From NCBI GenBank assembly GCA_037447605.1, contig CM074814.1, forward strand, positions 496,001 through 560,000: 64,000 nucleotides of DNA, read 5' to 3'. The position numbers were made by a program, and so were the translations under genes. The notes under the pieces are model-generated. The model did no database searches. It was given only the letters and a program-made list of their open reading frames with translations, and had not been told where the DNA came from. Below, piece by piece: positions 1 to 64,000 of this stretch. Source of the stretch: Zygnema circumcarinatum SAG 698-1b (taxonomy: Eukaryota; Plantae; Zygnematophyceae). The first letter of the stretch is position 1, and each line of letters starts with the position of its first letter.

Positions 1-1
1 G

Positions 2-1423
2 GGTTTCGCCACCTGGCGTTGGAACTGTCGCAACTGACATGTGACTGGCTAGCTCTGACAGAACTGCGGAGTAACTGAAAACGGAGGCATCGACAAGGAC
101 AATGTTGGAGAGCGCGCCAGCTGTCTCAAACCATCCGAAATCAGTAGCGAGCTTCTGGAGGGAGGCGGGAACTGGGGGAGGAGACGTTAGGGTCAACTGA
201 ACGGAGAACAGAACGGAGGCCATAGAACTCGCGAGCGCCTGGTCGATAAGGCAGGCTCTGTTTGGGAGTAGACCCAAGTCTCTCCACGTCAGCCCTACTA
301 ACCCTATTCCGGGAGAGGGTAGAGGGAGGTAGAAAGTGCTGATGGGTAATCTGTAAAGGAGAGAGCAGACTGCCTGTCCTAAGAAGGTGGCTAAAATCAC
401 TCCCACAAGCCCTAAAGGTAGAACAATCCCTCCCCATAGAGCAGCCCCTCCTGATAAAAGAACAGGGTCAGTTCGAAGGAGGGAATTCGCAAATATAATT
501 GTGGCAGAAAGAAATAATAGGAATATAGGGCCCTCTACAACAGGTGACGTCAGCTTTGCATCACGATAGGCCACTGAGCAGACAGGAATCTCGAACTCAT
601 CATCTTCCGCGAGCATCAAAACAAGCTCAGGGAAACGCTCTCTCATCCGTTGATCTAGCTCCTGATATGCACGGTCAGGATCACCCGAAACCTCCCCATA
701 GAACCATCTCTCTCCCTCCATCCCTTCCTTCACAGCTGTCACTGAAAACGGGCTGCCCGAAAAAACTTCCTTTCTAAGCTCCCTCTCTAAAATCCAGTCC
801 ACCCTTTTGGCCTGCGAATTGCAGTCTGAAACTGCATCCCCAAAAAGGTCTCCAAGTTTTGCAAGAAGGAGAGTATGAGAGCGTTCTACCGACCACTCAG
901 TCACCCTCTTCCCATCTACATCATACCAAGGAATAGACTGCAATATGTCGGAATCTGTTATTCCCTGCAAGACTATGGACCCAACTTGCTTCATTACCTC
1001 GTTGAAATCGATATCACCGGCTATGAATGCATCGATTGCATCTGCAAACATCTCCGTATACAGGTCTGCGGGATCTCTATCGGTTTCCATTATCTCGGCC
1101 GCATCATATATGGGTTCTCTCTCACTCCCTCTCTCCCCTTCCTCCTGCTTCGGATTGCTCGCTCCTTCACTCCCTCCTCCCTCCTGAGCCCAAACCCTAA
1201 AATCGGACCCCTCCCTCCTTCGATGCAGGCATCCAATATTCGCAAAGCGATCTATGAATTTCTGATTCTTTTTGGATATCTTGATGGGTTTCTTGATCAG
1301 CATAGACTTCACAGTTCCAGAAGACGAACTTGTAAAGGAATTTCCAACCCTAACTGATGCATGTAGAGGGTCCCATTTGGGAGGACAAGTCACAAGGAGT
1401 GATAAGCGGTCGCATGCTGCCAT
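2..1423 (-). CDS. EGY-like (M50 family) plastid membrane protease homolog with a degenerate zinc site; 3' end runs off the window
   Basis: Hand translation gives a stop-free, intronless frame of 474 codons from ATG 1423 to base 2. It starts with a Ser/Lys/Arg-rich transit-like N-terminus, followed by EGY-like blocks ELRKEVFSGSPFSVTAV, FYGEVSGDPDRAYQELDQRMRERF, TM segments and LLPNRACLIDQALAS (cf. PNRKALFDIA). It is absent from the ORF track, presumably because no stop lies inside the window. Confidence 0.8.
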   Translation of the reverse strand, partial: MAACDRLSLLVTCPPKWDPLHASVRVGNSFTSSSSGTVKSMLIKKPIKISKKNQKFIDRFANIGCLHRRREGSDFRVWAQEGGGSEGASNPKQEEGERGSEREPIYDAAEIMETDRDPADLYTEMFADAIDAFIAGDIDFNEVMKQVGSIVLQGITDSDILQSIPWYDVDGKRVTEWSVERSHTLLLAKLGDLFGDAVSDCNSQAKRVDWILERELRKEVFSGSPFSVTAVKEGMEGERWFYGEVSGDPDRAYQELDQRMRERFPELVLMLAEDDEFEIPVCSVAYRDAKLTSPVVEGPIFLLFLSATIIFANSLLRTDPVLLSGGAALWGGIVLPLGLVGVILATFLGQAVCSLLYRLPISTFYLPLPSPGIGLVGLTWRDLGLLPNRACLIDQALASSMASVLFSVQLTLTSPPPVPASLQKLATDFGWFETAGALSNIVLVDASVFSYSAVLSELASHMSVATVPTPGGET

Positions 1424-3864
1424 GGCTTCTCTCTCCAAAACTCCTTCAATTTAAATCATAATATATTCAGAATATCTTGAAAAGACGAATGTATTGAACT
1501 TGGAACTCAAAGCTTGCTGGGATAGGAAAGGTATCCAAAAGCTGAAGAGCACAGAACAAACACAAACGGTGTGTTCTGAATGAGAAGCCGGAGAGAAATG
1601 TGTTGAAGACGAATATAAACCATGCCAAAGAAAGTCTTTAAAAAAAGGTAAAGAGAAAAGAATAAGAAAACGTGAGACAACGGAAAACAAAGAGAAAGAA
1701 AAATTCTGCTCAGAGAAACGAAAGGTAAAAAATCACAGTCAAGGGAAAGAACATCCATTGAGCAGTGTCGATCACATCATTGAAGGTTGCTAGTAATCTC
1801 TCTCCCAATTCAACCTCTCATGAATGGTTTTCTGTGACAATCCAATCCCAGAATTGACGTCCTTACCATTCCCCGCACACTACTCTCTCCTCCTCACCCT
1901 CTTCAACTCTTACCATCTCCCATTGCTCTGACGCTCCCTTTCTCCCTCCCCCCTTCCCTCCTTTCGTCCTTCCCTCCCTCCCTCTCTGCCTCCCTCCCTC
2001 CCTTCCTCCCTCCCTCCCTGCCTCCCTCCCTCCCTCCTTGACTCCCTCCCTCCCTGCCTCCCTCCCCCCCTCCCATTCCCTTCACCCGTCTATCAGTGAA
2101 CCATCTATCTCTACCACTTCCCCCCCATCTGTACATCTTCTTGTTCCCTCCCCACTACTGTCGCTCCCTCTCCCTCCCTTTCTCCTCCTCCTCTCCTTCC
2201 TGTTCACCACCTTTACTCACGCCTCCGCTGTCTCTCCGCAGCTTCCCACTCCCTCCCTCCCTCTTTCCGCCTCTTCCTCCTCCCTCCCTCCCTCCTCACC
2301 CTGCGCTACTCCCCCCTCACATGCTGTGAACCATTCACAGAATCTGCCCATAATACTTCTCAAATTCTCACAATGTATGTACATCACTTCTATCATATCA
2401 TTTAGGTCCCCATCATCATCATCATCACCATGCATCATCACATACATCAACCATGAGAAGGGAGAGAGCGCGCACCTCAACCCACAAAATTTCAAACCCT
2501 AAATCGGCTCAGCAGAAGAGAAGTCGAAGGAAAACACTAATCCTTAACGTCTCGCCTTCGTCTTTTAAGGAAGCCCAGTTCCATGTGTAAAATTCCGTAA
2601 CAGTTAGCAGTTCTAGCGCAAATTCCCGCTTGAGCGCTCAACAAGAACACGGAACAGCGGTTTCATGAAAAGGAGGTCGAGAGTTCGAGTCTCAGCACCG
2701 TCAACAAAGGATACTTCCATGACCCACAGTTCCCAGTTCCGTAAACTGAGCTTCTAAACTGCTCTCATAAAAATATTCCTCCCCTGAACCCTCGCCACTC
2801 GTGGTTTCATCCAAGCGTTCGAGCGTTCGAGCGTTCCAAGCGTTCGAGCGTTCCAAGCCTTCGAGTCTCAACTTTAGCAAAACCCTAATCTTTTCGAACT
2901 TTATGAAATTAGTCCTCCTCCATTACCGTACAGACTGTACGGTCAATCTATCCAGCAAATGGGGATCTGCCACGTGTAATTTTCAACACGAGACGAGTTC
3001 TGATTAGTAGAGCCCTCCCCCCCTTGTAAGGCCCAAAGGGAGGAGGGCCGAGAGCGAAGCAGGCAGTCCCCCCCCCGTGCTCCCTCTCCCTCCCTCCCTC
3101 CCTCCCTCTCTCCCTCCCTCCCTCCCTCCGCCGTGAGAGCCCGCAGTGGCCTGGGGGGGGCCTGCATCGCGGGGCGCCATTAGTCCACATTCTTCTTATT
3201 TTTTATTCAAATTTGTGAAAAATTATTGCTGGGTGGCAATTTTGGGGTGTTGGGGTTTTGTAAATTTTAGGGTTTGGGTGGTCTGTCGGACAACGGAGCG
3301 CAATTGCGTTCTCAGTTTAGGCTGCAGAGGCGGAGGAGAAGCGGGAGGGGGGGAAGGGGAGAGAGAGGGAGACAGGGAGAGAGAAGGAAAGAGGGCGAGC
3401 TCCAACCTTAGCGAAAGTAAAGCTGTAAATAAGAGAGAGAGAGGGAGAGAAAATTGTACATAAGAGAGAGAGAGAGAGAGAGGAATAAATCGTGACACAG
3501 CTTGTACGAGAGAGGTAAAAAGCGGGAGAGTGAGGAGAGTGTGAACAGATAACGAGAGTACGAGAGAGAAGGACAGAGGAGGGACAAGGACAGAGGGAGA
3601 GAGGGAGAGAGAGAGAGAGAGCGAGCGAGATAGAGAGTGGGAGAGTGACAGAAGGACAGAGGGAGAGTGGGAGGAGAGCGAGCGAGATAGAGAGAGGGAG
3701 AGAGGGCGAGCGCGAGAGCGAGAGAGAAAGAGCGGGGGAGAGAGAGGGAGAGGCAGAGAAGGGGAGAGCGAGCGAGAGAGAGAGAGAGGCGGAGGCAGAG
3801 AGAGGGAGAGCGAGCGAGAGAGAGAGAGGGAGAGAGGGAGAGCGAGCGAGAGTGAGAGAGAGAG

Positions 3865-4909
3865 ATGGCGAGTGCCCGGGCCCAGGTCCCTCTTGTCTGC
3901 CACGGCCACTCCCGCCCGATCGTTGGGCTCTCGTACTCGCCCGTCACAGAGGACGGCTTCTTCCTCATCAGCGCCAGCAAGGGCACGCTCGCAACCCTAA
4001 ATATAGTATAATATAATTAATTAATAATTAATATATGGACGGAATCCTCAACCCTAAAATTTGAACTTGAATTCCAGGCTCCAGGCTCCAGGCTTTAAAT
4101 CTTAAACGTCAACCCTATATGTCCGGAATGCTAAACCTTGAAAGACCATATACCTCTATATTTGAGTAAATTGGAGTCTCTTAATCTTGAAATTTAAATT
4201 GCTAGAAGCGTATAGGAAACTTTGGTGTAGTAAAACCTAAATCATGTTTGCTTGAATCCTGAAAGGTAGACCCTTTTGAGATTAAGCCTTGATTTCTAGT
4301 CCGTACTAAACCGAAAACCCCAGATTTTTGGATCGTATAATTTTGAAATCTGTGGAATTGGCGAGAGCCCAAAAATTTGAAGGTTTTCACCAAACCTTGA
4401 AACACAGGATTGTGAAACACGTAATCCCCATAAGCCCCAATTAAGCTCTTTGAAATCTAGAAATTTCAGATCATATTCTCCTACTCCCAATTCTCAAATT
4501 TAGGGTTTGAATCTAGATATTGAAGGTAGATTCTGCATAGTTTAGGACTTGATTTAGGGTTAAGGAAAACCCTAATTCCAATCAAACTCTCCGAAGGGTT
4601 TTAATTTCATTTTGAGCCCGTTTACCTCTTTCAGAAATAATGCCATTCCTGGATCCAATTCCGGTTCATTATTTGCCATTTATTTTCCCCTCCTTTTTCC
4701 TTTTCTTTGAGATTTTTGTTTTCCTTTGCGCTTACGTTTTCCACATTTCTATGCAGATGGAAAACCGATGCTGCGCAACGGAGAAACTGGCGACTGGATT
4801 GGAACCTTTGAAGGGCACAAAGGAGCGGTGTGGGGGGCCTGCCTCAACACGCCTGCGCTGCTCGCAGCCACTGCCTCAGCAGACTTCAGCGCGTGAGTGT
4901 GGAGAGAGG

Positions 4910-4942
<33 letters not shown>

Positions 4943-7134
4943 GGAAGAGGGGGAAGTAGGAAGGGGAAGGCGAGGGGGAGTGGACGTTCAGAGGGACAGA
5001 GAGGGAGAAAAGGAGAGAGAGGGTGAAAGAGAGGGAGAGAGAGAGAGGGAGAACGAGAGGGAGAAAAAGAGGGAGAGAGAGGGGAAGGGGGAAGTGGGAG
5101 GGGGAAGGGGAAGGGGGAGTGGACGTTGAGAGGGACAGAGAGGGAGAAAAGGGGAGAGAGGGATAAAGGGGAGAGAGGGATAAAGGGAGGCAGAGAGAGA
5201 GAGGGTGAAAGAGAGGGAGAGAAAGAGAGGGAGAAAGAGGGGGATGGGGAAGGGGGAGAGGGAAGGGGAAGGGGGAGTGGACGTTGAGAGGGACAGAGAG
5301 AGAAAAGGAGAGAGAGGGATAAAGGGAGAGAGAGAGAGAAAAGCGAGAGAGAAAGAGAGGGAGAGAACCAGAAGGGGGGAGAGGAACGGGGAGAGAACAC
5401 ATTGTGGTGACTGGTTTAGAGGATTTCTTAGTATGTACTTGAAGAGGTAAGTGGATTGAAGTTTTTTTTTGGGTTCAATTTTTGGGGCTTTGGGGTGTGC
5501 GCGGAGCAGAGGAGTGTGGGATGCGCTCACAGGGGACCAACTGCACTTGTTTGAACATCGCCACATCGTGCGCTCGGTGGATTTTTCGCAGGTCTCTCTC
5601 TCTCCCTCTCGCCCTCTCTCTCCCCCTCTCTCTCTCTTTCTTTCTCTCTCTCTCTCTCTTCTTCCGCGTTTTCACTCTCATCCTCTCTCACCCTCTCTCA
5701 TTTGCCTCTCCCCCTCACCCCTCCTTGCCTTTTCTTTCCCACTCTCCCTCTTCATCTCCCCCCCCCCCTTCCCCCCCTCCCCAACATTTTCCCACTTAAT
5801 TTCAGCCTCAGATGTGAGATGTCTTAAAAAATGTGCTCTAGTCCCCTCAGGGTTTTATATTCCCCTTTTTTTTTTTTTTCCTCCTCGCAGGATTCCAATT
5901 ATCTCCTGACTGCCGGACACGAAAAAGTTTTGCGAATTTTCAGTTTGGAGCGAACTGACACGGAACCGACCGTGATAGAGGGAATGCATGGATCGATCCG
6001 CTGCGCTATCTACTCAGATAACGACAAACTCATTCTCAGCTCTCTCGTCGACTCGGGCGGAGTCAAGTGAGATTCTCTCTCTCTTCCTCCCCCTCTCCCT
6101 CCCTCCCTCCCTCTTGTTTCCCTCTCTGCAAGTCCTCCTCTCTCCCCCACCCCCTCTCTCTCTATTTTTCTCTCTCTCTCTCCCTCGCACTCACTCTCTC
6201 CCTACTCCTTTCTCTGCCCCCCCCTTCCCTCCCTGCCTCCCTCTCTTCCTCCCTCCCTCGCCCTCTCACCCTCTGCCCTTTCTCCCTCTCGCCCCCATCC
6301 CCGCTCTCTCTCTCTCTTTCTCTCTCTCTCCCTCTCTCTCGCCCCGCCCTTCCGTCCTTCCTCTCTTCCTCCCTCCCCCTCTCTCTCTCTCTCTCTCTCN
6401 NNNNNNNNNCCTCTCCCTCTCCCTCTCCCTCTCCCTCTCCCTCTCCCTCACCATGTTGGAGGGTGCAGGATATGGGACGTCCGCAGTCAGCAGATCGTGA
6501 AGACGCTCGAGACCAAGTCCTCCTGCACCAGCGTGGAAGTTTCGCGCGACGGACGTTACGTCACCACAGCGGACGGAAACGAAGTCAAATTTTGGGACAC
6601 AAATGGGTACGGAAACCCTAAAAACCCTAACAACCCATAGAGGGAGGGAGGGAGAGGGAGAGGGAGAGAGAGGCAGAGTGGGGAAAAGAGAGAGTGGGGG
6701 GCGGGGAGGGGGGGGGAAGGGAGACGAGAGGGGAAGGGAGTAAGAGCAGTGGGCGAGAGGGCGGGAGAGGGAGGGAGGAAGGGAGGGAGGGAGAGCGGGA
6801 GGAGGGAGAGAGTGAGGGAACCCTTGCAGCTCTACATCTCGCCGATGTCACGCCACTAACATCCCTATACCTTCAAATAAAGCAAAAATCTCTGAAGAAA
6901 GAAAGAAACGAAAAAACGAAACCGTCTATGTCCCCTTTGTTCGGGGGTTATTTGAACTGTTCTATGCTGCGGTTCCCTGTTACAGTTTCGGTCTCGTGCG
7001 GAGCTTCCCCTTCCCTCGGCCGGTGGTGGAGTCCGCCTCTCTCTGTCCCTCCATTGGTCGATTTGTGGCGGGAGGGGCCGACATGTGGGTGCGGCTCTAC
7101 GACTTCGAAACTGGAGCGGAACTCGGTGCTCCCT

Positions 7135-7204
<70 letters not shown>

Positions 7205-7919
7205 CTCCCGCTTTCTCTCTCTATCGCTCTATCCCTTTTACCCATCCCTCCCTCTCCCCTCCCCCACTGTCCTTCTCCTTCGCACTCTTATCTCCTTTCC
7301 CTCTCGATCTTGCTCTCCCTCTCATCCAATCCCTTCCACTCCCGCGTCTCATCCCCTTCCTCTGTCCCACTCCCTTTCCGCCCATTTTCCCCTCACCTCC
7401 CTCTCTCTCCCTCTATCCCTCCTTCCTCTCCCCTCCGTTTCCCTCTCCCTCTCACCCTCTCTCGCTATATTGCCGTCCATAACTATCGTCCCCACGAGCT
7501 TCTCCCTATCTCTCCCACTGCCTTTTCTCCCTCTCCCTCTCCCTCTCCCTCTCTCTCTCTCTCTCCCTCTCATCCTGTCCCTCCATTGCCCTCTCTCTCT
7601 TCCCACAGGCTGCCACAAGGGCCACCATGGCCCCGTCCACTGCATCCGCTTTGCTCCGGGCGGCGACTCCTACGCCTCCGGATCGGAAGATGGGACGATT
7701 CGAATTTGGAGGACTGCGGGAGAGGAGGGGGAGGTGGTAGTGGGAGGAGGAGGAGGAGGAGGGGGAGGGGGGGGAGGGGTGGGAGAGGGAGGGAGTGGGC
7801 TGTCGGCGCCTGTGAGAGTGAGCGCAGAAGAAGTGGGCCAAAAGATTGAGGGCTTCCACATATCCAATGATGCTTTTCCCTCCCTAAGGGATGTTGCTCA
7901 AGGGAATGGGTTTAAGTGA
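3865..7919 (+). CDS. STRAP: Serine-threonine kinase receptor-associated protein (STRAP/UNRIP-like WD40), 7 exons
   Basis: Exons 3865-3982, 4757-4892, 5510-5591, 5891-6066, 6469-6606, 6986-7125, 7609-7919 splice in frame. Product: [13 protein letters not shown]...[30 protein letters not shown]...[15 protein letters not shown]...[34 protein letters not shown]. Intron 1 has a GC donor. Confidence 0.95.
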
Positions 7920-8581
7920 TGTGGGTAGGGCTCAGAATTAGGAACTATTGGCGCCTTGTTGTGGATGCTCATGTACCATGATGATGAGAAGTCCCTTGAT
8001 GGAGAGAGGTCATGGATGGGTCATGGGATGGGTATGGCTGTATGGGGATGTGGTGATGGTATGGCCCTATGGGTCGGTTTACCCATGGCGCGTGGAATAT
8101 GGACATAACAGCCTCCATGTGATCAGTTGTGGTAAAAGAGATGTGGCATTGATTTCACCATGGCGATGAAGCCATCAAAAGTTCATGGACAAACTCAGCA
8201 TGACGGGGAACCACGAGAAACTGGTCGCAAAGGACCTAAGCACAAAAGGAAAACAGATATCTAAAGTTTTCGATGTATGGTGAAGTTGCGGCCCTAAGTA
8301 ACGTTAGGCTACTAAAAACGACACATGGACCGGCTAATTAGCGTTTAACCATTTCCAGTTGACGTTTTTCTCATTCCATGTAACAGCTCAGTTGCAGTCA
8401 CAGTTCGTTTGTGCTGCATGTGTATCAGTTCTGGCAAGCACATTACTTCATCGAGCACTTAAACTGTACCGAGAGCTCATATGACTTTAGCGGGGAACGC
8501 TTCCCCTCCAGAATTAAAAGGAATAAAGGATCCCCAACGCGGAAGGAGCGAGAAGTGGAAACCCTAATTCTAGGGGCAGCC

Positions 8582-9481
8582 ATGGCGGCCTCCGAGCAGG
8601 AGCTCCTTCCTTCCCTTCCCTCCTTCGAGCTCCTCCAGCTGACACGTGGCAGCTGCTTTCCCTCTGTCGCCATCCTCCGCCTCTCCCGCCCCGCGCAGCG
8701 CAACGCCCTCACTCCCGCCATGCTGCTCGACCTGCAGGCCGCCATGGCTGCCCTGGACTCGGACCCGTCCGTACGAGTAGTGCTTCTAGAAGCTTCTGGA
8801 AGGCATTTCTGCGCCGGTATTGACGTGGCATGCCTGGCAGAGCTCACCCTCAGCTCTAATTCGGGTGGGAGAGGGATTGGGAGAGTGGGGGAGAGGGAGA
8901 GGGAGTGCGAAGGGAGGAGGAGAGAGAAGCTCCGGCGGGACATTCTCACCATGCAGGAAGCGATATCTTCGATAGAGAAGACTCGGAAACCCGTAATTGC
9001 AGCGATTCACGGCAGCTGTATTGGGGCTGGAGTGGATTTAATTGCAGCTTGTGATATAAGATATTGTACAAAAGATGCAGAATTTTCTATTAAGGAGGTA
9101 GACATGGCTCTAGCTGCAGATTTTGGGGTTTTGCAGAGGCTTCCAAGGTTAGTGGGAGAGGGAAACGCGAGAGAGCTCGCTTTAACAGGGAGGAGTTTTG
9201 GCGGGGAGGAGGCAAAGAAATTAGGGTTAGTGCAGGGAGTGTATGGAAGCGAGGAGGAGATGAGAGAGGGAGCGATGCAGGTGGCGACGGCGATCGCTGC
9301 GAAGTCTCCGTTAGCGGTAACGGGAACTAAGGCGGTGCTTCTCCATGCGCGCGATCACTCCGTTGCCGACGGCCTGGACTATGTGGCCACATGGAACAGC
9401 GCGACTCTCGTTTCGGAGGATATGAGAGAGGTAATGGCGGCACGGAGGGAGAGGAGGGCTCCACAGTTTGCTCGGTTGTGA
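8582..9481 (+). CDS. DCI1: Peroxisomal delta(3,5)-delta(2,4)-dienoyl-CoA isomerase (crotonase family), intronless
   Basis: Motifs GRHFCAGID, RKPVIAAIHGSCIGAGVDLIAACDIRYC, KEVDMALAADFGVLQRLP and DGLDYVATWNS; C-terminal ARL is a PTS1. The likely ATG is 8582; the ORF track starts upstream at a non-ATG codon. Confidence 0.9.
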   Translation: MAASEQELLPSLPSFELLQLTRGSCFPSVAILRLSRPAQRNALTPAMLLDLQAAMAALDSDPSVRVVLLEASGRHFCAGIDVACLAELTLSSNSGGRGIGRVGERERECEGRRREKLRRDILTMQEAISSIEKTRKPVIAAIHGSCIGAGVDLIAACDIRYCTKDAEFSIKEVDMALAADFGVLQRLPRLVGEGNARELALTGRSFGGEEAKKLGLVQGVYGSEEEMREGAMQVATAIAAKSPLAVTGTKAVLLHARDHSVADGLDYVATWNSATLVSEDMREVMAARRERRAPQFARL

Positions 9482-10079
9482 GAGAGGGAGAGGGAGAGGG
9501 AGAGGGAGAGAGAGGGAGGGAGAGGGAGAGGGAAAGGGGGTTAGAGGGCAAGGGAACGAAAGGGAATGGAAGTGAGACGGGTAGAGAGGGGAACGAGAGA
9601 GAGAGAGAGAGATATGTAGAGAGAGAGGGAGAGATGAAAGGAGGAGGGGGAGGGAAGCAGAAGAGAGGTGGCCTCCAAGACGTCTGGAGGTTTTTGGAGT
9701 TTTGGAGAATTTCATTTTTTGAAGTTTTTTTGGAATAGGGTTGACACGAAACCTTGTATTTTCAAGCACTTGGAGGGTAGAGTTCAGAGCCCTGTGAATA
9801 TTGTACATTAGGACTGGAGCTGGAGGTCCTTTCTCTCCCTCCTCCCTCTCTCCCACCCTCATCTTTTCTGCGAAAAAGCGCCCGAGCTGTTGGATTAGAG
9901 AGGGAGATCGATTTTTTTCGGGTTTTTAGGGATTGAGAAAGGGACTCAACCTTTCCGCCCCTCCTCACCCCTGTGTTTTCCTTTCAATTTTTCGCGGATA
10001 GTTGTATTTCTAGTTCCATGGCGAATTTTGAAAAGCTGTTTTTGTTTCTGTTTCTGTACAGTTTCGTATGTGAACTCAT

Positions 10080-13000
10080 TCAAATGATGTCGGCCTCTGT
10101 CTCTCTCCGTCCCACTCCCTCTCCCTCTCCCTTTCCCACTACTTCTTCCACTACATCTGCAACTCTCACTCCCTCTCCCTCTCCCTCGCCAATCTCTCCC
10201 TCCCCATCTCCCTCTCCCTCTCCCTCTCCTATCTCTCCCTCTCTCTCTCCTATCTCTCCCTTTCCCTCTCTTATATCTTTCTCAATTCCCACAAGCAACC
10301 TCCCCTTTTCTAAACTTCCGTTTGAACCCTGAATTTTCAAAACCCGTGGTTTGCTACCAATCACATTGAACCACAAAAAATCGAACCTGGAAAATATATT
10401 ACAGATCTGCACAACCCCACTTAAGGGGAGAAACGGAAAGGATGGGAGCGGACCTGCTAAACAACTTCGAACCCTAAAACCCTATGTCCTAACCAAAAAA
10501 AAAAGCTTAACCTAAAACCACCCATTTTAGCTTCAAGCAGGTCACCCTTCTCCTGTCGAATCGGTCCGAAAAAATCCCCTAAATGTGAAAGAGGTCGGAA
10601 ATTGGGAAAACAAAGACTGCCCAACGGGCCGTTGAACGGGCAAACGGTCGGTTTCCATGTGAGATTCCGTTGCGAATTGCGTTGAATTTGAAGCAGGCCT
10701 TGGCATAGAAACCGTGTCCGAGTCGACCAATGAGGGGCCCACAAAAAAGGCCCTTAACCTTCGGAACTCCAACCAGCGAACCCTAAATGGACCTAAGCTC
10801 AAAAATCCGTAAAATAGTGCTAAAAATATGATCACATATCCGAATAAAAATCCGAAATTTGGGTACAAAGCCCATAAGTGGGGGGTGAAGGGGATCTCGG
10901 CGACAAAGAAATCATGGTCGGAGGTTTCCCTGCAGTTACATGGCCACCCAAACCATCTCTTTCAAAAAAAAAAAAACTAAAAAGAAAGAATGAATCTAAA
11001 TAAAAATTATTAAACCCATTCATCGTTAGTGACTGATTCAACGAAAGAAGTTTGTCGGATTTCAAGGATGGGGTGACGAGTAAATCCCTCCAGCTCCTCT
11101 TCTCTCTCCCCTTTCCTACCCCCCGCTGCCCCCCCTGTTCCCATTCCCTCTCTTCATTAACTCACTCCTCAACCACCTCCACCTCACCTTCCATCCCTTT
11201 ATATCTCACTCTTCCCCTCTNNNNNNNNNNAGCCTCTCCCTCCCCCTCCCCCCCACCTCCAGAGGCGGTACCGGCGGACGGCCGTAACGACGGCGGACAC
11301 TCCCACGGACGCGCAGCGGACGTATGTCACTCCGTTCTCGACGGCTCGAACGGAACGGCTCTCCATGTGAAGGGGCCCAACGGAGCCCCAGTCAAGGCCC
11401 GCCTCCAGCAGCACATCAACTCTGCATAGAACGTTCGAATATGTGGAAAATGTGTGTTATTGATAATACATATTAACTTCCAACATAGTTTTAATTATTT
11501 AGTGAATAAAAGAGTTCAATTTTTTTTCTTCTTCCAACATAGAATTTTTTTTTTTTTTTTTTCGCCCTCTCTCCCTCTCACCCTTTCACTCCGGCTTGCC
11601 GAATGAAGTCCGGAAACTCCATGTCAGTTCCGATCACCGTTCCCAGTCTGCCCAATGGCGTGTCGACAACTGGGAGATCGGCCACTCCCCTCACGACACG
11701 TGTCTCCATCGCAACCGTCGGATGCGCCTTCGTGTAATCGATCGCCACTTCTCCACAAGGATTAAAAACCACGAGTTTATTCATACTCGAGAATATTTCT
11801 CCTTTCCGGGTTCGGTTCAAAATTTTTAGATACGTGACCGCAATGTACGTGCCCAAAAAACATTCTCCTTCCGACCCAAAATTTCCAAGCGAAATTTTTG
11901 GATCCAAAAAATTTCCATTCTGTCCCTTTTCGAGGAGTCCTTGCTCATCTTTGGCTTCTCCGGAAACCTCACCTTCAAATTTCTTTCCGTTAAACGAAAT
12001 TTTTCGTACCTGCCCGAGAAATTCTTTTTCTTCCTTCTCTCCCTCTATGAGAGCTGCTGTCTCCGACCACATCACTAATCGATCTCCCGCAATGACTCTT
12101 TCCGCGGTTAAATTTAATAATTTTTTCAAATCTGGGCCGGCTTCCGCTTTCACAGCCACAATACATGACACAGAATTTAATTCATTTTTCATTTGGGGCT
12201 CTCCGAATTGGTAGGAACCACTCGGAAAATAAGCTTCCCGGGCACTGCCCAGAAGTACGGTCAGGAAAAAAATTATTCCACAGACCTTCACATGGGTTAT
12301 GTAGGGCACATCTTCGTCCCAAACTCTCACGTTCAAGCTGCCCGACTGCATTTCCTTTCGGAAAAGTTCGTCGTAAATTACTGCCGCGGTCCACGCCATA
12401 AAAAAAATTATTCCGTCTGCCCCGAAAAAAACCGCCGTGAGGATGATGGGCCGGAAGGGAGTCACAGTAATGGCCGGATTTCCGAAGGCTCCCAAAGGGG
12501 ACAGCTGGCAGCCAGGCATTGGTCAACAAGGTCAGACAAAAGTCAAGTTAAGTCAAAGGAGTCAAGAAGTTCTTCCTTCAGGAATTGGAATTGGCCCACT
12601 CTCCCCTCCTCCCCTACCCCTCCCTCCTCCTCAAATCCCTGCCCCTTCCCTCTCTCTCCCCCACTCCTCTGCCCTCTGCCCTTCCAACACCTCCACCCCC
12701 TTCCGCTCCCCTACCTCTCCCCCCCTCTCTCTCCCTCTCCCCCCCTCTCTCCCTCTCCCCCCCCCTCTCTCCCGCTCCCCCCATCTCTCTCTCGCCCTCT
12801 ATCTCTCCCTTTCCCACTGCGCTTTCCTCCCCCTCTCTCCCACACACAATGCCCATTCTGTCCCACATCCCCATCCTCACCCCCTCTCCTCCCNNNNNNN
12901 NNNCCCCCCCCCCCCCCCTTTTCAGAACCCTATCGCCTCCCTCCCCCTTGAACCCTAAACCCACCGCAGCCGCCAGCCGCCATCCCGCCGTCCAAACCAC

Positions 13001-13387
13001 GGGGAAAACCAACGGTTGGCTCAGCCGAGCGCTTCCGTACAGCGTCCGAAAAGCGGAGTCGCAGAGGAAGGCGCTGGAAAGGAGGAGGGCTCCGCTGACC
13101 GAGGCCAAAAAAAGTGAGAAAAAACTTTTGAGGGGCTGCCCGGATGAGGGAGGGAGGGTGGGGAAGAAGGCGAGGGTATATGCGAGCGCCTGTGACAGAA
13201 CTGTAACTGAAAACAGGGCCAGCTGGCGGTGCCAACGGCCATGGAACGCGCGGGCGCGGTGGAGGAAGAGGAGGAGGAGGAGAGGGAGAGCCCAGGAGAG
13301 AGGGAGGAGAGGGCGGAGGCCATGGCCGAGGAAGGTGGAGAAGAAGGAGAGGAGGAGGAGGAGCCAGGGAGGGAGGCTGGCAGCCAT
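10080..13387 (-). CDS. Apolipoprotein N-acyltransferase (Lnt)-like multi-TM nitrilase-superfamily protein, 5 exons, about 733 aa
   Basis: Exons 13387-12965, 12504-11582, 11421-11257, 10929-10546, 10386-10080 (2202 nt, all GT-AG, in frame). N-terminal TM region (LVFPVVWTAGW..LSPLGAFGNPA), CN-hydrolase motifs MWSE, NKLVVFNPCG, YTKAHP, GRLGTVIGTDMEFP, RAVENG, and a C-terminal LYPNFGFLFGY TM. The last exon is less certain. Confidence 0.85.
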
Positions 13388-14166
13388 GGAGGGAGCGCGA
13401 GAGATAGGAGAGAGGGAGGGAGGGAGAGGGAGGGCCGGAGAGGGAGAGGAGTGGAAAGAGAGCGAGAAACAGGGAGGGGGACAGCAGTAGGAGTCGGTTC
13501 GCACGTGCGAGTTTTGATATGGAGGACAGGTGGCAATGAGAGCGCGAACGTTGGAGCGAGATTATGGGAGAGGACGACACGTGGCGCTGGATGGGTCCCA
13601 CAAACTAGGGTCAACGGATCCACTCATCGAGGATCTTTGAAAGTAGATCTGAACGGAGTGGACTCGTAGAGAGACCAAGATCAACTAAACTGTTCGACAT
13701 GGAGCTGGAAAGTGGAGTTGAACGGATTCTAACGGCACGGAACGGAAGGGAACGGAACGGGACGAAACGGGACGGAACGGAACAACAGTGAAGCAGCATA
13801 GAGCTGGGAAAGCAAAATTTGAGGTTGCAAAAAATCGAGATGTTCAAACGGGCCAAACAATTGGCTTTTTTATCTTCGAACACACAGAAATCCGTACAAC
13901 ATTTTCTTGGCATGAGACATCATGGCCCTTTACGTGCTATGTTTTGAACTATGTACTGAAACGTTTGAACGTTTTCATTTACAACAAAACATTAGAAAAT
14001 AACTGCCGATAAACAATTTCTTAAAATAAGACACAAAAACTATTAATAAAATTGGTCCTTGTTCAAGGACGAGGATTGGACGGGCCGACCAAGTTGCATA
14101 CGAGATTGGTCTCATCGAAAACGAGCGGGTCCGAGAAAGAGAGAGAGAAATACTAACATAGACGAT

Positions 14167-14203
<37 letters not shown>

Positions 14204-14811
14204 ATCCCATTGAAACTCCCCTCAGAGCCCTCTCTCCCACTGCCACTAACCAGCTGAAAGGTGCTTCGCGCCACCGGCGCGAACATGTAGCCATGCGCCG
14301 CCGCCCCCCTCGCATGCATGCATGGTGCATGCGTGCAGCCATGCCATGCCATGTCCATGGCCGCCGCCATCATCATGCGCCATGCCCGGGCCCCATCTCG
14401 GCGCCGCCGCTCCTGTCGGACCTCCGCAGTGACCCGCCGCCTCCTGCAAGGGCAGAGTATTACAAACGGCGCCGCTCGGCCAATGAGGGAAGGGCCGTAA
14501 ATTTTCCGGTGGCTGCCGGCTTTTGTGTCGGTGGCTTCGCCACGTGGGAGATTAACAAAGATCCTTTGCGTCAGCAGACATCGTATCTGATATCTTATCT
14601 TGTAGGTAATTTGTCGCGAAGCGGGAAAGTCTTCAGTTGCGACAAAACATCTGTACGAAGTAAGAGATTCGTTGGATTTTTTGTCTTATTATAACCTTTT
14701 TGATTTCTTACCAATCCGAAGTGGCCACGTGCTGCAATGTATACGTACAGGTCCTTCCAAGCTTGCGAGGCGGGGAACCAGCTGACGCAGGCGGTCAAGG
14801 CCTGGAATAAA

Positions 14812-15699
14812 GGGTAACTCTACTGCACCCCCGCGTTTTGTCTTTCGCACCCCCGTTTTGAAAATTTTGCCTGCCCGTTTTGGGTACCCCCCAGTTTTGA
14901 ATATTTCGGGAAAAAATCTTTTTCCCGCCCCTTTCGTCCCCTCCGCTGCCCCCCCTCGAACCATTGCAGTTGCAAAACCCACACCCGGTTATGAAGAAAC
15001 GAGGTCGACCTTCTGGCGCGCGCAGTTTGGCAATCAGCCGGGACAAGAGCTATTTCGAGTACGTTGAAGGGAAAAAATGTTCCAATTGCAAGCAAGTAGG
15101 CCACAACTTAAGATCTTGCCTTAATTAGCGGTAACCTGAAAACAAAGAGTAACAGTTGCCCAACATTGGTGACCTTTGCAATTGCGTTTAAGGTTGCGTT
15201 TTGGTACTTAAGCTTAGTTTAGTTTAGTTTTTTGTTCCTAGTTTTTTTATTTTGTGCTTGTTTCATTTGCGACTAATTTCTTGTGGTTCCCATGTTGACT
15301 TTGTCCATGTTTTATTTGATGGCCTCACCATCTTGAGACCAATGCAAATCCCCTTTTCTTTTGTCGCACATTGTTGGAAGTCAATAGTGAAAAGGAGAAA
15401 ACGAGGGGATGGAATGTCCCAAAAATAATGAAGGGAGGGGGAATGAAAACAACCGAACTCGACACCTCCCGGTACCCACCCATAAACTTTACCGTTAAAA
15501 GGCAACCGCGGAAATAAACGAACGATCCTACGTTTAGTTTTATCGCGTTTTGCAACAGGGGACAGCGGAGGGGACGAAAGGGGCGGGAAAAAGATTTTTT
15601 CCCGAAATATTCAAAACTGGGGGGTACCCAAAACGGGCAGGCAAAATTTTCAAAACGGGGGTGCGAAAGACAAAACGCGGGGGTGCAGTAGAGTTACCC
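14812..15699. mobile_element. Non-autonomous Mutator-like (MULE) DNA transposon, 888 bp
   Basis: Perfect 137-bp TIRs (14812-14948 and 15563-15699, starting GGGTAACTCTACTGCAC) with an 8-bp TSD GGAATAAA (14804-14811 and 15700-15707). The internal remnant KKCSNCKQVGHNLRSC* (15072-15128) is a CX2CX4HX4C knuckle typical of MULE transposase C-termini. Confidence 0.85.
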
Positions 15700-16483
15700 G
15701 GAATAAAACGACAAAATTATTTGACCGTCGTGACTGTGATAAGTTGGACCACATCGTACGGTCACAAAAAACGACACGCCCGCCCGCCCAGGAAAACATA
15801 AATAACTGTACGGCCAGTGACTGTAGTAAAGCTGGCCGACCGTCGGAAATCGGAGGACAGGTGTCGGCTTCTAACTCGAACTGACGGTATCCTCTGACAG
15901 TACATGACGGATTAGCGTGAAAACTGACGAGCGTCAGGACATGGATATCCACGTGGACCAATCATACAACGAAGAACCCCAGCCGTAGTCCAGCGTGGCT
16001 GAAAACCATTGGTCCACGTGGGACTGCCTGGGGTGACGTGCCGACTAAATATTACGCATTGCGGCTCGGGCCATTGCTGCACATTTGTGCAATTCATGCA
16101 TACGTGGCAGATCGCCATTGGAAGACGGTCGGCTACTAAAAAAATGTTAGTTTGACATGGAGAAGGGCCCAAACCGTAAACTGGAAAGTGTTTTTTTGGG
16201 TCTCGTTGCTTCTCAGGTTCTTTCAAAAAATTCAGATTTAATTCACATAAATAAAGCAAAGCAAGTTAATCAAATATAAAAAATATAAAACACAGTCTTT
16301 CATATATATACTTATGCAAAAATTTTGAGCTTAACCGCTCTAGTGCAAAAGTTAACCACCAAATCCTTCAAACCTAACCAACATTGTACGATCAACAACA
16401 CCAAACCTAGACATGAAAACCCCAACAAGTGATAATCCCCAACCTTGTGACGTCACCACTAGACCACATCCCTCATGTGGTGC

Positions 16484-16611
16484 CATCAGAGCATGACATC
16501 ATTCCCATGTCATGTCATCAAAGCGTGACGTCACCCCTGTGTGATCCCATCAGAGCATGACATCATTTCCATGTCATGCCTTCAAAACGTGACGTTACCC
16601 CCATGTTATAC
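16484..16611. repeat. Two imperfect direct copies of a ~64-bp unit downstream of the chitinase stop
   Basis: CATCAGAGCATGACATCATT... begins at 16484 and again at 16548. Confidence 0.7.
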
Positions 16612-16717
16612 CATAAAAAGCGTGACATCATCACCATGCGATGAGGTCCACATATGACGTCATCATCCCCATGCCATGCCATGCCATGCCATCCATGGCG
16701 TGCCCGCACCATCCCCG

Positions 16718-17571
16718 TCAGAGCGCCCTCTTGATGGCGTAGCTGTAGGGCTTCCCGTCCGCCTGGACGTTGTTGATGTCGTTGAAGACGTCCCAGAGCA
16801 TGACGCCGCCATAGTTCGCATATGTACGGATCGCCGGGAGGAGCGTGGAGACCACGGTGCTCTGCGGGACGTACCCGCTGCCGGCGGCGGAGGAGGCGGC
16901 GGGGAGGCCCAGGACCAGCTTGCAGTTGGGGGCGGCCTGAGCCATCCATTGGGACCATCGCTTGAAGCTCTGCAGGCGGCCATAGAGAGGGGTGGGTACA
17001 GGGTTTTAGGGGGGGAGGAGCAGAGGAGAAAGGAAAACCCTAAACCTCAGAAAGAGGTTGAATCTAATGAAAACCCTTTGTGCTTCAGTGATCCCAACAG
17101 GATGAAACAACGCATGTCTTACATTGAAGAAGGTCTGATCATTGGCTTTATATCCGCAGTTGTTGTTGTAAAACTGCACCCAAACGAAGTCGAAATACGC
17201 CGCAGCATCCCCCAAAGCAGTCCCCACGCTTGGCCCGAGCATGGCGTCAGGATAAGGGCACTGCGGCGCCGAAGTGATGAGATACTTCTTGCTTCCGCCG
17301 TTCATCAGGCTCCGAAGGGCCCTCACAAAGGCGGCTTGCCCGACGGAGCCGCCGCTTTCTATATCGAGATCGATACCGTCCAATGGGGCGGCTCCGAGAG
17401 GCCGCACAGAGGAGGAGGTGCCTTCGAGGTACGTATTCCAAATGTAGGCGGCGAAGGTCTGGCCGTCAGAGTCGCTGGAGAAGCCGTACGGGCCCACAGC
17501 ACCGCCCATTGAAAGGACCACCTGGAGATCATCCGAGGCAGAGATCAATGTGGGCATATGTAGACTCTCAA

Positions 17572-17608
<37 letters not shown>

Positions 17609-18906
17609 GAGGGAGAGAGAGAGAGAGAGAGGGGTTAGCATACTTGAACCCCCAACTGCTGGCAGCGCCTGACTTCGGTAGAGAGCTGCACGCATCCTCC
17701 ACTCCCCGGGTCACAGTGACCCGCCAAGTTGAGAGTGGGGGTCCTCCCGGAGCCCCACACATAGAGGAAGCCGAGCACCATAATGTCATACCTCCCACTC
17801 TCACACGCAGCTTGAAGAGTGCCCTCGTTCCCATTCTGCCCCCAGTAAGCAACCATCTTGGGACCCGTCGACCCACTCGGGGGAGGGCCTTTAGGTGAAG
17901 GAGGGGGGGGAGAGCTTTTAGATGAAGGAGGGGGGGGAGAGCTTTTAGATGAAGGAGGGGGGGGAGAGCTTTTAGATGAAGGAGGGGGGGGAGAGCTGGT
18001 AAGCAGAGGAGGTGGTGGGGCGCCCCCTGAGCCTCCCCCACATACGACATTTTGTGGCCAGTCGCACACTTTGGCGACGTTGTTGAATAGGAGGCCGGGG
18101 GGGCAGTTTTGAATGTACTCCATGCCTCCCGAACAGGTACAGAACTGCCTGCAAGATAATGTTGGGGAACATTCGCCATTCATGCTTTTTGCTTCAACCT
18201 CATCACAAGGCTTAGTTTAGGCTTAGTTTCAATACGTTTTGAAATTCCTGAGTCGATTCACATTCACTGAAAAGAGTTCCATTTTCGCGAATGACATGAA
18301 CCCCAAACCTCCAAAACCCCAAAAACCTCACCCGCAGTTCGCAGGGTTTTGCAGAATGGCGCCATCCGGCTGCCCGGAGCAGCAGCTTCCAGAAGCAGCC
18401 GGGGGAGGGGGGCTCTTCAAAGGAGGCGATCTGGGGGGGGGCTTGCTGGGGGGAGGGCCTCTACTGGGAGGAGGTCTCCTCGAAGGAGGAGGAAGCTTTT
18501 GGAGGAGAGGAGGAGGAGGCCTTTTGGGAGGAGAGGGAGAGGGAGAGGGAGAGGGAGGGTTCTGGCATGTTCCGCCGGATGGCTTGCAGCCAACCCCGCA
18601 GTAGTCAGAGGTGGTGCCGCAGTACCCCCATTGGCTGCAGCACAGACTCCCACAGTTGGGGCCAGTTCCGCAGCCGCCGCCGCCGCTTCCGCTGCATTGG
18701 GAGACGCAGTTTCCGGGGGCGCAGTAGTCGGGGGAGGACCCGCAGTAGCCATACTTACTGCAGCAGAGGGAGGAGGCGCAGAGATTGGTGGCGCTGCATT
18801 GCTGGGCGGAGAGGGAGGGGAGGGAGAGGAGGAGGAGGGAGAGGGGTAAGAGGAGGGAGAGGGGGAGGGGGAGGGAGAGGGTGCGGGTGCGGGGGGAGAG
18901 AGACAT
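16718..18906 (-). CDS. Secreted GH18 class III (hevamine-type) chitinase with two hevein (CBM18) domains, a CBM14 domain and SPPPP linkers; 4 exons
   Basis: Exons 18906-18332, 18148-17644, 17521-17123, 16969-16718. Order: signal peptide; CCSKYGYCG and CCSQWGYCG hevein cores; Pro linker; six-Cys CBM14 spacing; 27-bp SSKSSPPPP repeats; then AYWGQNGNEG, LNLAGHCDP, intact DGIDLDIE, FDFVWVQFYNN, YGGVMLW. Confidence 0.93.
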
Positions 18907-19710
18907 TGCGAGAGGGCGAGGCGGGTGGGGGAAGGAGAGCGTTGGGAGAGGGAGAGAGAGGGAGGGGAAGGGTCGAGGCGGCGAGTGGGTGAGCGGGTAC
19001 AAATATATACGGTACTGTAGTGGGGGGCATGTCAGACCAAAATCGACCGTAGGATTTTTCTTTGGCAGCACTACAAACCAAGGATGTGGCATTTAGTGAT
19101 TTTCTTAGCGGAGTATGTTTTGCAAGCTGACAGGTCAGTTTGTTGAGTACTTGTTATGGTTATATTTTATCTGGTTAAAAATTATGAATTTAACCAAAAC
19201 GAGTAGTTTAGAGACATAGAGATCATCCTCCAAATACGTACTCCGCAAAATCTGACATGCCATTGCGTTAAGCGCTACTGACAAGCTGACACACTTCGAT
19301 CAAAATTAGTACATATCTGCGGCTATTTTTAGACAGCGAGTCAAACACACACGTATTGTTTTCGAAAAATAATTCGAAGCGGAATCGTAGATAGCACTCC
19401 AAAATGGACAAAACATTCTTACGTGGCACACAAGTGTTTAGGCTCAAATATTTCCCCACTTGTAAAAGGCCCTTCGGATTGGCTGAATATAACAGATAAA
19501 AAACCATGCATAAGTGTGACGTGTCGCCCTATGATTTGATGGAGTTGAAGCGACTTTATGGCAAGATTGAGATTTCTTTGACCAAAAGGGACGAAATCTT
19601 GAAGCGCCACGTAAGCAAAATTTTGACCACAATTTCCAATTTTTTGTGCGTTTTGTTCCAGGCCATATACGCGCAGTCAAGATCCAAGTCCCCGACTTTC
19701 CCGGCTCTAA

Positions 19711-19947
19711 GGGTGCGCTTTCATGGTTCAACTTCATGGTTCAACTTCGTTCATTTAGTTGAATGAAAAAATTGAAAGGAGAGAGGAGAGTCCGTAAACC
19801 TCCGAAACGAAGTTTTTTAATTCAACAACAAGCTGAACGATGTTGAAAATGAAAACCGTTCGCACTTGCGAAATTACATTAGCGAATTTGAACCACGTCA
19901 GCATTCGTTCAACCAAATGAACGAAGTTGGACCATGAAAACGCGCCC
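19711..19947. mobile_element. Tourist/PIF-Harbinger-like MITE, 237 bp
   Basis: Imperfect TIRs GGGTGCGCTTTCATGGTTCAACTTC... and ...GAAGTTGGACCATGAAAACGCGCCC, flanked by TAA target-site duplications (19708-19710 and 19948-19950). Confidence 0.75.
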
Positions 19948-21009
19948 TAAGGGAACACGGAAACAGGCGCGGGGTCAGGGTTCCATGAAGCGCCAGTTAA
20001 ACGCGCTATCCGACGTGGCGCGTTTCACGTGGAAACTACAGGTTCCATGACTGCCCTTGGTCTTAACCAATCAGTGGTCGTCACGTGGACACCGCCAATT
20101 TGGTTGTGTGGCGGGTTTAATGGGAGCCTGCCAGCGTGGCATGACGACATAATTTCGAATATCACGTGGCAGAGACCGATTGGCAGACACCATCGCATTT
20201 GTGTACCGTGGCAGCCATGTCAGCGCCAGGTTGGCGCCACGTCGACAGAGTGCGCCCGCCTGCAACATGGAAACGCCGTCGCCCAGTACACCAAACTGCT
20301 CCATGGAACATCACCCTTGCCGTTATCCGCACGGTCGTACAGTACGGTAACAGCATGCATACAGTACTGTATACAGAAATTCGAAACTTTTAAACTTTTT
20401 ACACCTTTTTTTGCCGGTCAGATTGTAGGGTTTTTAGGGTTTAACCAAAAAGGAGTGTATCTAGCCAATAACGGTGTGTAAAGAACACATATATTCCAAA
20501 CCACACAAATTTGAGCTCAAAGTAAACCGCAAATTTCCGAGAAATGTGCGCCGCGAGGCACTCAGAAAATTATAAAGAGATTCGGTTCTATGTACTGCAC
20601 AGCCACAGTTCCTAGACACGGAACTGCGTTCCAACGGAACGGTATACATGTCCATATAGAAATGCTCTTTAAATCCTTGTCAAAATACCCGTTTGGAAGG
20701 AGAAAGCCAAAACCAAAACATATAAATGAAAGAGGGGGGGCAAAAAAAAAAAAAATGGGACTCTAAAAGCCCCCCCCCCCCTTTGGAGGCCTCCCTCCTT
20801 TATTGGCATAAGAATTGTTCTGAACCCTAAACCCTAACCCCTCCTCCATTCTAAACCTTCATTCCTAAGTTCCACCACTATAGTACAAGTCAATTGGTTT
20901 TCCGTTATCTCAAAAAAAAAAAAAAAAACAAGAGAAGGGAAAAGGGAAATTTCTTCACAACTTCGGGTCCAGGGTTTTTAGGGTTTCCCCAAAACCCTAT
21001 TTCTTTTTT

Positions 21010-24000
21010 TTACTCACCGTCCTTCCAACTCCACTCCCCTTGATAGTAATTGTTCGGCAGCCCGAGCCAAAACTTAAAGGCTTCAAAGCTCTGCCGCTTC
21101 CTACTCGCCGAGGAACTTCCCGCCCCGTCCTCCTCCTCTCCCTCCCTCCCTCCCTCTCTCCCTCCCTCCCTCCCTCCCTCCCCTGGCCTGCCTGCGCGTC
21201 CTCCCGCTCATGTCCGAGTAGAGTTCTATGAAGAGGCGCTTGTACTTGAGGCGGTCCGCCTCCATCCCCGCCGCCTCCATCGCCCGCACAATCTCCAGCG
21301 CGCGCTGCGCCGCCCACCAAGACATCACCTTAAACCCTAAAACCCTAAAACAACCTAACACCCTAAAACCCTAAAACAACCTAACAACCTAACACCCTAA
21401 AACCCTAAAACAACCTAACACCCTAAAACCCTAAAACAACCTAACACCCTAAAACCCTAAAACAACCTAAAACCCTAAAGTTTCAGAACCCTAAAACAAC
21501 CTAAACCCTAGAACAACCTAAACCCTAACACAACCAAAAACTACCTGAAGCCCTAAAGTTTCAAAGCCTAAAACAACCTTAAACCCTAAAACAACCTTAA
21601 ACCCTAAAACAACCTAAAACAACTTAAAACCCTAAAGTTTCAAACCCTAAAACAACCTAAAACCCTAAGGTTTCAAAACCCTAAACCTCCAAAACTTGAA
21701 AGCCCCAAAAATACCTGAAAGTAGCCCGCCTTGACGCAGACCCTCACAAGGTCGTTGAGGAGCGCCTCGTCCGGAACGAACAGATCATCTCCCACTCCTC
21801 CCACCCTCCCTCTCCCCCTCCACCTCCCACTCCCACTCCCACTCCCACTCCCTCCCCCTCTCTCTCCCCCCCCGGTCCTCCCCCTGCCCTCCTCGAGTCT
21901 CTCCTTTATCTCCCGCCATAGGACGAGTGCCTCCGCGGCGCCGCCCGTCTTGGCGAAACCCTTCACAAGGGTGCCGTACGTGCTAAGGGAGGGCCGGCTG
22001 CCGGAGGCCTGGGAGGGGAGGGAGAGGGAGGGAGGGAGGGAGAGCGTGAGGTGGGAGAGAGAGGGGGAGGGAGGGAGGAAGAGCGTGGGGGGGGGGGGGG
22101 GAAGAGGAAGAGGGAGGGAGGAAGAGAGTNNNNNNNNNNGAAGAGGAAGAGGGAGGGAGGAAGAGAGTGGGGGTGGGGAGAGAGAGTGGGGGAGGGAGGG
22201 AGGAAGAGTGTGGGGGGGATCGAGAGAGAGAGGGAGGGAGGGAGGAAGAGAGTTGGGGGGGCGAGAGAGTGGGGGAGGGAGCAAGAGCGTGGAAGGGGGG
22301 AGATAGCGAGAAGAAGGGGGGAGGGAGGGAGGGAGGACGAGAGTGGGGTGGGGATGGGGAGGGAGGGAGGGAGAGAGAGGGGAGAGGGGGGGAAGGGACG
22401 GTTTTTAGGGTCTTATCGCAACTTGGCCCTCCTCCCTACATAATATCAGCAAGCAATCCAGAATTCTAGCATAAAAAACCCTATAAAAAAAAAAAAAAAC
22501 CCTAACCCCCCCCCATCCATACAATAAAAACCCTACCAACCGGCAAGCCATAAGAAACAACAACATCCCCACCACCCATAAACCCACAACACAAAATACA
22601 AAAAAAACCCAAACCCTAATTTCCTCACCTTCATATTCTGAAAAACTTCCCCTGCCTCCTTCATAAGCCCTGCTCTTGCATATGCATGTATAAGGGCGTT
22701 CCATGCAGGAGTATCAATTTTCAGTCGGCTGTCACGGCTCATTTCCGCAAAGATCCGTGCCGCCAGTTGCGGCTGCCCCGTATTCCCAAACGCTTTCAGT
22801 AAATTTGTGTACATGGGAACAGTTGGTTTCAGTCCCGCCTGCCTCATTTGCTGAAACCATCCAAGGGCCGAAACATTGTCATCGGAATCTATGCATCCGT
22901 TAATGAGAATGTTGTACGTAACGGAGGTAGCACGGATTCCCGCCGATTCCATGGTTTCCATGAGACTGGCCGCCTCTCCGTTCCGTTTCAGGCGACAGTA
23001 TCCGTTGAGGAGGATGTTATATGTGACGGAATTGGCCGGGATTCCGAGTTCCGCCATTTGGACCAATAGGGAGCGAGCAGCCTCCATTTGACCGGCCTCC
23101 GCATAGGCTCCGATTAGGGTTGTGAAGGAAACCTCGTTAGGGGCACATCCGAACTCGTTTTGCATTTCTAGGAGAAGCTGCATCATCACGCAGTGGTCAA
23201 CATAGAACGGGGGGTTATAAGCAGAGAGCCTCCCTCTGTTTTGGCACTCTTAGACTTCAAAAAAAAAATTGGGGTTTTTTGAAGTTCACGGTTATGAAGG
23301 CATGCATGGGGAAAATCTAATTAATGGAGGTGTTATTATACTATGTAACAAAAATGAACACTAAATGTAACTATATGAATTGATTGATTACTTCATGGAA
23401 GGAAAGAAGGAGGAAGGAAACATTGCTAAACGGAAACGGAACGAATGACATAGACCTGCTGGTTGGGGGGGAGAGGGAGNNNNNNNNNNGGGAGGGAGGG
23501 AGGGACGGAGGGAGGGAGGGAGGGAGAGGGGGGAAAACCTCTCTAGCCCAGCTTAGTCTTCCAGCCTCCAAATAGCCCTTCATGAGAATTGTGAGAGTTC
23601 GAACTTGCGGTGTGAGCGAACCCCCTCTCCTCCTCATCTCTCTCACAAGCTCCTCCGCCGCTTCAAGCTCTCCGGAGTTGACGTATGCTGACATCAGCGT
23701 GTTGTATGTCGTCACGTCCGGCTCCACTCCGCTCTCCTGAACACTCCTCATATCACAAATCAGGGTTTAGGGTTTAACACAAACGAGATTCAAACTAAGA
23801 ACAACAAAAGAACCCCTAAAAACCCTACAAACCCTAAAAACCTTAAAAACCCTAAAAACCCTACAAACTCAAATTTAGGTCAGATTACGTCGAACCCTAC
23901 CAAGTCCTAAGAAAAGAAAAACCTCTCAATATCCTCGAATCCTCTGCAAAAACCTCCTTAGAGCCCAAAAAAAAAGCCTTCAAATCTTACAAACAAACCC

Positions 24001-40728: not shown

Positions 40729-43700
40729 CATGCATGCGCTGACGGGGCCTGCCCATGCCTGCTGCTGCTGCTGCTGCAGACGATGCTGGCGGTGCCCGTG
40801 GCAGGAGGAGTCGTGCAGTTGGCATCCATCAAACTCGTGAGCATCTTCTTCCTCATCGTTATAATAATGTCAACTGGTAGTGTTTATTGTGCTGGTTTCA
40901 TGTTAACGCTATTGTTGATGTTCAATGTAAACCGATTCTTATGCAACAGTATTCAACTCTCAAATTCGCCATCAAGAAATTTTATTGTTTTCTGTACAAA
41001 TGCTGATTGCTGATAAACAACAAACACATAAGTTTTTTGAAATATTTTTCCTTTGCTTTTTTAATGTCCTCCTTTGCAGATCCTTGAAGATCAGACCACC
41101 ATCAACGACATTCAGCTGCAGTTCGATGCGCTTCAGAAGCTTCCAGGCGTCTTCCTCCCTGACTTCATTCCTGAAAGCAACTCCACCTCCTCCCTCGGAG
41201 CCCGCTCCTTCTCCTCTCCCTCTCCCTCTCTCTCTCCCTCTCCCTCCCTCACCAACTCCGCCGCAACCATGGCTGCCGCAGCCGCCGCCGCAGCCGCATC
41301 CATGGCTTCCTCCCGACCTCCTCCCTCTCCCTCCTACTCCCTCCTCTCACAAATCCACCGCTCTCTCTCCCAACCTCCCTCCCCTCTCTACCACAGAGAG
41401 CCTCCCCCTGTCGGCCCCTCCCCTCTCTCCCTCTCCCACTCCTCCGCCTCTCTCATCGATGGCAACATTTTCCCAACCCATGACTCTCCCTTCTCCTCCG
41501 ACCTCCAAACCCTAGCTGCCATCCTTCGGGGACATGGAAGCGTCGACTTCAACGGAAACGCCAACTGCAACGGAAACGGAAACGGAAACGGAAGGAACGG
41601 ACGCACATGGAACCCCCCTCCCCCTCTCCCTACTCACCAGCTTCTCCGAACTCGCTCTGCTTCCGCGGCCGAACTTTTTGCCTCCGAGGGAAGGAGGGCT
41701 CCTTTCTCTCTCAATGGAGGAATGGGAGTGGGAGGGGGAGTGGGAGGGGGAATGAGAGGGGGATGTCGGTCTCCCTTCTCCTCTCCCGACAGCTGCGTGA
41801 CCTCATCAGCCAATCAGAGCTCGCCACCTGGCAGACATCCGGCTCTAAAGAGACGCCTGGAGGGAGCGGGAGAGGCTCCTCCTCCCGCCATGGCTCCGCA
41901 GGAGGCGGCGAGCATTGCAAAATTAGGGTTAGCCATGGCGCCCTTCTCGGCTTCAGAAGAGGAGCAGAAAGCTGCAGAATTTCAATTCAAACTTCTTTCC
42001 GGGAAATCTGATCCAAATATTTTTTCTGCAGCAGCTGCAGCTAAGCTGGCAGGGCTCTCTCCCACCCGCTCTCCCGGTCGCTCCCACCCTCCCTCTCTCC
42101 CTCCCTCTCTCCCTCCCTCTCTCCCTCCCTCCCGACCGGAGAGCCCCTACAGAGTTGCCATGGCTTCCTCGTCAGACTCCCCTGAAAACGGAGCACGGAA
42201 ACGGCTCGCCATGGAACTGCCGTTGTCGATAACGGAGATGCCGTCCTTCCCGGGCTCTGTGGAGAGCCTATTGGTGGAGAATGGGAGGGAGAGGGAGAGG
42301 GAGAGGGAGAGGGAGAAGGAGAGGGAGAGGGAGAGGGAGAGGGAGGGGTCTCCCAAGGAGGAGGAGTTCGAGGCAGCCATGGCCTTCGCACCAGCAGACG
42401 CTTCGTCTCCTTCTGGGCAACGGAATCCGTTGAACAGAACGGATTCCGTCACCGTTGCACCCGTTTCTGGTACACAGGAGCAGCTTCTGAAGCTCCTTCA
42501 AGTGAGTCTTTACGGAGGGAAGGAGGGAGGTCAACGGATTCCGTTAAATGGAAAAATAACTGAAGAAAAATCGCCTATTGATGACACGGAAAGCCTCCTT
42601 CTTCAGCATCAGCAAGAGCAGATTCAGTCACTGGATGTGAAGGAGGAGGGAGGGAGAGGAGGAGAGAGAGAGGGAGAAACTGCCTCTCCTCCTCTCTCTC
42701 TCTCTCACATTCACCAGCACCTCCAGCTTCCAAGAATCAACACTATTCCTAGCCATACCGCTTCTCCCACAATCTCTAAGGAGGAGAAGGAGCAGGAGAG
42801 AGCCTCCTCTCTCCCACCCTTGGGAGCTCACTCTCCCTCCTCTCCCGCTGACTCCCACTCCTCCCTCCCTTGGTCTCTCTCTCTCGCTCTCTCTCCCACT
42901 TCTTCCGCACCCATTGAAGCTGCTCTCTTAGAGCAATTGAGGAGATTAGAAGACTCTCAGAAAACCGGATTTCTCTCTCCCTCTCAAATAGAAGCACAAG
43001 CTCAGGAATTGCAGGCTCGGGCCGTAGATATGGGGCTCATTTTAGGGTCGGGAGAGGGGAGGGAGAGGGAGGGAGAGAGGGGAGGAGGAGGGAGAGAGGG
43101 AGGAAGAGAGGGAGAGGTGGAGGATATGGCTTGGAGTAACGGAGAGTTGGAAACTCCAATGAAGGGAGAGAGTTCAGTGGAGATGGAGCCTAAGTTTGGG
43201 GATTCGCCAACGGAGGCTCGAGGGGAGGCCGAGAATATGCAGGTGAGGGGAGAGAGAGGGAGAGAGGGAGAGAGGGGAGAGAGAGAGGGAGAGGGTGAGG
43301 GAGAGGGAGAGGGAGAGGGGGAGGGTGGCTCAGTTGTGTTGGAAATTTTGGGAATCAGGAGGGTTTGGTTTGAATGTTTTGGAGGGGGGGGAGACGGAGG
43401 AGAGGGGGTGGGGGAAGAAAAAGGTGGGTGAAAAGGGTGAGAGGTAGAGAGAGGGAAAGAAAGTAGAGGAAAAAGACGAGAAGAGGGAGAGGGGGAGTGA
43501 GATGGAGTGGAAGAGAGAGAGCGAGGGAGTCGGAGAGGGAGTGGGAGAGGGATAGGGTTAGAGGGAAAGACCGAAACAGAGAGAGGAGAGTCTTTCCGCA
43601 AATTGGAAGGAAGCAGCCCCTTGTTCTTCTCCTTTTGTTCTTAAAGTTGGGGGGCTCCATGTGTGTGTGCAGGTCGGAACGGAAGCGTTTAACGGAACAG

Positions 43701-44157
43701 CACGGAACGGCAACTACATGGACGACTTCGACTCGTTTTTCGATGAGCTCGACTTAGGAGTGCCTCTCCCGTCCCCGCGGGAGAGGGGGAGAGAGAGAGA
43801 GAAAGAGGGAGAGAGAGAGGGAGCGGGAGGGGAGAGGCTCTCCCTCAGAGAGCAGATTCAGACTCTGCGGAACATTGTTCCCGGAGCGGCAAATGTAAGT
43901 ATAATAAAACAATTAATAGTTGAACATTTAGTTTCTTTTAAATAACTAAGCTAAGTTTGTAAGAATGCATACGACTGTTTCGTTTTTTGCCCTTCTTTAG
44001 TATTTTGATTCATTAAGTTTGATGTTTTTTTTTTTTTGGTTTTTTTTTTTTTTTCCAGAGCGATTTGGCGGCCCTCCTTCAGCAGACCGTTCAGTACATC
44101 TCTCAGAGGCATCATCACGGAGAGGCCGCCGCCGTTCCGTCCTACGGAACTAGATGA
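37469..44157 (+). CDS. LHW: LONESOME HIGHWAY (LHW)-like protein: N-terminal bHLH-MYC_N (GAF-like) domain plus C-terminal atypical HLH; 8 exons
   Basis: Exons 37469-37581, 38698-38907, 40236-40323, 40590-40631, 40780-40836, 41080-43242, 43673-43894, 44059-44157. Motifs LRDLCAHGGWTYAIFW, VLVWED, YQVYNYGEGLLGMVA, HFSAGIETMLAVPVAGGVVQLAS, IQTLRNIVPGAAN|SDLAALLQQTVQYI. A GTGAGT at 42501 may mark an extra in-frame intron. Confidence 0.85.
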
Positions 44158-47100
44158 TCACATGGAACGGGTCACCGGAAAATTTGAGTGGGTAAGTAAT
44201 GAAAGGAAAAGTGGGATGTGGGTGCAGAGATCTCTCTCTCTCTCTCTCTCTCTTGCGCGCTCTCGCTCTCTCTCTCTCCCTCTCACTTTCTTTCTCTCTC
44301 TCGTATCTCTGTGTCTCTGCCTCTGTCTCTATCTCTCTCTTTCTCTCTTCCTCCCTCTCTGTCTCCCTCTCTCTTTCTCTCTCGCTCTCTCTTTCTCTCC
44401 TTCTCGAACACTAGCTGCCTCTCCCGCTCTCACTCGTCTACTCTCGTACTTTCTATCCCTCTTTCTCTGTCCTCCCACTGTTTTCTGTCTTCCCTCTCTC
44501 TCCCCCACTTCTGTCTCTTTCTCTGTCTCCCTCTCCCTCTACCTCTCCCTCTCCCTCTCCTCTCTCCCTCTCCCACTCCAACTCCCACTCCCACTCCTCT
44601 CCCCTCGTCAATTCAATGCTCCACCTTCCAATTTCTGACGCGCCTCTCTCCTCTTTCCCTCCCTCTCTCCCTCCCTCCCTCCCTCCCTCCTCCCTCTGAC
44701 AGGAACCCCTCAAAAATAAATACCTCCTGCTTCCAAATATTTTGAGGAGCGGAAATATATTTTCTCGGGGAGGACACGATCGCGGCAAAAAAATTTCGAC
44801 CTCGTGACCGCATTTTTCTCACTCTCTCGCATTCTCAAATATAAACTCTGAAATTTCTGCCAAGAGATTACAGTTCAGACTGAAGGGCCTTTACGAGAGA
44901 GAAAGGGGTCCAAAGTAGTAATATTTTTCCCCATTTAGTGACGTTTAGTTCGATTCGTATGGCGGCATTTTTTGGGGGGGGGGGTACCTTATTTATTTAT
45001 TTTGGGTAGCGTTTTGTACAATCTAATGAGGGGTAAAAAATCTCAAAAACAAAAAAAAAACCTGTGTGTCATTTCTTTCGTTCTTTCTTTTCTAAAGCGA
45101 ATTTAGAGGCAGCGTGCAGCGACAAGTAAAGTCAGGCCTTTTTTTTTGGTTTGTGAAACATTGTAAAATTTAAAAAACATTTTTAGTAAAAAATTCTTAA
45201 TTTTTCATTGATGAAGTTGTGCTTGTGCTTGCGCCGCCGATAGGGGCGAAGCGGGAGATGGGTTGTGGGGGCTCCTTTTTCAAGGTTCCCGCTATTTCGT
45301 TTCAAACAGTTCACCTCAGTTGTGGGAGGGCGGCAGCGGGGAGGGAGAGTTAGGGAGAGGGGGAAGGGGAGGGGGAGGGAGAGGGGGAGGGGAAGAGGGG
45401 GAGATGGGGAGAGAGGGNNNNNNNNNNGGAGAGGAGGTGAGGGGGAAAAGGGGTGAGGGGGAGAGGGGGAGAGGGGGAGAGAAGACGAGGGGGAGAGGGG
45501 GAGCGACAAAGAGGGGGAGAGGGGGAGGGAGAGGACGAGGGAGAGGACGAGAGTGTGAGGGAGAGGGAGGGGTTCAACGGGTTCCATGCGATCCGAAAAT
45601 GCTGTACACGCAACCTTAATTAGGGACTCCCCCCCCCCAACGGAACCTCGTGGGACCGCTCCACTCACATGGAAACGCCGTACACCTTATTAAATGTTGT
45701 ACGATACCATCATTACCCTTTTTACATGCCAGTGTGTTTTGTCGTCTTCGTTGAGTTGTCATTTTCGATGTATGTTTTGTCATCTTCCTAGTGTGTTTTG
45801 TCGTCGTCTTTGTGTGTTTTGTCGTCTTAGTTTGTGTTATGTCGTTTTCCTCGCACAGTGAGAATTCAACTGTACCTCCACACGGCATCCGACCGCCTTC
45901 ACAGTATCCATCCGTACAGTTTGTCCTTTATTTTGTAGAGATTTGTCCATACACCATACAGGCTGGCACGCTCCAACCACCGTAACGGTAAAAAGTACAC
46001 TTTTGTGCCACGTGGCGGAACGTCATTGGATTTAACTGACAATGACGGTGGGGACTCATGGGGTTACCCAGTGACCGTACGGACCCTTTGGGAGGGTCAC
46101 GCAGGGACCGCAGAGGCGGTGAGGCGGTACCAATCGTACGGTAAGATCCCGAATTTCAGGGGGCAGGGCGGTAAAGCGACGTACGAATCCGTACAGCGGG
46201 GGGACCAAAAGTGCGCGCCCGTCGGGCCGGGGGGGGGGTGGCTTACAAAGCGAGTACGGTGAGGGAGTGAGGGCGAGAGACGGAGAGGGGGAGGGAAGGG
46301 GAGAAGGGAGAGAGAGAGTGCCAAAAGGGAGAGGGAGAGGGAGAGGGAGGGAGAGATTTAAGGGAAGGAGGGATTTAGAAAGGGAGAAAGAGAAGTGCAA
46401 AGGGAGAGGGAGAGGGAGAGGGAGGGAGAGAGGGAAGGGGAGGAGGGAGGGAGAGAGGGAGAGAGGGGAANNNNNNNNNNAGAGGGAGAGGGAGAGGGAG
46501 AGGGAGAGGGAGAGGGAGAGGGAGGGAGAGAGAGGGGAGGGTAGAAGTGTAGGGGGGCAGTGCGAGAGGGGCAGAGGTGGAGAGGGAGCGAGAGAGGCGG
46601 AGGGAGTGTGAATCATACAGGTGCGGGTGCTTTCTCTCTCTCTTTCCATCTCTGTCTCTCTCTCTCGCTCTCATGCACGCTCTCTCTCTTCCTCTCTATC
46701 TGTACCGCGCGCTCCCTTCTATCCCTCTCAATCCTCCCTCTCCGCTCACCTTTTCGACCCCTTTCCTTCCGCACTCCCACTCGCTCTCCTGTCTCTCTCT
46801 CTCTCTCTTTAGCACTCTCTCTTTCTTTTCAAATTTCCTCGTTTCTTCCTTTTATCTCTCCCTCCTCTCTCCCAACTATCGTTTTTCCTCTCTCTCGCTC
46901 CCGCTTTTTCTACTCTCCTCGCCATCCCATCTCTTGCTCTCTCCACCTCTCCTCTCCCTCTCCCTTTCCTTCTCCCTCTCCCTCTCCCTCTCCCTCTCCC
47001 TCTCCCTCTCCCTTTTTCCGACAGTCTTGACCTCCAACTTTTTGCAATCTCTCAGCTGCAGCTTCATGAATCTTTTCCAATTTCTGTATTTGAATACTCT

Positions 47101-47408
47101 TCATAACTAAATTAAATGAAAAGTATTTGGGAGGGGAAGGGGAAGGGGGAGGGGGAATGAGATGGAAACTTGTGTTCTCTCTCTCCCTATCTCCATCTCT
47201 CTCTCACTCTCGTTCCCCGCTTGCTCTCTGTCATATGCACCACTTTGTCTACCCTTGTCCTTTCTCTTTCCTTCCTTACGTCTCTCTATACCTCTATCAC
47301 TCTCTCTCCCCTCTACCACTACATTTCTCCCTCTCCACTCTCCCCTCCCTCTCCCCTTCGCTGACCCTCCCCTCCCTCCCCCCACCCCCCTCCCCATTTC
47401 ACAGTACC

Positions 47409-47618
47409 ATGTCGGTATATGTATTTTCGCCTTCAAGAAGCCCCCCCACCTAATTCAACACTCTCTACGTCAATCAGTGGCAGTGAGACATTCTTCAGTA
47501 TTGGGAGTGGTAGTGAAGGAGATAACTCAGAGAGGGAGAGAAGGAGGGTTCAATCTACTTCGAGACAAGGAGTCAAAACCAAGGTGGCATTTGGATCGAA
47601 ATTCGACTAATGCGATAA
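47409..47618 (+). promoter_or_regulatory. Cluster of three ATG-initiated upstream ORFs before the short LHW-like gene
   Basis: 47409-47453 (MSVYVFSPSRSPPT*), 47419-47610 (MYFRLQE...63 aa) and 47610-47618 (MR*). All lie after a good acceptor at 47404 and before main ATG 47671. Confidence 0.5.
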
Positions 47619-47670
47619 ATTCGTTTAATCCGATTATTCGATTAATCTGTTTAATTCGACAAATTCGACT

Positions 47671-49719
47671 ATGAATATGGCGCAAATGTATGACCTTACA
47701 TCATCATCTCCTTCAAATCAGGAATTGGGTCGATCTCTCGAGTCTCCTCCTTCGGGGGTTGATTTTGATCACCAATTAATGAGGGATTTCTATGAGCAGG
47801 ATTTTCCGTCTCCGTTACAGTTCCCCCCAACAGGTAGCCTCCGTAGGCGCTCCCTCCAGGAAGACTCCGTTGGTCACTTCATGGAAACAGTTACAACGAG
47901 GATGGCTCCGTTTCAGTTTCCATCACAACTCTCAGTTTCACCACATGGAACGCTCGTGAGAGGAGAGACCCCCACTTTGCCTTCCGTTCCGTTCTACGGA
48001 ACGCTCGGAAGAACTGGGAGTCTCCCAACTCGGTTTCCATGCACAGACTTCGATTTTCCGTTATACGGAACTAGAACCAGTTCCATGTTCCCCCAGACTT
48101 CCCATTCAGGAACAAGCAGCCCCTTTAGTAGTGTTACAGACTGTCACTCCGATCAGAACCTTCTAGAAGGTTCTAGAAGGGAAGATTCTCTCCTCCGTCT
48201 AATCGAACAGAGAGCGCGAATTCAGCAGCTGCAAGGGGACAGGCAGGGGAGGGAGGGTTCAGGAATCAGTAGGGATTTGACGCGGGGTTTAAGGCCGGAG
48301 GGGAGAGGCTTAAACCCTGAACCCTGCCCGCCGAGCCCCTCCCTTTGCTCCCCCTCTCTCGTGAAGAGTGCGAGCGCGGGGAGGCAGTGTGCGACCACTC
48401 TCGACACCATCGCTGCTGCATTGAGGAGGTCGGCAGGGGAGGGAGGGGGGGCGAGAGGAGGTCTAACATTGGTGAGGTTTCCATCCCCCTCCTCTCTCTC
48501 ACCTCCCTCCTACCCCCCCTCCCCCTCCCCCTTCCACCCTGCCCCTCCCCACCTNNNNNNNNNNTTTTTTTTTTTTTTTTTTTTTTTTTTCTTTTTTCCC
48601 TCTTTTTCTCTCTCTCCAGGATGTGTTTCTCCAGGAGGAAACGCCGCCCATTTTGAAGGTCAGAGATGGTCAGTTGAAGAGTTCAGAGACCAGCCCACAG
48701 CAGTTCGTAGTCATAGAGGACGCACATAAGCAAGGAGAGAGGGAGAGGGAGAGCGAGAGGGAGAGATGGAGGGAGAGAGAGTCGGAAAGTGAGGGAGGAC
48801 AACTGAGTGAGCTCTCCGATCTCCCTTCTCCCGGGCTTCCTTCTTCCACATTTCCTCTCCCAAGCCCTTTAGGGACAAGCCTTCATAATATTTTCCGCTC
48901 TAGCCCTCTAAATTTTGAAAATAAGCCGCTGGACAATGTCTCCGTTCCGTTGTCTACACCTGAAGACAGTACCATGGATTGGCAGGCGGAGGGGGAGAGA
49001 GAGAGAGAGAGATTGGCGGAGGGGGAGCTGAGGGAGGACATGAGGATACTCCCCAGTGATGTAGGGGCGGAGAGAGGGAGAGAGACGCAGAAAGAGTGGA
49101 ACAGGGAGAGAGAGAGGGGGAGGGAGACGAACGAGCAGGAGCTTCTTGAGAACGAGGAGGCGGAGAGGGAGAGGGAGTGGGAGATGTTTTTCGCACATGT
49201 GGAGTCGGAGATTGAGGGGCGAGGTACTGATTCTGGGGGAGGCAGAAGCGATGGAGAGGGCTTTCAAAAGTGTCTGCAGGAGCTGAGAGTACTCATTCCG
49301 GGCAGCTCCAAGGTCGGATGGAAAACCCTAAAAAATCTCTCTCCTAAATCCACTCTCTTCCCTCGCTCCTTCCGCTTCTCCCTCCCTCTCTCCTTGCTCT
49401 TCCTTGGCCCTCTCTCTTCTTCTCCCACCCTCGCTCCTTTCTTTGTTCCCTCCTTCCCTCCTTCCTCTTCTCTCTCCTCCCTCCCTCGGTTCTCGTCTTC
49501 CTCCCGCCCTCCCTCCCTTCTTCCACTTTCTCCCCCTCTCGTCCTCTTCTCCCTCCACTCTTCTCTCTCCCTTCCTCTTTTCCTTCAAACTGAAACTGAA
49601 ACTGAAACTACAACGGTGCCCTGCAGTGCCATGTTCCGGAGCTTCTGGAGCGAACCATAACTTATGTTCGCTCTCTCCGTCAGGGAGAGGGGCCTCCCTC
49701 CCTCCCCCCCCGGAACTGA
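47671..49719 (+). CDS. Short LHW-like HLH protein lacking the MYC_N domain; 3 coding exons
   Basis: Exons 47671-48471, 48620-49312, 49627-49719 (all phase 0). It ends FQKCLQELRVLIPGSSK|CHVPELLERTITYVRSLR, matching the LHW-type ELREIVPNGAK|CSIDALLERTI, with the intron at the same loop position as in the upstream gene. Confidence 0.75.
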
Positions 49720-50726
49720 TCTCATACTGTAACCAAACAAAGTGAGGATATCCCCTTTCTGTCCTTCCCCTCCTCCCTTTCCTCCCATTTTTTTATGGTA
49801 GAAATTTGCCCTCAACATCTTCTATTCGTACTCTTCTGGCTCTTCTCTTCTTTAAATTTTCTTTCCTTTTTTTTTGTTTCGTTTGAAGGGTCTGAAAAGT
49901 GGAGATTTAAGGAGAGGAAGAAAGGTTGCTGCTTTTTTTGCAGAGCAGGTGACCAGGCGATTCTATGCTGAACGGAGAACGGACCATTTTGGAAATTTTG
50001 TGCCATCAATTGAATGTAGTTTGAGCTGTATCTTTGAAAAAAAGGAAAATGTAAAGTGGAGGTGGAGGGGGTGGTGTCTTATTGCTCAATTGCTTGTACT
50101 TATGCTTCTGTTTCTATGTCTGTTTTACAATCCAGTTCAGTCCCAGTTACAGTTGCAACCCCCAGTGAGCATTCCAGTCATACAAGCTGTGAATACTTGA
50201 ACGATGCACAGGACAAGGGATGGCCTTGAACCCTAGTAAACCCTAATATTTTGGAACCCTAAACCCTAAGTAAGCGAAATAGGAAGTAAGGACGAGACCT
50301 CTGGTTACCGAGCTCATAAAAAAATTCGAATTGGGTGCTATCTGTGCAATGCATGTTCATGTCGTTTGTATTTCTGCGTTACTTCTTTCAGTTCAAGACT
50401 CAGTTTCAAGTTCAATTCTCGAGTGCACCGATCAGAGCAAAGCTGCCACCATTTAGGTTATTAAAAAATTAAAGATTTAGGGCAAGAAATATGCTTCATC
50501 TCGTGATAAGACTCATCCCTCAAGAGGGGCATCCAATCCCCCCCACAGCTCAATGACCATCCCCCTCTATATGGTACATGGTCGATGGCATGGTATGGCA
50601 TGGCCCCATGGCATAAACCCTATTTCCATGCCGCCCATTTGAATGCATGGGTTGCCATGTATGATGATGGCGATCAGAATGACGCCATCGCTGAGGAGGA
50701 TGATGATACTGATGTGCTTGGTGACG

Positions 50727-53060
50727 TCACGCGCTATAATACAGCCGCCTTATGTCGTCTAGTGACGCTTGAGCCAATGTGATGGGGCATCGGCCATTCT
50801 GCATGCAGCCATGCATGGGGTTCAGAACACATACTTTAGTTTAAAAAATTGCTGTTATCTCCTAAGCCCAGAGCCCTAAACCCTAACAAACAAGCAGTAC
50901 CTTGAGCCCTTAATGAGAACAATGACTCCAACCTTAGGCCTGACCCTGTAACCTCTAAAGTAGCCCTAACCCTAATTCCAATCTGAACCCTGACCCTAAA
51001 TCTAATACTAAACCCAACTCTAAGCCTAAACCTAAACCCCAACCCCAACCCTATCCGATCCTTGATCAACCCTAAGCCAATTGACTAACCTTACCCCCAA
51101 CCCTAACCCTAACATGAACCCCAATCCCGCCCTAACCCTAACGATTAACCCTAACCTTATCCCCAAGCAAATCTTAAACCAAGTACTACCTTAAACCCCA
51201 ACCAGAACAAGAACAGTAACCTCAACCCCAACCCTAACTCTAACCCTAACTTCAACCTTAACCCTAACCCTAACTTCAATCCCTACCCTACCCCTAATTT
51301 CGGCCCTTACCCTAACCTTAGCCCTCTACTTCTAACCCAACCTTACCTCCAACATGACTCAAACAAAACCAAATTACCTCTTCAATGTACGAGTGAATGC
51401 AGGGATAGCAGAAAGCAAAACCGGAGACAGCTGGCATTGCCGGATTGGTCCGTGGCTTTAAGCAGAGAGGGCAAAGCTGACGGTTACTAGGGAGAGGCAA
51501 ACCTCCAGGTGCCACCTGTCACATATTGATAGGGCAATGCAATCCCCTATAAGGAGTTTTCTTAAACAAAAATTTCTCCTTCTTAAAGAAAGGAATGTTG
51601 TTGAGAAAAAGAACGTTTTCCATAGGCATCTTAAAGATCAAAAAAGGGGGTAAAAGGTGGATATGAAGTGATACGAATTCTGATGTTAGACCGGTTGAAA
51701 AGTTGAGTTGTATTTCTCTTCTTTTCTACTGAAACAGGAAGGAGGGGAATGAGAGGTAGAGAGAGGAGAGACCTTGGGTTGGGGCGGAGGGGGAGGTGGA
51801 GGGTAGAGAGCGGGAGAGGTGATGCGCTGCTCTCCCGACTGATACCACCATTCAAGCATCTGCTCACACAGGGAGAGAGAGAGAGGGAGAGGGAGGCAAG
51901 GTGAGAGGGAGGAGGAGAGGGATGCTGGGCGAGGGGGAGGGAGGGAGGGAGGGAAAGACGAGGGAAGGAGAGGGGGAGGCAAAGGGAGGAATGGCTGGGA
52001 AAGGGAAGGGGAAGGGTGAAGGTAGGTGGATAGCAGGGAGACAGGAGAGAGGGAGGGAGGGAGGGTGGGAGGGAGGGAGAGAAGGAAGGGGAGGGAGAAT
52101 TGCTGAAGGGAAGGAGGGAGGGAGGGTAAAGAAAAAGGAGAAGGATACAACTCCAAGAAACTCTTTCGGAAAAGGCCACTGGAAAACCAGAAATTTTGTC
52201 CAATTATACAAAAAAGAATGATGATATCTGAAAGGTAGAAAGGAGAAGGAAAGAGAATCTGAATCCCACTTTGAATATGAAAACAGCCCCCACAAGGCCC
52301 GTTTGGGCGCAGTCCATCGCCGCATAGACAGCCTTCAAAAGGGTCCGCTCTACGGCCTGAAATTTCAACAGCCCAAAAAGGACATGTGGTGGGAAAATAA
52401 TAACAAACCTGGGCCTTGAATCAACAAACATTTCTAAGAGCCAAAATAGGCCGTACGAAAGGGAGTAGCTTCCTGTGAATAGTGAAGACAAGCCTCCTCT
52501 TTTTCCTCTTTTTTTTTTTATTTTCTTCTTTTCAAGATTTTCAGCACTTCTGAACTTCCTCGAATTCTTAACATCATATATGTATTTTACAGTTTTTTTA
52601 TTTTTTTTTATTTTAACTTTTTTAGACTTTTTTACTGACCTGCACAACCGGAGGCCCGGGCAGCCGGGAAAATTCCCTCGCTCTTCTCTCTTCCACTCGC
52701 TTTAATCCGTCCGTCTGCTTGAAGGGCAAAAAAAAGTTATCCAACAAAGTAGACGAAGGGAAAGAAAAAGGAAAGAAAATACGAAAGAAAAGGATTTAGT
52801 CTTCAATTTCGAATCGCTCGTGAGAAGTAACGATCCCTCCTGGTTCTGTCTAAGATCTACAGTCCCAAGCTATAGGAGTGAGAGAGGGAGGGGAAGGGGG
52901 AGGAGGGAGAGGGGGGAGGCCATAGGGAGAGAAAGAAGAGAGGGGGGAAGAGATGGAGGAGAGAGCGGGAGAGAGAGCGGGAGTGGAGTGGACGATGGAA
53001 GGAAGGAAAAGCCGAGAGCGGTGAGTCGAGGAATAGAGAGCAACGTGAGGAAAGAGAAAG

Positions 53061-53097
<37 letters not shown>

Positions 53098-54686
53098 TTC
53101 CTCACCATCTCCTGCGCGGAGGACCGGCGGACCACAATGCCCATCAGCTGCAGAGCGGGAGAGTAGAAGGGAGTGGAGCCGAGGAGGTACAAAAGCTGCC
53201 ACGCGGAGCTCCCTACACCACGCGTGTGCAGGAGGCACTTGCAGGACAGGAGAGGAGGGAGAGGGAGAAGGGAGGGGAAGGGGAGGGGAGGGGAGGGGAG
53301 GGAGGGGAGAGGGAGGGAGAGGGAGGGGAGGAAAGAAGGGAGGAGGGAGGGGAGGGGAGGGGAGAGGGAGGGAGAGGGAGGGGAGGGGAGGGGCAGAGGG
53401 AGGGAGGGAGGGAGAGGGAGGGGAGGGAGGGCAGAGGGAGGGAGGGAGGAAAGGAAAGAAGGAGGGAGGAAGAGAAAGGAGGGAGGGAAGAGAGAGGGAG
53501 GGGAGAGGGAGGGAGGGAGGAAGGGAAGGAGAAGGAAGGGAAAGAAGAAGGAAAGAAGAAAGAAGAAAGAAAGGAAGGAAGAAAGAAAGAAAGAAGGAAA
53601 GAAAGAAAGAAAGAAAGAAAGGAAGAAAGGAAGGAAGAAAGAAAGAAGGAAAGAAAGAAGGAAAGAAAGGGAAAGAAGGAAAGAAGGGGAGGGGAGGGGA
53701 GGGGAGGGGAGGGAGGGGAGGGAGGGGAGGGGAGGGGAGGGGAGGGAGGGGGAGGGGAGGGAGGGGAGGGAGGGGAGGGGAGGGAGGGAGGGGGAGGGGG
53801 AGGGGAGGAAGGGAGGGGGAGGGGGAGGGGAGGAAGGGAGGGAGGAAGGAAGGGGAGGGAGGAAGGGGAGGGGGGAGGGGGAGGGGGAGGGGGAGGGGAG
53901 GGGGAGGGGGAGGGGAGGGAGGGGAGGAGGGAGGGGAGGGGAGGGAGGGGAGGGAGAGGGGCGGGAGGGGAAGGGGGAGGGGAGGGGGAGGGGAGGGAGG
54001 GGGAGGGGAGGGGAGGGGAGGGAGGGGAGGGAGGGGGAAGGGAGGGAGGGAGGGGAGGAGGAGGAGAGGGAGGGGAGGGGGAGGGGGAGGGGAGGGGGAG
54101 GGGAGGGGGAGGGGAGGGGAGGGGAGGGGGAGGGGGAGGGGGAGGGGAGGGGGAGGGGGAGGGAGGGGAGGGAGGGAGGAAGGGAGGGAGGGGAGGAGGA
54201 AGGGAGGGAGGGAGGGAGGGAGGGGAGGGGAGGAAGGGAGGGAGGAAGGGAGGGAGGGGGAGGGGGAGGGAAGGGAGGGGAGGGGAGGGGAGGGGGAGGG
54301 GGAAAGGGAGGGGAGGAGGAGGGGAGGGGAGGGGAAGGGGGAAGGGGGAGGAAGGAAGGGGAGGGGGAAAGAAAGAAAGAAGAAAGAAAGAAGGGAAGGA
54401 AGGGAAGGAAAGAAGAAGGAAGGAAAGAAGGAAGGAAGGAAGGGAGGGAGAAAGAAGAAAGAGAGAGGGGAAGGGAAAAGGAAAAGGAAAAGAAAGAAAG
54501 AGTAGGGGAGAGGAGGGAAGGAAAGAGGTAGAGCGATTGAGAAGTAAGAGGGAGAGGGTGCAAAGAAGTAAATTTCTTTAAGCAAAGGGAGATCAGAGGA
54601 AGGAGAAATTGGCAAGCAGAATGAAGTGAAAGGGAAATTGCCACCTGCAAATCAGTAATATTTCTTCTCTTGCATCCCTCCCCTCG

Positions 54687-54746
<60 letters not shown>

Positions 54747-56675
54747 CTTCATAGGCTGCGTGAATCCACGGATACAATTTCACAGTCGCCTTCTCTAACG
54801 CCCCTCCCACTCTCACTGCCAGCGTGGCATCCGGTGGAAGTTGACCAGATGGTGCCACCTGGCGCCACGTGTCACTCTCCGATTGGTCGTCATTCTCTGC
54901 CTCCTCCTCGTCCCCCCTCCCCCAGAGAGCTGCTCGAACTCCACTCCCAACATGAGCTGTGTAGACTCCATGGGCCTTCTCTTTCAAGTATGGGATACCA
55001 ACCTGCACACTTCTTTTTCGTCCCATATTAAAATTTGGAGTATTCCATAGTTCAAACGGTTCATTTATGATGGATCTTTCTAAGGGTTTCTTTAATCGAT
55101 GGGGAAATTGAGAGTCATTATTGGCTTTTACAAAGGTAGGATTGCTTATTTACGTCGTCAACGAATAGAAGACATGTTGAGATGTACATGTTCTTGAAAG
55201 AGTTTTTCCCCCCACACTAAATTCTGCCCATATTCTACTTTCTTGCTTGCTCTTTTAAAAATAGGGGCTGTGAAATGTTGTGTTCACATACGAGAAAGAA
55301 GAGTGAGAGGGCTCTTTGTCGGCTAGTGAGGCCCTTTGTGGGCGAGAGGGGACGATCTGAGGGAGAGGCCGCCCCCGTGTCTGCTTCAGCTGGCGACCTC
55401 CTCAGTCCGTACAGTCCCTCTCCAAAGGATGCATCTGAGGGAGAGAGGTGTGTGAGTCTGTGTGTGTGTGAGAGAGAGAGTGAGAAAGAGGGAGGAGAGG
55501 AAGACTAGAAAGGCCGAAGGAAGTAAGAGAGTGATAGGGAAGGAGAGGGAGAGGGACAGGGAGAGGGTAGGGAGACTACACAGGCCGAGGGAACTACGAA
55601 GAGGAGAAGCAGAAGGAGAAGGAGAAGGAGAAGGAGAAGGAGAAGGAGAAGGAGAAGGAGAAGGAGAAGGAGAAGGAGAGGGTTAAGGAGAGGGTTATGG
55701 CTAGGGAAAATGAGAGGGAGAGGGTAGGAAGTCTACACAGGCCGAGGGAACTAAGAAGAGGAGAAGAAGAAGGAGAAGGAGAAGGAGAAGGAGAAGGAGA
55801 AGGAGAAGGAGAAGGAGAAGGAGAAGGAGAGGGTTAAGGAGAGAGTTATGACTAGGGAGAATGAGAGGGAGAGGGAGACGGAAAGAGGGAGAGGGCGAAG
55901 GAGACGAAATCGGTACCATGTGTGCGGAGGCTGTGTGCCTCCAGCAGGAGGAGGAGTGCTGCCAAGGCCTCGTCGCCGTGGTCCAGGACGCGGTGCAGGA
56001 CGGGCCAGCGCTGGGCGAACACCTGCCCTAATCGCAAAGCATAACCGCTCCAAAATTAGGGTTCGCTTCAAGCTTCTTGCAACAATTAGGGTTTGATCGA
56101 AGTTTGCTCAAAAGTCGACTCAAATGCTAGAGTTCAGGACTGGCTCACTGATATTGGATATCTAGGGTTTGCTAAATACTACGCTCAGTTTTTCAGACTG
56201 GACTGAAACATAGGCTCAAGCTTGGTTTCTCTCATAGCTTTGGCTTTAAAAGTTTATTAAGAAATGACGTGAATTTGTAATATTTACTTGAACGTAGCTC
56301 TGTTTTAGAGTTTGCTTACGACATGAATCAGTTCTAAGGTTTCTTTATTTCGCTATTCTCTCAAAAATTGGCTTTTCCTTTTAATTTTCGCAAATCAATT
56401 AGACAGCTGGCTCACGAATTAGGGCTTCGACTTGTGAAAGCTCACGATTGATGAAAGTCGGATTCCAGAGTCCCCAAAATTATTGAAAATCAATGAAAGA
56501 AAATAAAACATTATAACAGAAATTGAAATTGAAAGGTATTTGAAAGACATGTGCACTGCTTCCTCACCCCGAAGGAGTAGAGCAGCGCGGAGCGCAGGCC
56601 CTGCTGGAGCTTGTCGGCCGCGTCCATTTCAAAGAAGGTGGGGCGCCCGCCATGGCCTCCCACTTGGAACAGCAT
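50727..56675 (-). CDS. PEX12: Peroxin 12 (RING E3 ligase subunit), 10 exons
   Basis: Exons 56675-56568, 56022-55917, 55434-55292, 55002-54747, 53212-53106, ~52714-52640, 52356-52270, 51859-51773, 51515-51378, 50798-50727. Motifs MLFQVGG..RPTFFEM, SFGEGLYGLRR, MLEWWY, CPLCLKPRTNPA..SGFAFCYPCI, RCPITL..IRRLY. Confidence 0.95.
50870..51320. repeat. Degenerate telomere-like array (mostly hexameric AACCCT) in the last PEX12 intron
   Basis: Tandem TAACCC/AAACCC/CAACCC units. Confidence 0.8.
53245..54530. repeat. About 1.3 kb essentially pure purine tract (GGGA/GAAA/GGGGA) in PEX12 intron 4
   Basis: Almost exclusively G and A on the + strand; it is the source of several spurious 450-630 aa ORFs. 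Confidence 0.9.
55560..55880. repeat. About 157-bp tandem duplication containing (GGAGAA)n in PEX12 intron 2
   Basis: CTACACAGGCCGAGGGAACTA at 55576 and 55733, each followed by a GAAGGA run and GGTTAAGGAGAG. Confidence 0.8.
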
Positions 56676-57517
56676 CTGGTGAGCGAGAGAGAGAGAGAAA
56701 GAGAGAGCGAGAGTGAGCGAGTGAGAGAGAGAGAGAGCAAGCACAGAGAAACAGAGGAGGCGGCAACACGTCATGGATGATGGCCATGCGCATCTTGCTG
56801 ACGTCACCCATTCCGTCGTTTCATCTAGGCGACGCCCACGTGTACATATTTTACACGTGGCGACTTCCGATTGGAAGATGGTCCGCCAGGCCATCGAATG
56901 TTCAGTCACACGAAAATTTATGTCGCACACGTGTCGCACGGAGCGTGTTATGTCGCAAAATGGGAGAAACGTCGCACTACGGGATTTAAATGGTTTTTTA
57001 AGGAACTAAAACGGTGTACGGTTTGGGTACAGTACTGTACAGTCAACAGTCCTCAGTCCTTGTATCGTATCGTATCGTACCGTATCGAAACCAAGAAGAA
57101 GGGGAGAAGAGCGAGCGCCCCTTACGGCGGCACGAGCGGGGGAAATTAGGTGAGTTTTGCGTAAGCCCGTAACGGCTACAGTACTGTACTGTACAGTACT
57201 GGACTGTAGCTTGAATCCTCCTGTACGGACCCAATACGTTTGGGTGACGTCACTACAAACCTGCGGTTTCTCATTGGAAACCAGCAGGGCGGCCCTAACA
57301 AGGATTCCTCCACAGCGGAACGGTGTTCCTTGCTCGCCACTATGCCAAATCAGTTTCATCCGTCCGATCTCGCAATTGGACGGCTGACCGAAACCCAAGT
57401 GGTAATTTTCAGATTTGGCCGACCAAATCCATTCAGCCGTCCGATCGCATCGGACGGCTGAGCAAAACCCCAGTTGCCCTTTCAGATTTGTTGAAGGGCA
57501 GAGTTTTGGAATCAAGC
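56676..57517. promoter_or_regulatory. Putative bidirectional promoter between PEX12 and the dienelactone hydrolase
   Basis: Divergent ATGs about 840 bp apart. The interval contains TGACGTCA (twice), CACGTG, CCAAT/ATTGG, and repeated CAGTACTGTA and ATCGT units. Confidence 0.5.
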
Positions 57518-59783
57518 ATGATGGCTTGCAGGGTTTTCGCGCCCCTGCCTTCAGTTAGGACTGGAGAAGGAATACTCAGATTTTCGCCGCCATATTTGAC
57601 CCATTTGCACGGCCATTTGGCGACCAGGCCGGCGAGTTTAGGCTTCCAGAGTGAGAAAGGGAGGAACAAGCCCTTTTGTTTTTCTGTATCTTCTGTGAAA
57701 ATGTCTTTTGAGAAGGTGCAGATCACGCGGAATGGAGACGGAGAAGTGGTAAGGTTCTGAAGCTTTGAGCGTCTTGAGAAGTTTTTGATTGGTAGATGAT
57801 TGCATTGTCTTGGAGGTGAAAGCTCTTGAGCTCGTGGTTGCAGATGTTAACTTATTACTGTGAGGTTTGCAGCTAGAAGTCGAGTCATGCATCCGCCTGA
57901 AGCAGTTGTTGATTCCCGAGAATGATACTGGCTCTATCTGAGAATTATTTCACTTGATTAAGGCTTTCTGGAGTTGTTCTTTAGTTTGCTTGCATTGCAT
58001 TATTGAATTGCACTCCTGGTGTTTGTCGTCCTTATTCCTTTTGTTGCTTAGTCTCTGGCCGCATATTCAGCACATCTTGCTGGTGATATTTACTAGGCGC
58101 GCTTGACGTTTCAACCTTTTGGATTTGTTTTGTCTTTTTATTTTTATAAGTTATGAACCATTAATGTACCAACCCCTCTCGTCCCTTTCGTACTGCTTTT
58201 TCGCAGACTTTTGATGCATATGTGACGGGTACGGCAGGCGCGCCAGCTGTCGTCGTCATTCAGGAGTGGTGGGGAGTCGACTACGAGATCAAGAACCACG
58301 CAACCTATCTCGCAAACAAGGGCTACCGAACGCTTATTCCTGAGTATGTCATATTGTTCGCCCGCCCCTCTTCTCCCCTCTCCCACCACCCCTGCATTCA
58401 AATATCAGTACAGCTTCGTTTTTCCTAGTATGGCTGTCATGTACATGATTAGTGACTTGTTTTTGTTTAGCAAACCTTTTTTTTCTTAGCTGTACCGAAG
58501 GAACCGGCTATTGGGATCCTCCTTCTGTACGACACATTGATTGGATTGTTTGTAGTAGCATGTATGTACTTAGAGGTAGTGGAGAGGGCTTGATAGTAAG
58601 TATATACATAGTACGACCTGGGTGGAAGCCGATGTGTCATTTTCGTGGACCTGGCTGGAATATTGGAACTATTTACTATTTTGGACTGGTCCGTTTACCC
58701 AGCATTAATAGCACGGTCGGGATTGCACTTCGAGTCCTGCGCTGCATCTCCTGTCTCGTATGTTCAAAATTTGTAATTTGTATGGGTTATGCAGTCTGTA
58801 CCGCGGAAAGGTGACCTTGGATCAGGCCGAAGCGAGGCACCTGCTGGACGGCTTGGACTGGCCCGGAGCTGTCAAGGACGTGGCAGCGTCGGTCAAGTGG
58901 CTCAAGGAGCATGGGTCCCCAAAGGTAAGCTAGTCGAGTTAGTCTATCGAACATTTGAAAGATTCTCCACATCTAGTACGTAGTTTGCAAAGTAGATACA
59001 ACTTCTCTGTATCATACTTTTCTCCCTTGTTCTACCTTTCCCCTTCTTCCCTCCCTCTCCTCTTCCATTTTGCTTCCATCCCCTTTCTCCTCATCTCCTC
59101 CTCTGCCCCCGCCGTCTTTCCCTTTACTCTCTCTCTCATCCTGCTCTCTCTCTTTCTCACCTTGCTGCCGTTGCTCGATCCAGGTTGGAGTGATTGGCTT
59201 CTGTATGGGAGGTGCATTGACGGTTGCGGCTGCTGTCTTAGCGGATGACGTTTCTGCTGCGGCTCCGTTCTACGGCATTCCCCCGGACCAGTTGGCGGAC
59301 CCTACCAAAGCCAAAGCGCCAGTGCAGGCTCACTTTGGAGGTTCCGACCCCATGAAGGGGTTTTCTGATCCGGAGGTGTGTATGACCATGTTTGCCGCTT
59401 AGGATGTCGGTCACTCTAGTTCCTTAGAATCTTGGGCCCAAGCTTTTGTGTGGGGGGGGGGGAACAAGAATGTCCATTTTCTGTGTTTTCCTGGATCTGC
59501 TTGAAAGGAAAGGGAAAGGGATCTATTTTCTATGTGTATTTTGTTGACATTTTGTCATGGCATTGCACTTTTGCAGGCTGGCAAAATCCTGCAAGAGAAG
59601 CTGATCAAGGCTGGTGTGGAGAACGAGCTCTACATTTATGAAGGACAAGGCCACGCCTTCATGAATGCTTCCGAGGACGGAATCGAGCGGAAACTGAAAC
59701 AAGGAAATCCGCCACACAACCAGGAGGCTGTGGATCTGGCATGGTCGAGAGTGGAGGCATGGTTTGAGAAGTACCTCAAGTAG
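57518..59783 (+). CDS. Dienelactone hydrolase / carboxymethylenebutenolidase homolog, 5 exons
   Basis: Exons 57518-57745, 58207-58343, 58795-58924, 59184-59375, 59577-59783. Motifs VVIQEWWGVD, LIPDLYRGKV, nucleophile elbow GFCMGG, PFYGIP, GHAFMN. There is an N-terminal extension before an internal ATG at 57701. Confidence 0.92.
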
Positions 59784-60997
59784 ACTCGCCAATCGGAGCT
59801 ACTATTAGACTTGTAGATAGATTTCTTTGTAGATAGAACCGGTCTGCGTCTGTACAGGATGATAAGTTTTTTCTCATTCCTCTCATTATGACTGTCAATT
59901 AAACCTAGAAACCCGATTCAACTCTCAAGTGAAGCAGAGGACGGCTTGCGAGCACGGCGAAGGACCACTCTCGGCTCAACTATTTGGCCTGCTTCCAAAG
60001 AGGAGCAGCGGCGCCTTTATATGTGAAAATGCCGGGTGAAAGTCCCCGACCACTTTGGCAGAAAGTGCCAGCCTTAGCAGGCAGACCCCCGTTTTCCCCT
60101 TCTTTGGGCATTTCCTTCGGGAAATGTTCAGGGCAGAGATGCTTCGGCGGAGCCCCATAGAGGGGGAGACGGGGCAGCTCGGTTTAGCACAGTTATGTGG
60201 CCAGTGGAGAACCAATCCACCAACAGAATGGGGCTTACTCTTGCCGGGCTCGCCCCCTATGCTCGCTTCTGAAGAGGAGGCTCTGCATGCCGCACAGCAT
60301 GTAGGGCCTCAGTTTTTTGGCGAGGGTTTCTGAGGAATGCAGAAGTAATTAAGAGAAATGTGTTTTTCGGAAGTTTTGAGCTTTGGGCCTCATGTTGGTG
60401 GTGTTGTTGTGGTTTTGGTTTGCTGTTCAACTTTGTCATCTTCTGGTTCTTGCAGTTTCGTGGATTTGAATTGGTGGGAATCTCTTTCTGAAATTGCAAA
60501 ACTTAATGAGAGAGTGAAGAGGAGCAGAGGGCGAGGTAGACAGCTGGGAGAGGGTTGTGGGGGGTAATGGTAGGATGTAGGGAGGGGAGGAAGGAGGCCA
60601 GGGGAGAGGGAAGGGTTATGATGGGGAATTCTCAAGGCGTAATTACGAGTAATTAGATGAACCATTAGGAAAGCTGCAGCCCCAGAATCTAACTGCAACT
60701 TTACTTCACTAGTATAATCTCTCGTTCAAGTTACCTGACCAAAATTGAACAATGTTAAATACCTAAAGATGTCTACAGAACACATTGGTAGGGCTTGCTA
60801 AGGTTAAAATATATCTAGTGTTTCTGGGACCCTCGAGCCTAGAACCCTTAGTCCTATGCCTTCTGGATTAAGGGAAGCTAAATACTGTTATTCTCATGGA
60901 ATATAATTGTATGGCGAGCAAAGTCAATGGAAATTTTATTTACAGGGGAGCTCAGGTGATTTCTGGTCAGCTCCATCAAACCCTGAAGCCCTAAACC

Positions 60998-63380
60998 CTA
61001 ATCACTCTTTTGCGAGCTGATGGACTTCCTCTCTAAGGCGGGCCGCGTGCCGTATCGATATGCGGCGGATCGGTACACGTCCGCGTGGGCGAGGATGGAG
61101 GCTGCCAATGGGCACGGAGGAAGGCCACATCGCTAAAGTTAGATTCTTCTCTCTTTTGTGAAGGAAACCATAAACCCTAACCATAAACCCTAAACCCTAA
61201 ACCCTAAACCCTGAACCCTAAACCCTGAACCCTGAACCCTACACCTTGAACCCTAAACCCTGAACCTTAACCATAAACCTTAAACCCTAAGCCCGAAACC
61301 CTGAACTCTAAACCCTGAACCTTAACCCTAAACCCTGAACCCTGGACTCTAAGCCCGAAACCCTGAACCCTAACCCCTAAACCCTGAACCCTGGACCCTG
61401 GACCCTAAGCCCGAAATCCTGAACGCAAAACCTTTAACCCTATACCCTAAGCCCTGAGCCCTACCCTGAACCCTAAACCCCAAACCCGGAACCCTAAACC
61501 CTTAACCCTGAAAACCTAAACCCTGAACCCTAGACCCTAGACCCCAAACCTTGAACCCTAACCCTAAATCCTGAACCTCTAAACCCTTCAACCCTAAACC
61601 CTAAACTTTAAACCCTGAACCCTCAAAAGGCGCTGTGGCTGACCTTCAATAGGACGCGAGTAGCCCCCCCCCATAGTGATGACGAGCGGTACCCCCCGTT
61701 CTATGCACGCGCTGTAAACCATGTTGTTGCGACGGAGGAGGCCACTCCTGTAAGGCCACGTGGCACATATGCAGAGCACGCTCAACATCACAAAGCTGCA
61801 TAGGCCTACATCACTTGACGGGCGTCCCACATCGCAAAAAATGATGTAACAACTACAAACTGCAGAAACTTAGCCATTTCTTAAGAAATAGAAAATGGTC
61901 TGCGAGAGGGTTCCCGCCACGTGGCAGTAGGTAACTGGAACAGCTCAGACTTTGCAGCCAATTGCGCTATGCCACGTGGCAGTATCACGGGCGCACCTAG
62001 TCATAGAGAGGCGCCCAAAGCTGTCCTCTTTGAGGGCGTCCACGCCGGCCTGCAGCCCTCCCTCGTCCTTTGCAAACCCTAAATTGGAACTGAATTTGAC
62101 TTGCCTACCACGATCCTCAAAACCTAAAACGCCATCTTAAAAAAAACCAAAGAAAAAAGGGGAAAAAAAAAAAAACCTGAATAAAGGCTTGGAGATTCTA
62201 TCTTATTTTCCTTTCATTCAAAAAAAAAAAAAATTGGTCCTATACCTGGAAAAAGACGAGGCCCGGCGAATGGGTATCGAAGAGGCGGGGGAGCCACTCT
62301 CCCAGGAGGTCCAAGTACTCGTGGTCCTGTGTCGCGTCACGCAGTTCTATGTCGTAGTCGGAGCGTGTTCTGGACCGCCACGGATAGTTGTTCGCGCCGT
62401 GCATGGAAAACGAAACCACGCGCGCATCGCCATCGAATATGTGGGCGGTGCCGTTACCCTGTTGAGGAGAGAGGGCACTTGCAATGAGCTGCGGCAGAGT
62501 GGGAGGGAGGGAGGGAGGGAGGGAGGGAGGGAGGGCCTCTCTCGCTCTCTTTCTCACTTTCTTTATCTCTCTCACTCTCTTCTCTCTCTCCCTCGCGCTC
62601 TCTCTCTCTCTCGGGCGCGCGCTCTCTCTCGCTCTCTCTCGCCATCTCTATATACCTCGCTCACACACATCGACACACGCCATACATACACACGAACACG
62701 GAAATACAGGCAATAGGGGGAAGGAGAGGAAGGGGGGAGGAGAGAGGGAGGAGGAGAGGGGGGGGAGGGGGAGGAGGAACGAAGGAAGGAGGAGGGAGGG
62801 GGGAGGAGGGAAGTGGGAGGCAGGAGCGAAGGAGGGAAGAAGGACAGGGGAGGAGGAAGGAGTGAAGGTGGGAGAAATTAGGTGGGAGGTTGCAGAGAGG
62901 GGAGAAGGAGGCATTGCAAATTTTAGGGTTTATGAGCGGAATCTCTTGTCGCTTGCGTTACGTGACGGAGTCACCTGATGCACGTCCAGGTCGATCACCA
63001 GCGCAGGAGCCGCCACGTGGCAGGCATCCGGATAGCACTCCAAAGCGGCGGCTGCTGCCACAGCGATGTCATTGAAGACGCCTGTTGGAAGGTTTAGGGT
63101 TTAGGGTTTAGGCTTTAGGGTTTGGATACAAGCTAAGGATACATGGGGTTCCGGTCATACATAGGGCATACGTCATCCATAGGGTTCAGTTTCTGAAACT
63201 AGGGTTAGGGTTTCAAATGAGGGTTTATCGCAGGATTTTAGGGTTAGGGTTTTAGGGTTGTCCGTGCTCTCACAGAAGCCCTCCCCGTGGTCCCTAAAGG
63301 CGTGGTGCGTGCCGCCCGCCAAGTGTCCCGCCACTGCGCGCCGCCCCGCCATCACCGCATGCATGGCTGCCACCGTGCCG
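60998..63380 (-). CDS. Zn-dependent histone deacetylase family protein (class IV/AcuC-like), 3' part; 5' exons are outside the window
   Basis: Exons 63380-63274, 63081-62975, 62458-62246, 62049-61997, 61747-61644, 61101-60998 in frame. Motifs LAGGTHHA, GEGFCVFNDIAVA, VIDLDVHQGNGT, FSMHG, FQAGVD, TMGGGYS. All canonical catalytic residues are present. Confidence 0.9.
61165..61620. repeat. Telomere-like array (AAACCCT/GAACCCT/GGACCCT) in the last HDAC intron
   Basis: Roughly 60 tandem 7-8 bp units. Confidence 0.9.
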
Positions 63381-63422
63381 CTGAACCCCCCCCCATGCAT
63401 GCATGCATGCATGTGAGCACGG

Positions 63423-63503
<81 letters not shown>

Positions 63504-63504
63504 G

Positions 63505-64000
63505 TCATCTAGCAGAAGAATACTTGTCATCACCTTCTCTTGTTGCTCTAAAACCATCTTTTGAGACCGTTGAAGCTTTCTCTTCTCTCCTTTCCTGTAC
63601 ATCATCTGCTATAGCATTAGAAGTTGTTAGTTTGGGATCATTCTCAAAAACTGTCTTCAAATCTTTTGCTTTGAAGATTGCAAGGGATATGCCGCTCCAA
63701 GAGTCATTTAGCAGTCTGATAAAATACTTGTCTTTTTCTCTGGTTGCTCTAATACCACTTGCAGGGGCCATTGAAGTCTTTTTTTTTTTTATCAACTTTA
63801 CTCTTAGTCTTAATTGATTTCATTCATTCATTCACCTCATTCAACAGACGATGCGTGAGAGTGAAGCTGATCAAAAGAAAACTTCAATGGCCTCAACAAC
63901 TGGTATCAGAGCAACAAGAGAAAAAAATTGACAAATATTTCATCAAACTACTAGACGGCAGCAACTATGACTCTTGGAGCGACCAATTGCTTGCGGTCTT
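63505..64000. mobile_element. Two divergent Ty1/copia 5' remnants (PBS plus gag start)
   Basis: Plus strand: tRNA-iMet-type PBS TGGTATCAGAGC at 63901-63912 within MASTTGIRATRE, then (after a frameshift) DKYFIKLLDGSNYDSWS, a copia gag N-terminus. Minus strand: homologous copy with PBS-like TGGTATTAGAGC at 63757-63746 (MAPASGIRATREKDKYFIRLL). Confidence 0.7.

Follow-up and report, generated by a model that had tools for sequence, protein, structure and literature searches.

A glycine at the nucleophile position of an Lnt-like membrane nitrilase-fold protein encoded in the nuclear genome of Zygnema circumcarinatum

The closest described counterpart of the gene reported here is Lnt of bacteria such as E. 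coli and P. aeruginosa (PDB 5N6H, 5N6M and 6NWR; family model TIGR00546), an enzyme that N-acylates diacylglyceryl-lipoproteins through a thioester intermediate (PMC5500888). The engineered Lnt variants C387A and C387S are reported to lack activity, C387S acylating but failing to transfer (PMC5500888). A search of the literature returned nothing on eukaryotic Lnt-like proteins or on nitrilase-fold pseudoenzymes. To our knowledge, eukaryotes have no Lgt/LspA/Lnt lipoprotein pathway, and the substrate of an Lnt-like protein in an alga must therefore differ from that of Lnt.

The window, that is the whole 64,000-nucleotide stretch of Zygnema circumcarinatum SAG 698-1b DNA that was analysed, contains a gene whose product has the same membrane domain, nitrilase fold and last transmembrane (TM) helix as Lnt. 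The two share the conserved Glu, Lys and second Glu together with an acidic residue at the +2 position relative to the nucleophile, and full-length Lnt is the best match for the predicted models of two family members. On the other hand, identity amounts to only about 11-18% in structural alignments, TIGR00546 scores lie far under the cut-off, Gly and Thr occupy the positions of Cys387 and Tyr388, and the gene is a eukaryotic nuclear one with introns. Among prokaryotic LNT_N nitrilase-related carbon-nitrogen hydrolases, P0001 and P0024 (JGI metagenomes) and P0002 (Promethearchaeota MAG) are collinear with the window protein over their full length at 24-25% identity and have the motifs DTPLGRL, IRQAG..VD.LL and RAVENG in common with it, but they keep the Cys (ICFD), lack an insert of ~45 residues as well as the conserved C-terminal tail, and fall on the other side of a tree split supported at 100/100. 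Eukaryotic CN-hydrolase membrane proteins from Selaginella (XP_024539505), Closterium (CAI5930754 and CAI5930776), Pleodorina (GLC43321), Mortierella (KAF9134723) and Basidiobolus (KAK9729531) belong to the same clade and have the same architecture, with intron positions common to the window gene in Selaginella and Closterium; they possess the full Glu-Lys-Cys triad and a QPSWTWG motif, both of which are missing from the window gene and from the two relatives closest to it. The engineered Lnt substitutions have natural mimics at the same position in the Gly of the window protein and P0003 and in the Ser that P0004 carries at the nucleophile position, although the engineered forms were made in the laboratory and are reported to be inactive (PMC5500888), whereas the natural variants have further changes around the elbow and are evolutionarily maintained.

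The locus is a spliced, expressed, intron-bearing nuclear gene. Its coding sequence (13387..10542, minus strand; start codon ATG at 13387-13385) has four exons and 632 codons, giving a 632-residue protein, and its parts are as follows.

12965..13387, minus strand: exon 1, coding, 141 codons; four TM helices and the membrane-domain LVFP..W segment (translation, hydropathy)
12505..12964, minus strand: intron 1, phase 0, GT..AG; GA-rich low complexity, containing the assembly gap 12894-12903 (splice signals)
11582..12504, minus strand: exon 2, 307 codons and 2 bases; two TM helices and the bulk of the CN-hydrolase domain (translation)
11422..11581, minus strand: intron 2, phase 2 (GG/A), GT..AG (RNA contigs)
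11257..11421, minus strand: exon 3, end of the CN-hydrolase domain (VDVLL...RAVENG...VRC.S.G.S) (RNA joints)
10930..11256, minus strand: intron 3, phase 2 (AG/G), GT..AG; containing the assembly gap 11221-11230 (joint in X7 and X8 skipping 327 bases)
10542..10929, minus strand: exon 4, coding part; last strand, C-terminal TM helix and cytosolic tail with RRLRAFFVGP and LFSQFP..FRGFF motifs, ending in the stop TGA 10544-10542
10379..10541, minus strand: 3' untranslated part (RNA contigs: X8 record 21 from 10379, X7 record 15 from 10403)
10080..10412, minus strand: GA-rich ORF downstream of the stop TGA 10544-10542, not coding for the Lnt-like protein

Four sequencing runs, from four studies in all, were compared with the window, namely two DNA runs from separate studies (X4 and X6) and two RNA-like runs (X7 and X8). 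The edge of exon 1 is marked by tblastn matches of P0175, P0006, the ORF of the orthologue transcript L001 and exon 1 of contig L002, which stop at 12959-12980, and by an X8 RNA contig (record 22) that begins exactly at 12965. The junction of exons 1 and 2 is absent from the RNA contigs, which continue from exon 2 to 12606/12712, and intron 1 is placed by the collinearity of L001 and P0175 across it. A product of the form that retains intron 1 would begin at ATG 12519 and would be missing the first TM helices. Exon 2, which carries the ~45-residue lineage-specific insert, is covered by RNA contigs (X7 record 18, X8 record 21) and matches P0001 residues 142-401 (BLASTP E 1e-19); contiguous with this match, exon 3 is 52% identical to P0001 402-451, and it also matches TIGR00546 positions 361-391. 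Intron 2 has been removed in X8 record 21 and X7 record 17, and X7 record 16 retains it. Exon 4 is 54% identical to the L001 ORF over 127 codons. P0175, a homologue found by a streptophyte profile, has the same length of 632 residues and was considered as the window's own product, but it is a Cys-type protein and this identification was discarded; a tblastn search for a Cys-type paralogue found one locus only within the 64-kb window.

The acidic Gly-Glu tail that had been attributed to the protein proved to lie past its stop codon, so that the coding part ends 462 bases inside the start at 10080 given for the gene in the original prediction. In the RNA contigs the sequence between 10928 and 10379/10403 is continuous and unspliced, passing straight through the TGA, and the orthologue terminates at the same ...LFSQFP..F.FRGFF... 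motif with no counterpart of the GA-rich ORF. A splice within the 3' untranslated part (10403 to 9428), seen in one X7 contig, was rejected, since 28 letters support it and canonical splice signals are missing.

The expected layout of a multi-TM N-terminus, a CN-hydrolase domain and a C-terminal TM helix was borne out by hydropathy, profile and BLASTP matches. Hydropathy peaks correspond to four TM segments in exon 1, two in exon 2 and one in exon 4, and the protein is predicted to have 6-7 N-terminal TM helices, the CN-hydrolase domain and one C-terminal TM helix; exon hydropathy and the models of two relatives agree with the Lnt layout of polytopic membrane domain, nitrilase fold and final TM helix. 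The best relatives carry PF20154 and PF00795, LNT_N being detected in relatives. PF00795 (CN_hydrolase, gathering threshold 23.2 bits) scores 21.0 bits with exon 2 alone, the domain being split over exons 2-4, and 41.4 and 45.2 bits with the L001 ORF and the Selaginella protein. TIGR00546, an equivalog model with a cut-off of 132.9 bits, is the best NCBIfam match for the relatives and a weak one for exons 2 and 3, which reach 18.2 and 20.8 bits when scored as separate exons; full-length relatives also stay below the cut-off at 63-106 bits, and the Gly-type orthologue gave no match to this model at E 1e-3. A search of the PDB with the family profile led to Lnt and amidases. With Foldseek, all of the top 24 matches of the AF2 model of the Selaginella homologue (pLDDT 90.3) were full-length Lnt (TM 0.61-0.72), and Lnt was also the top match of the model of the Gly-type orthologue, whose core is confident (most blocks pLDDT >=90) and whose nitrilase-fold domain is matched by soluble nitrilases and amidases. 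The alpha-beta-beta-alpha sandwich with its strand-turn-helix elbow is seen in this orthologue model, with a strand at 478-484, a helix at 485-489 and Gly485 at the elbow (pLDDT about 95). The nitrilase-fold domain is best explained as lying on the non-cytosolic side, as in the Lnt architecture.

The residues of the active site were located at the following codons, all within exon 2.

12061..12063, minus strand: Glu at the catalytic position (WSE), codon GAG; invariant E290 of alignment A1
11728..11730, minus strand: Lys at the catalytic position (YTKAHP), codon AAG; invariant K352 of A1
11704..11706, minus strand: second conserved Glu (AMETR), codon GAG; Glu also in the family consensus and in the majority of Cys-less rows
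11629..11631, minus strand: Gly at the nucleophile position (VIGTDMEFP), codon GGA, followed by ACT (Thr) and GAC (Asp); family consensus C-F/Y-D

The original prediction of an intact Glu (WSE) and Lys (YTK) with Gly in place of Cys (GGA 11631-11629) was upheld by alignment, the Gly being aligned with the catalytic Cys of formamidase 5g3o and with a column that is Cys in 138 of 158 relatives, so that the Glu-Lys-Cys triad of Lnt is present except for its Cys. In the WSE column every one of the 158 rows has Glu, apart from 5 rows with a gap, and we take the AMETR Glu to be the counterpart of the family 'VE' motif. The codon itself was also confirmed, no differing letter being found at GGA in either of the two DNA runs or the two RNA-like runs, of which X4 represents another allele with SNPs elsewhere relative to the window. 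As judged from these alignments, the elbow of the sub-lineage has been remodelled, with Cys replaced by Gly, the next aromatic residue by Thr, and the downstream QPSWTW motif, which adjoins the pocket, decayed in the window gene and in the two relatives closest to it. The Glu, the Lys, the further conserved Glu and the Asp at +2 were kept.

The Cys-less protein is best explained as maintained by purifying selection. The orthologue L001 keeps Gly-Thr and an intact reading frame over all exons, and between it and the window gene dN is about 0.4 while synonymous sites are saturated, which argues for maintenance; as dS is saturated, no dN/dS ratio is given. As to whether Gly is fixed in orthologues, the closest relative (51% identity) likewise has Gly-Thr at the nucleophile and +1 positions, and the next-closest has Ser-Ser.

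With regard to function, the reading held most likely, with moderate confidence, is that of a pseudoenzyme in which the fold and the lipid or substrate pocket of Lnt are preserved. Without a thiol, the thioester acyl-enzyme needed for the ping-pong reaction of Lnt could not form, and the fold and pocket would be kept for binding, sensing or partnering with another protein. The options originally offered (pseudoenzyme, binding protein or another nucleophile) were well chosen, since the Lnt architecture is present and the nucleophile Cys is absent; moreover, its loss is real, kept in the nearest orthologue and under constraint. An observation that speaks against a pseudoenzyme is the retention of four residues (the Glu, the Lys, the further Glu and the Asp at +2) here and in 9 of 10 Gly-type sequences, which come from several independent lineages; as a purely binding protein would not obviously need these residues, some residual or altered chemistry is hinted at. 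A substitute nucleophile close by is also conceivable.

A rewired enzyme, in which the place of the thiol is taken by a hydroxyl residue at +1 (Thr in the window protein and Ser in relatives) or by a water activated by Glu, seems on the whole unlikely, although it is a serious contender. Such an enzyme would work as a hydrolase or as an acyltransferase with direct transfer, and its substrate would be a membrane lipid or a lumenal or extracellular molecule. In its favour are the conservation of the remaining active-site residues in Cys-less sequences, the Ser of P0004, and the presence of a +1 hydroxyl residue in 5/11 Cys-less sequences from three independent lineages (window, P0003 and P0004; P0032; P0096), compared with 1/143 Cys-type sequences. 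However, in nucleophile-elbow folds the +1 side chain is generally directed away from the nucleophile site. Phe persists at +1 in half of the Gly-type sequences, and the decay of the pocket-adjoining QPSWTW motif also weighs against an enzyme of this kind. In Lnt, furthermore, the +1 Tyr touches the membrane domain and not the substrate, and C387S is unable to complete transfer (PMC5500888).

A bolder proposal, which we consider rather improbable, is that the Cys-less streptophyte subclade represents a neo-functionalised enzyme or lipid sensor and not a dead enzyme; if true, it would point to selection having changed the mechanism repeatedly within an Lnt-like family that extends across eukaryotes. 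The subclade has Gly or Ser at the nucleophile position and Ser or Thr at +1, with Glu-Lys-Glu-Asp kept. At least two further eukaryotic lineages of the family acquired the combination of Gly with a +1 hydroxyl independently.

The origin of the gene was addressed by searches, trees and intron positions. A word-index protein search with exon 2 gave two distant matches only, and one with P0003 residues 340-560 gave no further orthologue. In the careful tree of 34 rows with prokaryotic outgroups, in which the window is represented by exon 2 only, the eukaryotes form a clade (100/100) of fungi, chlorophytes, Closterium, Selaginella, Ectocarpus and Paulinella, with a streptophyte subclade including Closterium and Selaginella (96/94) and a grouping of the window with P0003 (100/98); a 143-row tree and a quick 75-row tree agree. 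Place and phase are common to Closterium L006, Selaginella L005 and contig L002 for intron 2, to Selaginella for intron 3 and to L002 for intron 1. Judged by these comparisons, the gene is one inherited within the green-plant lineage and not recently taken from bacteria. The original suggestion of a bacterial-type gene, horizontally transferred and later supplied with introns, is contradicted and very improbable: the family is unfamiliar in land plants and the named word-search matches are prokaryotic or metagenomic Lnt-like proteins, but their identity is only 24-25%, an exhaustive search found closer eukaryotic relatives, the eukaryote and streptophyte groupings are well supported, three intron positions recur in other streptophyte genes, and the base composition is ordinary, resembling that of the neighbours. 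Of the pattern named beforehand as counting against transfer, namely orthologues that are ubiquitous and vertically inherited in green plants, vertical inheritance was largely found, whereas the distribution looks patchy and not ubiquitous.

Of the two assembly gaps, the one in intron 3 is bridged by X4 and X6 DNA contigs, with ~15 letters omitted there, and is spliced out in the RNA contigs; the one in intron 1 is bridged by no contig of the runs compared. Neither gap hides coding sequence, as the residue numbering of P0175 continues unbroken across introns 1 (145 to 147) and 3 (517 to 522). An artefact or a dying gene, that is a codon or gap error or a pseudogene drifting after loss of function, is likewise highly unlikely, for although gaps lie within the gene span and introns 1 and 2 are retained in RNA contigs, the same GGA recurs in every run, the gaps are intronic, the frame is intact, splicing is correct, and the 51%-identity orthologue keeps Gly-Thr despite saturated synonymous sites.

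The gene belongs to a sister family of Lnt that is eukaryote-wide and uncharacterised, and in which the Glu-Lys-Cys triad is normally present. While Lnt is regarded as an enzyme of the bacterial envelope, this family of the same architecture spans eukaryotes, including streptophyte algae and a lycophyte, and one of its plant-lineage branches has lost the nucleophile yet stays conserved and expressed. This branch offers a natural experiment on how nitrilase-fold thiol enzymes turn into pseudoenzymes or switch mechanism, and it provides an entry point to the role of the eukaryotic family, for example in a possible N-acylation of lipids or proteins in the secretory pathway.

The gene for the Lnt-like membrane protein in the window lies on the minus strand, and its coding sequence comprises 632 codons in four exons joined over three GT..AG introns of consistent phases:

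13387-12965, minus strand: exon 1, starting with ATG at 13387-13385; 141 codons with many hydrophobic segments
12504-11582, minus strand: exon 2
11421-11257, minus strand: exon 3
10929-10542, minus strand: exon 4, with the stop codon TGA at 10544-10542

Contigs of the RNA-like runs X7 and X8, which come from different studies, join exon 2 to 3 and exon 3 to 4 at precisely these positions and continue unspliced past the stop codon, reaching 10379 and 10403. None of these contigs spans the exon 1/exon 2 joint: past exon 2 they extend into intron 1, as far as 12606 and 12712. The joint is supported by the spacing from LVFP to SP.G, which is the same in a spliced orthologue transcript of the Gly type, by an intron of identical place and phase in a homologous contig (L002), and by homologue residues that run continuously over it. 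Exon 1 is predicted to end at 12965, and one X8 contig starts precisely there. The intron 1-retained form in the X7 and X8 contigs (12505-12712) meets an in-frame TGA and then an ATG at 12519, and it would yield an N-terminally truncated protein without the first transmembrane helices. In X7, intron 2 (11422-11581) is retained in one contig (record 16) and spliced in another (record 17), and splicing of the gene looks incomplete in this sample.

Both assembly gaps of the gene fall within GA-rich introns. The gap at 11221-11230 (intron 3) is bridged by contigs of the DNA runs X4 and X6 with about 15 letters fewer and is spliced out in RNA, while that at 12894-12903 (intron 1) is unbridged, contigs breaking on both sides in flanking low-complexity sequence. 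Neither gap hides coding sequence, because the residues of the homologue P0175 that meet at the three introns are 145|147, 467|468 and 517|522. This Cys-type streptophyte protein (L004, SRR32069680; 60 member sequences) is, at 632 residues, equal in length to the window protein and is the product of a different gene. Long GA-rich low-complexity tracts (CT-rich on the other strand) at 10100-10290, 11100-11260, 12610-12960 and 13400-13520 occupy introns, 5' leader and downstream spacer, and hold both gaps and most contig breaks.

The true C-terminus of the protein reads ...FRGFFRTDSTGEG. The acidic Gly-Glu tail of the original prediction (ORF 10080-10412) is positioned past the stop codon, has no counterpart in the orthologue and is not part of the protein. 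The X7 contig that stops at 10403 carries 28 loose letters matching 9401-9428 exactly; no canonical splice signals were found flanking the implied 974-base skip (10403 to 9428), which leaves a non-canonical splice in the 3'-UTR or a chimera of the assembly as explanations. An X8 contig with a word depth of 385 spans 9900-9959 and then departs from the window sequence; it belongs to a different, strongly represented transcript immediately downstream of the gene.

At the nucleophile position the gene reads GGA (Gly, 11631-11629); the next two codons are ACT (Thr) and GAC (Asp). All four runs, X4 and X6 being DNA from two studies distinct from the likely source of the window sequence, cover this bin and show no differing letter at the three codons, which bears out the Gly codon; as contigs from which rare variants are dropped, they speak for the presence of GGA and not against a minor allele. 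SNPs at other places in exon 2 mark X4 as another allele, with 11912 T>A (N198I, in a variable insert), 12120 A>T (L129I), a synonymous 12469 A>G and a change at 12550 in intron 1.

The exons, searched and aligned one by one rather than as a joined protein, match CN_hydrolase and TIGR00546 (lnt) weakly, and the catalytic Cys of formamidase 5g3o aligns with the Gly of exon 2. The Lnt-like protein P0001, of metagenomic origin and with LNT_N and CN_hydrolase domains, is collinear with them (exon 2 at residues 142-401, exon 3 at 402-451, exon 4 at 460-502) and has the motifs WSE, Y.K, DTPLGRL, IRQAG..VD.LL and RAVENG in common with them. All relatives tested have TIGR00546 as their best NCBIfam model, with scores below the cut-off, and the PDB matches of the family profile are to Lnt as well as to soluble amidases. 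For the AF2 model of a Selaginella homologue (pLDDT 90.3), the best 24 Foldseek matches are full-length Lnt (TM 0.61-0.72), and soluble nitrilases match over the domain only; in the Gly-type orthologue's model the core is confident (most blocks at pLDDT of at least 90), Lnt is the top match and the Gly sits at the strand-helix elbow. Taken together, the scores, the profile and the model matches indicate an Lnt-like architecture but no Lnt equivalog.

Among 158 aligned sequences, 138 have Glu-Lys-Cys, ten have Gly at the Cys column (Lys being kept in nine and replaced by Arg in one) and one has Ser. This alignment and the contigs of the four runs uphold the replacement of the catalytic Cys by Gly with Glu (WSE) and Lys intact. 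The window protein also retains the second Glu (MET) and the Asp two residues after the nucleophile position; QPSWTWG is lost in it and in its orthologue and reads EAGLDWG. On the trees, the Gly state requires three changes in the eukaryote clade; the prokaryote-like half calls for about four others. Gly is also found in P0045 (Ectocarpus fasciculatus), P0096, P0032, P0063, P0111, P0130, P0150 and P0151 (Chloroflexota); Cys-to-Gly is thus recurrent in several unrelated Lnt-like branches, with Glu and Lys nearly always retained.

Bacterial Lnt works by a ping-pong reaction in which a thioester forms on Cys387; the C387A form has no activity, and the C387S form acylates without transfer (PMC5500888). 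The window protein has no nucleophile thiol and a remodelled elbow, and the canonical Lnt reaction would be impossible for it; most likely it is a binding or regulatory pseudoenzyme that retains the fold. A catalyst with a rewired mechanism is a possible though less probable reading, favoured by the retained Glu, Lys, Glu and Asp and by a hydroxyl that recurs next to the nucleophile position: this residue is Ser or Thr in 5 of 11 Cys-less rows, from three independent lineages, and in 1 of 143 Cys-type rows, of which 130 have an aromatic residue or His.

An exhaustive search returned 446 relatives. The nearest, P0003 (51% identity), is encoded by an RNA contig of another organism and reads Gly-Thr-Asp; P0004 (38%, genomic contig) reads Ser-Ser-Asp; and next come Cys-type proteins of Selaginella, Closterium, Mortierella and Basidiobolus, the same tree half also holding Rhizopus, Ectocarpus, Paulinella, Pleodorina, Chromochloris and MMETSP protists. 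The careful tree, with which larger trees agree, separates a eukaryotic clade from prokaryotic relatives at 100/100 and places within it, at 96/94, a clade of [P0004, (window, P0003)] and [Closterium, (Selaginella, (P0175, P0005))]. No single step leads from the GGA of Gly to the TCT that encodes Ser in P0004, or back; to judge from these codons, the Cys was probably lost twice in this subclade, or once and then changed later, and a shared path from Phe through Ser to Thr at the following residue is plausible. Intron 2 (phase 2, before V-D-V) shares place and phase with Closterium, Selaginella and L002, intron 3 is common to Selaginella and intron 1 to L002, and the GC content resembles that of neighbouring genes. 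The gene is of vertical descent within streptophytes, and the bacterial-type, possibly horizontally transferred origin first proposed for it gives way: given the clade placement, the common intron places and phases and the ordinary GC, a recent transfer from bacteria is highly improbable.

Selaginella has three family loci (P0006, P0174 and P0026), two of them on one scaffold, and Closterium NIES-64 has two genes (P0009 and P0153) on one contig; members of the family are apt to duplicate locally. P0088, from the amoebozoan Mastigamoeba balamuthi, falls in the prokaryote-like tree half outside the main eukaryotic clade and is possibly a separate acquisition.

An artefact, or decay of the gene, is scarcely credible. 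Comparison of the window gene with the orthologue transcript gives a dN of 0.38-0.41 for exons 2-4, with dS beyond saturation; neither has a broken reading frame, and the two have in common a C-terminal tail motif specific to the lineage. The Cys-less protein has therefore been long maintained.

Follow-up and report, generated by a model that had tools for sequence, protein, structure and literature searches.

A nuclear gene of Zygnema circumcarinatum SAG 698-1b probably encodes a secreted, modular class III chitinase of family GH18 that carries a mixed array of CBM18 (hevein) and CBM14 (peritrophin-A) modules and belongs to a family of algal chitinases in which such modules are shuffled. The gene occupies positions 18906..16718 on the minus strand of the window, the whole stretch of 64,000 nucleotides that was analysed. 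Its product reads, from the N to the C terminus, as a signal-like leader, two hevein/CBM18 modules, a Pro-rich spacer, a CBM14, an SPPPP spacer and a hevamine-type GH18. All feature coordinates given below refer to the minus strand.

A four-exon gene with an intron inside CBM14

Reading of the sequence and of its open reading frames gave an intact gene of four exons with canonical GT..AG borders throughout. Exon 1 (18906..18332) holds the leader, the heveins, the first spacer and the N-terminal part of CBM14, while exon 2 (18148..17644) holds the C-terminal part of CBM14, the second spacer and the start of GH18. The core of GH18, with the catalytic motif and VQFYNN, lies in exon 3 (17521..17123), and exon 4 (16969..16718) completes the domain (GLPA..AAGSGYVP..YGGVMLWD) and ends with the stop codon. 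Intron 1 (18149..18331; CGG/GTGAGG..TTGCAG/G) is in phase 2 and splits CBM14, as had been read in an earlier note on this DNA. The two other introns (17522..17643, CAA/GTATGC..CTCCAG/G; 16970..17122, AAT/GTAAGA..CTGCAG/A) are both in phase 0, and an (AG)30 microsatellite is carried by intron 2. The product amounts to 191 + 1 + 168 + 133 + 83 = 576 residues, and the 576 codons contain neither stops nor frameshifts. There are no N runs in 16300-19400, and no paralogue of the gene was found within the 64-kb window. A TATA-like element, TATATATTT, is located about 100 nucleotides upstream of the ATG. The Pfam, PDB and homology searches described below were run exon by exon, with single exons as queries.

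Chitin-binding modules and spacers

The start codon (18906) opens a leader of about 34 residues (18805..18906), which contains two Arg and a core rich in Leu and has SLSA before QQC. Judged by eye, it is a putative signal peptide with the junction SLSA/QQC.

CBM18 modules were recognised by a profile match, a scaffold of eight Cys and the binding core CCS.[WY]G[WY]CG...[YF]C. Exon 1 matched PF00187 (Chitin_bind_1) in two stretches with 48 bits for a cutoff of 27.8, which confirms the two hevein domains of the earlier reading, and pokeweed lectin-C, WGA and hevein were matched among the solved structures. Module 1 (18688..18804), which matched these three structures, and module 2 (18562..18675), also with PDB matches, each contain the eight Cys and the aromatic/Ser core, in the form CCSKYGYCG..DYC and CCSQWGYCG..DYC, respectively. 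Comparison of single modules indicates that the two are of different subtypes: the modules nearest to module 1 are those of a Mesotaenium protein (P0004), and module 2 shares 78% identity with each of the three modules of an EukProt transcript (P0156).

For the CBM14, the earlier note had named a profile search as one check. The exon 2 part alone (18040..18148; QFCTC..CPPGLLFN..CDWPQNVVC) matched PF01607 (CBM_14) with 36.5 bits (E 5e-9, cutoff 22.1) over profile positions 17-53 of 53, the partial coverage to be expected if an intron interrupts the domain one third of the way along. The same piece matched 4z4a, a fungal CBM14 protein, and tachycitin among the solved structures. The exon 1 part (18332..18384), composed of CCSGQPDGAILQNPANC and the two bases of a split Gly codon, was assigned only through homology to the complete CBM14 of the Logan contig L001 (PF01607, 59.5 bits), where it aligns to residues 86-103. 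The Cys spacing across the two parts is 14, 5, 9, 12 and 7, which is the canonical six-Cys arrangement C-x(11-24)-C-x5-C-x(9-14)-C-x(12-16)-C-x(6-8)-C. The six-Cys peritrophin-A proposed before is thus right in its spacing and its profile but not in its count, since the module has eight Cys, one of the two extra residues being placed directly before C1 and the other inside the C2-C3 loop. This eight-Cys pattern is common to L001; P0272 and a Hydractinia protein (P0022) show only the six canonical Cys, and the pattern in Apatococcus differs. A search of the Atlas with the L001 CBM14 led again to a CBM14 assignment, with clusters dominated by arthropods. Peritrophin-A/CBM14 is usually regarded as an animal, fungal or viral module.

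Spacer 1 (18391..18561) is Pro-rich and basic (PPSPSPSP..KRPPPP..SRRPPP..) with short tandem repeats, and its DNA is a GGAGG-rich, repeat-like stretch. Spacer 2 (17857..18039) has a Gly-rich start followed by an SSPPPPSSK repeat, encoded at 17879-17997 by 4.4 copies (96% matches) of a tandemly repeated unit of nine codons (27 bp); it contains four SPPPP in the nine-residue repeat and no Tyr at all. Extensins were defined here by repeated SPPPP together with the Tyr cross-linking motifs YXY and VYK. The linkers had been described as extensin-like, which is appropriate; only spacer 2 is of the SPPPP type, spacer 1 being basic and Pro-rich, and the Tyr cross-link motifs are absent. A true extensin was accordingly rejected.

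The catalytic domain

The N-terminal part of GH18, at the end of exon 2 (17644..17856; MVAYWGQNGNEGTL..), aligned to hevamine residues 4-72 (E 1.5e-19) and to PPL-2 (E 2.5e-21). Exon 3 matched PF00704 with 51.8 bits (cutoff 29.6), CTS1 at E 8e-32 and hevamine residues 75-192 at E 2e-29, and exon 4 matched PPL-2 at E 9e-15 and hevamine residues 201-263 at E 3e-14. The alignments with PPL-2 and yeast CTS1 were as good as those with hevamine, and over the three pieces they indicate a full barrel of the compact class III form.

Class III enzymes were taken as compact barrels of about 270-290 residues, without the class V insertion domain and with six conserved Cys. The Zygnema GH18 counts 287 residues from MVAYWGQ to the C-terminal end, has no large insert relative to hevamine, and contains the six Cys (AACESG, GHCDP..GGC..RRCQ, APQCPYPD and YNNNCGY). 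The motifs YWGQ, QFYNN and GGVMLW are present, and the catalytic DGIDLDIE (DxxDxDxE; 17357-17380, in exon 3) is intact and aligns to the motif of CTS1. Profile, motifs and size classify the domain as a class III (hevamine/PR-8-type) chitinase, and its barrel is apparently active. The earlier description of a hevamine-type GH18 with an intact DxxDxDxE is therefore upheld. A xylanase inhibitor or a lectin-like inactive GH18 was rejected because the catalytic motif is intact.

The modules are chained in one unit

The CBM14 spans exon 1, which carries the heveins, and exon 2, which carries the first 71 GH18 residues as well as spacer 2. For the CBM14 to be intact, both exons must be in the same transcript and, since exon 2 bears the start of GH18, the modules are chained in one unit. 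The single chimeric unit that had been postulated is borne out at the level of the gene model: its modules could be distributed over different genes only by breaking CBM14.

The inferred splice junctions were compared with a homologue that is contiguous at the corresponding sites. On the Logan contig L001 (ERR11260147, 1586 bp), one uninterrupted coding stretch runs from a partial CBM14 over a spacer into a full CBM14 and, after a second spacer, into a full GH18; its translation matched PF01607 in two stretches as well as PF00704. On L001, exon 1 of the Zygnema gene extends to residue 103 and exon 2 begins at residue 105, leaving exactly one residue for the split codon, and exons 2 and 3 adjoin at residues 275/276. 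At the junction of exons 3 and 4, the loop is two residues shorter in the Zygnema gene than in L001. Hence the coding sequence of L001 continues across each of the three intron positions with junctions that agree, and the inferred splicing reproduces a contiguous homologue. A second contig, L002 (ERR11260153), is likewise contiguous across the intron sites of the Zygnema gene; no poly(A) was seen at the contig ends of either L001 or L002.

Relatives with hevein-only and CBM14-only arrays

The best matches of every GH18 exon were algal proteins with CBM arrays of the types described here, with 57-66% identity. The EukProt transcript TRINITY_DN688_c0_g2_i6 (P0156), the best match over all exons, encodes three heveins and a class III GH18. 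The Mesotaenium endlicherianum protein ME000413S07060 (P0004) has three heveins, a Pro spacer and a class III GH18, and neither of the two contains PF01607. A single hevein precedes GH18 in the 'acidic endochitinase' of Selaginella moellendorffii (P0163, XP_002976060.2), and hevein with GH18 was also found in Pelomyxa (P0095). On the CBM14 side, the Apatococcus fuscideae protein KAK9834231.1 (P0024) carries one CBM14, a Pro spacer and GH18; in L002, the end of a CBM14 lies just ahead of the spacer and GH18; and the Hydractinia proteins P0022/P0151 have GH18 followed by a C-terminal CBM14 whose sequence resembles that of Zygnema. The Klebsormidium nitens chitinase (P0007) has a Cys-rich head with no Pfam match in front of GH18. 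Three additional GH18 contigs (L003-L005) showed no CBM motif in their upstream regions.

The closest relatives of the GH18, the heveins and the CBM14 are streptophyte algal. Bacterial and fungal class III-like GH18s, among them the bacterial P0005, are nearly as similar, and in a tree of exon 3 (71 rows, 132 columns) the Zygnema row fell between a green group and a mixed bacterial, fungal and animal group, with no streptophyte clade recovered. Given this shape, no claim on vertical descent or transfer rests upon the tree.

The gene caller reduced both L001 and L002 to GH18-only proteins of 290 residues (P0157 and P0159). By cutting the CBM arrays off such homologues, gene callers leave the family under-represented in protein databases.

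Distribution of the mixed array

An exhaustive search with exon 3 gave 1577 matches, none of them near 100% identity. In word searches of 5.8 billion proteins with P0004 and with the translation of L001, PF00187, PF01607 and PF00704 did not occur together in the 120 best matches of each, and no hevein and CBM14 on one GH18 were found among the 150 best of 1.84 billion representatives. These protein libraries lack the proteins of this genome itself and probably also those of its nearest kin, so that absence of the mix there is weak evidence. The word search with exon 2 returned three matches only, being swamped by Pro-rich words. Among 36 GH18 loci in a metagenome scan, four had CBM14, all downstream of GH18 as in Hydractinia, and none had a hevein. 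In the paper library that was searched, no paper names CBM14 together with Zygnematophyceae.

In line with the earlier note, the exact mix of hevein, CBM14 and class III GH18 was found nowhere else in the searched sets. The 5′ end of L001 is missing, however, and the mixed array may not be unique. The further idea that class III chitinases with CBMs do not belong to the plant lineage is not supported, given the hevein-bearing proteins of Mesotaenium (P0004), EukProt (P0156) and Selaginella (P0163) and the CBM14-bearing ones of Apatococcus (P0024), L001 and L002. What stands of the claimed novelty is the mix, seen only here; hevein-only and CBM14-only versions both exist in the green lineage. 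On these comparisons, the Zygnema gene is a new module mix within a little-described shuffling family and not a new kind of protein, and the CBM arrays look like products of cassette exchange within one enzyme family.

Proposed function and alternatives

In the model that we favour, the family is present in streptophyte and green algae with N-terminal arrays that differ by gene and species, comprising three heveins, at least two CBM14, a single CBM14 or a Cys-rich head of no named family, and in Zygnema a CBM14 sits at the position of the third hevein of the closest full-length relatives. The leader would direct secretion. The three modules would bind insoluble chitin, or the GlcNAc-rich walls of fungi and chytrids, in a multivalent manner, and the spacers, probably bearing hydroxyproline-linked sugars, would act as stiff extended tethers that hold the modules apart. 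The barrel would cleave chitin by substrate-assisted catalysis through the glutamate of DxxDxDxE and, by analogy with hevamine, may double as a lysozyme. Defence against chitin-walled parasites, the anti-fungal or anti-chytrid role suggested in the earlier note, is plausible for such an enzyme, and the anchoring in wall or mucilage suggested there is hypothetical.

A main task other than defence against parasites appears unlikely, although several could be envisaged: lysozyme action on bacterial peptidoglycan, processing of GlcNAc glycans in the alga's own wall or mucilage, or scavenging of chitin nitrogen. Hevamine-type enzymes do have lysozyme activity, CBM18 and CBM14 bind GlcNAc polymers generally, and the gene comes here without any tie to infection. 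However, three chitin-type modules on a chitinase barrel form the classical layout for attack on insoluble chitin, and we know of no chitin-like polymer in conjugating green algae.

It is highly improbable that the gene is not expressed or has recently become a pseudogene, or that it yields only a shorter GH18-only product from the internal Met before AYWGQ. No transcript was found, the product is missing from the searched libraries (which are without the proteins of this genome), and the gene callers started the L001 and L002 homologues at the same internal Met. Against this, the 576 codons are free of stops and frameshifts, all splice sites conform to the canonical type, neither the catalytic nor the Cys residues have been lost, and the TATA-like TATATATTT is present upstream of the ATG. 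Least probable of all is an assembly chimera in which a hevein-type and a CBM14-type paralogue were joined inside the Pro-rich spacer DNA of exon 1: this stretch is GGAGG-rich and repeat-like, both parental types exist in relatives and the two heveins differ in subtype, but 16300-19400 has no N run or frame break, the frame is maintained over 573 nucleotides of exon 1, the window has no paralogue, and a chance join would hardly have preserved both the frame and a complete module order.

Implications and comparison with known chitinases

The modular chitinase that we favour bears on how early the defence or chitin-sensing toolkits of the plant lineage arose. Streptophyte algae possess richly equipped relatives of the module-free class III chitinase of seed plants, some of them with peritrophin-A, and the hevein-only, CBM14-only and mixed forms constitute a natural series for asking what each module adds to the same barrel. 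We tentatively consider a more far-reaching scheme, which is possible but rather doubtful, in which paralogous PR-8-type chitinases of the algal sisters of land plants swap chitin-binding cassettes and the Zygnema gene is a truly unique three-way mosaic that combines one hevein of Mesotaenium type, one of P0156 type and a lineage-specific eight-Cys CBM14 with a fourth disulfide. If so, modules of different types would broaden or reinforce the binding to different forms of chitin, and the ancestor of land plants would have had class III chitinases armed with CBM14 and CBM18, of which seed plants later retained only the barrel.

The Mesotaenium and EukProt proteins come closest in layout: they share with the Zygnema gene the leader, the hevein array, the Pro-rich spacers and the hevamine-type GH18, whose exons are 59-64% identical, but place a third hevein where the Zygnema gene has CBM14. 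L001 and L002 resemble it in the eight-Cys CBM14 (CC..NPANC.Q[FY]C.C..CDWP.NVVC), the Pro/Ser spacer and a GH18 of 57-66% identity; L001 differs in that its assembled part, which lacks the 5′ end, contains no hevein but two CBM14 or more. Unlike the Zygnema gene, the Selaginella protein, in which a Pro-rich spacer links a single hevein to a class III GH18, and the Apatococcus protein, whose single CBM14 has another Cys pattern, each use only one module family.

Outside the green lineage, CBM14-bearing GH18 enzymes are known from animals, in chitotriosidase (PMC5459812) and in Hydractinia XP_057314705.1, with the CBM14 at the C terminus. According to PMC5459812, CBM14 and GH18 have coexisted since early eukaryotes, and the animal GH18-CBM14 layout arose in bilaterians. 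Diatom chitinases, such as the TpChi family of Thalassiosira pseudonana, bear CBM_14, Chitin_bind_1 or LPMO_10 modules (PMC7874618). These animal and diatom enzymes differ from the Zygnema gene in their catalytic subfamily or in the order of their modules. With the hevamine/PR-8 class III enzymes of seed plants (PDB 2hvm and 1hvq; PPL-2, 2gsj), the catalytic match is nearly full-length and includes DxxDxDxE, the Tyr of QFYNN, the Trp of MLW and the six Cys. Those among the listed matches are single-domain proteins of about 300 residues without a CBM, whereas the Zygnema gene is multi-modular.

Repeats within and downstream of the chitinase gene

Two repeats lie within the chitinase gene itself. 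An (AG)30 microsatellite at positions 17572-17631 occupies half of intron 2, and the tandem-repeat scan also detected a 27-bp repeat at positions 17879-17997, which makes up spacer 2 between the CBM14 and GH18 domains and preserves the reading frame. Because its copies are 96% identical, this repeat represents a young expansion, and its copy number may differ from strain to strain or may reflect mis-assembly. Immediately 3′ of the stop codon, the same type of scan revealed a 32/64-bp tandem array (positions 16470-16643). Three copies of the palindrome TGACGTCA lie within or adjoin this array (region 16448-16662); over the whole 64-kb window, the palindrome occurs 13 times versus 0.41 expected. 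Elsewhere, minus-strand ORFs at positions 21673-23751 carry pentatricopeptide-like repeats. This region also has short N runs, which show up as XXXX in the translations and indicate small assembly gaps within Pro/Ser/Leu-rich low-complexity DNA.

Relatives of the GH18 domain

The CBM14-GH18 genes of two public Logan contigs, L001 (ERR11260147) and L002 (ERR11260153), were both truncated by automatic gene calling. Since the called start is in each case an internal Met preceding AYWGQ, protein databases do not show the CBM array of either gene. In the Klebsormidium nitens relative (P0007, GAQ80433.1), the same class III GH18 is preceded by a Cys-rich N-terminal region (residues ~25-125) that gave no Pfam match and may be an undescribed binding module.

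Two bacterial-looking class III-like GH18s, P0005 and P0013, share 57-60% identity with exon 3 of the chitinase (the GH18 core), and are about as close to it as the streptophyte GH18s. P0005 resides on an ENA contig next to UvrA and ABC-transporter genes, and P0013 combines CBM2 with GH18.

A class III-like GH18 with CBM14 on its C-terminal side was found in the cnidarian Hydractinia (XP_057314705.1; P0022/P0151), and likewise in four metagenome contigs (L011, L015, L016 and L033). These Hydractinia and metagenome proteins are unlike the animal proteins in which CBM14 accompanies a chitotriosidase-type GH18.
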